A stretch of DNA of 61,086 bases, the filler included. It is 14 parts of 14 records of this genome, joined end to end, with 100 filler letters (N's around TTAATTAATTAA, not from the genome) between each part and the next. Parts side by side here need not be neighbours in the genome. Positions count along the whole stretch, not along the records: positions 52,953 to 56,030 come from SRR15195285_9775; 13 more parts are not named here. The stretch is one strand, 5' to 3'. Position 1 is the stretch's first letter, and each line of letters starts with the position of its first letter. A program made the position numbers and the translations under genes. Of the stretch, positions 1-61,086 are shown piece by piece. The notes beneath the pieces are model-generated. The model was not told the origin of the DNA and did not search any database. It saw only the letters and a list, made by a program, of their open reading frames with translations.

Positions 1-380
1 TATGGTCAATTTCGCCGAAAAATGACATGTGCTACAATGTGCTACATTGTGGCTATAATTGTAGCAATAGTACACGAATAGTACCGCTGAACATGAATTT
101 ACCGTTTGGAATTCCATGCTGTACCGTGTACGCGATACCGGGTTCTTGAGGAGTACCCAGTACAGTACTAGAGTACCGGTCTACTCACTACTGTGTCGAC
201 TCGCCGTGCCCACGGCCGGACGGGTGCAACGATGCGTGCCTCGCCGCGGGGTGCACGCGCGCGGGGTAAATCCCGCGCGACTGCATCGTGCATGATCGCG
301 GCGTCAGCATCATCGCGCGCACGCGCATCGCACGCAGGGAGCGAGCGTATTGCGTATAGCCTGGCGCAGCAGCCTGCGGG

Positions 381-3011
381 ATGGGCATCCTGAGGGTCGC
401 AGCGGCGCTCGTCGGGCTGGCCGCCACGGCTGCTGCTAACGGAGAAGTTGAGCAGCTCACCGTGCACGGCTTCGGTGCCGACCGCGCCGAGGTGCTGGCC
501 GCGAAGGAGGCACGACGGTACCTCGATGTGCTCAGTCTGGCCGACTCAGGCCGACCCTCGCTGACCCTGCACGGCGACGCTGAGGCGAAGGCAGCTGCCA
601 CAGCGCACGCGATCGGGGCCACCGAACACGGCGCAATCTCCATCGTTACCGCCAGCCGCGACCACCCTGTCCACGCGGCCTTCCGTGCGTGGGATGCCTC
701 ATTCGGTGTGGCGCTGGATGCAATGCAGCACCGCGACAGCCACCTGCTCCACAGCCTGCGCACCCCCACTGGCGGCGGGACCGTGGTCGTCTGCGTGGGG
801 GCCACGCCACGCGCCACGCTCTACGCGGCATACTCCCTCGCTGAGCACCTTGGCGCCCGATTCTACCTCCACGGTGACGTGCTGCCGCCACCCATGCGTA
901 GACTGGCTCTGCCGCCACCTGGCTTTTCCCAGCCTTGGACGCCGCGATTCTCCGTGCGTGGGCTGCAGCCGTTCCACGACTTCCCTGTGAGTCATCTGTC
1001 TTTCTTCTCTCGTGGTTCCACTGATCTCGACTCACTCACTAGAATGTCCAGATGGGCCCCGACTTTTGGCAGCCTGAGTTCTGGCGTGCGTTGGCGACAA
1101 ACATGGCGAAGCTCAAGTTCAACTTTTTCGGTGCGAAAAACGTCTTTTCTGAGCCATACTCATCTTGAACAGATCAATTACCGAGCCAGGCTCGGGACCA
1201 ACCAACCAAGGAAAGCTGAGAAAACAAGCTGTTTTCGTCCTTAGGCTTCCATACGTACCCCATTGGTCGAATCCCAGAGCCACTAGTTTGGATCGGCACG
1301 CCGGACGGCTACAACAAGGCTGACGGAACCATCCTGCCTAGTGCGGCGTACGAGACTAGCTGGTATCAGACTTCGGACTTTTATTCATCTACTCTGGCAC
1401 ACCCATCCGTTGCGATCCGAGGGAATGTTCCGGGTCAGAAATCAGTGAACACGTCTACGTTTTGCTGTGGCGCTTCCCTGCTGTTTGAGAGAGATTGTTA
1501 CGGGAGCCAGGCACAGGCTGAGCTCTGCTACCCAGCGCAGAGGGTGCACATGCGGTCATGGCAGGAGTGGGCGATCACGGTGGCGGTGGCTGTAAGCCAG
1601 TCATATCCAAAGCAGTATGCTACTCAGACAAGAACACCTGTGGCAACAAGGTCGTCCAGAACTGCTCGATTCTTCCTCACACGGCATATGTCACCGCGAA
1701 GGATGGTGGAGCAAGGACACAGGTGTCCTGCGCTGAGGCATGTGCCCGCGCGAACTACAGCACCGCTGGCGTGGAATATGGCGTTGCGTGTTTTTGTGGT
1801 GACATCGTAGATGGTAAAAAAGGTATCGGCGGTGAGAAACTACCCCTTGGACAATGTGGTGGCGCGAGTGGCATGGGTGGCGCAGACATCATGCTCGTTT
1901 ATCCGTTCACCTGCACGTACCCGTTGCCACCCGGACCTCCACCTCCCGACCCTACACACGGCAAATGCCCGCCGGGTACAACGCCCAAGCCACAGCCGTG
2001 CCCGACTGAGAAAGGGCACACGTTTTGCCCATCAGACCCCACCAAGTATCAGGTACGTAACTACCCACACACAAGCAAGCTAGGAAGGATAAATGTTCTG
2101 GGGACACAGCTCTCTTTACCCAGATAAGCCCGGGACACTCGTGAGGAAGCATTTGTTGCTTACCACGGGAGCCATTGACTGGCTTGTGGATTGCATTGGC
2201 TTTGTGTGCAGTGCCAACACTTCCCCAAGCCAAACTGCCCCCCGTGCCCGAAACCTGCGCCACCTCCACCGCCGCCACCACCGGTGACGCCCTCGATGGC
2301 ACAGGCCGTTCTCACTGAGTATCTGAGCTGCCATAACAAGCTTTCGTTTGCAGTGTACAACCAAGGCAGAACTGCAGAATTTTCTCTGACACTCATGCCC
2401 TCCGAGTTCTGACCGCCGTCTGCCTGCCATGGTGTGTGAGCGCAGGTACGAGGAGATGGTCCGGCTGCTGCTGGAGTTTACCACCACGCCAGGTACACTA
2501 GGAGTGCTCGCGGCGCACGAGGGCGACAACTATTTTGGATTTAATCGACACGGGATTGCGCTGGGGATTGTACCCAACAGAACATACGCGGGTGTACCTC
2601 GGATGTATGCATCTGCAGTTCGAACGGTGGTCTCCAAGCTGGAGACAGACTTCACGGTAGAGGTACGTTTGCTGTCTCTCACCTGTGAAGTAAATTATAG
2701 CGACGCAGCGTTGCTGACTCAAACTCAATGTGGTTCTGGCCACGATTCCGATGCAGGTGGTAGTGCTCTCTGCAAGGCCGCCAAGCGCGGTGACACTCAC
2801 GCTCAACAGTGGGACTGCCCACACCATGACTGCTGTAGCGGATCAAAAGACAGGCGTGGTCCACTCGCAGGTCTACTCGGCGAAGCTGCCGATGCCGCAA
2901 GCTGACTTCATGTGGCGGGCAACCGCGTCGTTTGCCAGCAGTGTCGACGTCAAGGGGGCAGGAGATTTGCACTATCCAACGGTGGGTGACCAGAGCGTCG
3001 TGGTCGTTTGA
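381..3011 (+). CDS. Secreted glycoside-hydrolase-like protein with WSC domain, spliced; frame break near 1530-1557 (possible pseudogene or internal deletion)
   Basis: Signal peptide MGILRVAAALVGLAATAAANG, then LYAAYSLAEHLGARFYLHGDVLP and RGLQPFHDFP|MGPDFW..NFF|GFHTYP. GT-AG introns at 987-1051, 1131-1244, 2053-2211 and 2663-2756, plus one ending at ~2445 (donor uncertain). WSC-like CAEACARANYSTAGVEYGVACFCG. Ends HYPTVGDQSVVVV-TGA. Confidence 0.6.
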
Positions 3012-3096
3012 CACATGAATCATTATTGTCTTGCATTGTTGACACATACACTCATGTGCGACACGAAGTTGTCCGTCGTCTTGCTTGAGCCGTGCT

Positions 3097-5820
3097 TCAC
3101 TGGCGTGTACTGACAACTGGTCCGAAGGCTGAGGCACTGTCAACCATGAGCTCGCGGAACCAGCCAGCGTGCCATCCAGTCGATAAGCCTGCGTAGCCAT
3201 CAGCCCAGGCGCCATCTTTCACAGTCGCAAGCATCTTGCCATTGATCATCGCCGTCAGCGTCTTACCGACGGCCCTCAGGCTCAGCTGCTGCCACGCATG
3301 TTTCACGTTTGCAAGGTGGCCACCTTCGAGATGGCCTGAGGCCAACGATGTTGCATTGCCCGTGGCATTAAGCCACCACTGCCCACTCGCCGCGAGCGCG
3401 AGTTTGTAGCCGCCAATACTTTCGAACTCGTAGTTGTGTCCCATCCGCACGGTCACTGCCACATACTCCGCCTCTGACGCCGTCGGAGCCAGCCGTGCTG
3501 TGGTAGTGACAGTGTAGTCAGCCCAAGAACTGCTTCCAATGAGCGCTGTTGGCGGGACGCCTTTGCCCAAGCCAGCCCAAGTATCCGGGTCGGAAGCATG
3601 AATGAACTGAGTCAGCACGTTGTTGCTGTCGGCGCCATCGTCGGCAAACGGATTGGAGACCACCCGAAAGATCCCCTGCATATCGGATAGGTATTCGGCA
3701 AAATCACGAAACTTAATTTGCTCTTGGCCAAAGGTAGTCTTGTACGGAAGCGGAAAGGCAGTGCCACCGGTCCACGCAGCGACCGAGCCGCAGCCAGGCG
3801 ACTGGCTTTCCACAGGAGTAATCGACGAGATCGGGTGTGTACCTTTGCGCGCAGAGCTCACCGTCGAAAGCGTGTACAGCGAGTTGGCCTCGAGCTGTAG
3901 CAACACGCAGCATTCCACATCGAGGCTCGGTGGTGCCTGCTGCTCGAATAGGACAGACCTATTTGTGTTCGTGTAGAACAGCACGAGGTTGAGTGCACTG
4001 CACGCTCCCGCCTGCTTGAGGTCAGGATAACACAGCTTGACGGGATTCGCCTCAGCTCCGACGACGATGTCGTTCCAGCCCGAGTTGCCGTAGTCACAGG
4101 AGCTCATCTCGTTATCCATCGTCTCAATCACAGTCGTAAACGTAGTATCAGTCGCTTGACCTTCCTCCGGTGGTGGTACCAGCGTCACGAACGAGCCGGC
4201 GCCAGCACTACGCTCTGCAGTGCCCTCCGTGACGCACCGTGTCTGATTTTTGACTGTGTTCGCCATCGTGCCAGCAGCTGTCAGGCTCCAAGTTTCGCAG
4301 TCGCAGCAGCATGCGCTACAGCAGCACGCATATGTATCTACAATTGCAGTTGCCGCTTGCGCGTTCATATCAAGACAACTTCCCGGCTTAGATGCCGCTT
4401 CGATGTGCCCGAGCATGGCCGTGTGGTTGCGGAACCGCTGCTCCGGCTCCGATGGATCGCAGGGCTCAGAGATTAGGCGGCTGCTTCCCTTGAGCGACAG
4501 ACAGCGCCCAGCGCCGTTGCTGATTGCGCCTATCCCCGCAGCCACATCGGACCACCCCCAGCGCTGGGACGCGCTACCCGCCTGACAAACTTCCATCGTC
4601 ACTGCGCGAGGCAGCGAGTCGGAGTTTACTTGCGCGGGCAGGTACCCGGTACCTTGCTGTTGTCGAATGTATCGCCAGCCAGGCTTCGTGAACTGGGTTG
4701 TATGAGCAGCAACCCAAACAGTGTCGACAACCCCAATCTTGCCCGACCAAGGCTCTGGACTCCAAATCAGCCCTTGTCCGCTGCACGCCAGGTCGCTGTA
4801 CCACGCATAGATGATGCTCCAGACGATGGACGATGTCAAGTTGCCGTCCAAGAAATTGCGATTGAAGAGCTTGGCCAGGCAGCGGCCACCACTCTGCGTG
4901 GCCGGCGTGCTGAACTCCTCGCTACTCCAAAACTTCTGCCGATCCGGCAGAGACGAGAGGTCGCGGTAGTACTCCGGGTTCAGCCTTGCAGGCAGGATGC
5001 TGTTAGGGTAGTGGAGGCCCACGGCTCCGGCGGTGGCGGAGGTTGTCTTGTTGTGGAAGAAGTCTGTCAGCTGCGTGGCCTTGGTCTGAAAGTTGGGTCC
5101 ACAATCAGCGACCACCAGCTGCACGTGCTGCTTGCCACGGCGGTTCAGCTCGGCCCGCAGGTTGACAACCCAGTCTATTTCCCACGGGCTCTCGTTGTGG
5201 AAGCCCAGGTATGAGAGCTCGTGGTCCAGCGTCGCCTCCATCCCGACGACCCAGTCCGCCAAGTAGACGACAGCGGCAGCTCCGAAACCCTCAGGCGCAG
5301 CCTCTACCCACTGAGGGAACGTCCAAGCGAGGCCGTACAGGATGATGTCCGGGTTGCGCGCCAGCGCCTGCTGCGCGAACCAGAGCTCATAACCGCGCGT
5401 CATATTGACGTTGCCACGGGTGCGCTCGTGCGAGTCCTCCGTGCCGATCGTACTGTCGCCGGTGCCCCCGATCTCCAGCTTCAGCACCTGCAGGCTCGCG
5501 CCGAAAGACGGCGAGAACAGGTAATCCAGCACCCACCCACGCTCCGTCTCCGGATAGTCGACCAGCAGCCGCGTCCCAGCACCGGCAGACAAGCCACCAA
5601 TCCCATCGAACTCCGGTCCTACGGCTTCACCGCTCGTGTGGATGCGGACAGTGGCCGGTGGGGCGGTCAGCTCGTCGAGCGTACCGCCGTTCACCGCGGC
5701 GAGCGCAAGCAGCAGCAGCAGCAGCGGCAGCGGCGGTAGCGGTGGCAGCCGTGGTAGCGCGGCGGCAGGCTGCCTTTCCTGGGTTCCCATTGGCAGCTCG
5801 GTCGGCGGCGCAGCCATCAT
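3097..5820 (-). CDS. GALC: GH59 galactocerebrosidase-like enzyme with inserted ricin B-type lectin domain
   Basis: FDGIGGLSAGAGTRLLVDYPE, LDYLFSPSFGASLQVLKLEIGG, RGYELW and LYGLAWTFPQW. Acid/base motif HNE and nucleophile motif WSSEE. AHTTQFTKPGWRY, a signal peptide and a C-terminal lectin-like domain are present. Intronless 907-aa ORF. Confidence 0.92.
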   Translation of the reverse strand: MMAAPPTELPMGTQERQPAAALPRLPPLPPLPLLLLLLALAAVNGGTLDELTAPPATVRIHTSGEAVGPEFDGIGGLSAGAGTRLLVDYPETERGWVLDYLFSPSFGASLQVLKLEIGGTGDSTIGTEDSHERTRGNVNMTRGYELWFAQQALARNPDIILYGLAWTFPQWVEAAPEGFGAAAVVYLADWVVGMEATLDHELSYLGFHNESPWEIDWVVNLRAELNRRGKQHVQLVVADCGPNFQTKATQLTDFFHNKTTSATAGAVGLHYPNSILPARLNPEYYRDLSSLPDRQKFWSSEEFSTPATQSGGRCLAKLFNRNFLDGNLTSSIVWSIIYAWYSDLACSGQGLIWSPEPWSGKIGVVDTVWVAAHTTQFTKPGWRYIRQQQGTGYLPAQVNSDSLPRAVTMEVCQAGSASQRWGWSDVAAGIGAISNGAGRCLSLKGSSRLISEPCDPSEPEQRFRNHTAMLGHIEAASKPGSCLDMNAQAATAIVDTYACCCSACCCDCETWSLTAAGTMANTVKNQTRCVTEGTAERSAGAGSFVTLVPPPEEGQATDTTFTTVIETMDNEMSSCDYGNSGWNDIVVGAEANPVKLCYPDLKQAGACSALNLVLFYTNTNRSVLFEQQAPPSLDVECCVLLQLEANSLYTLSTVSSARKGTHPISSITPVESQSPGCGSVAAWTGGTAFPLPYKTTFGQEQIKFRDFAEYLSDMQGIFRVVSNPFADDGADSNNVLTQFIHASDPDTWAGLGKGVPPTALIGSSSWADYTVTTTARLAPTASEAEYVAVTVRMGHNYEFESIGGYKLALAASGQWWLNATGNATSLASGHLEGGHLANVKHAWQQLSLRAVGKTLTAMINGKMLATVKDGAWADGYAGLSTGWHAGWFRELMVDSASAFGPVVSTRQ

Positions 5821-5948
5821 CGTACGTCAGGCGCGAGTGCGCCGCACGCACAGACCCGCCCCGCCAGGGCCGAGGGCGCCCCAGCAGCAACGAACGATCC
5901 GGCCTACCCGATGCATGTGCCCAGGTTGAAATTCGAAAATTGACTCAC

Positions 5949-6048
5949 NNNNNNNNNNNNNNNNNNNNNNNNNNNNNNNNNNNNNNNNNNNNTTAATTAA
6001 TTAANNNNNNNNNNNNNNNNNNNNNNNNNNNNNNNNNNNNNNNNNNNN
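5949..6048. other. Artificial contig-joining spacer (first of 13)
   Basis: 44 N + TTAATTAATTAA (stops in all frames) + 44 N. Identical spacers start at 10329, 14351, 19308, 22835, 26705, 30222, 34205, 38085, 41776, 48226, 52853 and 56031. Confidence 0.99.
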
Positions 6049-6594
6049 GTACGATTTTCCAATACAGACTGCACAAATGGTGGAAAGGAAGATACCTTGG
6101 GGCTCACCGGTGTTTCGGCATATTGAATTCTCACTGAAAAATCATCGTGAGCGTCGAGCTACTACGGTACGGTAGTCTATTCTACTAAGCAAGATTTGTA
6201 GACTCAGCCAGCCAGACGAGGTGAGGCCCACCAACCGCCGCGGCGCGCGCGTGCGCGCGTACACGCGTGCGTGCGTGGGGTTGCAGCATGCATGCAGGCC
6301 AAGCGTGCATGCGCTCGCGCGACGCTCATACAGTACTAGTACGTCACAACTCCCCGGACGGAGTCCGCCTCGCCGTCCACGAGTGCTTTTCGAGGTCTGC
6401 ACCTGAGCTCGAGCGCTCAGCGCTCAGGTGTCTTCGCGAGCAGTTCGCCACGCACTTCGCAGCTGCAGCTGGCCTGATAGCTGCAGACGAGGGTGGGTTA
6501 AGGCAACACTGACGGACTCACGCGGTCTGTAGATACTAGCTCACTCAGCAATTGTACCGTACCCCAACGAAGAAGGCCCACTGTGAAAGTGTAA

Positions 6595-8911
6595 ATGCTG
6601 CCGCTGCCACGAACGCTGGGTGGTGGGCGAGCGCTGGCAGGTGTGCTGGCGCTGCTGGTATCCTGCTGCTCCGCGCAGCAGCGGCAGGCTCCACCATCGA
6701 TATTGTATGTTCTCGCAGACGATTTGGGCTGGGCTAACGTGGCCTGGACACGGAATGGCGACGACGCAGACGGCGAAGTCCGCACGCCTGTTATGGACGG
6801 CCTGGTGTCCGAGGGGATCGAGCTCACGCGTGCCTACGCGTGGGGGCTCTGCGCACCATCGCGGGCCGCGATGCAGAGTGGACGGCATCCGCTGCACGTC
6901 AACGTGGAGAATGTGGATGTCATGAACTACAATCCGGACGACCAGGTCTCTGGTTACCAAGGGATACCGCTTGGGATGGTCACACTGCCGCAGCTACTTG
7001 CGCCAGCGGGATACCGCTCGTATTTCTACGGGAAGTGGGATGTCGGAATGGCCACTGCTGCCCACACACCACTAGGCAGAGGCTATAACAAGAGTCTGAG
7101 TTACTTTCACCATCACGTTGATTACTGGACAGGTGTCTACCCACAAGAAGACTCAGGACCAATCGGTTACTTTTCAGAGTGCCTTGCCGTCTCGCCGGAG
7201 CTTGGTGCAGGCTTCCGGCCGGTTGATCTTTGGGAGCACAGGGCAGATGGGAGCGAGGGTCCGGCTGTTGGGCGGCTTTCTGACCGCCACGAGTGCGACA
7301 GCAGCGTTGGTGGCACAGGCACGTGGGTGCCGGAATGGTGCCTTGGGGTCAGCGCAGAAGCCGAGGCAGCATGCCCAGCATTTCCAGAGAGAGAAGACTG
7401 CGCGTACATAGACGACGTATTTGCTGCCGAGGCAGCTGCAGCAATCACAGCGCATGTGACTGAGCCTGATCCTGGGCCATTCATGCTGATTTTTGCCGCA
7501 CACGGAGTTCACGCACCACTACAGCTGCCTCGGTCGCGATTGGATCGAGTGCCTATTCACGAGGATTATCCAGACTGGAGGCGACGCCGTTACGCTGGCA
7601 TGGTTACTCAGTTCGACGAGCATGTTGGCTTGCTGAGAGATGCGATAGTGGCTGGTGGCTGGTGGGAAAATAGCCTCATCGTCATGTCTAGCGATAACGG
7701 TGGGCCTCTGTACAACAACGGTGCACCTGGTGCATCGAATTGGCCACTGAGGGCAGGAAAGGGTAGTTCGTTCGAAGGTGGAATTCGCGTACCTTGCTTT
7801 GTTAGTGGCGGGGCGGTGCCTGTACGTGCACGTGGCACGCAGCGTGACGGCCTAGTGACACTTTGGGACTGGTACGCGACATGGGCGGGCCTGGCCGGTG
7901 TGGATGCAAACGATCCCACGACGGAGGCTGCAGCGGTGGAAATTGGTCTACCTCCAGTCGGTGATGACAGCGTGGACCAATGGCCATACCTCATGGGTGA
8001 TGTTGCTACCCCACCACGGCGCAGTATTGCATTAGGCGATACGACAGGAACATTCTTCGCAACCAAGGGGCATTTCGGGGGCGACGCATACACAAGCGGT
8101 ATGTTAGTCGACGAGAGAGATGGAAATGGAGCTGGACCCCTGTGGAAGTTGCTCACCAGGAAGCAAGTCTGGTCAGGTTGGGGAGGGCGGCTCTTCCCGA
8201 ATGGCTCGACAGCAGCCGACCCCGCGCCGTTTGTCGGTTTCGACTGTGGAGAACTCGGTTGCTTATTCGACGTGGCCAACGACGAAAGTGAAACCGTAGA
8301 CCTCTCAGAAGAAGAACCGGAAAAGCGCGATGAGCTGCTTGCCTTGATAGCCACGTGCGCCACATCTGATATTAGATCTTCGTAGCACTGTCGTGCACGT
8401 TTCTTTCAACAATTCTTCCCCGGGACGCAATGGCCCTGGGCCTTCTGCCGGCTGCTGCTTCTTCTCTTATGAGCCTGTGGTGTGTCGTGGATTGTTGCGT
8501 GCTGGCAGATACGACACGACTGTTTTCAGTCCGAACAGAGGCATGGAAGATCCAAACGCCTGCATAACAGCGCTTACCAAGTACGACACGTTTTGGGGAC
8601 CCTGGTTACCTCACTCGGCCGACTTGCCGTTTGTGCCGACGCCCTCGTCTTCGCTTGTCCCAACCGTTTCCTACCTCGACTCGTTCTGGCATCCTCCTCA
8701 AGGATCTCCACCCACACCCAGCAATGTGGCGCAAGATAATGGCAGTACGGACAGCAGCTGGATCAACAGTGCCGCTGTGGTATGCGCCATATTGTTTGTC
8801 GTTGGGATTTGTCTTGGCGTTGCTCGCCGATTGGGGATGCCTGGCACGTTGCTAAAACCAAAGGCTGGCGCCGAAGAGCTGATTGAGATGCAGCAAGTCG
8901 AAATCTCATGA
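6595..8911 (+). CDS. Arylsulfatase B-like (S1 formylglycine) sulfatase with C-terminal TM anchor; 2 exons
   Basis: Signal peptide, ILYVLADDLGW, the FGly motif CAPSRAAMQSGR, GKWDVG, HAPLQ, SSDNGG and NWPLRAGKGSSFEGGIRVP. In-frame intron 8355-8508 (GTGCGC..GGCAG) joins LIAT-YDTTVFSP. TM segment AAVVCAILFVVGICLGVA. Confidence 0.9.
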
Positions 8912-9079
8912 AATTGGCTTGCATTGTCAAGTGATCTTGTTGCCAACCTGTACACTCGAAAGAGCCGCCTGGCGACAATGCGCAACTGCAGATGTCCGCA
9001 CGCGCTGCGATCACCCTGAGAGACTTGACCTTGCTGCTGCACGCACATGCGTGGTTCCACCGATGGTTGAGGTGGCAGC

Positions 9080-10096
9080 TCAGGTACCAGGAAGCACGCC
9101 GCGCGAAGCCGAGGTGGCGTGCGTCTGCGTGTGCGTCTGTGTGTGCGTCCCTTCGAAATCGGTTGCAGCTGCATCAAACCGACCGCCTCCGCCTCCCGCT
9201 GTCGCTCTTCCGGCTTGCCATGGTGTATCGCGCAGACCACGGCTGACGGGCATGATGCCCTCGCGTGCGCACAGCCCACCCCGGGAGCGCGGCCGTGTCT
9301 CTGCCCCGGCCCCGGACGCCGCGCCAGCTGGCGATTGGAAGTCTCCTACAGAAAAAATGTCGCCACCGCCTGGGCCTGGGCCGTCGATGCCAGGGCCTGA
9401 AGGCAGTGGTTGGCGCGATGGAGCGGCCGATGCACCACCGTACGCTCCACCCGGGGGGCCGCCCCCCATCTGTATCGGGCCGGTGCTGCCCGGGCCGCGA
9501 GCGCCGCGAGCGCCGCTCGAGTGTCCGCCACCAAGCGGTCCACCCGTTCGGGCCAGAATTGCCTCCACCTCCGCGCTGCTAGGATTAAACGCACCTGGGG
9601 GACCTCGTTGCTGCGCAGAGGCCTGCTGTGGCTGCCGCCCAGCCGGTTGCCGCCGCTGCGATTGTTGTGGAGCTGGTTCGGGTTGCGGGTCCCACGGGGT
9701 GGAAGCTGCGGCCTGGGCAGCCACTTCCCACGGCTCCGGCGCGGTCTGCGGCTTCTCGGCGAACCTCACGGCACGCTGCGAACCTCGTTCTCTTGCCGCC
9801 GCCAGGGCACTGCCGCCACCGGCGCTACCGCCGCCGCCCGTCGCCGCGCTGCCGCGAACATGATACTCGACCCCACTCACGAGCCCGACAAAGCGGCCTC
9901 GCTCGGCAAAAATGAGCTCGCTGCCACCATCCGCCATCGGAACCTCGAGGTATAGGTCTCCTGGCAGATTGTAGACCATTCGCAGGTTGTCCGACGTGCA
10001 GTGCACAGACTGCACGACATTCCGTCGCCCATCCGGACCGATCACTGAGATGCGATCCGCCATCGCCCACGTGGGGTCCCACCACCTCCCAGCCAC
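9080..10096 (-). CDS. Hypothetical protein: small globular N-terminal domain plus Gly/Pro/Gln low-complexity tail
   Basis: 338-aa ORF. N-terminal ~80 aa look globular (RISVIGPDG...GLVSGVEYHVRG). Start and 3' end are uncertain. Confidence 0.5.
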   Translation of the reverse strand: MAGRWWDPTWAMADRISVIGPDGRRNVVQSVHCTSDNLRMVYNLPGDLYLEVPMADGGSELIFAERGRFVGLVSGVEYHVRGSAATGGGGSAGGGSALAAARERGSQRAVRFAEKPQTAPEPWEVAAQAAASTPWDPQPEPAPQQSQRRQPAGRQPQQASAQQRGPPGAFNPSSAEVEAILARTGGPLGGGHSSGARGARGPGSTGPIQMGGGPPGGAYGGASAAPSRQPLPSGPGIDGPGPGGGDIFSVGDFQSPAGAASGAGAETRPRSRGGLCAREGIMPVSRGLRDTPWQAGRATAGGGGGRFDAAATDFEGTHTQTHTQTHATSASRGVLPGT

Positions 10097-10723
10097 CTCC
10101 CACCACCTCCCGCTGCCCCGCTGCCCCGCTGCCCTGCTGTGCCCCGCTGTGCCCCGCTGTGCCCTGCTGTGCTCTGCTGACCTGTTTGACCTGAGCGGTG
10201 CCCGTCCCTGCAGCTGAGCTGCAACGCCTCTACTGCAGAGGCAACTATCGATCCGACGTACTAGTACGTTCGGCTATAGCAATATCGAGGATAGCTCACG
10301 AACAGGCTGGGTTGGAATCGTGTGGAGTNNNNNNNNNNNNNNNNNNNNNNNNNNNNNNNNNNNNNNNNNNNNTTAATTAATTAANNNNNNNNNNNNNNNN
10401 NNNNNNNNNNNNNNNNNNNNNNNNNNNNGGGGGGGGGGGGGGGGGGGGGGGGCTGTGGCCTGGTTGTCTGTAGGTGTGACTCTGTGGCGCATCGGGGAGG
10501 GGGAGGGGGTTGCAGCCGTAGGGGAAGCTACCCCGGGGCGGCGGAGGGGAGGGGGGTGGGGGGTGGGGAGGTCCCCGCGTGATTGCGTGGGCACGACGTG
10601 CGCCGCCCGGGGCTGTGCCGGTGCGCAGAAGGAGAAGGGGAGGGTCCTCTGTGACGTGTGCAGAGGGTTCGGCAGGGGGAGGGGGAGAGAGAGACTTGAG
10701 GTGCCGTCAACGCGCCAGCGGCC

Positions 10724-13700
10724 ATGGCCAGCGCCGGAGACAAGCGTGCAATGGTCGAGGAGGCGCACAACGCGGCCCTGCAAGCGGCGCAGCAAGTTAT
10801 GGGCGGTCAGGTCGGCCCGGCGGCCCGCGGGTACGATGAGGCGGTGAGGAGGATGGGGGACGTTATGCGGCACGAGACCGACCCGACGCGGCGGCAGACC
10901 ATGGAGGGGCACATTCGAGACTGGGAAGCCCAGGCCGCCGAGCTCCGCGCGCGGCAGCTGGGGCAGCCGCCGGCAGGCCGCGGCGGCCAACCGGCCGCAG
11001 GGGCGGCGCATCGGCGTGGCGAGGACGGCGGCGGCCCCGCGGATCTGTGTGAAAACTGCTACAACAAACCTAAAATTTCCGGGCACGATTTCTGCGGCAA
11101 GTGGTGCGGACAGCAGACGCCGCTGCCATCAAGGAATGTCCAATTGTGGAACCACACTGGTGGGGAGGTGGACGTGGCTGGCAGCACTGGGCTTATTGAC
11201 GGCGCGGTCGGTCGGTTCACGAACAAGAACATCCTCACCAACCAGGGCGAAGTTCTGAAGTTCACATGTCATGGCGAGCTGTTCGGGGAGTGGACAGTCA
11301 CCAAGCACTTGACGCAGCATGTTTTCGCTGAGGTCGATCCGACAACAGGCCGAGCGACAGTGCGCGCCATGGTCTGCGAGGCGGTGCCCGGTGAGCCGGC
11401 GTACACCAGATGCCGCAATGCACCGACCAAGGCTGCCGGCGAGAGCATCAGGAAGGCCGGCCAGCTGCCCACCATCGAGCAGGTTGCACCGTTCGTGGGG
11501 CTGCAGGGGTTTACCCCGCCGGAGAGGCAGCGCGCGATCGACAGGCAGAGAGCGGGCACGCCCGCTGTGCCCGCTGCGCCCGCTGCGCCCGCTGCGCCCG
11601 TCTCCTCAGCCCCGGAGCCGCAGGCCGGAGCAGCGATGGGCCGCTCCGACTCCGGCTGCACCTTCCGAAGCCTGGGTGTACCGGACAACCTCTGCCGAGT
11701 CCTGGAGAGCGAAGCGAAGCCAAAGCCCAAGTACGCCCAGCGGCGCGTGATCGAGCTGCTGTACAAGTACGGGAACGCTGAAGTGTCGCGCACTCCTGTT
11801 CGGCTGCTGATCGACTCAGAGACTGGCATGCAGGCCCACCAGTATCGCGACCACGCCCGCGGCTACGAAGACGCCGCTGCTCTGACTCTAATCTGCCCGT
11901 TTCTCAATGAGCGTGGGGAGGCCGTCAAGTCTCGATGCGGGCCAGCGAGAGCCATCTGCGTCGTGAGCAACGCGGCGAAGAGCAGCGAGGGCTCAATGGA
12001 CTGCGCCCTAGACAAATTCGTACGAGCAGTGGCGAGCGGCGGCAGAAAAGGCGGCGGCCTCACCTACCAGCGACTCAGTTATAGTGACCATGAGGTCCTC
12101 GCCGATGTGGTGTTGGCCGATGCATCCACGATTGTGCGGATGATCCATGATCGCAAGATCAACGCTGCGTCAGTGAGGACTCTCGTGATGCGCGATGCGG
12201 ACGTCGACTGCGCAACTTACAACACTCACGCGAAGAAGCTCTTCGGGCAGCTGAAGAGAGCCGGAGCGAAGCCTGGAGTACTTTTCTGCGCGCGAAAGCC
12301 TCGCGACCAGCGGCACTACAACGAGATCAAGAGGTTCGCCACCACGCACGCTGCCCCGTGCGACGAGTGGTCTGCCCAGCAGCAGGCGCGGGCGGAGGCA
12401 TTTTCGCGTTCCGCACCGCAGGCAGACTTGGGTGAACTCAAGCGCGAGAAGGTCGCCCGACTTCGGGGATTGCTCGACGGCTCCTCTGCTCGTGCGCGTG
12501 ACACTGCTCAGAATCGTGAAGGCCAGATCGCAGAGCTGTTCGATGAACTCCAGCAGATCCATGACGAGATGGAGCGGCTGGGCCAGTCGCGAGGGGAGGT
12601 TGCCGCCCTGAGGGAGGAGCTGGACATGTTAGGCGACCAGTTTGCCGCAGACTTGCTGGACGATTTCGACGATTTTGATGATGGTGCTGATGGCAGTAGG
12701 ATGCATACAGGTGGAGGGGGCGGCGCTGCAGGTGCACCTCCACCGAGTACGCCCCCCGCGTTTAATCCCGCGGCTCGTCCTCCTCTGTCGGTTGCAGAGC
12801 TATACGCGCAGGCACCAGCCGCGACTTGGGAGAGCCTCGGTGGTTTCTGCCACGCTGGGAGACTCGCTGGGGCCGCGCCAATTCACCGCGAGGAGTGCTC
12901 CCTGGTCAAAGCTAAGGCGATCTGCGGATTCGGCACTCCATGTGTAGGTACAGCCTGTACCCACCAGCGCTGCGCCGGTCACTCGACCTCAGGAGAGCCG
13001 ATCCAGGGCGTGGTCGCCTTCACATTCGAGGATCAAAAACATACTGGCAAGGGGACAGTGGCTGGCCCGAAACCACTTGGGAAGGTCGCGTGCATCTTCT
13101 ATGGGGCAGGGGTCCAGGCACACTCGGTTGAACCGAACTGGTACTCGTACATCTGCCCTGGCCAGGATGTCCCGGGCGCCGTCGACCCGGGCGCCGTCGA
13201 CCCGAGCAAAGCTGCAAGCACTGTCGCAAGCACTGCCGCAAGCACCGGGGATGCTCACGCTCGTGACCGAAGGATCACTGCAGACAATGACAGGCGTGCA
13301 GGCGGCAGTGCTCCACCCGCCATGTGCAGCCACTGTAAAGTCAAACCGGTCTTCGTGGAGGGTTCCGGGCGCAACCAAAAAGTGCACAAATTTTGTGGCA
13401 AGTCCTGCGCTGATGCTGCAAAGCAACCAAGTGCAGCCGGCGCCCCAGTCGGACAACGTACGACGGTACCGTTTGATCAGCGTGGTTATCATGCACGTTT
13501 GCCTCGTGTGATCAAGTTTTACGAGAAGCTCGCTGATTTCTATGAGTTCACTAACTTTTGGGAGTGCGACCACCTTGTCATCGACGGCATGAAGTGGCCG
13601 ACCTCGGAACATTACTTCCAAGCCCAGAAGTTTGCTGCGTGGCCGACCTTGGTCGAGCAGTGCCGCACGCAACCTACTCCTCGTGAGTGCTTCGACATGG

Positions 13701-14350
13701 TGCGCAATCCCGTCTACAAACCTTACGTACGGGACGACTGGCACCGCGGCAACCCGTCAGTGAAGGATCAGGTGATGTACAACGCTGTGATGCACAAATT
13801 CACACAGGATCGGACGCTTAAACATCTGCTGCTTTCGACAGCGGCTGGTGGGGAGCGCCGGATGATAATTGAGCATACGACCAACGACGACTACTGGGGT
13901 GACGGTGGGGCACCTCGCTGGCAAGTGGGTGATTCGGGCAATAAGCTAGGGCAGTTGCTGGTCCGGATTCGAGATGAGATCCAGTATAATACTCTGCAAG
14001 GCGGCGGGGCTGGGTATATGCTGCCGCTAGCGCACCGCGCCGCCGGCCTTGCGATGCCACCGCCCCAGAGCGTTGCCGCTGCTGCCCCTGCCGGTGGCGG
14101 TGGGCGCATGTGTGCCATGTGCCGTGCCAAGCCTGCTCGCGACGGCCACGACTACTGCGGTCGCACGTGCGGAACCGCTGCATCGCAGGCTGGGCTCACA
14201 ACGCAGCACAGCCGAGCTGGTGGCCGCGGTGGTCGTGGCGGTGTTGCCTCTGCAGCCCCATCAGGTAGCTATGGGCACGGTAACTACAGTGCTGCCGCCT
14301 CACCGGCTGGCTATGGGCAGCACCAGCACCAGCACCAGCACCAGCCGCAC
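10724..14350 (+). CDS. Multidomain protein: MIT + 3x CxxC..FCGxxC zinc fingers + degenerate DEAD-box-like domain + NADAR (YbiA-like); 3' truncated
   Basis: MIT-like three-helix N-terminus. NADAR motifs FYEFTNFW, WPTSEHYFQAQKF, KDQVMYNAVMHKFTQ, IIEHTTNDDYWGDGG and GNKLGQLLVRIRDEI. ORF is open to the contig end. Confidence 0.85.
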
Positions 14351-14600
14351 NNNNNNNNNNNNNNNNNNNNNNNNNNNNNNNNNNNNNNNNNNNNTTAATT
14401 AATTAANNNNNNNNNNNNNNNNNNNNNNNNNNNNNNNNNNNNNNNNNNNNCCATGGCTACCGTGTAAGATTTCCGTCCCAGAGCAGAGGGGGGAGAGAGA
14501 GAGGGATTCGTCGGTGTTTGGAGGGAGGGGAGGGGCTGAGGGGCTGAGGGGTGAGGGCGGGGTGATTGAGAGGTGAACGGGGTAGGCTGAGATTTGGCAA

Positions 14601-14730
14601 GGAGCTCTATAGGAGCGATAGGAGCTCTACAGGAGCGATAGGAGCTCTACAGGAGCCATAGGAGCTCTATCGGAGCTCTACAGGAGCGATAGGAACGATA
14701 GGAGGAGGCATAGGGGCTATAGGAGCTCTC
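14601..14730. repeat. Minisatellite with ~20-bp unit GGAGCTCTACAGGAGCGATA
   Basis: About 3-5 near-perfect copies decaying toward 14730, upstream of the kinase gene. Confidence 0.85.
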
Positions 14731-14944
14731 GTCCTCCTAACGTTCACGGATAGACCCTGTAATGACTCTGTGACGTTCAGACTCTGAACAGGGTGTGTGG
14801 TGATGTGCTCATGAAGCGGCGCTGAGGGCAGGAGCGCAGTTAGTCCGTGAGTGGACGGGTCAGAGCTCTGTGGATAGCGTGTCATCACTGCACAACTTCC
14901 CTTGTCAGTCGCCGCTTGCCTTTGGGAGGGTCTCTCTCTGGGCG

Positions 14945-17900
14945 ATGGCGGATAGCGAGCGGCTGGTGGCGGGGGAGGCGTCGGGTGCGGTCTTGGTGGA
15001 GGGTCCGCTGCGGAAGAGCACCGCGAAGGGGCATACGTTCCAGAAGCGCTGGGTGTGGCTGCTGGAGGGCGGGGCGCTGCAGTACACCAAGGACGTGCGC
15101 AGGCACAACAGTCCGACCGCCAAGCGGACGACGATCAACCTCACCGACGCGCAGCTGGTGATCGTCAGCGACTCCGGCGGCAAGTTCGTATTTCGCCTGC
15201 GCTGGGACGCGACGCGCGAATACTCCTTCGCGGCGGACGATGCGGAGGACTTGCGCAGGTGGCACACGGCAGTGGTGGCCGCAATCCCAACGACGGTCAC
15301 ACTGAACTTTGTGCAGAACGAACGATTCGACGAGGCGACGGGGCGCTGGAGTGCCGACGCATTGCTGCCGTCCGATCCGCCAGCGTGCTGCGACGACCAC
15401 GGCGCAGCGAAGTCTCTGCAGGCGGAGCCCTGTCCGGACGAACACTGGCAATGGAACGGGCAGTGGGAGGTCGACACAGTGGAGTGGGAAGGCGTGGCCG
15501 TAGACGAGGATGGGTGGCAGTACGCGCTCGATTGGCCGAGCACAGATATTTTAGCGAAGATAGGCAGAGGACGCCCTGTGCCCGAGTGGAGGGCCCAGAC
15601 CTACCGCTTCGCATACGTACGCAGGCGCCGCCACACGCGCACGCGCACACGCGACGAGCCGCACCAGGCCGTTCGTCTCGAGGACTCGATGTGTATAGTG
15701 AACGACTCAGGCGATGCGGTTGGTGCTGAGCTGGTGGGCCGTGAATCTCTCGACGACGACGAGGTCGCGAAAGATCGTCTCTTGCTGATGAAGCTGGCGG
15801 AGGGCGATATTGTACGGGAGGGTTGGCTGTGGAAGCGGGGCCAGTACAACACAAACCACAAGCGGCGATGGTTCATACTGAAGTCCACGGGAATGCTGTT
15901 CTACAAGAAAGAGCCAGACCTTGAACCGGTAGGCTGCATCGACTTGAGTGACTGCTTTGTTTTCATCGCAGAGGATGCGAAGTCGAGGGAAGATTACGGT
16001 ATCGGAGTGCTCGGCAGCGCGTTGGGAGCTGCGCTTGGCAAAGCAGCCAAGAAGGCGGAAGACACGCTTCAAAAGTACAAGTCCTTCGCCTTCAAACTTG
16101 TGCCGCGTGGTCACAACGAACGGGAGTTTGCGCTCTGCGCGGAAGCACAGGAGCAGATGGATGCGTGGGCGGAGTCCATAAATTTCACCATTCCAGCGGT
16201 CGTTACTGTTGAGATCTGGCAGAACGAGCGCTGGGATCGCGCGACGCAGCGCTGGGGCGCGGCGCGGCTGATCGAGGCCGAGCGACCGGAATGGAGTAAC
16301 GAAGGTGGGGCTCCCAAGGCGATCGATGACGAGGGGCTGCCCGACTTGGAGACGTGGAATTGGCTAGGACCGTGGAAAGTGGACATAAGTCATAGGTGCG
16401 ATCGAACAGAAGGATGGCAATATGCAATCAACTGGCCGAACCCGTTGCTTCCTGGCGTGGAGTGGGACGCTGTGTGCAGTGTGACGTCACTTGTGCGCCG
16501 AAGACGGTGGGCGAGAAGCCGACAACGCTTGACGCCGGAGCAGATCAAAAGGACGTTCACAGCAGTCATGCATCACTCTGCCACTCCAAGCGGGTTGCGG
16601 CTTTCGGCGTCCCCGAGTGCAGGTTCATTGGACTCAAGCCGTACTCAGACGAATCCGCTCACATCTGTTCCACCGAACGGGCAGGGCCGCGGCTCGGTAA
16701 GCACGGCCAATATGTATGTGATCCAGGCGACCATGGACGGGACGATAATGATCAAAGCTGCGGACGCAGCTGCTGCGAGAGCAGTTCTAGAAGCGGAGGC
16801 TGAACCCTCCTCGCCAGCCGCTGGTGACGGCACAGTCGCGCTGACGGAAGGGTTGCTCGCTCAGGAAGCATCCCCACCGCCACCAGCAGCATTGGAAGGT
16901 TTGAAATCATCCTATGAGATCTCGCGGTTTGAAGAGATCACTGTAGGGAAGTACATAGCGCAGGGTACCACTGGCTCAGTTCACCGCGCACACTGGCAAG
17001 GCATGGACTGCGCCGTCAAAATATTTGACTACAAACAGGGGCAGAAGCACATCGTCGACGCTTTTCGTACAGAGGCGATCTTGTTGCGGAATCTGAATCA
17101 CCACAACTTGGTGCGAATGTACGCCATGTGCTCAACTCAACCTAATCTGTGCATTCTGACGGAGCTGATGACGAGCAGCCTCGACAACTTGCTGTACGGG
17201 AAAGGTCGAAAGAATGAAATTACAGAGAGGCGGCAGGTTCGGATTGCCCAGGGTATCGCGAATGGGATGGCATTCTTACACCGCAACTCCGTCTGCCATC
17301 GGGACCTCAAGAGCCCCAACGTGCTGTACGATCGTGATCTCAACATCAAGCTTTGTGACTTCGCCTTCTCGAAGTTCAAGGACGGCATGTCTGTGGCGGA
17401 TATGAAGAGCCGTGTCGGTACACCGGCGTGTATGGCACCCGAAGTGCTCTGTGGTAAGTCAGCAAAATTGCCAGTTGCTGCGGCCCATTTGTGACGCAAT
17501 CCTATGATTCGAGGCTTGCTTTTCATAGCACAATCTCTTCTAGCTGCAGCGAGCCTAACATGCATCTCGCCTGGACACACGTCAACAGGCGAACCTTACT
17601 CGCTCAAGGCCGACGTCTACTCGTTCGGCGTGATCCTGTGGGAGATTCTTCATCGCGCTCGTCCATTCAACGACCTCAATGCCTGGGCAATTGCCTACCA
17701 GGTTGGGATGCAAGGTCGGCGGCTGCCGATTCCTTATGTGGACCCAGGAATGGGTCAGGTGCCTCCGATTGTATCCTATATGATTACGGAGTGCTGGAAG
17801 CCACAGGCCGAGCGGCCAATGTTTGAGACTTTGCTCCAGGTCCTGCAGCCCATGCAAGCTGCAGTGGAGGGCGAGGCGGCACCAGGCCTCGCTTCGGTGC

Positions 17901-18406
17901 CGGTACCGTCTACAAGCGGCACTGAAGAGCCAGGTCCTGAGCCAGAGCCGGAGCCGGAATCAGAGCCGGAGGTCGAAGAGGGTGTGCCGACACAGCTGCG
18001 TGCCCCGCCAGACCTCGACGGCAACGGATATGCTTCGCCTCGGCCCGGCGTGCACTTGCGTGCGCCGCCGCCGCTTGAGCTGGTGCCTTCACCTGCACCG
18101 GTGCCGCAGCACCCAATTCACTACGCGGTAGATGAGGTGCACTACATTGCTGAGACAGTGGACGAGTTCATCGAATTGCTGACGGAGGCTGCGATAGATG
18201 AGGAGACACTAGTCTGGCAGGAGGGGATGGCAGACTGGGAGGCTCTTGGCCAGTGCCTAGAAGTGCGGAAGGTGCTGGGGCTGCTGGCTGACCACAGCGT
18301 GGAGGCGGGTTCGGCAGATTCAGGGCAGCAGAAACCGACAACTGTAGCCGTAGAGACGGTGGCCGCGTCGACTTTGGTCGCTGGAGGCGAGAGCTACGAC
18401 TTCTGA
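14945..18406 (+). CDS. TKL-type Ser/Thr kinase with PH-DysF-PH-DysF N-terminus and C-terminal GYF_2-like domain; 2 exons
   Basis: PH: EGPLRK..FQKRWVWL and EGWLWKRGQ..KRRWFIL. DysF: QNERF..W..W.W...W.VD..DEDGWQYALDW..VRRRRHTR, twice. Kinase: CAVK, HRDLKSPN, DFA, GTPACMAPE, KADVYSFGVILWE. Intron 17454-17588. GYF_2-like IDEETLVWQEGMADWEAL. Confidence 0.88.
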
Positions 18407-18538
18407 GACAGCTACGGCTGAGGGGTCATGGGCTTGGCCAGGCAGTGCTAAGAGACAAGTACACTTTGTTTTGCAATACACCATCACCTTCACTGCGATT
18501 GTCTGTGCAGTAGCGACCACTCGTAATGCATCTGATGC

Positions 18539-19300
18539 TCATCGTGTTGATGATCGTGTTGATCCGCTGGCAACATAGTTCCTCTGAGAGCCAATCGCGG
18601 CAAAGGCTCCTCCGGAATCGCTGACGGGTATCGCCGACCACTCCTTCCACCTAAGGAACGCGTCCTGTATCCACAGCTGCACCGCGTTCATGCACAGCGG
18701 GCAGCCGATCATGACCAAGACTAGAAATAGCTCTTTATCGTCCCTAAACGGCCACGCAATCTGCTGCGAGATCCAGCTGAGCGGGGTTTGCGTAGCCAGC
18801 ATTATCACTAGCACGAACAACCGTGCCACGATCGTGATTATGCACCACACCAGCATCTGCACCGCCCACACGCGCTTATTTGGCGGGTCTCCGTACCGCC
18901 CAGTCTCTTGGAGATTCTTCACGTCGTACTTGTGCGCAAGCTTCTCCACGGCTTGGATGCCGCAATACGCGAACATCACACCGAACGAGGTGTCCAGGGT
19001 GAAGGCGATGAAGTACCACGAGCACTGGTTGCCCGATGGGGAGCTCCGCGCCTTAGTTGTGATATCGTCGACGATGCCGGAGTTGAGCATCCCGAGCCCG
19101 TGCGCGCACGCGCCGCTGAACGCCTGCTTGAAGACGTCGAGGATCCACACGTCAAACTTGCGCTTCGGCTTCTCGAGCTTCCGTTTGATGAGCAGCGACG
19201 CGAACCCAAGCGCCGCAAGCGCCACCTGCACCAGCCACGACCAGCCCCCCTGGCCCAACAGCGTGCATTCCTCCTCCCCTGCCGTCGAGTTCCCGCTCAT
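18539..19300 (-). CDS. STIMATE/TMEM110 (vacuolar membrane protein YPL162C) family
   Basis: KRKLEKPKRKFDVWILDVFKQ, CSWYFIAFTLDTSFG, GRYGDPP, LVMIGCPLCMNAVQLWIQDAFL; multiple TM helices. Confidence 0.85.
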   Translation of the reverse strand: MSGNSTAGEEECTLLGQGGWSWLVQVALAALGFASLLIKRKLEKPKRKFDVWILDVFKQAFSGACAHGLGMLNSGIVDDITTKARSSPSGNQCSWYFIAFTLDTSFGVMFAYCGIQAVEKLAHKYDVKNLQETGRYGDPPNKRVWAVQMLVWCIITIVARLFVLVIMLATQTPLSWISQQIAWPFRDDKELFLVLVMIGCPLCMNAVQLWIQDAFLRWKEWSAIPVSDSGGAFAAIGSQRNYVASGSTRSSTR

Positions 19301-19689
19301 GCCCCCCNNNNNNNNNNNNNNNNNNNNNNNNNNNNNNNNNNNNNNNNNNNNTTAATTAATTAANNNNNNNNNNNNNNNNNNNNNNNNNNNNNNNNNNNNN
19401 NNNNNNNGGAATCAGCCATTCACGCATCAACTGGGTACCACGGTATAGTCTGGGTACAGTCGGGGTATTGCGTATTTCGAGTATTCGAATACTATCATGC
19501 AGATCGTACACTGCATGATGCACACACCCGGCGGCCAACACGCAACAGAACCGCCCGCGAGTACCTCACGTACACACGGTACACGCGTGTACTGCAGTGT
19601 ACAGTATACATGCATATATAATGGGTACCCATTCGTGCGTCGCGCGGCCGGTTATATAGCCGGCGTTTGGTCGACCCCAACGCGCCCCG

Positions 19690-21522
19690 ATGTTAGCGAA
19701 CAGGGCGCTGGCGCCCTGGCGGCAGGTGACCACCGCAAGAAAGCTCATCGGTACACTTCCACGGCAAGGACGACCGTCCCCGCCGCTGCTATGGAAAGCG
19801 CTGTTCTCGCGGCCACTGCTCCTCGTCGGCGGATTCACTGGCACGGCGTTGGGATATGGTCGGGCAATGGGCTGCGACCCAGCGCATGACCGTTGGACCG
19901 AGCACACAGATCCCGCGACAGGAAAGACGTACTACCACAACCCGCAGACTGGCGCGACGTCGTGGGTCAAGCCAGCGCCGCCGCCCCCAGCACCACCGCC
20001 GCCCCCAACACCGCCACCACCACCACCACAGGCTCCTGTACCCTCACCTCTTCTGCTCGACGAAAGCGAGGTGTCCCATGCACTGGAAGTTGCAGTCACC
20101 GAAATGCGCGCAGTACTCGGCGGGCAGAAACTGTCCGAGCTTAAGCGGCGTGCGCGGGCGGCTGGGGTTCCGCAAGGGCAGCTCGATGACGCCGAAGACA
20201 GCGAGACTCCCAAAGAATCCATCGTGGAGCTGATCGTGACGGCGACGAGACCGAAGATGGAGGCCGATGCTACGGCCCGCGTCAGCGCCATCGTGCGAGC
20301 GAAGGCAGCCGCAGCGAAGCAGGCGGAGGAGGCCAAGATGGTGGCTGACATCGTGGCCACTAAGCTTGTAGCCCTGCGGGAGGAACTTTCGACGCTCAAG
20401 GTCTCGCAGCTCAAGAAGAAAGCGACGACATGTGGCGTGACTGAAGAACAGCTGGACAACGCAGAGGATGGGGAGTCGCCAAGGCAAGACATCGAAGCTC
20501 TAATCTTGAACCGCACGGAAGCGATCACGGTTGCATCTGTCAAGGCAGAGCTACTGGCCAAAGCCAAGGCCGAACAAGAGGCCGCACAAGCTGTGCTAAT
20601 GCAGGCTGCAGAAAAGGCCAAGCGTGCCGCTGTGCGTCAGGCCGCTGAAGCCAGAGCCGCGAAGGAAGCAGAAGCGAAAGCGCATCTTGAAGCACCGCTG
20701 CGGAGTGAGTTGTCTAAGATGAAGGTGTCGCAGCTCAAGCGACGCGCACTCGACGGTGGGTGTAGTTTCGAAGAGCTGGAGGACGCTGAGGACGCAGATT
20801 ATCCGAAGCGGGCGCTCACGGAACTCATCGTCGCACAAATGCACAGCCAGTCGCACACTCAGGCGCAGTCGGTGCCAGCTCTGCTTCACTCGCCGATGGT
20901 GCAAAAGCCGGCAATAGTTCCTCAAGCGGCAGTAGTTGGGCTGGGGGACCGTTCATCTACGAGTGACGAAAATGCTAAGATTCTGGGATCAACTACTGTC
21001 GATCTAACTTCACCGCCCGCATACAAGATCAAGACGGTTGATATGGCAAATTACTTGATTTACATGGAACATAAAGAACAGGACAAATCGCCTCGTTACG
21101 GCTGCAGCGCCACGACACATCAAGGACGTTGGATTGAACAGCGTACGGAGAGTGCCCTGGCCAGGTATATGAGGAGCAAGAGTCTACCATTGGGTCCGCT
21201 AAGGCTGCAGCGACAGAATGTCAAGTATTGGGTGATGGGAGACGTTATGGTGGAGGTGGACGAACGATTTCCAAACAGACTACCTGCGGCGACATCCTGG
21301 CACGCCCTGGATCGAGGAAACTGCTTTTCATGCTGCTGCTCATGCTGTGGTCCCAAGTGGAATGTTACACAATTGATCTGTCAACAGCTGAACTCGCCAG
21401 AGGAGATCGATGAAGCCCAAGCAGGCATCGTAGCAACAGATCGAGACAATATTATGTGGGAAAACAAGACGAAGGCCATTGGGCTTTTCTTTTCTATCAT
21501 ACAATGCCTCATGAAGAGCTAG
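19690..21522 (+). CDS. WW-domain protein with Pro-rich linker and three helical (SAP/LEM-like) repeats
   Basis: WW motif WTEHTDPATGKTYYHNPQTGATSWVKP. Repeats LSELKRRARAAGV, VSQLKKKATTCGV and VSQLKRRALDGGC. Arg-rich, acid-free N-terminus followed by a hydrophobic stretch. Confidence 0.75.
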   Translation: MLANRALAPWRQVTTARKLIGTLPRQGRPSPPLLWKALFSRPLLLVGGFTGTALGYGRAMGCDPAHDRWTEHTDPATGKTYYHNPQTGATSWVKPAPPPPAPPPPPTPPPPPPQAPVPSPLLLDESEVSHALEVAVTEMRAVLGGQKLSELKRRARAAGVPQGQLDDAEDSETPKESIVELIVTATRPKMEADATARVSAIVRAKAAAAKQAEEAKMVADIVATKLVALREELSTLKVSQLKKKATTCGVTEEQLDNAEDGESPRQDIEALILNRTEAITVASVKAELLAKAKAEQEAAQAVLMQAAEKAKRAAVRQAAEARAAKEAEAKAHLEAPLRSELSKMKVSQLKRRALDGGCSFEELEDAEDADYPKRALTELIVAQMHSQSHTQAQSVPALLHSPMVQKPAIVPQAAVVGLGDRSSTSDENAKILGSTTVDLTSPPAYKIKTVDMANYLIYMEHKEQDKSPRYGCSATTHQGRWIEQRTESALARYMRSKSLPLGPLRLQRQNVKYWVMGDVMVEVDERFPNRLPAATSWHALDRGNCFSCCCSCCGPKWNVTQLICQQLNSPEEIDEAQAGIVATDRDNIMWENKTKAIGLFFSIIQCLMKS

Positions 21523-21719
21523 CGCATGGGTTGCAAGTACAGGACAACTGCGAGGGTGTATAATGATACAGTTGCTTGCTTTGACCTGGAACTCAATCAA
21601 ATGGGATTCAGTAGATCTAGACTTCACGCAGTCTTTTCTAGGACTTGGCGCACCAGAACATTTGTTTTTGCACCCTCACTGATACACATGTACATGCAGC
21701 CCCGCCCACATCCGTGCGG

Positions 21720-22576
21720 CTATGCATCCAGAGCCGATGTGTAGGTGTGTTGACGCCATCGAGAAAGCCCAAACCGTAACGCGTTGAACAATGTCGTCAG
21801 AGTCAGCACGCATGTGATCATCTGCACAGGAACCACAATCAAGTGCGTTTCAACGTGCTTAGACCGGGTCACAGCGTCGCGCAAATGCAAAACGAGACAG
21901 ACCGTACCACGCAAACAGCCACGGCATCTTCTATGTCGTGTTGATGCGGGTCGTGCCGAGGCCTTGACGTTCCACCACCTGCAGTGCCTTCCTGTCCACA
22001 AGAGGAATGTTAGCCACCGCGAGCAAAAGATTGAGAGCAGACGAAACGGAAGAAATGCCTGCGCGCAGGGAAACAGCTGTCTACCGAGGTTGTACGCACC
22101 CCAGAACCCCATCTGTCGTAGTTGCACCGTTTCGTTGCATCCGAGAGACACGCATGGGCCTCACCCACCCGCTTGAAGGCTTCTTCGGCGCCCGCCAGGG
22201 CGCATTTATCCGGGTGAAGCTGCAGGGCTAACTTACTGCGATTGCACAGCACAATGGCCACAGTGGTTGCTTTGGTTTAGAGCCTAAGCTGCGCTATGTT
22301 ACCACTCCACGCTTGCCCCAGATGAATGTATACAGTGTGCAATCAGAGACGCGGAGCATTCGCTCGAGATGCGGACCGATACGACTTCTTCACTTGAGCT
22401 GAAGTGGCATGCCGCGGGATATCCAGCACAGTGTAGTGGTCGGAACAACCATAGACCCGCCGGATCTGTGCTTCGGCGCCGCCTCCATCGCCCCCGTGCT
22501 CTTCAGTGTTGCAGCCGAGCCCGCTGGCGGCGGCGGCGGCCTGTTGGCCAGTCGGCAAGCCCTGGTGGATGCCCAT
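21720..22576 (-). CDS. DnaJ (J-domain) protein with C-terminal TM helix, DNAJB12/DNAJC18-like; spliced
   Basis: DHYTVLDIPRHATSAQVKKSYR|KLALQLHPDKC..AEEAFKRVGEAHACLSDATKRCNYD. Intron 22376..22236 restores the frame. Two further probable introns lead to AVAVCV|MITCVLTLTTLFNAL. Confidence 0.8.
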
Positions 22577-23817
22577 CTCTAGATGCCCATCCTAGAATCT
22601 TGTGAACCAATCCCCTCCGTTCGTGGCATCGCAGTCACCACGGTTCGGGTTACCGGCTAACGGCATCGGGGGTACGCTCCCGCCAGCGAAGCACGCACGA
22701 CGCGTTCCGGCGATCGCCGATCCCCGCACGCACACCTACGCTAAAGCGCCTACCTAGTACTAGTACTGTACCGAGGTAATCTAGTATGCATGCGCGGCCC
22801 TCCATGCAAATTACCGACTCGGCATTTTGCAAAANNNNNNNNNNNNNNNNNNNNNNNNNNNNNNNNNNNNNNNNNNNNTTAATTAATTAANNNNNNNNNN
22901 NNNNNNNNNNNNNNNNNNNNNNNNNNNNNNNNNNAACTCCTCAAGCCTTGACTACCGGGTGCGCAGCATACATGATACATGTACATGTATGCAGGGTCAC
23001 CGCGTGTCAGACAGACAGCCCGCCCCGCGGGGGGATTCATTGAGGTGACGAAACACAACCCAATGAGTGGCGGCTCACTACTTCGCCTACAGTAGTGATA
23101 CTATGGCTAGTGATGCACCGAAGGCCGACACGGGACAGACTGCATGGACACAGAGGCGACAGACTCAAACCCTTCTGAGAGCGCCCAGTGATTTCTCACA
23201 TGATTTCTCATGAGAACCGCTGAGCCGTGAGGGAGAATTGGTGATGAATGGGCATCCAGCCGTTCGTTCTTCGTTGATGATATTTGAGAGGTCAGTCAAC
23301 CCCGATCGTCACTCCCCACGGAGTGCGAACAACCGAACATAGAAAACTTCACTACTTTAGGGCACGAAAAACGAGCACCCCGAGGCCGTCCGCGGGCACT
23401 TTGTATTTCTCAGCGAGTTCTCTGTACTGTACAGTGCCTGCAGCCGTTCGCCCGCCTAAGTCGGAGACCCACGGAGTTGAGTTCAGTGGTTAGAGGGTGG
23501 TCACATCTCACAAGGATCATTCGAATAGAATTGGGCGGCGTTCGTCGGCGGGCGGCGCGCGGCGTTGAGAAATTTTCAGACCAAAAACGAACCGACGCTA
23601 ACGCTAATAGTGGCGGGCTGCTGGTGGGCGGTGCTGCGGTGTGGCGGGCTGTGGCGGGCTGTGGCAGGGTGTGGTGTGGTGGGGCGTGGCGGGGTGTGGT
23701 GTGTACGCTGTGCCGGTGGTGCTGGGCTAGCTTGGGAGACCTACGGTTGCGTGGTTAGGGTTGCTGGGTCTCGGAGGCCTTCGGCTTCTGGTCTGGTACA
23801 CGTTAACGCGGGTGGAG

Positions 23818-25137
23818 ATGGGGAGGAAGGCCGAGGGTCGGCGCGGCCGTCGGGACGAGTGGGATGAAGGCTCGCCGACGTGGGTTCGCGTGGTACAGGC
23901 GAGCCAGAGCGGGGGAGGCTTGGAGGGGGACACCGTCGCGCTCAACGCGCTCCAGTGGTGGCTGTCGCAGGTCGCCGGCCGGGCGACGTTGATGGTGGCG
24001 ACGGCTGACAAACACCGGGCCGCAGTCGGCGATGTGAGTCCGGCTACGAAACGGCCGCAGGGCTCGCCGCTGCGTCGGGTGAGCACGCACGCCGAGATGC
24101 TCAGCGCTGTCAGGCTGTGTGAGGACGCGTTCAACGCAGCCGATATCTACATGGGCGAAGACTGGTGGCGAGGCGGCCCGGACGACGAGCCGACGACGGA
24201 TGTAGAGGAGATGCCGTACATCGACGCCACCGCCTGCCATGCGGAGATGCTGAGCGCTGGGCGTGTGCCCATGCGTCAGTACTACCTGTACAAAGAGCAT
24301 GGCGGTGCCAGCCCGTCCGCAGCCATCATCGTGGAGGCGCTGTGCCCTGCGGTCTGGATCGTGGGTGTGATGGGCAGTTGCCAGCCAGGGCATGGGCGAC
24401 GGGCACTAGCAGAGCTACAGCGGCTCGCATTCGCGTCGGGACCAGGAAAGGGATGCCACGCGATCGTATTGGAAGCGCTGGACGGCGCGACGATCAAGCG
24501 GCAGCGACTCGTGCAGTTCTACGAGAGCTGTGGTTTTGGTCACTGCGGAAATACCCCGTCCCATCTGAACAGTGCCGATAGCACCATGGCGCGCGCGGAG
24601 CTCGCGGAGCGTCTTTACGGAGCACCTATCTTCCCCGGTGGTTCTTTCAGTGCCGAGACATTGCCAGCGATCCAGCTCGAGGTGGCCACGGAGAGCCCAG
24701 CGTACGCTTCTACTAGCAGCAGCTGTGCGAAACCTGGCAGCGAGGCTGAGCCGATGGCATGCGACGACGCCAGCTTGCCAGAGGAGACGAGGAGTCCGGT
24801 GGCAGACCGACCTGACGAGCCCGAAGACGCAAAGCAGGAAGGCGATATACTGTCAGCCTCAACGCCCGCTAAGGCGTCGTCTCAACTTGCCAAGACTTGT
24901 GAAAGTGCGGCTCGAACGATGGCATGCGACGACGCCAGCTCGCCAGATCAGCTTCAGAGCCCAGCCGGGGACCGGCCTGACGAGCCTTCAGACGTGGGGC
25001 AGGGGGGCAAGGACTACGAGGGAGTAGAGAAGCCGTCGACGTCAACCACGAGTGAGGTTTCTGCGCTAGCCAAGCGTTCGCCTTCCCTTGTGTTTGCTGT
25101 CCCAGACGGCCCAGCACCAAGGACGCTGGTATTGTAG
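23818..25137 (+). CDS. Putative GNAT-fold acetyltransferase with disordered, duplicated C-tail
   Basis: GHGRRALAELQRLA (motif A-like), AIVLEAL and LVQFYESCGF (motif B-like). ATG at 23818. Confidence 0.55.
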   Translation: MGRKAEGRRGRRDEWDEGSPTWVRVVQASQSGGGLEGDTVALNALQWWLSQVAGRATLMVATADKHRAAVGDVSPATKRPQGSPLRRVSTHAEMLSAVRLCEDAFNAADIYMGEDWWRGGPDDEPTTDVEEMPYIDATACHAEMLSAGRVPMRQYYLYKEHGGASPSAAIIVEALCPAVWIVGVMGSCQPGHGRRALAELQRLAFASGPGKGCHAIVLEALDGATIKRQRLVQFYESCGFGHCGNTPSHLNSADSTMARAELAERLYGAPIFPGGSFSAETLPAIQLEVATESPAYASTSSSCAKPGSEAEPMACDDASLPEETRSPVADRPDEPEDAKQEGDILSASTPAKASSQLAKTCESAARTMACDDASSPDQLQSPAGDRPDEPSDVGQGGKDYEGVEKPSTSTTSEVSALAKRSPSLVFAVPDGPAPRTLVL

Positions 25138-25211
25138 ACGTCGCTATCTACAATCCGTAGACGGGGGCAGGGCAGGAGCGCCTAGCTAGTGCGAAATGAA
25201 CGCACTTTTGT

Positions 25212-26550
25212 TTATCCGGTGTTTGACAGAGCAATCATCGCAATCGCTCCCGCGTACAGCAGTACCATACCTCCAAGGCAGTACCACGCAGCCGCTGGTG
25301 CCCCTCTAAACTCTTTGTAGTAGAACACGCCCCAGCCAGTTGCTACCATAGGCGCCGACTGTCCGGTTGCGTACGCCAAGGCCACGCCAACGCTGTTGCC
25401 GGATACGAGATTTGACAAGGTACCGATAGCCCAGATCATTCCACCTGCCCAGCCGAGCATGTGCTGGTCGGAAGACAGTTCGTAGTACGCTGCAGGGGTC
25501 GTGCGCTGGCTCGCGTCTAGTGGCGACTGCACGAGGAAGATTGCCAGCGGTGATGCTACACGCAAACATACAGAATATGGTCAGTAGGCTTAAGATAGAT
25601 GATTGTCAACAGCTGCACAAGGTTGCTCTGTCTTCGTGAGAACTTGACATACGTTTCAGCGAAGTCACTAGCACCGCGGTCATGTAGAGCATGAACGAGG
25701 CGTAAGGGTTAAGGCCATCAGTTGCCGGTGGGGCATTGTTCATGGAGTATGACGACAGTGGTGCCCAGCAAGACATCAGAAGCCCAGCTCCGAGGCAGAC
25801 ACCGGCAGACGCCAGTGCTGATGGTTTGCGACCTTCGCCACCTACTGCAACTGGCACCGGTGGTGGCTTCCGTGCTGGCACCTCGTCGCCTCCACTTGAT
25901 CCGGGGACGGTAAACCCAGCGTGCTCTGCGCCGCTACTCTCTTCGTCGTCACCATTGACCAGCGGGACACTGCCCTCTCTCCGTCTACGGCCGCCGCCTC
26001 CATCTGGTCCTCCCAGCAGACCGCTTCGATTACCATCGTATGTCTGCGCCTGCGTCTTGCGCAAGAAGTAATCTGCAGCAGCGATGGCAACCACGGCGAC
26101 GAAACCGAGGGCTACTCCTCCGAACAAGAACTGCGGGCGGTCAGGACGGTTTCCGCTGTCGACAAAGTAGGTGAGTACCGTCCCGAGCACCAGCGCGGTA
26201 CCAATCCCCATCGGGAATGCGACGCTCAGACCCGCCAGGTTGATGCCCACGACCAGCAGCGCGTTGGCGACGTTGAAGATCGCGCCCGCTGCCAAGGCGC
26301 TCAGCACTCTGTACCGTCCAACGTCGGTCGTCGGATCGGCGCTGCTCTCGGCGGCCACCTCCGCGCCGCCCAGCGTCACCCATGCGAGCAGCGCTGTGGC
26401 GAAGCCTCCCATGCACCAGTCGCTGTAAAAGTGAGCGAAGGGGACGGCGGAGCGCGTCGCCTCCTTGGCAGTGTTGGACCAGCTGCCCCAGCAGACGAGG
26501 GAGAGGATCACCAGGGGGAACGCCTCGCTGAACGTCTCTGGGACCCACAT
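25212..26550 (-). CDS. Ureide permease / DMT-superfamily transporter; 2 exons
   Basis: SLVCWGSWSNT, FYSDW, AGAIFNVANALLVVGINLAGLSVAFPMGIG and GQSAPMVATGWGVFYYKEF. A GT-AG intron at ~25652..25557 joins LKP-SPLAIF. Confidence 0.85.
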
Positions 26551-26874
26551 CCCCACCCACCGTACACGGTGTCTGTGCACGTGTCTGTCGGGTGCCCGCC
26601 AACGTCGTCGCCCACGGGGAGTGGGAACCAGCCAACCACATGTGGGCAAGGATTTCTGGATAAGAGAACATGACCCTAGTTCTATCTAGTTCTGACCAGT
26701 TCTANNNNNNNNNNNNNNNNNNNNNNNNNNNNNNNNNNNNNNNNNNNNTTAATTAATTAANNNNNNNNNNNNNNNNNNNNNNNNNNNNNNNNNNNNNNNN
26801 NNNNTCTCATACGCTGTGGTTTGACGGCGCAGAGGCCATACGGGACGGAGCAACTGGTTGACTGTGGGGTCCAA

Positions 26875-28171
26875 ATGCCGGTGGACACGAGTGCAGTGCT
26901 GCTGATCGCGGCGGGCGGGATGTGCGGAGGGCTGTTCACCACGCCGATTGGCTGGATGCCCTCGTGGGAGTGGGAGAATGTCTGGCTGCTCTACTCGATC
27001 TTCGGGATGGTGGTCTGGCCGTGGGCGCTGGTGCTCTCGACCGTGCCCTCGGTCTGGGAAATCTACGAGACGGCGAAGGCGACAGACATCGTCCTCACGG
27101 CGTTGTTCGGCGCAGGCTGGGGAATCGGCAGCACGCTGTTCGGTGTCGGCACCAATGCCGTGGGCAACAGTCTCGGATTTTCGATCATCCTCGGCCTGAC
27201 TGCGACACTCGGATCGGCGATCGTGCTAGTTGCGCTGCACCCACACGACATAGCGACAAAGGAGGGCTACTACACGTTCGGTGGTCTCGCTGTCACGGTT
27301 GTCGGTCTGGCCTGCTGCGGTTACGCGGGCGCGCGCAAGGAGCGCGAGCAGTCTGAAGCTGAGAAAGAGGATCGGCTGCTGAAGATCGAAGAGAGTACGG
27401 TGGGAGCTGGCGAGCAGGTACGAGCACGCGTGTGTTACCCATTCAGCCTGCTCCATCTACGTACTGAACGGCAGCTAATTAAGGTGGTGCTGGCTTCTGG
27501 AGCAGAAGATTCCGTTCTGTCTCGGCATGGTCATCTGCCTGCTCTCGGGCATTCTCTCGCCGATGCTGAACATCGGCCTCGCTTTCGGAAACAACGGCGA
27601 CGACGGCATGCAGGAGCGCGCGATGCATTACGGTGTAGCACTCAAGTGGAACAACAACCCGACTTGGTGTATTGGTGTGGGGGCGGGCTTCGTTGTCAAC
27701 GCTTCGTACTGCTGCTACAAGCTCTGCGTCAACAAGACGTGGTCGAATTTCTGCCCGTCCTCACACTCAACCGCTTCGGCATCGATCCAGGGCAGTGGTT
27801 CAGACGCATGGCATTCGTACACACTAGCCCCGTGGTACCACGCTTCTCCAGGCGGCCTGCTGAACTGGTTCTACTGTCTCGTCATGGGTCTGCTCTGGTA
27901 CGGCGGCAACGTCATCTACGGCATCGGCTCAAATATGCTGGGCGAGCTGGGCGACGCTGTCGGATGGCCGGTTTTCATTGTCAGCATGGTGGTAACTGGC
28001 AACGCCTCTGGTGCATTGACAGGGGAATGGGACGGCACAAGCAGCGGGTCAAAGGCGTGGATGGTGGTTGGCAATATTATCCTGGGCACTGGGGTGGTCG
28101 TCGGGGTGCTTGGTACGGGCGGGACTGCAGACGGCTCCGGCTCCGGGACTGCAGACGGCTCTGCTGCGTAA
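26875..28171 (+). CDS. RhaT-like (L-rhamnose:H+ symporter family) DMT transporter; 2 exons
   Basis: WEWENVWLLYS, GAGWGIGSTLFG, GNSLGFSIILGL, GLLWYGGNVIYG, GWPVF and GALTGEW. Intron 27418-27505. Confidence 0.82.
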
Positions 28172-28353
28172 CGCCAGCCAGGAGAGTACACTACATTGGC
28201 AATCGGGAGCGGCTCGCGGCTCGCGGCTCGCGGCTCGCGTCTCGAAATCTGACCGTGAAAATGTAATTTGATTACCAGAAGCTTTAGCAGCCGCAATTAT
28301 CGTCTGCAACCTACACGAGAGACCTTGCGCAAATTCTACCTCCGTAAATACTC

Positions 28354-29632
28354 TCAACTGCCGCCGAAAAGCGGCTCACCCTGGAGACCTCGCATGCACA
28401 TTTCGTAAGTCACGAAGAGCAGACCTGCAAAGAGGCACAGGTTCCGCGTTGCAAGCAGCAGGTTAGCACAACGGCAAGTAGGCGTCACAGTCAGCAACTT
28501 CCGACAAGACAGAAGCCGGCAGATACTCATTATGATCTTCCGACGGCGCTAAACTCACCGTTGCCAGGCCCTGCCCTTGCCACAGTCATACCGCACCCCC
28601 TATAGAAGCCCCGCACGCCTTCTGTCCTCAGCGTCTGCCGTGCCACCGCAGCAATGGACGGCTGGGCGCCGTCTGCAGTAGCAACACCATGCGTGCCAGT
28701 TTGAATCTTGGACTTGACGACATCAGCTGGGTACGGCACGCCCCAGTATGCCATGCCTGCCAGCGAGCCTGCCATGCAAACTTTCCACGGGGGCAGTTCT
28801 GAGCGTGGGCTGCCTGGCGGAGTCAGCAGGTAGCAGCCCACTTCGTATCCTGAATTGCACACAGAACATACAACTTGAGCGACATCGGGGCGCAGCATAG
28901 GGAGAGAGAGACGAAGAGATTGAGGAAAGTGGAGCTTACCTCCGAACCAGGAGACGTTGCCAGGCAGCTCTCGCATTAACGTGGAAACGTGCCCTTTGAA
29001 CAGGCCGTTGGCGATTCCCTCTTCCCGGACGGTCCGCAACAGGCAGTCGAGAGTGCTCTTATATGCCACCTGATGCAGCCAGGCGAGCGCGCGATTAGGC
29101 TCAACAGCAGCACCAGTGGAGCTGAACTATGGGGCAGCTCATGTTTGCAGCTGATCTGACGGGCAGCTCGCGTTTGCACGGGCTATACTGATCGTACCGC
29201 ATCGGTGGCGAGCGTCTGCATTCTGCACTTGATGAGCTCGACGGGAGTTAAGACCGTGGACACTGCAACTCCAGAAGCCATCGCGCACACGACCAGCTTG
29301 TGGACAGGCATGGTCTCCTTCGGCCCATCGTGGCACAAGCTCTGGGCCAGATTAAAGCTGACGAAGAGCGTGGCGTTCTCTGCCATCGACCCCAACAAAG
29401 GGCTGCTGATCCCTTGGTACAGTCGCCTGAAGCCGTGTTCCCGCACGTTCATCCGCAGCAGCCCGATCGGGCCGAGAGTGCTCAACCTCGTGCCGCTGCC
29501 AGCTGTCTGCATCTGCACCTTGATGGTATCTAGCGGGTACTCTACAAGCTTGCACGCCGAGCCCGCGAGGCAACCCGCCAGGATATCATTCCGACCCTGG
29601 CGGACAATCTTCCCAATGTCCACGCCGCCCAT
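28354..29632 (-). CDS. Mitochondrial carrier (SLC25), ornithine/basic amino acid carrier-like; 4 exons
   Basis: Three PxD/ExxK signatures (YPLDTIKVQMQ, TPVELIKCRMQ, YPADVVKSKIQ), plus GLFKG and GFYRG. Last exon LLFVTYEMCMRGL ends at TGA 28354. Confidence 0.88.
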
Positions 29633-30406
29633 GCCAGGCAACGACAAAAGCCTGCACTCTCCCGCGCTGGCTGCCAGCGCCACCGGGGAGACAGCAGATG
29701 GCGCCCAGCTTACGTAAAAGCCGAGCTCGACATCTGCACAGCACGCTCGCCCCCAGCAGCCAGCACGCCTGCTCGCGAGCACGCCCACAGCCTCTTGGTC
29801 CTCAGCGCCGCCCAGCCGGTGCCGCCGCACCCCCGGTCCCCCGCACGGCCAGCCTGTCACAGGCTGCCCGGAGGAATCACTGAGAAATGCTGTGCACCGC
29901 CGCGAGTCGCTGCTTTTCTCTCGCGCGTCAGTAGGAAGTTCGTCGTGAAATTGCTGTTGTTCTTCGATGACTCGGCGGGGAATCGAATTCTGACCAACCG
30001 CCGGGTGAAATCACCTCACGCCCGGTGCCGAGCTCGCTCCGCGTGCTCAATCACTTCGCCAATCAATGAATCATCATCAACATCCATGGAATGCTGTGCT
30101 CACGCCTTTGCGGACAGTCTGTCGGACGATCGTGCGGAGAGCGTGCGGACTGCTGGCCAGTGCCGGTCGGTACACCAGTCGGTTTGTGAACCCCCCCGAA
30201 ATGGGCCTGGCTCAGACCGGANNNNNNNNNNNNNNNNNNNNNNNNNNNNNNNNNNNNNNNNNNNNTTAATTAATTAANNNNNNNNNNNNNNNNNNNNNNN
30301 NNNNNNNNNNNNNNNNNNNNNCTCCTCCTCCTCCTGCTGCTGCTGCTGCTTCTGTCTTTTGCTCTGTATTTTCCTGGTGTGCTGCTGAGCCCGTGTGGTC
30401 GCACAG

Positions 30407-32868
30407 GGTCTGGAGGACTACATCGAAGTGTTCGCACAGCACAAAGTCGACTTTGATGTGCTCAACGAGATGGACCACGACACCCTAAAGGAGATGGGAA
30501 TTCACTTTGGCGATCGTGTTCGTGTTTTGCGAGCCGTCGAGTCGCTCAAGGCGGCGCCGACCTTTGAGGAAGACACAAACTATCCTCTTGCAGGCCTCGC
30601 GTCACTCTTTGGCAAGATGGAGGGCCAGTACAAAGCTGCAGACCTAGGCGCGGCAGCGGCAGCGAAGCTTGCGAGGCAATCTATCGCAGAGTTTGTGACT
30701 GGAGAGTTCGCCGTTGCTGGCGTTGACCGAGATCTGACGCTGGCCGAGCGGAAGCTACTGGTAGCGCGTGATTCGCTCGGATTTGTCGCGTCAGTGGTGG
30801 ACGGGAAGAATCGACAGAAAATTGAGCAGGCGTTGGCTACTATCGCACGCGACTACGAGAAATTTCAAGAGGATCTTGTGCTGGATATGTCTACAGTACT
30901 CGACGCGATGCGATCAGAGAGCACCCGTGCAAATAGACAGCTGATGGGCGAGGCCTGCTACATGCTGCGTGGGATGATGACGGGAGTGCTGCTCGGCCCG
31001 GATCATGCGCTCAATTCGCTGACCACCGCAGAGCGACGAAAGGTGGTAGCGACCCATGATGGGTTGGATGCGGTGATGCAGTGCATCATAGATGCAACGG
31101 GAGATGCAGATGACACCTTTTTGCTGCAGGCGTTTGAATGTCTTTGCGAACTCGGCGGGGCAGAGGCCTGCAGAGCGCAGATGGCCGAGGAAGGCACAGC
31201 GAGTTTGGTACTGAGCCTGATGAGCGGCCACCTCGCAAACGCTCGTGTAGCGGAGCTCGGGTGCCATCTCTGCATGCAGTTGCTGCATCAACGGCTAGAT
31301 GTGCAGGAGTCAGTGGCGTCGCTTCCTTACGATGGTGGCCTTGCAGTGGTGCTGTACGCCATGAAAGCTTTCCCGGCCGACGGTGGGATCCAGTGCTGTG
31401 GCATCGGCGCCCTCGCGGCAGCAGCCGACAACGCATCCAATGCCACGCTCATCGTGGCCCAGGGCGGCCTGCCTCTGATTTGCTCTGGCATGCGATCTTT
31501 CCCATTCCCGGTGCGCACGATCAACTCAGTAGTATCTGCAGATAGGCGAGGCGAGGCTAGACATGTGATCTAAGACGATAGAATCGAACACGATACCTGC
31601 TTGTACAACTGCTGCAAAAAAGTACTCCAACCAAGCGCGTCCGTTCTGCTTCGCAGGGAGATGTCTTGCTGCAGTGGCATGCCTGCCAGGTCTTGTGCCA
31701 CATAGCAAATGCATCGCCTGCGGACTACACCCAACTGGCTGTCAAGGAGGGGGCCCTCGTGCTGGTGACTGGTGCTATGCGTGGTTTCCCGGCGCACCCG
31801 CAACTGCAGACTGCCGCAATATGGTTCCTTGACGTGTGCGCGGCCCTGCAGCCGCTTCATGAGATGCTCATGCGCGAGCACGTCATCGCCCTCTGTTGCA
31901 GCGCGATCCGGTGAGGGCAATGTTTAGCTGATTTACTCTGATTCCGCGCTGGCATGTGGTTTCCCTTGTAGCCGAGCATTATACGTCTTGTTTCGTCATG
32001 GGTGTGCGCAGGACCTTCCCGGATCATGCCGCGCTGCTGCTGGCCGCCTTCTCAACCCTCGGGTCGTTGGCATCTTCGCGGCCACACCACGATGCGATCC
32101 AGCGAGAAGGTGCAGTGGCGAAAGTAGCCTCGGTATGTCCGCAGTCGGTGATTTGGTCGTGCTAGAGCGCGCACATCGTTGATGCTAGTTGCATGTGCGT
32201 TTGCGTGCGCCAGGCGCTTCGTACCCATCCGCGGGACAAGAAGGTGCTCGCTGCAGCCTTGGGTGCTCTGACGCAGCTTGCAACTATCGATGCGGAAGCA
32301 CTGAAGGCCATTCGCCGCGAGGGGGCGTTGGAGGCTTCTATCGCGGCGCTCAAATTTTTTCATGTGGATGCGCCGATTCAACGCCATGGTAAGTACCTGC
32401 TGCCGTTGTTGCTTTTGCCTGCACACCACATAAGTAGCACAAACTTAGAACAGCCGCTGTCCATGGGCTACTTCTGCCGCTTCGGTTCTAATCTCATCGT
32501 GTGCATCGCCACCGCAGGCCTCTCATTTATCGTGAACACCTTGGCCGATTCGCACTGCCGCCAGGTTGCCTTCGCGCTCGGTTTGGCCGACATCGCGGCT
32601 CGCGCACTCCGGTATGGCATTCTATTCACCGCTTGGTCGAAGCTTTGAATTGAAAACAGAGAATCTTTTGACCAAACTAATTCAAGCATGCGGACAACTG
32701 GATGTCGGCAGATACTTTCCGGGTGATCGGACCATCGAAGCTGCTCATCAAGCAATGGAACAGACACAGTTCGGCCTGGCGCCTGAGCCTCAGGAGCGCA
32801 GCGCGGCGATCGACTATAAATCAGGCGGCGGCGGCATGACACAGACACCACAGCTCACAAACTACTAG
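30407..32868 (+). CDS. SAM domain + armadillo-repeat protein, multi-exon, 5' truncated
   Basis: SAM motif GLEDYIEVFAQHKVDFDVLNEMDHDTLKEMGIHFGDRVRVL. ARM-like repeats (AMKAFPADGGIQCCGIGALAA, AMRGFPAHPQLQ). Several in-frame GT-AG introns between 31511 and 32659. Confidence 0.75.
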
Positions 32869-33005
32869 CGCTGGCTGTAGACAAGCCTTGGCATTGGTGT
32901 GCGGTAGGGTGTGATGGTGCGCGAGCGCGATCTAGCAGTGCGTTGTGCGTGAGCCAGCATCTGTTCAGTCATAGATGATTGGTCGTGCAAGAATTCATTT
33001 TGATG

Positions 33006-34025
33006 TCATGAAGACAACGTGGTTGTGTCACCATAGTCGGGCTTGATCTTGCCCGTCTCCCCAATACCCTTGATCTTATGCAGCTCCTGCCATGGCTGCG
33101 AATCGTTGAGCTTTCGCAGAGAGATCACAACCTGCTTTGGCTTTACCCTTAATTTGCACTTGCTTGGAATCACACACTCTGCGAGGACGGGAGCGTGCAG
33201 TCGGTAGCAGTACCGCGGCTCCAAGTCGTCGTCCTCTGCGCCTGCAGAGGCCTTCAGTTCGTCGATGCGCAGGTCGAAGCTCCGCTCCCGGTACTCGCAG
33301 GTGACGCAGCCTTTGGGGAGATCGCCGACACCATCATGGGTGATGTACAGCCGCACCCAGTTGCCCTCATCTGACATCGAGAACTTGGAAATTGTGCGGA
33401 TGCTCTCGATCTTGCTGGCCGCCACAGCGGGAGCGACGACACGCTGTGGCCGCGGTGGCGCGGCCCCCTTGGCCTGTCTATCCCAGTAGTAGTGCGAGTG
33501 GTCACCGGCCGCTGCCTTGCTAGCCTCAATCGGGTTCGCGGGAGGCGCAGACGCGACCACAGGGGCGGGCGTTGGCACCGACGCAGCCTGTTGCTGGCGA
33601 GCCTCCAGCGCTTTGATTTGCTGGGCCAGCGGGGCCAGCCTGTCGTACTCGCCATCGTCCGTCGCACGCTTGATCTCCGCCTTGAGGCTTTCGATCTGGT
33701 CCGCGAGTGACGCGGCGGCGGCGGCGGTGGTGGCGCCGCCGCCCCCTGGCGACGCGGGAGAGCCGCTAGCGAAAAATACGTCGTCGCCGTCGTTCAGGCA
33801 GTCAAAGATCGAGGCGGTGAGCGAGTAGCTCTCGCCCCCGAGCTCGTCCGTGACCACGGGGAGCTGGTGCGGGCCATCTAGCCGCGCAGAGGCCTGCTTG
33901 TTGTTGTAGGCGTCCACAAAGAACACGCGCACAAGCTCGAAGGTCACGTCGGAGCCGCCATCGAAGCTCATGACCTCCGTGTGGGCGGGCGCCGGCGCCT
34001 CATCGTAGTGCACGTAGATCTTCAT
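33006..34025 (-). CDS. CS (p23/CACYBP-like) domain protein with UVR-like helical hairpin
   Basis: ISKFSMSDEGNWVRLYI..CEYRERSFDLRI..KCKLRVKPKQVVISLRK..WQEL. UVR-like IESLKAEIKRATDDGEYDRLAPLAQQIKALE. Confidence 0.75.
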   Translation of the reverse strand: MKIYVHYDEAPAPAHTEVMSFDGGSDVTFELVRVFFVDAYNNKQASARLDGPHQLPVVTDELGGESYSLTASIFDCLNDGDDVFFASGSPASPGGGGATTAAAAASLADQIESLKAEIKRATDDGEYDRLAPLAQQIKALEARQQQAASVPTPAPVVASAPPANPIEASKAAAGDHSHYYWDRQAKGAAPPRPQRVVAPAVAASKIESIRTISKFSMSDEGNWVRLYITHDGVGDLPKGCVTCEYRERSFDLRIDELKASAGAEDDDLEPRYCYRLHAPVLAECVIPSKCKLRVKPKQVVISLRKLNDSQPWQELHKIKGIGETGKIKPDYGDTTTLSS

Positions 34026-34304
34026 CCGGGAGGGGTTGCCACAAACCAGCGCTCCCAGTCCTCCTTCCAGCTGTAATCTGTGAAGGAGAGCCTCGCCCGC
34101 TGGGATGGTCAGCCCGCCCCTCAGGACAGCATCATAGAGGCCTCCATCGCCACTGGATAGTTCGTTTGGGGTGTGTACTGAGAACTCACTGAGAAATACA
34201 GCGGNNNNNNNNNNNNNNNNNNNNNNNNNNNNNNNNNNNNNNNNNNNNTTAATTAATTAANNNNNNNNNNNNNNNNNNNNNNNNNNNNNNNNNNNNNNNN
34301 NNNN

Positions 34305-37300
34305 CCGGCTCTGGCTCTGGCTCCGGCTCCGGCTTCGGCTCTGCATCTGGCTCCGGCTCCGGCTCGAGCTCCGGCTGTTGCCCTGCTTCCTCGTCTCTTG
34401 CTCGTGGCTGAGCTTCGGATCTGCGTAAACCACTGGCCCTTTCACACGGGGCTAGCCATCGCTCCAATGGTTTTAACTTCAGCGCTAGGTACCGATCATC
34501 CGGATGCTTGTAGAGGAAGTAGGTGGCAGCAAATGGAGCCATCGCAGCAATCAGGGCGACAATCGCTAGCGCGACGGTGACGGCAGTGACAAGGCCAGAC
34601 GTTTCAAGCGTAGTGTCAGCCTCCAACTCTTCCGTGGTTGGTTGGGATAGGTTGACTAGATACGAGAGAAGGCCCATCATCAGCAGCACCAACGTCGATA
34701 TGAGCGAGAGCTGCTCGAGAGTATCGGCTGTATCAGCATCGGATGTCACATCTGCCTCGTCCACATGATCGCGCTGCAACACCTGTGCGTTCTGCACGGC
34801 GTTGGCGTCGGTATCTTTCGGTACATTTTCTACACGGATCGCAATGTCGTGTACAACGACCTCAAATTGAGCGTGGCTTGATCGGAAGTCAGAGTGGCAA
34901 AAGCAGCAACAACAGCAGCATCCCATAGACAGCAGCCTTAGGATACACAAAGTCCCGAAAACTGCCACCACGACGGCAACAGAAGTCCACAAAAAGCCAA
35001 CCGGGCCATCGGGGAGCACGTCCCACTGAAAAAGTAAACCACCGCTCTCCCCGAGCTGCAACAGCATCAACAATGTAATATATGGTCCAAAGATGGCACC
35101 GAGCGCGAGTTTGAAGTAGTACCAGCAACATGTGCGTGTACAGCCACGTCGCCCGTCGTGTGCACCACCCATGCTCTGCCTCGGGTGGATACCATCAAGT
35201 GGTTTATCGATAAAGGTGCGCTTGCCGTTTAGAAACGGCTTATATTTTAGTTGCAGCCGCAGTGCAACCGTGACTACCACCATCGAGAGTAAGGCAAACG
35301 TGATCTGGTGTTCAGCCAGCATTATCGTGAAGGCCAAGAGCAGCACCTTGCGAACAGTTGCTGCCACTTCGTACCACCAGGCCCATGGCTCGTACCGTAA
35401 AAACAGGAAGCCATAGGAGCGCTGAAAATCAGGAGACCAACGCTCCTTAGTTATGATGACGCACCCGTCTTCCCAGCCCGCAACGTGTCGACGCGCCTTG
35501 TTCAGCACACTGAAATAGTATACTGGTGGCAGACCCACAAACATGATCGCAGCAAAACACGCTAGCCACCGAGTGATCACTCTGGTTTTACTGTCATCTA
35601 GTTCGACTTCAGTCTCAAAAAAGGGGCTCAAGCAGGCGTTCGCAATCACTATGCCTAGAAGCGAATACACGGTCGCTGCCGCGTTCACTGCATGCTGCGC
35701 GACGTGCTCGCGCGGGCCGAGACAGCGCTCGGGCCAGCATCCCCGAGCTGCGTATCTAGCAGGAAGGTAAAAGAAGGCGAGGAAGAACGCTAGCAGAGCA
35801 ATGAAGAGGGCCACCTTTAGCATCAACATAGATACAAGCTGCACTGGATCTTGTCCGAGTGTTGGTTTATCTGCTTGCTGTAGGGCGGCCAGAACATATG
35901 ACACAAACGTCTGAGAGGCACAGTCGTAGTTATTTTGGCAGCTCTGACGTGGACTGGCGTCGTAATTGGTTGGTCGCGTAGTCGCGGGCTGGCAGGTAGC
36001 GGCTGAATTAGAGCAATCATATGCAGGGCCCTGTAAGTTCGTGCCGTTCGCCGCCGGGTACCACCTAATTGTTTGGTGTACATTGGTGCCAACGTAATAG
36101 TTGAACTCTGTCCAATACAGCCAGTCTGAAGCTGACCCAGATCTTTCGGTTGAACCATATTCGGCTGACGTGGCGCCGTACATGGCAGCAGGGGGGTTGA
36201 CGCAGACCCCTTTCGAGACCTGGGAGTGAGGATCAACGACCCACCGTAGTGACATGGTTGTCAGACTCCATCCCGTCTGTTCATTTACGAACTGAACAGA
36301 CGTGACATCACACACATTTGCAGTTCGATCTCTCGTCTCTCGCCATTTGGCGCACGAATTGTCTGTCAGCAACCCCACGAAATCGAAGAGCGCAATTTCT
36401 TTGAGTGTTTTTGCAGTGCGCTGCAAAAATGGTGGCCACCGCAGGTCTAGTTCAAACCACAGGATGCTAATCTGAGTGTGCGGGAGTAAAGTTGTGGTGG
36501 TCTGTGCTGCCTTGAGCGTGGGTTGAGCGAAAGTGGTGGCTCTGGCAGCCGTAGCAACAGCCACAGCCCCACGAGCAGCCGTCGCGGCCTTGACACCTCC
36601 AGACGTCAGCTCTTTGACCACGTCCTTCGACTTCACCGTCCCATCAATTATGTTGTCTCTCTTGTACCTGCTCATGTTCCAAACCACAGCAGGTACAACG
36701 AGGACCATCACGATGAAGAACAACGCAGCGAGAATTACATCAACTGCAGCTGTGTCGTTCCAGCACTTCTGGCATCCGGAGGTGCGCCGCACAAAGCATT
36801 CGGTAAATTGATCATAGTCGCATTTGCACTCGTCGCACCGTGCCCCTCGCTCGCCGTTTTGTTCGTCGCACACGCAACACCCCTTCCACGTGCAGGTTGC
36901 GTTCGTCGTATCCGACGGGCACGAACCTCCACGCTGGCACTTGTCAGCAGTGCAAGTCGGCTTTCCGCATCGGAACGACGCGCTGAACTCACTATGGGTG
37001 GCTTCGGCGATGCAGTTATCTCCCACACTATCACATCTTGAGCTAGGCTCACCCGTCGTAAACTGGACCAGTGCAGTCGAGCTCGTGGTGGTGATCGCCC
37101 CTGGAATATATCTGAGTGTCGTTCCGGACCAACCCCTCCACGAACTTTCAAACGTGAGAGCACCGAAGCGGCCCGCTGGGCCGGCACCGAAGCGGCTGGC
37201 GGATCTGCCCCCGGGCAGGCGGCTAGAGCCAATGCAATGGTGCTGCTCCCATTCGGATGGAGCGACGCTATCGTTTGTCACATGTCCGCCATCGAATATT

Positions 37301-37596
37301 TGGACGAAGTCGACGCAGGCGTGGGTGCGAAATGATGCGAAGGTCACCGTCGGCGCTTGCGATGCGTCTGAACAGCTGAGCAGCCACCGACAGTCGCGTC
37401 GTCCGTCATGTCGACCGCTGGTTTCATTGAAAGCGGAGACCCATTCCGACACCCCGTACTGCGTGGGACTGATTGAAAACTCTCCAGAGTCCACCAGCAA
37501 CACCGGAGCCGTGCAAGCGTCCTGGGCTCGCGTGTGGCCGAGCATCACTGAATGTGTGGCCGCTGCAAGCACCAGAGCGAGCCCCGTCCGCATCAT
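34305..37596 (-). CDS. CUB + EGF-like multi-pass membrane protein; 3' truncated in a PE repeat
   Basis: Signal peptide. CUB motif CRWLLSC..VTFASFRT..CVDFVQIFDG. EGF-like Cys cluster. TM module with YGFLFLRYEPWAWWYEVAATVRKVLL and YKPF, as in protist TRP-like/GPCR-like membrane domains. Confidence 0.72.
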
Positions 37597-38434
37597 GGCC
37601 GCTATCGCGGCACCAGCGGAGCCGCCACGCGTGACCCCTGCACGGTTGATCTCACGTGGAGGTGTTGATGTACGGTGCTTGGTACATGTATCGTGCGCTG
37701 TCGCTGTCGCACCAGCGAGGCCTTACGCGTTACGACGGGCGTAGCTTCGTGCAGCGAGGGAAGGACCTACGGTATCACAGGTGGGCTGGGTTGGAATCGT
37801 TTGGAGAAGGTAAAACTCACTGATAAATACAGTGCACCCTCTGACCGCCTCGAGTCCCTTCTTTTTCTCGCGGATTAGTACGGAAATTACGCGTTGTTTT
37901 GACTCTAAGCGTGGCAATGGTGTTTCACTACCCCACCACTCTCCACTCGCTCCCGACGCCCGGCTCCTGGACAACGTCCAGTTTTTTTTCAGGGTTACGA
38001 GGTTATCGGGGGTTACGAGAATACTAATACTATTCTTGAGATCGGTCACGATTATTTTCAAACGTCTCGAGATCGGTGCGATTCNNNNNNNNNNNNNNNN
38101 NNNNNNNNNNNNNNNNNNNNNNNNNNNNTTAATTAATTAANNNNNNNNNNNNNNNNNNNNNNNNNNNNNNNNNNNNNNNNNNNNTTTGTATGATTCATAG
38201 TCGTAATAATAACTTAGAAACTGAAATTAGTAGTCGCGCTTGCATGCGCGCGCGCGCGCGCGCGGTGCGTCATGCGCGCCGGCCGGCGCGCCGTCGCGCG
38301 GTTGCTGCGATGCGCATGCGCGCGCCGCGGCGTGCCGGCGCCGCGCGCGGCACGGCGGAAATCTCGCTCGGTCGCAACTAGTAATATATAGACGAGGGCT
38401 CACTTCATCAACACACTCGGCGTGAATTGGTGAG

Positions 38435-39416
38435 ATGTTCTGGCTGTATCTTACAATCGCCGTGGCGGCAGTACTGGTCTCGACTGCTGAGGCCTTCAGG
38501 CTCATCATCGACAGCAACACGATGACGATCGCCGACCTCGCGAACGCCAGCAAAGGGTTGCTGCGGAGCGACGGATCCTATAGCATATTCGTCAACACTG
38601 TCCCGCAGGCGAGTGATAAGCAGTGGAAGGCTTATATCGACGGTGTGTCTCCAGCAGATGGCTCGGCTGCGCTGGAGTTCACCGAAGAGAACCCTGGCAC
38701 CTACGAAAGCTGCAAAACTTACCAACGGATCCAGGGCAGACCACCCACCGCCAGCATGGGCTACCACGAGACTGGGCTTGTTGCAGGCGGGACGCTGCTT
38801 AGCCATGCGGAGATCGACAAGCAGGCTAAGCAGTGCAACGCACCTGTTAATGTCCTGACCCGATCGTTCTGCAAGACAGAGCCGAACAAGTTCTCGCATG
38901 GCACCGATGAGTCGTGGATTGTGAACACTACCCGGGCTCTGGCCAATCCGAACGTTTACGCCATACAGATGGAGTTCACTCCCAGCTGGCCGCTCGATGG
39001 TATGCAAGGATGTGGCGTTGTGGACCTGATGCGGCTCGCGATCTCGAGAAACAAGACGATGATGATGCTGTTGCCAGTGTGCGTATACATACGTAGCCTG
39101 ATCTGTCGGCTAGCTCCGAGCATTGCCCGTATGCAGTATCAACCTCTAGCAACTGTATCGCACTGCTATCAGGTATGTGCAAAACAAAGAAAAGGAAGCT
39201 TGGCAGAACATCCAAGATCTCGTTGAGGGCCTTTACGCACATGGCGCGCCCATGCACAGCAATTCCGTGGTACTCGCGCTCGCGCGCTACGACACCAGGC
39301 CCCCGCGGGGTCCTGTGCCATGGTGGGGCAAGCAAGGAAACACCGTCCAACACGCTTTTGATTGGATCCAGGCTCATCGGACGAACGCCTCGGCAGCCAG
39401 GACTCTAACTACCTAG
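38435..39416 (+). CDS. Secreted hypothetical protein; 2 exons
   Basis: Signal peptide MFWLYLTIAVAAVLVSTAEA. Intron 39079-39172 joins LLPV-YVQNKEKEAW in frame. Confidence 0.65.
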
Positions 39417-39678
39417 ATATGAACATTGCATGATGAACAGCGGGTCATATGCAAACAACTTCGCTACCGGTCGAAACGAAGTTCCATTGAAAGCAGTGCA
39501 TGGTGGGTCTCTGAAAATATACCCTCTATGACACCCTCGACACACACCGCGGTCTTGATGCATGCCGTGATTCCTAGTCACGAAGTGTCAACAGCGATCT
39601 GTTGCACGCCTCACGCCTTGGCATACGGTGTTATAGTGCTACTGTATTCATAGTACTGCAGGTCGCAAACTGCATTCG

Positions 39679-41246
39679 CTAGCCAGCCGCCGCCCGCGAC
39701 GCTACTTCTGGCGCGGCCTCCTCCTCTGCCCTTGAGGTCAGCCGCGCACACTTGAAGAAAAGCAAACTTCCAAGCAGATGAAAAACAGCAGCTTGGATGA
39801 ACACTGGTGCATACGACCCGAAGCTACGCTTGCAATACGCTGCTAGGATCGGAACGAGCAGCCCCCAGCTAGTACCCAGCGTGTTGCCCACAGCGTTGAG
39901 TGTGGCTGTGTCATCACCGCCGATCTCAATCATATTTGGGTTGAATCCTGCTTGCACTGCGCTGGCGAACACAGTATCAGCGTTGATACATAGTGCCGCC
40001 AGTGGCGCAGATCTGCAGAACGCAAACGCGACCATGAACGCCGACTGGCCGATGGCCGCTAGCATCTGTGCCCGCTTGCGAATGTTGATCTGAGCTACTC
40101 CCTTTTTCAGCAGCGCACTCTCAGTACAAGCTGTGACGAAGCCACCGATGAATCTGATCGGTGACTGCAACACGAGAAATGCGGCTGCTTGCATCGGCGT
40201 GCAGTTGAGAGACTCGATGAAGATCGTAGGTACGTAGGAGGACATTGTGTACATACAGTTCAGGGTCGACATGTTGCACCAAGTAGTGGCAATGACTGCT
40301 GGGTCGCGGAAGATGCCAAAGTTGAATGCTTGCGCCTTCTTCGGCGCCGCTGCCGCCGCTATTGTCACTGCTGCTGCAGCTGGAGTCGAAGATATGGCCG
40401 CAGATGACGCGTCACCGCGCCGCCGCCAATGCTGCGGCACTTCGACACACTTCGCAAACCATAGTGCAGCACACAGCAGGCCGCTGCCACCCATCACAGT
40501 GTTGACTGATGACCAGCCAAACTTCGTCGCCAGCCATGGCGTCACGGAGGTTGCGGCGATGCTTGCAAACTGGCCGCCGAACGCGACAACACGTGCATGG
40601 ATCGGACGCTCGGGCGACCCAGTCTTCGGCAGCCAGTTCCGACGCATAACCATTTGGCCCGGCATCAGCGGCCCTTGGCAGAAGCCACACACCGTGAGGC
40701 ATGCCGCCATGATGCGTACCGTCTCAGCGGTTGATCGTCCGAGTCGTGCAAGAAGCGGCAGCAATGCGAAGATGCCGCAAGTGCCAATCAGTGAGAGTCC
40801 GCCTATCACCTTCGCTCCGTTCTTCTGAATCAGACCAGCCCCTGGAATCTGACTGCACAGGTAGCCCCTGCAAGCACGCAGCCAGAACATCCACACATGT
40901 AGACGGTCCCGCGGATAAGATCAGCCGCTCAGTGACGGACGCTCACTGACATCAGATCGGCTGGCCACAGGCATGATTACGCACGGGTACCAGGCGGCCA
41001 GCAGCATCGCGCGGTCGGCCTCCGAAAGCCCTAGCTCGCGAACCATGATGGGAACCCACGCCGGCAGCCCTGCCCGTATGGTCCCTGTGTACCATACCGG
41101 TTCACTTGCAGGTGAGCGCGCGAAGTCGACTTCGCGAAAGTCACATGAAACTCACAGTGAGGCAAACCCTGGAGGCTGATGATCGCGTACATCGTCCACC
41201 GACCGGGTCTTGTGGGCACGGGTTCGTCGTCGCGGGAAGTCGCCAT
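39679..41246 (-). CDS. MFS transporter, SLC17/anion:cation symporter-like; spliced
   Basis: RAMLLAAWYP..YLCSQIPGAGLIQKNGAK, GFCQGPL, WLP...ER, FGWSSV and LNAVGNTLG; ~12 TM helices. Boundaries of the 5' exons are approximate. Confidence 0.82.
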
Positions 41247-41875
41247 CGGAGCCAGGCCGAGTCTATTCACGTGCCAACCGAGCGCTCCGAGTAGTGCAAT
41301 GCGTCACGCACAAGTCAGTCAGCACCGTCGGATCCGGAAGTGCTCCCAGCGCAGCGCTTCATCATGGGATTGCCGTGTTCGCCCCGCCTCAGTGCACCGC
41401 CGCCTCGGCTTCGGATGTGAAACAATATCGCCCATACGCTCGCGATGGTCCTGCTGGACACTGCAGGGCTGTACGATGCTGCCCACGTTCTTTCTTCCCG
41501 GCGCGCGGGTGATGGTGAGCTAAGCCGCATGCAGTCGACTACGATACGCATACTATTCGAATAGTAGCATGCACGCATGCGCGCAGCCGCGCGCGCGCCG
41601 TCATCAACATGAACATCGCCGCGATCACAGATCACACTCGAGACTGACGACAGCACGCCGGCCGTCGCCGAGTCCACGGTCATCAGCCGACGAATGGACC
41701 GACCGCTCAAGTTGTGCCGCTGTACAGTGGCGAAACGGAGACAGTGAGGGGGCCTGAAAAACACACTAAAAATCCNNNNNNNNNNNNNNNNNNNNNNNNN
41801 NNNNNNNNNNNNNNNNNNNTTAATTAATTAANNNNNNNNNNNNNNNNNNNNNNNNNNNNNNNNNNNNNNNNNNNN

Positions 41876-44800
41876 GGAGCCGGAGCCGGAACCAGAGCCA
41901 GAAATGTGGGCAGTGGGCACGGTCACATCGGTGCAGGGTGGTGTCGGTAAAGCGACGTTCAAGCGAGCGGTGCAACTCCTGACCGGTGCATCCGTCACGC
42001 TTCGCGGCTACAGCCAACGGGCCGTCGTCACAGTTTCGCTCCCCCTCGCTCCTTCCGAGCTGGCGAACGCGAGTAGCTTCACGGAGCAGCTTACTTTCGG
42101 GCTCTGCCGTGCGATAACTCTGCACTCTGGCTGTGCCACGCTGGCCGTTGGCAATGGCACCGGTTCTGAGCGCCGGCGCTTGCAAACGTCGTCTGCAACA
42201 CTGCAAGTGACGGCGCCGCGTGATGTGTCACGCCATCTCTATGCTGATTCTTTTGGTGAAGCGTGGGTAGCACGAACGCACGAATCAGGCACCGCAATAC
42301 CCGCGTCAACGTTTGGTCCGGCCGACATATCTGCGCCAATAGTGACCACAACAGTGCACTTCGATGCAGGTGTGGTCGCGGGCTCTGTGTCTGAGGCGGC
42401 AGCTGCTAACGTACTCCATGAGGTGCTGGGTCATCTCGCCAACGGATCGGCCATTACGGCGGCACTAATCGCGGAAGGTGCGACTGGCGTCGTAGTGCCC
42501 GATGGTGCTGTGCAGATTGTCCAAGCCCCGATGGAGCTGATGGACAAGGCGTCGTGGGTGCAGTCCGCGCTGCAGAGATCTCGGCCGCTCCGCGAGCTGT
42601 GGAGTCCCGCTGCAGTCGTCGCAGATAATCTAACTGTGTACGCGACGCTTCCATCGATGGAAAGCTGGGGTCCAGCGACGTACCCTGGCGCTGCTGCAAC
42701 CGCGGCGGCAGCAACGCATCGTTGTAACAGTCCAGACGACAGTGACATGCGCGTTGGCGAGGCAGAGTACCGAAATAGGACGTATCCTTCTGGGTTGTGG
42801 AGCTTTGCCTCACGGGCAGATGTGACAGCAGAGCGTGATCGGTTGCGGCTGGCGATGCCTCGATATGATACAGCAGGGAGAAAGGGTACACAACGTTTGT
42901 GCGGGCTGGATGCCGGTGGTCAATGTCACACGTCGAAGTACTCAGAAAGTCTTCTGCTGCTACTGGTGGCGACGGCAATTTGGACGACCGTGGTGCTGAT
43001 GCTACTCTGCTGCTTCCGACGCTGCCGTCGAATCGGTGGGTGCGGCGGCGAGCAGCCTTCAAACGGCCTCTGCCTGACTGACGCCTGCCAGTACCGATTC
43101 CTGTGCTGTTGCAAAGGTTGTTGCTGTACACGTCGACGGGGAGTACTTGCTCGTTTCAATTGCGACTGCGCTATTTTCCCGGCAGCGGAGCCAGTTGGTG
43201 AGGGCGCTAAGCACGGTCGTATCGGCAGAGGCCTCTTCCACGGCTATTCCCGAGCAGCAGTGTGCCTGGCTCGGTCTATCCAGCTTCCCATCGCGCTCGT
43301 GTCGGTGCTCGTTACGCTGCCGGTCTATTATACGGCACCTGCCTCAGCGGTGGCTGTGTATGAAGCGCTATCGCGGATGCATATCTCGTTCGACCTGTTG
43401 CACGCAGATTACCAGTCTGCACTCCTTCGCACCATTAATCTTGAGCCATGGCAAGAGCCGGAGGGAATCGTTGATGTCGATGACGGCCTACCGACATACG
43501 AGCCAGCATTCGTCAAGATGTGGCCATCTCGAGACGAGTTTGGCGATGCTTACTTTGCGAGGACGCCAGACAAAATTCCGGTAGGCGTCCCGTATCACGG
43601 AGAGACTGACATCATTGCAATACGTGAGGCTCCGGACCGCGTAGCTGCGTCGACCGCGTTGAATGCTGGCGTATTGCCAACACCGTCGTTGATCGGCTTG
43701 GGTAGTAGATCTGCGGGTGGACTACGCATGGAACACCTGCCTGATGACAAAGCCCTGGTTGCATTTACGCCTCAGGTGGACAGCATGCACGCATTTGTCT
43801 CTTGGATACAGGCAGTGGATATCGTGCGCGTGCTGTTTGTATACATTACCGGAGTCATCTCGACTGTTGTGACGATTGCACTGCTGCTTCCAGCAGTGAT
43901 CAAGCGCTGCAAGACGTGCGACGTCGCAAAACTAGGGCGCAGGGGCGCCAGAAAACTCCCCATTCCAGTCGTTCTCAACTGGATTTGCTGCGGTTTTCAT
44001 GTGGTGATGGCGGTGCTACTCGCGGATGTGTGTCACGAGGCGGACGAGCTGCTTGCGATGGCGCCGCCAGACTTCGCTGTACAGCCGCAGCTGCAATTGC
44101 GAGTGCCAGCACTCGATGCTCTGATGATATGTGGGACAAAGAACTATCACGCTGATGCCAAAGCACTGTTGTATCTCGGCCAACGGTTCGATGCTCAGAC
44201 TTCAGCTATTGCTGAGCCTGGTTGTACAGCGCTCTCGGCTCTCTGTAACGACCTTGCCCCGGCACTGGAAGGCTGCGACGCATCCGCAGTAGGCGGCAAC
44301 GTGAGGTCTGGGGAGCTCGCACCTGAGCTGTCAAGCTTGTGCACCACTGAAAACCTTCACGCGGCGGCCGATTCGGTTCGCTTCGTTGAGAGGCTGAACT
44401 GGCGGTGCCCACAGCACGAGTCGGACGGATCTAGCGCAGGAGATGGTGATGGTGGTGGATTTGCTGACTGCCTGCCACCGTCCGAGACTTACTATACGAT
44501 CAAAGGTTGTGCACAGAACTGCACGCGCAGCAAGCTGCGCGATGCGGCTCGAGTTGTCGACAGCGTTATCACGAGCGTGATGCTAAAGGACGCAGAAACT
44601 GTCTACACGCGCAACACAATGGTAGGGCCGCTACGCCACTGCTACTTCTGGTATCCGATGCTGCAGGCGACCTACTTTCCCCTCTGCGTCGATGCAGCGC
44701 TGAACTCTAGCCTGATTGCTGTGAATTGTATGGTGGTGGGTCTAATACTCGCGCTGATCACACCGTGTGCTGCTATCACTACCAAGCGTTTTGACGAAAG

Positions 44801-46862
44801 GAAGGCTCGACCTACCATCCAGGCACAACAGACAAATCCACCACTACCGCATACGCTCTTTGGCGCGCAGCATCCTGACCAGCGACTGCCTTGGTCTGGA
44901 CTGCATAACCTACCTAACAAAGCTGCGCTTGCCCATCCGTCAAGGCTGATGGTCGGTTTGGATATTTTCGAAGTACGTAAGGCGATGACTGCGCCACCAC
45001 CACGTCCAGGTACCGCTGCCGCTGCGGCGCAGGTGGAATCATTGTCAAAGCTACCGGCCCCGGGCAAGAAGGACGGATTAACAGTCCGAGAGGTGACCGC
45101 TGATGTCACCGCTGAGCACACCGGCAAGTTCAAGAAGCGCTGCTGCAGACGCTGCCGCCCCCGTGGATTTTGCCCGCGCGGGAGGCGGCGGCGTCCGACT
45201 GTGCGCCGCGCCCCCGAAGAACGCGGAGGGCTGCCATACCCATGGCGCACCGCTTGGGAACTCAGTTTCGACCCGAAAAAGTCCATGGAGCGCGCACTCT
45301 ATCCCGAGGGACCATTGCAGCTGCACGTCAACGGTACGGCGCATCACGGCCGGCGCGAGCTTTACGACGCAGAAGGCTTTCTTACACATACACGAGCACA
45401 CCGAGAGGCTGTGGAGCATATGCGAGCGGGCGAGTGGCAGGCTGCAGCGACCATCTTTGAAAACTCCGTGCACGGGCGGCAGAACGATCGCCAAAACTGT
45501 ACAGAGCCACACACTGAGCCGAGTCGTTGTCACAATGCAGCCGGAGTCTGCTGGTCACGCGCTGGTTCGGACCAGCGCGCGATGCGAAACTTCGATGATG
45601 CGATTGCGTGGAACCCCAAGGACGTGCGTGGCTGGTACAACCGTGCTGCGCAACACTTCGCGCAGGATCGTCTGGAAGAGGCACTGTGCGACGTCGAGGA
45701 GGCGTGGGAAGTCGATCCCAGCTCCAGCCTAGTGCACGAGCTTGGGAGGGAGATAGCAGATGTGATACGTTCGCAGAACGCCACAGCTGCTGCTGCACAC
45801 CAAGCACGGATCGATGAAGTTTCGCATAAAGCAGCTGCAAAGATCCAGGCGAGGTACCGCGGGCGGCTTGTATTGCGGTCGATCGCGCCGCATGGTGGCG
45901 ACGGATACTGGGTACATCTGGGAAACAATGACGTTCCAGTGTTCCCGCCGAAGTCCGACTTGGTAGATAGATTCGCCTCCGAAGAAGTAGCTACTGAATT
46001 GCAGCAGCTTGAGCCTAAATCGACAGGAACAGATGGAGTGGGATCGGGCGGTGGAGAAGGCGAGCGCCCACAAGTGTTAATGATCACTCAAGGTGAAGCG
46101 CGGCCTGACAGTCGCGACAGCATGCGCAGCGCAGGCAATTACAGCAACGCGTCACAGGACTACGAGATGCGTGTGATAACCGACGCAGAGCGTGCCGCTG
46201 CGCGGTACGAGTCTCTCCGGGCCATGTGTTCTAATTGCAACTGTGTCTCACGTTCTCCAAGGTGTCTGATTTGTTTGCCTTGTATTTACTGCTGTGTGCT
46301 AGGCGGACTGCCTCGCGTATGCTGGTCGATAAGCACAAGTTCCTCAAGCTACCGGTGGTCCTAGGTATGCAGCAGAGCTGGTTACATATCCCGCCGGTGA
46401 GTGCTTCGCTTGCTTCAACATACCATTGTCCTATGCCACCAGCTTGCGCACCGAGAATTTTCAGGTTCTCACACTACCGTGCGTGCGCGCACCTCAATCT
46501 GGTACGTCGTAAACTATGACCGCAGTTCGCGCGGCTAGAGGACGTAATCTCCTGCGTACTCAGGGAGCAGGCTCTCTTCCCGAAGACCTTCGATCAACCG
46601 AGCAAGGGGCCCTCTGTAGATGGTACGTGTAGCCGGTCATTTGATTTGGCACCAGTTCTACGAACACGGTCACTGACACTTGGATTGCTGTGTTGTGCCT
46701 CGCCTAGCTGTGCTAGAGGGCGGTGTCAAACTGCGGCGCGCCAAGATGAGCCACATGGGAGATGAGCAGTACCAGCAAGTCAGTGTGGATGCCAAGGAGA
46801 AGAGTCTTGCAGAACTGCTGGTGGAGCAGGGCGATGAACTCATCTTGGCTGGTGGATATTGA
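41876..46862 (+). CDS. Large 5-TM (tweety/prominin-like topology) protein with TPRs, IQ motif and ubiquitin-like C-terminus; 5' truncated
   Basis: Five hydrophobic segments with Cys-rich loops (..LLADVC after TM4). TPR motif GWYNRAAQHFAQDRLEEALCDVEEAWEVDP. IQ motif AAKIQARYRGRLVLR. In-frame introns 46205-46302, 46397-46525 and 46623-~46707/46716. Ends GDELILAGGY-TGA. Confidence 0.7.
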
Positions 46863-46960
46863 TGCGCCTCTGCTGGATGTCGGCTGAGCAAAGCGATGAG
46901 TCTCTGTAATTGGAACTACTGACTCTTCTATTATTTTGAACAACGGATTCTGTGGCGTCA

Positions 46961-48091
46961 CTACTCATCTGTTCCTAGTCCCTCTGCTGCATCCGATGGT
47001 CCGGGTGCGCCAGTGCTGCCAGTAGAAGACCCGCCTGCTTCTTGTAGTTTCTCTCGCAGCTCATCCACTCGCTCCATTCCCTTCTCAACGAACGGCGCAG
47101 CAGCTTCCTTCCCCTTCTCGACCATCGGGGCGAGCTTGTCCCCGGCTACGGCCGCAGCCTCTTGGGCGGCCGCCGCCACCACGGCGGCCTTTGCAGCGGC
47201 ACTAGCTGCCGCGCCTTCCAAGTCTGCGGCCCGCGCACGCTCCTCCAGTGCGACCAACAGCGGCTTGCGTTCTCCTTCCTTCAGCTCTTCGATCAGAACG
47301 ACTCCCTCCTCAGAGATGGTATTGGCCCAACACCCGCCAGGTGGGGCAGCGCCCAGCAAGTCGTCACTGTTCAGAAGGCGAAACGAGATTCTCCTCCGAC
47401 GTGGAACGCCATCCGCGTCGTTTGCGTCAGCTGCGGCCGGTGCTAGCTCAGACTCAACGTGAGGCTCAGATTCAGGCTGAGGCTCAGGCTCAGGCTGAGG
47501 CTCAGGTGTCGCGTCATCTGCTCCTGTACCTTCCTCGGGCACTTGGCGGTCCTCTAGAATCGCCAGCCGCTCACCCGGCCGCAGCGGCAGCAGCTCCTCG
47601 CTATCAGGGCCATATCCAGCTCGCACGACAGTCGGCTGCACGACGATGCACTTTCGTTTGCCCGCAGCTTCCCACAGAGCTCTGACAGCTGCCTGGACCT
47701 CGGCCTCCTTGGCGCGATCTGCCTGCAACTGGTGATACTTCTCTTGCAGATTCGCCGCCTCTGGCATGATTTCTTCCTCCACAAAGCCACGAGCGGACGA
47801 CAGCATTCCTGGCAGTGCATCCTTCAGCACGCCGTCCGGCAACTTAGCGACCAATCGCTGTTCAGGTGGCGGAGGCCGCTCTTGGTACGAGAACTCGACG
47901 TGACTTCCGACTTCCGTCCCCGCGACTGCTGTGATCACATCATCCTTGCTGCTGATCGGCTGATCGCCCACCCGTACGATCGTCGCGTGCAGTGGGATCA
48001 GGGCGCATGCGCTTCCAGGCGCAATCGAAGCATCGCGCTTGAGGATCAGCCCGAAGCCACCTTCCTTTTTCGGCACTGACACGGTTACCAC
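46961..48091 (-). CDS. Last exon of a 5'-truncated protein with PDZ-like and SH3-like domains
   Basis: VSVPKKEGGFGLIL..IVRVGDQPISSKDDV (PDZ-like) and VVRAGYGPDSEELLPLRPGERLAILE (SH3-like). AG acceptor immediately upstream. Confidence 0.6.
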   Translation of the reverse strand: MVTVSVPKKEGGFGLILKRDASIAPGSACALIPLHATIVRVGDQPISSKDDVITAVAGTEVGSHVEFSYQERPPPPEQRLVAKLPDGVLKDALPGMLSSARGFVEEEIMPEAANLQEKYHQLQADRAKEAEVQAAVRALWEAAGKRKCIVVQPTVVRAGYGPDSEELLPLRPGERLAILEDRQVPEEGTGADDATPEPQPEPEPQPESEPHVESELAPAAADANDADGVPRRRRISFRLLNSDDLLGAAPPGGCWANTISEEGVVLIEELKEGERKPLLVALEERARAADLEGAAASAAAKAAVVAAAAQEAAAVAGDKLAPMVEKGKEAAAPFVEKGMERVDELREKLQEAGGSSTGSTGAPGPSDAAEGLGTDE

Positions 48092-48195
48092 CTACCAGCA
48101 CAGTTGAAAGCCATCTATTGTGTGACCAATACTATAAGATCATGCAACATTAAGGTGGGCGGTGGGGTGGGCGGCGGCGGGCGTAGAGAAAGACG

Positions 48196-48225
48196 GACCG
48201 ACCGACCGACCGACCGACCGACCGA
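48196..48225. repeat. (GACC)n microsatellite at contig end
   Basis: gaccgaccgaccgaccgaccgaccgaccga. Confidence 0.9.
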
Positions 48226-49155
48226 NNNNNNNNNNNNNNNNNNNNNNNNNNNNNNNNNNNNNNNNNNNNTTAATTAATTAANNNNNNNNNNNNNNNNNNN
48301 NNNNNNNNNNNNNNNNNNNNNNNNNGTTCTACATACAAATAGGTCGAGTCTTAGGGCGAAGGGGGTGGTACTAGTAGGACGAAAGAAATGGTCATGCGAA
48401 TCAGCAGGCGCCGAGGTGTACTAAAAAACACAGGGAAAAATAAACAATGAGCGGCCTGAGTCTGTCCTCGCCATCCAGGAGGACAGACTCAGGCCTGGCA
48501 AAAACTGCTGCACCAAGTGTCCGGGCGACGGAGCCAGCGACACTGGGACAAATGTGTTTACATAGAATCCACACTACATTTTCCATACAAAGACACAATG
48601 TTGCATAAAGTCGTTTGGGTTTTTTCCATCTCACGTTCAATCACTTGTCGACTTGTGTTCGCGGTGGTGAGGATTGAGGAACAACCGTCAATTTGCCATA
48701 CTAGTATGCTGAGAAATGCGGCATGAGAAATGCGTGTGATTTGAAATGAGTCGAATTCATATATAAATCGTGTGGTGAGTGATGATTTTCGGAACTCGCT
48801 CGGCCGCCGCGCGGTTCAGCGATGGGCGGACATCCTATCCTGCGGCAAGGGCTCTCTCTACCACACCACTGACAGGAGTGCTCGGCCGCTTTTCGAACGC
48901 TCTTCGACCGTTACTTTCTGCCACTGCCGTGCTGCGGACTGAGGGGTGGTTCACAGGGGAGGCGCGTGCCTGGGCGGGAAGAGATTTTGTCTGTGTGGTG
49001 GTGCGGACCGCGGCTGCGTTGTTAACTTGCGAGAGCGAGAGCGTGGAGCTGGTGGCCGGAGGTGGGGAGGGTTGGTGACGGAAGCTCCGACGGGAAACAG
49101 AGAGAAGGAGAACTAGAGGGAGGGAGAGAGCGGGAGGGAGAGGCCGTTGTTGGGG

Positions 49156-51057
49156 ATGAAGAGCGTCGCGCAGGTGCTGCTGGGAACACTGCTGCTCGTG
49201 GGCTCGGCGAGCCGCGGGCTCGGATTGAGTGTCAGCGGCACGCCTGCGTCGTGGACGGCCGCCAACAGAAAGGCGCTCAACCCGGATAACGCCGTCCCTC
49301 TCCTTATGGACGCCATCATCGCGAAGACCGCAACTTCAGGTGCGGGGCGCCCCTGCCACCGCCCCTTCACCCAGAGGTGCATCATCGAAATGCTCGTCGA
49401 GGAGCAACGTGAGCACGATCCAGCGACGCTGCCGCTCTCCGGAAAGCGACAGTTCGGGGTGAACACCAATCGCATCCAGACCGCAATCCGCACCGAGAAG
49501 GTTTCCGAGCAGCACGGTATGATCCGTGAGCTTATCGCCGGCGGCGCCGACGTGAACACGCAGCCCAAGGCATTCCACGGCGCGTCGCCATTGATGTTAG
49601 CAGCCTCTATGGGCGACGTAGCGTCAATGCAAATCCTTCTCAGCGCTGGTGCCAGCCCGGAAGCCCAGTCGGAGACAGGTCTGGCGGCGCAGACCTCTGC
49701 GCTGATGCTGGCAGCCGGGCAGGGGCACGACGATGCTGTCCGTCTGCTGCTCGAGCATGGCGCCGACGCAAGCCGGGTGGGCCTGATCCGCCTCGGCCAC
49801 GCAGTTGGGCACGCTTCGCCGCTGATGTGGGCGGCAATGATGCCTTCGGTGCGAACCTTGCGTCTGCTCGCCGAAGCTGGTGCCGACATTAACCGTCGAT
49901 TCTCCAATGGCGAGACGCTTCTGACGTGGTTCGCGAGGCACGGCTCGATCGCCAGCGTGCAGGCGCTCATTCAGGCAGGTGCCCGCGTCAATGTTGTAGA
50001 CAAGCGTGGCCGCACCCCACTGATGCACGCTCGCACGCGGGCTGATGAGCAAGGTCGCGCTATTTCAGAGATGTTGATCGAGATCGGGGTGGACACCCCA
50101 CGCAGCGGCGGCGGCGGAGGAGGCGGCGGCACACCCGTCATGTCGCCGCGCTTCTCGTCTGCACAGGCGATTCGACGAGACGGTATGACGGCGCATGATG
50201 TGTCAGCGCTTGGTGTTGTAGCGCTGGCGTTGGCTGTGGGTTCTCATTCTCGAGGAGCGAGAGGAGGCAAGCAGAAACGTCCGCTAAGTCCAAGGGCGGC
50301 TAAGGCACGCAAGATTGCTGCCGCATTTGCTTTCGAGACGACACCGGCTTCGCAAGATGGCGGTGGAGGCGGCCGACGCTGCGCCCACGGTGATAAATCG
50401 GCGCCAAATCACCACTTGCCGTCACCGCAGCCGCCACAGAAGCCGCCACCACCGAAGCGGCAACGACCGATGGTGCGGTCTCTAGCCCTAACTGAGTGTG
50501 CGCTCAGCTCATCCGGTTGGTCTTCAGAGTCGCATAGTGCATCGGACGTGAGAAGATGGACCTGCGGCCAGGTGTCGATGTGGGCGGCTGCCGCCGTCCC
50601 AGAGGCAGTTGCTACGTATGTAATGCGGATAGTGGACGGTGCACAAATCGACGGGAAGGCACTGTGCGCTCTCAACTGCGCCCGGACTACAGCCCTTCTC
50701 ATGCAGGGCAATGCAGGACTTAGCTGCCCGATGAGCCGCGACGGAGCAGCTGACGTCGCCAAATGCCTACTTGATCGGCGGAACGCGCTGCTTGGTGCGG
50801 AGACTGCAAGTGCGAAAGCTCAACCAGCCCCAGACCGGTTTTTCTGCTCGTTGACGCTGGAGGTGATGAAGGACCCAGTGCGAGTTTGCACTGGCCAGGT
50901 GTACGAGCGTGAAGAGATCACGCAGTGGCTGCGCTGCAACTTGACACCTCGTTGCCCAAACACAAATGTAGTTCTCAAGTCGAAGGCGCTGGTTGCGGAC
51001 CCTGAACTGAAAGCCGAGATCGACGCATGGCGGGCGACGGCAGGTGCTGCTCCTTGA
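49156..51057 (+). CDS. Signal peptide + ankyrin repeats + putative TM + SAM-like + U-box E3 ligase
   Basis: MKSVAQVLLGTLLLVGSA, about 5 ANK repeats (SPLMLAASMGD, SALMLAAGQGH, GRTPLMHA), SAM-like VRRWTCGQVSMW..IDGKAL, and U-box PDRFFCSLTLEVMKDPVRVCTGQVYEREEITQWL..CPNT..L.....LKAEIDAW. Confidence 0.85.
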   Translation: MKSVAQVLLGTLLLVGSASRGLGLSVSGTPASWTAANRKALNPDNAVPLLMDAIIAKTATSGAGRPCHRPFTQRCIIEMLVEEQREHDPATLPLSGKRQFGVNTNRIQTAIRTEKVSEQHGMIRELIAGGADVNTQPKAFHGASPLMLAASMGDVASMQILLSAGASPEAQSETGLAAQTSALMLAAGQGHDDAVRLLLEHGADASRVGLIRLGHAVGHASPLMWAAMMPSVRTLRLLAEAGADINRRFSNGETLLTWFARHGSIASVQALIQAGARVNVVDKRGRTPLMHARTRADEQGRAISEMLIEIGVDTPRSGGGGGGGGTPVMSPRFSSAQAIRRDGMTAHDVSALGVVALALAVGSHSRGARGGKQKRPLSPRAAKARKIAAAFAFETTPASQDGGGGGRRCAHGDKSAPNHHLPSPQPPQKPPPPKRQRPMVRSLALTECALSSSGWSSESHSASDVRRWTCGQVSMWAAAAVPEAVATYVMRIVDGAQIDGKALCALNCARTTALLMQGNAGLSCPMSRDGAADVAKCLLDRRNALLGAETASAKAQPAPDRFFCSLTLEVMKDPVRVCTGQVYEREEITQWLRCNLTPRCPNTNVVLKSKALVADPELKAEIDAWRATAGAAP

Positions 51058-51526
51058 GTCGCGTTTGCAGCGTGTTGAAATGAAGCAATGAGTTGCTACG
51101 GATCCATAATTTTGCGATAGACTCTGAATAGTCATAGCTTTAGATATACAGTACACAGACGCCACTCTCAGCAGGTGCTGTCGAAGCGGCCGAGCAGCAG
51201 GAGTATATCGGCCACGTTGACCAGGTCAGCATTGATACCTTATTGCAACCGCGAGGTTGACTAGCATTCGCTTGCCACAGAGCGAACACGTACGAAATCA
51301 GAGTTGAATGCGACACCATGCCCTGCGTTTTCACCATGGACAGTTGCATAATCATTGATAAGGATTATGGATGCGCGCTATAATTGTTGACAACAGCAAT
51401 CGGCCACGGAGAGCCAATGTGCATGGACATTGTGGCGAGTGGTTTTCGCGTTGTAAGAAGTGCGTGTCTGATCGAAGGACCTAGTCATTTTATCTATATG
51501 ATTATCGGGTTTTGGAAGCCACGCGC

Positions 51527-52492
51527 CTACTTCAGCTCAATGACTTGAGGGACCACCCTATCGCCGCTAGTATCGTCGTCTGCACTGCCCTGTTTCACGC
51601 CGCCAGCCGATTTCGCTGCCGTCGCAATGGCTTCGACTTGGGCCTGCAGATTCTTGGTCCTCCTTTCTGAGCCAGGCCCGAAGATCATGAGCCCCACCAG
51701 AATAGTCATCGACATGCTCATCAGCTGCGTGGGACATAAAGCACACGCATTACTAACATTCTGGTTTTGCCTGCTCGCTTAGCACATGGTCAGAAGCGAT
51801 GCACACGAACGATAAGCATCTGGTAGCGCGCCACGCAAGAGCAAGGGTAACATACACCGATGCCCAGAGCGCTCCACTTCCACAATGGGATCGAACCAAG
51901 GTCTCGGTAAGACATCAATACGACGGAGAGGAGGTACGATACGCAGCCCATCCCGAATTTCCAGAACGGCATCTGCAGCAGCATGTGGTTCGACAGGCCC
52001 CAGGTGGATCTGCCGATCCAGCACGAAGTTTCGATCTCGGACAGCTGGTTCGCGTACTTATCTGCCCGCGCAGGCATCACGGATCGGGGAAACAACAGGA
52101 CATCGGGCAGATTAGCGCGCCAGCGATGGACTCCGTGGCAGCCTCAGTGGCGAGCTGAGCACGCAGGCTGGCTCACACAGCATTGCCGACGCCACGCACG
52201 AGCAGGTGCACGCATGGACTCCTACGAAGGACGTCAGGTAGATCGCGACGTCTAGAGTCTTTGCCGTGTCAACCGCCATCTGGATATTGGACAGCGAGAA
52301 GCCTCCGATGAGGGCGCCCATGACCCCTGTGTTGAGGATGTCATTCAGCAGCCTGTCGCGGTCGACCCCGCCCTCCCCATTCCAGCTCGCCACGCGCGCC
52401 CGCTCTGGCCGGCCGAGCTCCTGTCGCTTGCGCTGGTCGCGTTGCATTGAAGCCACGCGACGGATAACGGTGCCACCAGGGGCAGTGTACAA
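51527..52492 (-). CDS. Small 4-TM protein, Orai-like topology; spliced, start uncertain
   Basis: TGVMGALIGGFSL, YLTSFVGVHACTCSCVASAML|YKYAN, PFWKFGMGCVSYLLSVVL and ALGIGV..MSMSMTILVGL. The GT-AG intron joining SAML|YKYAN is in frame; a second intron before the last TM is inferred. Confidence 0.6.
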
Positions 52493-53537
52493 TTCACGCA
52501 GCTGCTGTCGTGTGGCGGCCGGCAGTGAGCCTCAGTCCGACGGCCGTCGCCCTGCTATGATTCGGCGCCTCGAGGCGCCCGCGCTGTCATCAGTCAGGTG
52601 TACGCACGCGCACGTTTCCAAAGAGTCCAGCCGCAGGCCGGCACACAGCACGGGGCCGGCAACTTCAGGTTCGTGCGTGCAGTGCTCACCGAGCGCAGGT
52701 TCGGGAGGCAAAAGCAGGCAGGCCGGCAACGCGGCGTGACCGTCGGAAGCATGCATGCGACCGTCCGCCCGCACTCGGCGTCGCGCGGTGGCGTGCGTCT
52801 GCGTGCGTGCGCAGTGACCGCGGCACCAGGGGGTCAGGTTTTGGTTCGAAAGNNNNNNNNNNNNNNNNNNNNNNNNNNNNNNNNNNNNNNNNNNNNTTAA
52901 TTAATTAANNNNNNNNNNNNNNNNNNNNNNNNNNNNNNNNNNNNNNNNNNNNTGCAGCACACTCCGCGGACCGCCCCGAGCCACTGGTTTTCTTCGCATA
53001 CATCTACCAGTATTGCTATTAGCCGGCCTCGCCTACTATGTCACCGGAGCGACTCGGTCGTTCAGGCGATTCACACTGTGGCGTGCGGCCGCGGGGTCCC
53101 CTCTGTTTCTCAGTGCGTTCTCAGTACTAACTACCGCATACTAGTACGGTACGGTACGGTACCGGTAGACTGCCTGTTTCAGTGTTTCTCGTGGTGGTGG
53201 TGCTGGTGGTGGTGCTGTCGAGGGAAGGTGGAGGTGGTGGGCTGGGTGTGGCTGTGGTTGGAGTGACTGCGAGGTGCTTGCAGCCTGGTGCTGGGAGGCG
53301 GGTGTGCTGCGCTGCTGCGTGTGGGAGGGGCTGGAGTGCAGTGGGTGTGCGCACGTGGCAGCTCCGGCCAAGGGGCGTGGTGAGGCGCCAGGCCTCTGTC
53401 GCTCGCGAGGGAGGCTGCTGGCCGCGGCCACCAGATGTGAGTGTGAGTGGAGGAGCTTGTGAACCGGAAGTGTGGACGCGTACACCGCTGTGCGCAGTGG
53501 CCCGGCTCTCTCTCTCTGTCGCTCGCGCGCGCGCGCC

Positions 53538-54701
53538 ATGGAGGGCATGCGAGACGACGTCGACGGCGAGATGCCTGGTGGCGGGGCAGCAGCCGGAGCC
53601 GCGCCGGCGGACGCTGGCGGCGGCGTGGCGACAGCCAGCAGCGGCGGCGGTGGGAGCGCTCTGGGTCGCCTGTTCCGGTCCTCCCGCACGCGGCGCAACG
53701 ACGAGGCCGTCGAGCAGCTGCTGGCCATGGGTTTCGAGCGCGCCCAGGCAGAGGAGGCCATCGCGCAAGTCGGCCCCGACCCGAACCGCGCGGTCGACTA
53801 CATCCTCGGCGACCACGGCATCCAGTCGGACGAGGAGCCCGACGACGAGGCGCTGGCTGGCGGTCCCGACCCGGGCGGCGGTGCCGCCGCGTCTATCGTC
53901 GGCGCGGACGCGGCGGAGGCGCTGATCCGCGCCCTCGACTCGCCGGACCAGACCGACCGCCTGCGCGGCCTCTTCGAGAGCCTCCAGCGCGAGCAGGACG
54001 GTGGAGACGTGCAGTGGGGCCAGCTGCTACAGGTGCTCCTGTCTCGAGTGCAGCCGGTCGAGAGGAACGAAGGTGCGACGGAGGAGCAAGTCAGCGCCGC
54101 GCTGCCGGAGACCGAGATGACGGAGGAGCTGCTGTCCGCGCACGGCGACGACGGCGGCGAGTGCGCTTGCCCACTCTGCATGGAGTCCATCGACGTGGGT
54201 CAGCGCGTGGCGCGATTGCCGTGTGGCCATCTGTACCACCGCAGTCCGGCGCTCCCAACGGGGACCGAGCTGCCCACGGCAGTGACGGTGAACGGGCACG
54301 ACTGCACGCTCGTCAGTTTCGAGCAGCTGAGCTACTCCGCATGGATATGCGATGTCTGCCTTCGCAACCAGGGCAAAGGAGGGACGTTCTTCCACGACGG
54401 TCCCATTGGCACACCAAACGACAACGGTTTCGACTGCTGCGTCCGTTGCGCGCAAAAGCACGCAGTGCTCGGCGAGGAGATGGCAAGCGTCTGCGGCGGA
54501 ATAGATGCGTGGCTCATGACCACTCCGAACTGCCCGACCTGCCGCGCGGCAGTTTTACCAAGCGCAGCGGAGGCAAAGGTGGAGGGCGGCGGAGCAGACG
54601 CCGACCAGGCCGCGCCGCTGCAGCAGCAGGTGGCCACGCAGACGCCGGCCGCAGATAGTGCGGCCTCTGCAGAAATGGCAGACTTGGCAGATGTGGACTA
54701 G
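53538..54701 (+). CDS. UBA + RING-H2 E3 ligase with a zinc finger nested inside the RING
   Basis: UBA motif VEQLLAMGFERAQAEEAI..NRAVDYIL. RING-H2 motif CPLC..LPCGHLYH [insert] C..IDAWL..CPTCR. Confidence 0.85.
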   Translation: MEGMRDDVDGEMPGGGAAAGAAPADAGGGVATASSGGGGSALGRLFRSSRTRRNDEAVEQLLAMGFERAQAEEAIAQVGPDPNRAVDYILGDHGIQSDEEPDDEALAGGPDPGGGAAASIVGADAAEALIRALDSPDQTDRLRGLFESLQREQDGGDVQWGQLLQVLLSRVQPVERNEGATEEQVSAALPETEMTEELLSAHGDDGGECACPLCMESIDVGQRVARLPCGHLYHRSPALPTGTELPTAVTVNGHDCTLVSFEQLSYSAWICDVCLRNQGKGGTFFHDGPIGTPNDNGFDCCVRCAQKHAVLGEEMASVCGGIDAWLMTTPNCPTCRAAVLPSAAEAKVEGGGADADQAAPLQQQVATQTPAADSAASAEMADLADVD

Positions 54702-54893
54702 CTCACACGCAAATGGCAAACGCGTAGTAGTCGCAGGCGCAGCGCGGCTTCTAGCGACTTCAACGGAGCGCCAGTGGTACATATACAGTATTTGATATTT
54801 GGCCTGGATCCATTTCATCACGCACACACACATTTGTCGTGTGCCACTGCGCTGCGCACGATTCGGCGATTTGAAGAGTTGCAAATCGTTGAG

Positions 54894-54959
54894 TTGCTCT
54901 GCCGACCCTCCCTCGATGCATCCGAACGGTGCTCCGAGGAAAGCTCGACGTCATAGCAA
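54894..54959 (-). promoter_or_regulatory. Candidate SECIS element (K-turn core hairpin) in the 3' UTR of the TGA-containing gene
   Basis: Minus strand: UUGC-UAU-GAC-GUCGAGCUUUCCUCG...CGAGGGAGGGUCGGC-AGA-GCAA. It has an AUGA/GA core, and 14 of 15 helix positions pair. Confidence 0.5.
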
Positions 54960-55037
54960 TCGCGGCAGTACATGGCTTTTCGGCAGGTCACGCAGACCTG
55001 AACGACCGCTTGCTCCGTGCATCGGACGGTCTACAGT

Positions 55038-55524
55038 TTACTTCGGAGCGGGGCTCTCGCTCAACCCAGACAGCAGCGCGTTGAACGACGACTTCAGTGG
55101 ATCGGAGCCGCCGCTACTGGGCCCACCTGCACCGCCAGCCTGTGGCGTAGCGCTCGACGGCGCCGACGCGGCAGCCGGTGCTGTACCAGCAGTCGGCGCT
55201 GGTGCCTCAGCTGGGGCGGCCGCTGGGGCCGAGGCAGAGGCAGCACGAGGAGGCTTCGCCGCGGGCTCGTCCTGAGGGTGCTTGCCGGTTCTGTACACGC
55301 CAGCCGCGGGAGTCAGCCATAGAACGCGGGACACGGAGGCACGAGCGCGTTCTGTGAGGCGCGGATATGGAATCGCACGATGAAAATGCTGCTAGAGACG
55401 CCACTTACTTCCATCCTGGGCAGCGCCGAGCAGTGGGGATGCCGTTCAGCGCCTGCTCGATGTGCAAACCTCATCCCGCCCATGTCATCAACCCGCATGT
55501 GCTGCAGAGAATTGAACGGCACAT
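55038..55524 (-). CDS. Small CxxC / WAG-U-GxH protein, candidate selenoprotein (in-frame TGA at codon 18); 2 exons, 122 aa
   Basis: Exon 1 (55524-55409) reads MCRSILCSTCGLMTWAG*GLHIEQALNGIPTARRCPGW, with TGA at 55473-55471. Intron GTAAGT 55408..55291 TACAG has a CTGAC branch site. Exon 2 (55290-55038) reads KTGKHPQDEP...SPAPK-TAA. Confidence 0.75.
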
Positions 55525-56939
55525 CGCGCCAGGCGCCAGCAGCTACCCGCCGAGAGCCGTACTGCGACGAGCCTGTGTCACGCTTAGCCTAGCTGTACCA
55601 CAGGCACCAGGCGCACCAGCGGCACCGCACAGCGGCCAGCCCTGAGCTCGCGCTGCTGTTGCTGCCCGTGCCCGACGTCAGTGCGGAAGGCGGGCGATGG
55701 CTGCGATCCGCCCCGTAGGTCCCCTCGAACGCGAAGATGTTGGCGCCTCAGTCGTAATCCACGTGGCAGTAGTGCCGATCGCTCACGGTCTGAGGCTCCT
55801 CGCCAGCACCAGAGAGTAAAGGTAAGGCAGCGCTGATGGGCGCCCTCGGCATCCACGCACGCGCGCGCAACCACGCGCGCGTGCGCCGCGCGCGGCGTGA
55901 GTCGACGCCGCCGGACGACCACCGCGTGGTCAGCAGCCGAACCGGCCAACAACGTCGCATAGTACTTATTAGGTACATTATCGATGATAACTGTAGGTAC
56001 CCCAGTCCACCGAACCGGGCTGTCAGCGCTNNNNNNNNNNNNNNNNNNNNNNNNNNNNNNNNNNNNNNNNNNNNTTAATTAATTAANNNNNNNNNNNNNN
56101 NNNNNNNNNNNNNNNNNNNNNNNNNNNNNNTGCGTCGAATGCGCGTGACGCGGATTCTCGATTACGTAAATTGCGGCCGGCGGGCCAACGCCATGGCAGT
56201 GGTGCTCGCGCTACAGTGGGTGGGCGCTGGGCTGGGCGGCTTGTGGGACGCTCAGAGGGCAGCGATAGGGCGCTGAGAGGCGGGGGAGGGGAGGCAGGCG
56301 CGGTGGGAGGGAGGCAGGCTGGCTGGTGGCACGTGGTATACGTTTAGTGCCCTGTTCTGCACCCTGCAGGGCGCTGCAGGGCGTGAGGAGCAAACCGAGC
56401 GCTTTTGAGGTTTGGGAGGTGTCTTTGGCGCGGCTGGACTGCTGGCCGGCGGCGCTGAGGGTGCCGAGGGCCAGTGCTGTAGAACACGAGCGAGCAGCGC
56501 TGTCTGGCTCTTGAAGTGGTCTTGGCAGCCGGTCGCAGCTAACACCATGGCTTAGACCATGAGTTACACCATGGTTCTTAAAAGATAACGGTGGTGTGTG
56601 CCTAGCCAGCACCGACCGACGCAGCGAGCGCCCCTGGGAGCTTGATTGTCCAGCGGGATGGCAGTATCGTGCTCGAGCACTGCTCGGAGCCGTGCTGGTG
56701 GCCAGGCGCACCAGCGGATGCAGCAGCTGTACGCGAGCTCTGAGCACATGAGAGTGGCGGCAGAAGCGGCTCAGGCGCAGCACGGCGAAGCGTCGTATGA
56801 GTATAGCGCAGCCCTGGAGCGCTGGAATGCGACGCTGCAGTATCTAGACCTGTTCATTCACGAGCTCGTGGCGGTGTCGATGACCCAGGGAGGCTCGGCG
56901 TGCCAGGCTGCAGCCCACAGCGGTTGGTAGGCTCTCAGA

Positions 56940-56984
56940 GCTAGATCTAGATCTAGATCTAGAGCTAGATCTAGATCTAGATCT
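56940..56984. repeat. (AGATCT)n self-complementary hexamer repeat
   Basis: ctagatctagatctagatctagagctagatctagatctagatct. Confidence 0.9.
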
Positions 56985-57146
56985 CGAAAGGTACCGGGAC
57001 TCGACCCGGGCCTTACGCGCAAGAATGCAGCCGGCACTGGAGTGCGAGCCGCACGTCGCAACACACCACACACAGCAGCGCGTTCGTGTGGTGCCCAAAT
57101 GAATGCGAGAATGGCATATACTACCCTGGACCAGATCAGACAATCA

Positions 57147-60100
57147 TCACAGCGCGGAGTGCGATCCCGCCTGCTGCTGCTGCTGCTCCTGACTGTCGTT
57201 AACAGCTTTCTCTGTCGGACTCTCCTTCTGCCTCTGCGCTCGCCGCCGGGCTTTGTGAGCGTCCACGGTTGGCTCTAGCTCTGACACGACTTCATCCACA
57301 TCAACAATGCCCAGTATGTTGTGAAGACGCTGAAGAGCCTTGGCCTGCGCTGCCACCTCCGCCTCCTGCACGTCCACATTGCACAACCACGCTGCAGCGT
57401 CAGCGCCCAATCGGCAGCGTAGTAAGCACAGGGTACGTGGCTTCGATACGCGGCTCTACTGACCGTTAGCTGTGTTGGAGAGGCAGCCGCTTGAAGCTTT
57501 GCCAACCGCGCTGAACGTCCCGCCTCCGCATCAGTTGTTGGGAGTTGCTGCTGTGTAGATGCAGCATCTGCTCCTCCCACTGCATCGCCAGCGCTGCTGC
57601 TGCCGCTTCCGGCGCTGGAAGAAATGTTACTGGCGTATTCGATGCGTGTACCTACAGTCACGTCGGCAGCGGTGGGGTCAAGTGCAACGCAGATTCCTGC
57701 CCGACTTCCTCGTCGCGTGGGGGGCTGCGGGCGGTAAAATGAGTAGTGCACTGCTGCTTGCGTGGATATGCGCACCGCCAGAGCCGGCGAGCCACTCGAA
57801 GCTGAGCTTGCATCGTAGCGTGTTGTCTCCTTCTGCCTCAATGACATCGCACAGCGTCTTCGCGCATGCATCGATCGTCCCGAAGACGATCCTCCCGTGC
57901 AGCGAGTCTTCAAACCCGGCCTCTGCGATGGAGTAGTTGTCGCGGCTCGGCAGACCGAAAGTAGAATCGCCTGAGCTCGTCGCGCCTGCGATCGCCGTGC
58001 CATCAGCGCTCTCCAATGCCAAAGAATATGATCCAGCGACGCCAGAGTGCTTTCCTAAGTATTTTAGTGATCCGACCACCCACAGCTGCTCATCCTCTTT
58101 TAGCTCCTCCCCCTCCTTGTCCCCCTGCCCTTCCTGTTCCGGTCCGTCTGCTTCTCCCTCTGCGGCCGATTCATTGAACCCGTCTTGCTCAGCTGCCTCC
58201 TCTCCCCACGCCTCGAGCTGTTCCAGCAGTCCGCCACTACTTCTTCCTTTAACAGCACTAGTGCCGTCTTTTTGCTCTACTTCCATGCCCAGATCACTCG
58301 ACGGCATCAGCGCCAGCCGCAAACACCAACGCTCTCCCTGGCAGTCGAATGCTTCAGAGCTGACAGCTGCACCGCTGTACAACAGGCCGAGCAGATCGGA
58401 GAGATTTCCGATCCGCCAAACCATCACATCGACCGGGACTGACGTTTGCTCTGCGCCATTTTGGTGCTGCCCAGGACCCACAGCATCTTGTGCTGGCCGC
58501 AAGTTCTTACCTTGCACCGAAAGCGGTGCTGCAGCTGCACTCTCATCGCTCTCAGCTCCAGCACCGAGCTTCACGACGTACCGCTGCTTCCTCGGGTCGA
58601 ACCCTAGGACGCGGCCTTCCTTGCCGTTGTGATGCGCTGCCTTGGAAGACATAAGCCCGTTGACGGTGACCAGAGTACCCTCCGGTAGGAAGTCTTCGAG
58701 CAGCGGGCGCACGCATAGATCCCTGCCAGTGCCGTCTTCGCGCAGGAACATCTGCACCGCCTTGTTATCGTGGTGCTGCTCCAGCAATGCGTAGAGCCAT
58801 GCATGCAAAGCACCCTTACGCTGGGACACAGTAGACTCCGAGATGGAAGAGAAGAATGTCTTCGAGGGAAAGGGCGAGTGCGTCTCGACACCTTGCGAAT
58901 CGAGGAAGTTGCGGAGTGTTTCGAAGTCCGAGAAGCGCTTTGCCACAGCCCACTCGCCCTCTGTGTCGTAGCACCCAATCTGATAGACAGTCCACTGCTT
59001 GCCGTCATTCGCACGCACTATCAACGCGTCACGCATCTCGGCACAAGTGGCTGTGCGCAGCTTCAAACCCGACAGCAAGCCCTCCAGCGTAGCTGCCGGG
59101 TTCATCGCATCTGCAGAGCCACCGCCCTTTCCAACTGAGCGCAAGGTATCTGCGCGCCACTTCCGCCGCGCAGGCTCTCCGCCCACAGCATCAGCTGCCT
59201 CGATAAAGATCCTGCCGAGCTGAGCAAGCGCGCTGGTGCGAGCCTCGATCGCATCCGTCGCTGCGCCGGTATCGCCGAGCACCCAGTCAGCCGCCACACT
59301 CAGCGTGTGTTCCACGTCCATTACCACGAGCTTGACTAAGGCTTCGGCTGCGTGTACCACGCCCTCGGTGGCCTGGACTCCCATAGCGTGGACGCCAGAT
59401 CCCTGCATCGCCCCAGCAGCGCGCACGGTGGAGGCGGTGGCGTCGTAATAATTCTCCCAGTCGTGTAGAGTTGACTTGATCCCACCAATCGCCTGGCTCG
59501 CGGCCCCTAGAACCCCCCATGCTTTGGCTTCCCACTCCTCGGCCTTGTGTGTGTAAACGTACCCGATCGCGTGAAGCAAAGTGGCGCCATATGGCGTGTT
59601 AGCTAGCTTGTCCGCCTCAGCTCGCGCGTCGCGCTCAAAGTTTTGCATGGCGGCAGCACCGGGCTGCAGCGGCACGGTCTCAGCAGAGCCGTCTGCAGTA
59701 CCAGAGCCGTCCGGCTCAGCCTGGGTAGTGGCGTCTTGTGCAGCTTCTGCCTCTGCGCGAGCCCAGCGCATCGGGATGGCGTCAAGACGCTCGGCCAGAT
59801 TGAGCGCGACCTGCGCCTGCCGCCTGAGCTGCCAGTCGTCTAGGTCAGCGACAAACTTGTCGAGGTCCTCCGCTCCGAGCTTCTGCTGCACCTCCTCCAG
59901 GTCGCCAGACTGGTGCATCTCAAGGACGGTTCCCGCACACTTGAGCAGCAGCAACTCCCCCACCGCCGGCTCTAACGCCTCGCTCCCGAAGAAGATTTCA
60001 TACAGTTGCGTTGAATCGATCAGCGTGTTGTCCTCGGTCGCCTCCGACCCCCCAGCGTCGTAAGCGGCACGCAGCCGCTCGTCCGAGAGGATCTGGTACG

Positions 60101-60955
60101 CCTTGCCGACGTCTTGGAAGCGCTCCGTGGCGTTCGGATCGTCCACGTTCTTGTCCGGGTGCAGCCTGAGCGCCGTCTTTCGGTACGCCTTCTTGATCTC
60201 GGCCGCGCCAGCGTCAGGCGCCACGCCCAGCAGATCATACATCCCGGTCTCCTTCACTGGACCGCGCGACCGGCCGCGGGACGACTCGCTCGCCACGAGA
60301 TTCTGCAGGTCCTCGAGCGACTCCAGCTTGGTCAACGGTGCGGGAGCCACCCACTCGCGCTTGTCCGCATCCCATTCCTTGCCCTCGAACATCGAGCCGA
60401 TCGCCTCTGGCGTGTTCGCGAGGCCGCGCCCGATCTGCACTGTCGGCACCGCGACGGCCGTCGCCGCCAGCGCCGCCGCGGAGGCGCCGCCGGCGGCCAG
60501 CACGCCGAAGCCCTCCTTCCACCCCGCGCTCGCGGCAGTATACGTCGCGACGAAGGGAGTGCTGACCGCCGCGGCGGCACCGAGCCCCGCGCACTTGAAG
60601 AAGGTCTTCGCCCCCGAGCCGACGCCTGAGACAACGTGAACGCGACGGTGACGTGCGGTAGCAGAGGGGGCGCGGCACGGATCCCGAGAGGGCGGTCGCG
60701 GGTCGCGCCTTGTGCTGGCCAGCAGCGCCCAGCGGGCAGCATAGTCGGCTGGGCAGCAGTGGGCATAGCGCAGCACAGCGGGCAGCTTAGATTGTGCATC
60801 GGGCTGGCGCGCGTACCTGAGAGCACTGTGGCGGGTCGCCTCGTGCTGGCGAGCATCCCGGCCCCGTAGCTCAGCGGATTCTCACCGACCTTCTTCGCCT
60901 CTCGCACCATGCCCATGTACGGGTGGCCGCTCCCAGGCAGCACCGCCTCGCCCAC
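57147..60955 (-). CDS. DnaJ + DnaJ-X domain protein fused to PX, SH3/KOW-like and MATH-like domains; spliced, 5' truncated
   Basis: J-domain MYDLLGV..IKKAYRKTALRLHPDKN..FQDVGKAYQILSD. DnaJ-X LLHAIGYVY and DVEHTL. PX VYQI..WAVAKRFSDFETL..FPSK..QRKGALHAWL. NGKEGRVLGFD..RYVVKL. MATH-like WRIGN..SEAFDCQGERWCL. Probable introns near 60817-60627 and two 3' introns, ending HSAL-TGA at 57147. Confidence 0.8.
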
Positions 60956-61086
60956 CTACCGTTACACAGCATCGCCGCTCCTCAGACAGACAGCGCCGCA
61001 CGGACCGAGGGGACTGCCCGCCATGCACAACAAGCAGCGCACACCGATCGAAAGCTCTGTAGCAGCAGCAGCAGCAGCAGCAGCAG

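Follow-up and report, generated by a model that had tools for sequence, protein, structure and literature searches.

We propose that the minus strand between positions 55524 and 55038 of the analysed DNA (hereafter the window, 61,086 nucleotides made up of about 14 short contigs with N linkers between them) holds a genuine marine-protist gene of two exons whose 122-residue product is a selenoprotein, and in which the UGA at codon 18 is decoded as selenocysteine (Sec) through a SECIS element in the 3' UTR, a reading to which we assign a probability of roughly 0.82. Several of its components are shown by the data presented here: the gene model, membership in a protein family, the pairing of Sec with Cys at one and the same position, the existence of TGA-bearing homologues in many lineages and the presence of SECIS elements in homologues. 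The selenoprotein family is probably undescribed, with the unnamed Ostreococcus hypothetical proteins 1-3 and the algal family Hypo compared by description only. Sec genes are routinely mis-annotated because the Sec codon resembles a stop, and Sec-form relatives of the protein described here are essentially missing from protein databases.

A two-exon gene and its protein family

The gene lies on the contig that spans positions 52953-56030 of the window. Its ATG (55524-55522, minus strand), with an in-frame TAG six codons upstream, opens exon 1 (55409-55524), whose 38 2/3 codons, start included, encompass the entire conserved Cys-rich domain (MC..C..CG...TW.G-U-G.H...RC.GW). On the minus strand exon 1 reads MCRSILCSTCGLMTWAG-TGA(55473-55471)-GLHIEQALNGIPTARRCPGW, with AA|GTAAGT at its 3' end, and the in-frame TGA, which is codon 18 and the proposed Sec codon, occupies the family's invariant Cys column. 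A 118-nt intron in phase 2 (55291-55408; GTAAGT...CTGAC...TACAG, with the CTGAC 92 nt in) splits the codon for Lys-39 and is followed by exon 2 (55038-55290), which continues in frame as K-TGKHPQDEP, extends into an 83-residue tail rich in Ala, Pro and Ser, and ends at a TAA (55040-55038). Joined by coordinates, the CDS measures 369 nt or 123 codons, with stops at codons 18 (TGA) and 123 only, and specifies a product of 122 residues. Start codon, TGA, intron and stop codon all fall at the very positions that the preliminary description had assigned to them. The ORF track of the window does not include the two-exon gene, and a 412-aa protein adjoining it has relatives in metagenomes only.

The placement of the intron is consistent with what is seen in relatives: the spliced GWKTGK agrees with the GW(K/R/E)TG(K/Q)C motif of eukaryotic members, and L005, the closest TGA-bearing relative, possesses at the same codon position an intron of its own (GTGCGT..CTGAC..CTCAG) that is unalignable to that of the window and after which its exon 2 opens in the same TGKHP way (TGKHPRDAAPPPP). 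If the intron were instead retained, translation would terminate at a TAA inside GTAAGT (55407-55405), yielding a 39-residue selenopeptide and turning the nominal exon 2 into 3' UTR. Contigs from two RNA libraries do cross the intron or its acceptor unspliced (X15, 55269-55444, and X8, 55180-55353) and the spliced joint was not found in them; moreover, exon 1 alone holds the whole conserved domain. None of the contigs of three RNA runs extends over 55445-55661, which leaves most of exon 1 without RNA cover, but neither this gap nor the contig ends carry weight here. We nevertheless regard retention as improbable, as the L005 donor, GTGCGT, offers no stop and the TGKHP frame is regained there only after L005's own intron, the spliced joint fits the family motif, and RNA libraries may contain DNA or pre-mRNA, the two crossing contigs moreover being of low depth (6.7 and 8.2).

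The 39-residue exon-1 product served as the family query. Word-index protein searches with it returned nothing among longer or similar-length proteins, blanks that must be false negatives because an exhaustive phmmer search then yielded 460 database proteins at E<=1e-3, with a best match at E 2.7e-11 and 64% identity over residues 1-39. The top two phmmer matches, P0002 and P0003 (Closterium), proved to be tandem low-complexity repeats and are not family members. The relatives delineate a domain of about 40 residues, M-C-x4-C-x2-C-G-K-x-T-W-x-G-(C/U)-G-x-H-x12-R-C, and confirm the motif of the form MC...CxxC.K.TWAGCG.H...RC that the preliminary description had put forward. In a 139-sequence alignment C7, C10, G17, C18 and G19 are invariant, whereas conservation reaches at least 90% at M1, C2, T14, W15, H21, R34 and C35, and the window product has every one of these motif positions, with U in place of C18. 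Genome stretches that encode the family protein number at least 590, and among the 80 best nearly all are from Actinomycetota. Position 18 is Cys in most members, which come from Actinomycetota, fungi, plants and algae. The taxonomic range proposed earlier stands for actinobacteria, while its fungal part is backed only by the automatic taxa of Atlas clusters.

None of the resources searched attaches a name to this domain. Pfam has no family on it, either in the window product or in the 139 members, PDB sequences give no match below E 0.8, the ESM Atlas returned 'hypothetical protein' clusters and nothing else, and NCBIfam 20.0 has no match in eight of ten members scanned and weak ones in the other two (best E 0.018). 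The earlier statement that no described selenoprotein family is known to have this motif agrees with the lack of any matching curated selenoprotein or other family model in Pfam, NCBIfam and PDB. Literature searches with the motif strings WAGUG, WAGCG and variants turned up unrelated papers only, and the main texts surveyed contain no earlier description of the family, with supplements and the SPDB and BSepDB databases lying outside the scope of that survey.

Decoding of the in-frame TGA

TGA is an ordinary terminator in the window, ending 14 of the 28 ORFs of at least 250 codons (TAG ends 13 and TAA one); one ORF extends over 1067 codons free of TGA. This bears out the view that TGA is not a global Cys code; the GH59, kinase and U-box genes on which that view had been based do belong to the same assembly, but they are on contigs other than that of the gene. 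As had also been claimed, the TGA sits exactly on a conserved Cys, the column being Cys-invariant in the 139-sequence alignment; across 146 motif matches it holds Cys in 143, one of which is the window's own stored copy with C entered for U, and Trp in three.

To look for Cys homologues, for independent TGA homologues and for synonymous divergence around the TGA had been proposed in the preliminary description, which also held that similarity persists past the TGA. Cys homologues are abundant, as the 460 phmmer relatives attest. A metagenome scan with TGA fixed in the search pattern gave 39 loci, 25 of which are family members conserved 3' of the TGA, all preserving G-x-H-I..AL..V...RC beyond it, and these fall into 19 clusters at 95% nucleotide identity, which we treat as 19 further lineages. 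TGA forms occur in many marine protists and in at least one bacterium-like contig, and the L018/L019 members are spliced transcripts in which the TGA is retained. L005 differs from the window at 19 of 117 nt, with 13 synonymous and two non-synonymous codon changes; synonymous divergence is present on both sides of the TGA, and 3' of it there are eight synonymous changes and no non-synonymous one, so that the claimed similarity past the TGA is borne out by both the 25 loci and this pair. Their alignment runs from just before the ATG to exactly AAG|GT, the flanks being only about 35% identical. Purifying selection is shown to act across the TGA.

SECIS elements were sought downstream of the window gene and of its homologues. 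Two candidates are found in the 3' UTR of the window gene, both on the minus strand. Candidate A (54898-54954), 84 nt past the stop codon, is a very stable hairpin of 51 nt with AUGA (54954-54951) and GA (54899-54898) at its base (inner fold -29.9 kcal/mol; with flanks -35.8 kcal/mol, z -3.5, equalled in stability by one of 200 shuffles) and is unchanged in the contigs aligned over 54898-54954, although the unpaired AA motif is absent. Candidate B (54760-54818) has AUGA (54818-54815), 14 nt, an unpaired AA, an apical mini-stem and GA (54761-54760), so that its spacing fits the consensus, and it is the sole match to our stricter descriptor (background rate 0.30 per kb for all matches, 0.09 per kb for those of the ATGA type) within 2,521 nt 3' of the TGA; its fold is weak and A+U-rich, with an energy of -22.3 that ranks 27th among the 36 descriptor matches of the whole window (z -0.5), no better than 26 others. 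A looser first descriptor, with a background of 0.5 per kb, was too permissive to back a window candidate. Rfam SECIS models match nothing in the window at gathering scores, nothing in 53800-55700 even at E<=10 and nothing in the homologue loci (sets of 20 and 16), a silence that is uninformative because the same models miss the textbook-looking SECIS of L035 and L015.

The homologues provide the clearer case. Hairpins of the AUGA..AA..GA type lie just past the stop codon in L035 (stop at +210, SECIS at +242), L015 (+207 and +293), L009 (+414 and +628) and L028 (+663), and ATGA-type matches at -30 kcal/mol or better number six in 18,676 nt of sense-downstream sequence against one in 108,665 nt of background. 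One of these six, in L018/L019, is located past a downstream Sec-MsrA ORF and probably belongs to MsrA, and another, in L013, overlaps the end of its own read-through ORF. Two attempts at covariance modelling were dropped: the SECIS candidates, once aligned with MAFFT, did not agree in structure, and the single-sequence model R1, built on L018/L019, matched nothing beyond its own source, L028 (11.1 bits) and, through helix I only, window positions 248-334. There are no tRNA genes in the 61-kb window. In the mechanism we propose, a SECIS hairpin in the 3' UTR would direct Sec insertion at codon 18, with candidate B (54818-54760) favoured over candidate A (54954-54898).

Two other explanations of the TGA deserve consideration. 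A Cys-form gene could have decayed here into a pseudogene or nonsense allele, or assembly could have introduced the TGA in error, as the Cys found in most database relatives and the single assembly from which the window derives might suggest. Its probability is close to nil, and it is already contradicted by an independent DNA contig of run X2, 98.5% identical to the window, which keeps the TGA and shows no change in the 116 nt of exon 1 as against three each in the intron, exon 2 and the 3' UTR; by L005, where the TGA is kept at 84% nucleotide identity with the 8:0 ratio given above; and by the same TGA in 19 other lineages. Alternatively, a near-cognate tRNA for Trp, Cys or Arg, or some device peculiar to the lineage, could read through the TGA with no SECIS involved. 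The window SECIS candidates are indeed unproven, 13 of the 19 TGA lineages yielded no strong SECIS candidate, and the Trp that three database relatives have at the column could stem from a TGA translated under code 4 or from a true TGG. We hold such readthrough to be highly improbable, however, in view of the confinement of TGA to a single invariant Cys in 20 lineages of widely different G+C content (0.42-0.76), the canonical SECIS directly past the stop in L035, L015, L009 and L028, and the termination of ordinary window genes at TGA; many homologue contigs, for their part, stop short of any possible SECIS. Decoding as Sec thus remains the preferred reading of codon 18.

Scaffold, gene neighbourhoods and a possible sulfur-handling role

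The AF2 model of the domain (pLDDT 91.9) packs two short strands and short helices into 39 residues, with the CxxC knuckle at a beta-hairpin turn and a helix that opens with the (C/U)-G-x-H segment. At the seventh conserved position Cys and His replace each other, the residue being His in the window product and L005 (GWKTGK-H) and Cys in the others, while bacterial members have RC-x-G-H or RC-x-C; an MCW subgroup carries an extra, second C-x2-C...H...C module. About half of the top Foldseek rows, all of them non-significant, are zinc fingers, and no fold match supports any mechanism. These features are also what speaks for a reading in which the protein is a selenoprotein but residue 18 helps to bind a metal with a structural or catalytic part to play, either in a treble-clef-like Zn site (C7, C10, U18 and H21) or in an Fe-S cluster: the predicted positions of the knuckle and of (C/U)-G-x-H, the Cys/His exchange, the zinc fingers among the Foldseek rows and the second module in the MCW subgroup would all suit a metal site, as would one member's weak match to the RnfB Fe-S domain (E 0.018). 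We consider this reading doubtful. An RnfB-type Fe-S domain in particular found no support, with weak NCBIfam matches in just one of ten members (E 0.018-0.12) and with PF04060 absent from the listing, which gives 25 of the 35 Pfam families that the 139 members match. The N-terminal Fe-S domain of RnfB and corrinoid Fe-S proteins is spaced C-x2-C-x4-C-x16-C; the window family is spaced C-x2-C-x7-C-x16-C.

The neighbourhoods of bacterial members point to sulfur chemistry. A rhodanese-domain gene occurs within two ORFs in 22 of 58 actinobacterial Cys-form loci with full flanks, lying directly next to the family gene in 16 and in the same orientation in 13, although these loci share ancestry and do not represent 22 independent events. 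All 11 of the rhodanese neighbours scanned carry Rhodanese, fused in four to a metallo-beta-lactamase fold, in three to the YgaP membrane domain and in three to a pyridine-nucleotide disulfide reductase, with the eleventh combining that reductase with TusA and DsrE. A TauE sulfite exporter is nearby in seven of the 58 loci and a CsoR-type repressor in three, bringing the union of loci with any of these sulfur-gene neighbours to 28 of 58, and the same gene set makes up the Streptomyces sulfane-sulfur oxidation circuit as outlined in PMC7533328. Neighbour cluster 2 (16 actinobacterial loci) was discarded as spurious G+C-rich antisense ORFs. In P0115 the family domain is fused to the YgaP membrane domain, where neighbouring proteins have rhodanese, and Pfam identifies BolA fusions in P0062, P0126 and P0012.

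From the rhodanese-fusion persulfide enzymes beside the Cys forms (22 of 58 loci) we infer a role in sulfane sulfur handling. The domain would then be a miniature module for handling sulfur, with residue 18 as its reactive centre, which accepts or attacks sulfane sulfur (persulfide) and is held on a small and probably metal-stabilised Cys/His scaffold, selenium raising the nucleophilicity of the centre. We put this assignment, which carries the actinobacterial Cys-form neighbourhoods over to the protist Sec form, at somewhat short of even odds. A more far-reaching proposal is tentative and on balance unlikely to hold as a whole: that the family, absent from published lists and spread over many marine protist lineages and bacteria, is a non-thioredoxin persulfide relay of 40 residues with Sec/Cys-18 as acceptor, and that in one lineage it is translated as the upstream cistron of a bicistronic mRNA shared with Sec-MsrA, a single SECIS serving both UGAs.

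Whatever its precise chemistry, the Sec/Cys pair flags C18 as chemically critical in an uncharacterised protein, and the bacterial neighbourhoods, by linking C18 to persulfide and sulfide-stress genes, furnish a concrete hypothesis for a protein that has no name. Should the family prove unlisted, the eukaryotic selenoproteome would gain a domain that is built on a Cys cluster and is not of the thioredoxin kind, and one that is common in ocean plankton, since a single metagenome scan brought up 19 further lineages with TGA.

Comparison with known selenoproteins and sulfur carriers

SelW, SelH, SelT and SelM are short proteins of thioredoxin-like fold with a single Sec close to the N-terminus, Cys homologues and a 3'-UTR SECIS. 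The window gene resembles them in being short, in the position of its Sec near the N-terminus and in having Cys-form homologues. It departs from them in its domain, for which a thioredoxin-like fold is not predicted and Pfam has no match, and in the setting of the Sec, which in place of CxxU is found in G-U-G-x-H, eight residues past the CxxC.

With the sulfur carriers rhodanese, TusA and DsrE the window family would share reliance on one reactive Cys or Sec, and it does share neighbours, namely persulfide dioxygenase, persulfide reductase, TauE and CsoR-type genes; its domain can even stand in for rhodanese before the YgaP membrane domain. It has, however, no sequence or profile similarity to any of the three, its domain is one third the size and contains five more conserved Cys/His, and sulfur transfer by it is putative. 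Sec-MsrA (PF01625), with its GUFW active site and canonical SECIS past the MsrA stop, is the co-transcribed neighbour of the L018/L019 family member; unrelated to the window family in both fold and family, it matters here solely for sharing a transcript with that member.

Among selenoproteins reported from algae and the ocean, the unnamed Ostreococcus hypothetical proteins 1-3 (Lobanov 2007, PMC2375036) and the Hypo family, reportedly with about 80% Sec forms (Jiang 2020, PMC7539508), are by their published descriptions marine-algal and without a recognised domain, as is the window family; the main texts of these papers give no sequences or motifs for them, and their supplements lay outside the scope of the comparison. 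A rhodanese-like algal selenoprotein is also named in PMC7539508. The FmdB-family zinc-ribbon selenoprotein (CxxU) from ocean metagenomes (Zhang and Gladyshev 2008, PMC2398784) is, as described there, likewise a tiny putative metal-binding protein with Sec in a Cys cluster and many Cys homologues; by the same description it differs from the window family in being bacterial only, in bearing its Sec within the CxxU knuckle itself and in using a bacterial SECIS.

The two-exon gene and its intron

The window comprises about 14 contigs of 3-6 kb with 13 junctions (5949-56130), each made of two 44-N runs flanking a 12-base linker, and because these are joined contigs and not a continuous chromosome, gene-neighbour arguments are valid solely inside one contig, here 52953-56030. 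On its minus strand an in-frame TAG is followed by six codons and the ATG at 55524, from which exon 1 reads MCRSILCSTCGLMTWAG, TGA (55473-55471), GLHIEQALNGIPTARRCPGW and AA up to a GTAAGT donor. The 118-nt intron (55408-55291), which has CTGAC 92 nt from its start and terminates in TACAG, leads into exon 2 (55290-55038), which completes a Lys codon, continues as TGKHPQDEP... and ends at TAA 55040-55038. Joined by coordinates, the spliced coding sequence is 369 nt long with stops at codons 18 and 123 only, and all coordinates in the preliminary description of the gene prove correct; the final 83 residues of the product form an Ala/Pro/Ser-rich stretch.

Two contigs from RNA libraries would fit a retained intron: one from run X15 crosses it unspliced (55269-55444), another from run X8 is unspliced over the acceptor (55180-55353), and no spliced joint is reported among the RNA-library contigs matched to the window. 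Both are shallow metatranscriptome contigs and possibly represent pre-mRNA or DNA. Against retention, the closest relative of the gene, metagenome locus L005, is interrupted in the same codon phase by an intron of its own (GTGCGT...CTGAC...CTCAG, not alignable to that of the window), after which it reads TGKHPRDAAPPPP where the window reads TGKHPQDEPAAKPP, and the spliced window sequence GWKTGK fits the motif GW(K/R/E)TG(K/Q)C seen in relatives from eukaryotes. We weight this comparative evidence more heavily, such that the intron appears real and its retention improbable. In the TGA-containing homologues L001, L016, L023, L030/L039, L025/L038 and L028, introns interrupt the domain at differing sites (after ..DDAL, ..ALRG or ..GWETG), and intron positions are thus not conserved across the family.

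A conserved family with Cys or TGA at position 18

Two word-index protein searches with the exon-1 product returned no relatives, whereas an exhaustive phmmer search of 1.84 billion representatives yielded 460 proteins at E≤1e-3. Its top two matches were rejected as spurious repeat proteins; the best relatives past them are 50-130 residues long, share 50-66% identity with residues 1-39 and align from their own first residue. In a 139-sequence alignment C7, C10, G17, C18 and G19 are invariant, and M1, C2, T14, W15, H21, R34 and C35 are at least 90% conserved. The family is real and without a name, with no match in Pfam, NCBIfam 20.0 or PDB sequences. A confident AF2 model computed from the alignment (39 residues, pLDDT 91.9) features strands at 3-6 and 13-16 and short helices, and no structural match to it was found. 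Named members come from one chrysophyte, two haptophytes and Leifsonia, and Atlas clusters are mostly labelled Ascomycota and Streptophyta; a genome scan adds at least 590 prokaryotic stretches, the best 80 of which are nearly all from Actinomycetota, in line with the initial placement of the family in actinobacteria. Single members also match DUF3470 and CMD/AhpD-like families.

Among 154 database proteins, 146 match the motif and carry Cys (143, including the window's own copy with a placeholder C) or Trp (3) in the residue-18 column. Judged from protein sequences only, the Trp forms (P0012, P0014 and P0126; W-x-G-W-G-L-H-I), all eukaryote-type and two of them BolA fusions, look like TGA translated under code 4 by the gene caller. 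When the metagenome collection was scanned for the motif with a fixed TGA, 39 loci emerged; the translations of 25 belong to the family, beginning with M-C and continuing 3' of the TGA as G-x-H-(I/V)..AL..V...RC.GW.TG.C, and the remaining 14 are unrelated. The 25 form 19 clusters at 95% nucleotide identity and span a G+C of 0.42-0.76. Window and L005 are alignable only from just upstream of the ATG to AAG|GT, with flanks about 35% identical, and there differ at 19 of 117 nt, with 13 synonymous and two non-synonymous codon changes (8:0 3' of the TGA) and the TGA kept in both.

Three explanations of the in-frame TGA, namely a nonsense allele, an assembly error and a reassigned code, are excluded for practical purposes by the Cys column, the TGA copies and L005, together with two further observations. 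A DNA contig from a separate run (X2) differs from the window at 15 positions over about 1 kb, none of them in exon 1 (intron, 3; exon 2, 3; 3' UTR, 3). TGA also ends 14 of the 28 window ORFs of at least 250 codons, and one ORF runs for 1067 codons without it, which upholds the earlier argument against a global TGA=Cys code. The Cys homologues, independent TGA homologues and synonymous divergence around the TGA that the preliminary description had proposed to look for were all found. Together, these data indicate that the gene is real and very probably encodes a selenoprotein (probability roughly 0.82).

One TGA form, L004 (2873-3045, minus strand), sits in a bacterium-like setting of tightly packed uninterrupted ORFs (GT2, FabD/NMO-like), with GGAGAG immediately before its ATG and, from 9 nt past the UGA, a 7-bp hairpin (GUCGAGC-AGGU-GCUCGGC) in the position expected of a bacterial SECIS; L020, with a G+C of 0.76, shares the bacterial-type C-terminus RC-x-C. 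An "MCW" subgroup (L035, L015, L009, L017, L014, L027 and L028) features a second conserved module downstream of the domain, C-(P/K)-x-C-G-x3-x-A-x-(S/T)-x3-L-x3-(I/L)-x-A-H ... C, which looks like a C2HC zinc finger and is absent from the window's "MCR" subgroup.

SECIS elements in the homologues and candidates in the window

Rfam SECIS models are silent on the window and on every homologue locus, and are thus blind here. With our own descriptor, which requires (A/G)UGA, 8 or more pairs, an unpaired AA 9-15 nt further along, GA and a helix I on the flanks and is scored with ViennaRNA, six homologues show strong AUGA-type elements 3' of the TGA gene: L015 (+293 from the TGA, -52 kcal/mol), L035 (+242, -43), L009 (+628, -40), L028 (+663, -35), L018/L019 (+839/+896, -31) and L013 (+228, -30). 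This amounts to six in 18,676 nt downstream vs. one in 108,665 nt taken from these loci on the antisense strand and upstream. The L019 element lies 64 nt past the stop of a downstream Sec-form MsrA ORF (PF01625, E 2e-42, GUFW), to which it probably belongs, and that of L013 overlaps the end of its read-through ORF; discounting both leaves four, each just past its own stop codon. The proposed recoding uses the standard eukaryotic mechanism.

In the G+C-rich lineage of L019 (174-353 and 401-1057), L018 and L033, the small TGA ORF precedes the MsrA ORF by about 50 nt. L018 and L019 exactly lack two GT..AG introns of genomic L033 and are therefore spliced transcripts; with one canonical SECIS, 3' of the MsrA stop, they look like a bicistronic selenoprotein mRNA. 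L019 further carries an in-frame 57-nt insertion inside MsrA relative to L018.

Two minus-strand hairpins lie 3' of the window gene. Candidate B (54818-54760) has canonical spacing and is the single descriptor match in 2,521 nt downstream, against a background of 0.30 matches per kb overall and 0.09 for the AUGA type; its energy is ordinary (rank 27 of 36 matches across the window). Candidate A (54954-54898), 84 nt past the stop, is far more stable (-29.9 kcal/mol, z -3.5) and has AUGA and GA at the hairpin base without the AA motif; z-scores do not discriminate, as the clear L018 element itself scores -0.6. We give candidate B about an even chance of being the SECIS and consider candidate A rather unlikely, just as we do an element elsewhere or none at all. 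The apex of candidate B (54760-54820, minus strand) is a 23-nt A+T-rich patch in a region of G+C 0.64. A convergent gene (53463-54701, plus strand) encodes a UBA and RING-type zinc-finger protein, as read from precomputed Pfam assignments on its relatives (PF00627, PF22562, PF13639 and PF17123), all unnamed metagenome proteins; its stop is 59 nt from candidate B, so that both 3' UTRs would overlap.

Relation to described selenoproteins and to sulfane-sulfur systems

Published surveys report 42 algal families, including three new ones (PDI_e, AhpC_b and SymSEP) and an undefined 'Hypo' (Jiang 2020, PMC7539508), three Ostreococcus 'hypothetical proteins' (Lobanov 2007, PMC2375036), and GOS_A to GOS_C with an FmdB CxxU family (Zhang and Gladyshev 2008, PMC2398784); Liang 2019 treats known families only, and the BSepDB 2026 text carries no family list. 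The main-text descriptions in these five sources contain no comparable motif. The family, widespread in marine plankton, is probably new among selenoproteins when set against these published descriptions; an earlier listing of it under some uninformative name is less likely, though the chance is appreciable.

As to function, direct implication extends only to the chemistry of Sec/Cys-18. The domain places CxxC at a hairpin turn and (C/U)-G-x-H at a helix start, with C2 and C35 in addition. At a seventh position most eukaryotes have Cys and the window and L005 have His; bacteria carry H or C two to three residues past C35. Such swapping between Cys and His points to at least one metal site. The domain is fused to BolA in P0062, P0126 and P0012 (Pfam) and to a YgaP-type membrane domain in P0115; by eye, P0106 has the start of a BolA-like segment only, and P0045 and P0154 carry OTU or otubain-like catalytic motifs.

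In 22 of 58 actinobacterial loci whose 4-kb flanks are complete, a rhodanese-domain protein is encoded within two ORFs; it is directly adjacent in 16 loci and shares the strand in 13. TauE sulfite exporters (7/58) and CsoR-type repressors (3/58) bring the union to 28, counts that overstate independence since the genomes are related. All 11 scanned neighbours contain Rhodanese, fused to a metallo-beta-lactamase fold (persulfide-dioxygenase type) in four, to a pyridine-nucleotide disulfide reductase (persulfide-reductase type) in three, plus one with TusA and DsrE, and to a YgaP membrane domain in three. From conserved residues, fusions and neighbourhoods we tentatively propose that the domain may act as a miniature module for persulfide handling, its reactive atom being that of residue 18, a role that would have to carry over from bacteria to protists. 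The main rival, in which residue 18 is a metal ligand, draws on the same Cys/His pattern and is compatible with a persulfide role. In Streptomyces coelicolor, PDO-rhodanese, TauE, a CsoR-like sensor and rhodanese form an experimentally established sulfane-sulfur oxidation circuit, the description of which, as far as consulted, does not mention the small protein (PMC7533328); the likeness of the actinobacterial neighbourhoods to this circuit makes sulfane-sulfur metabolism the first functional lead for the family.
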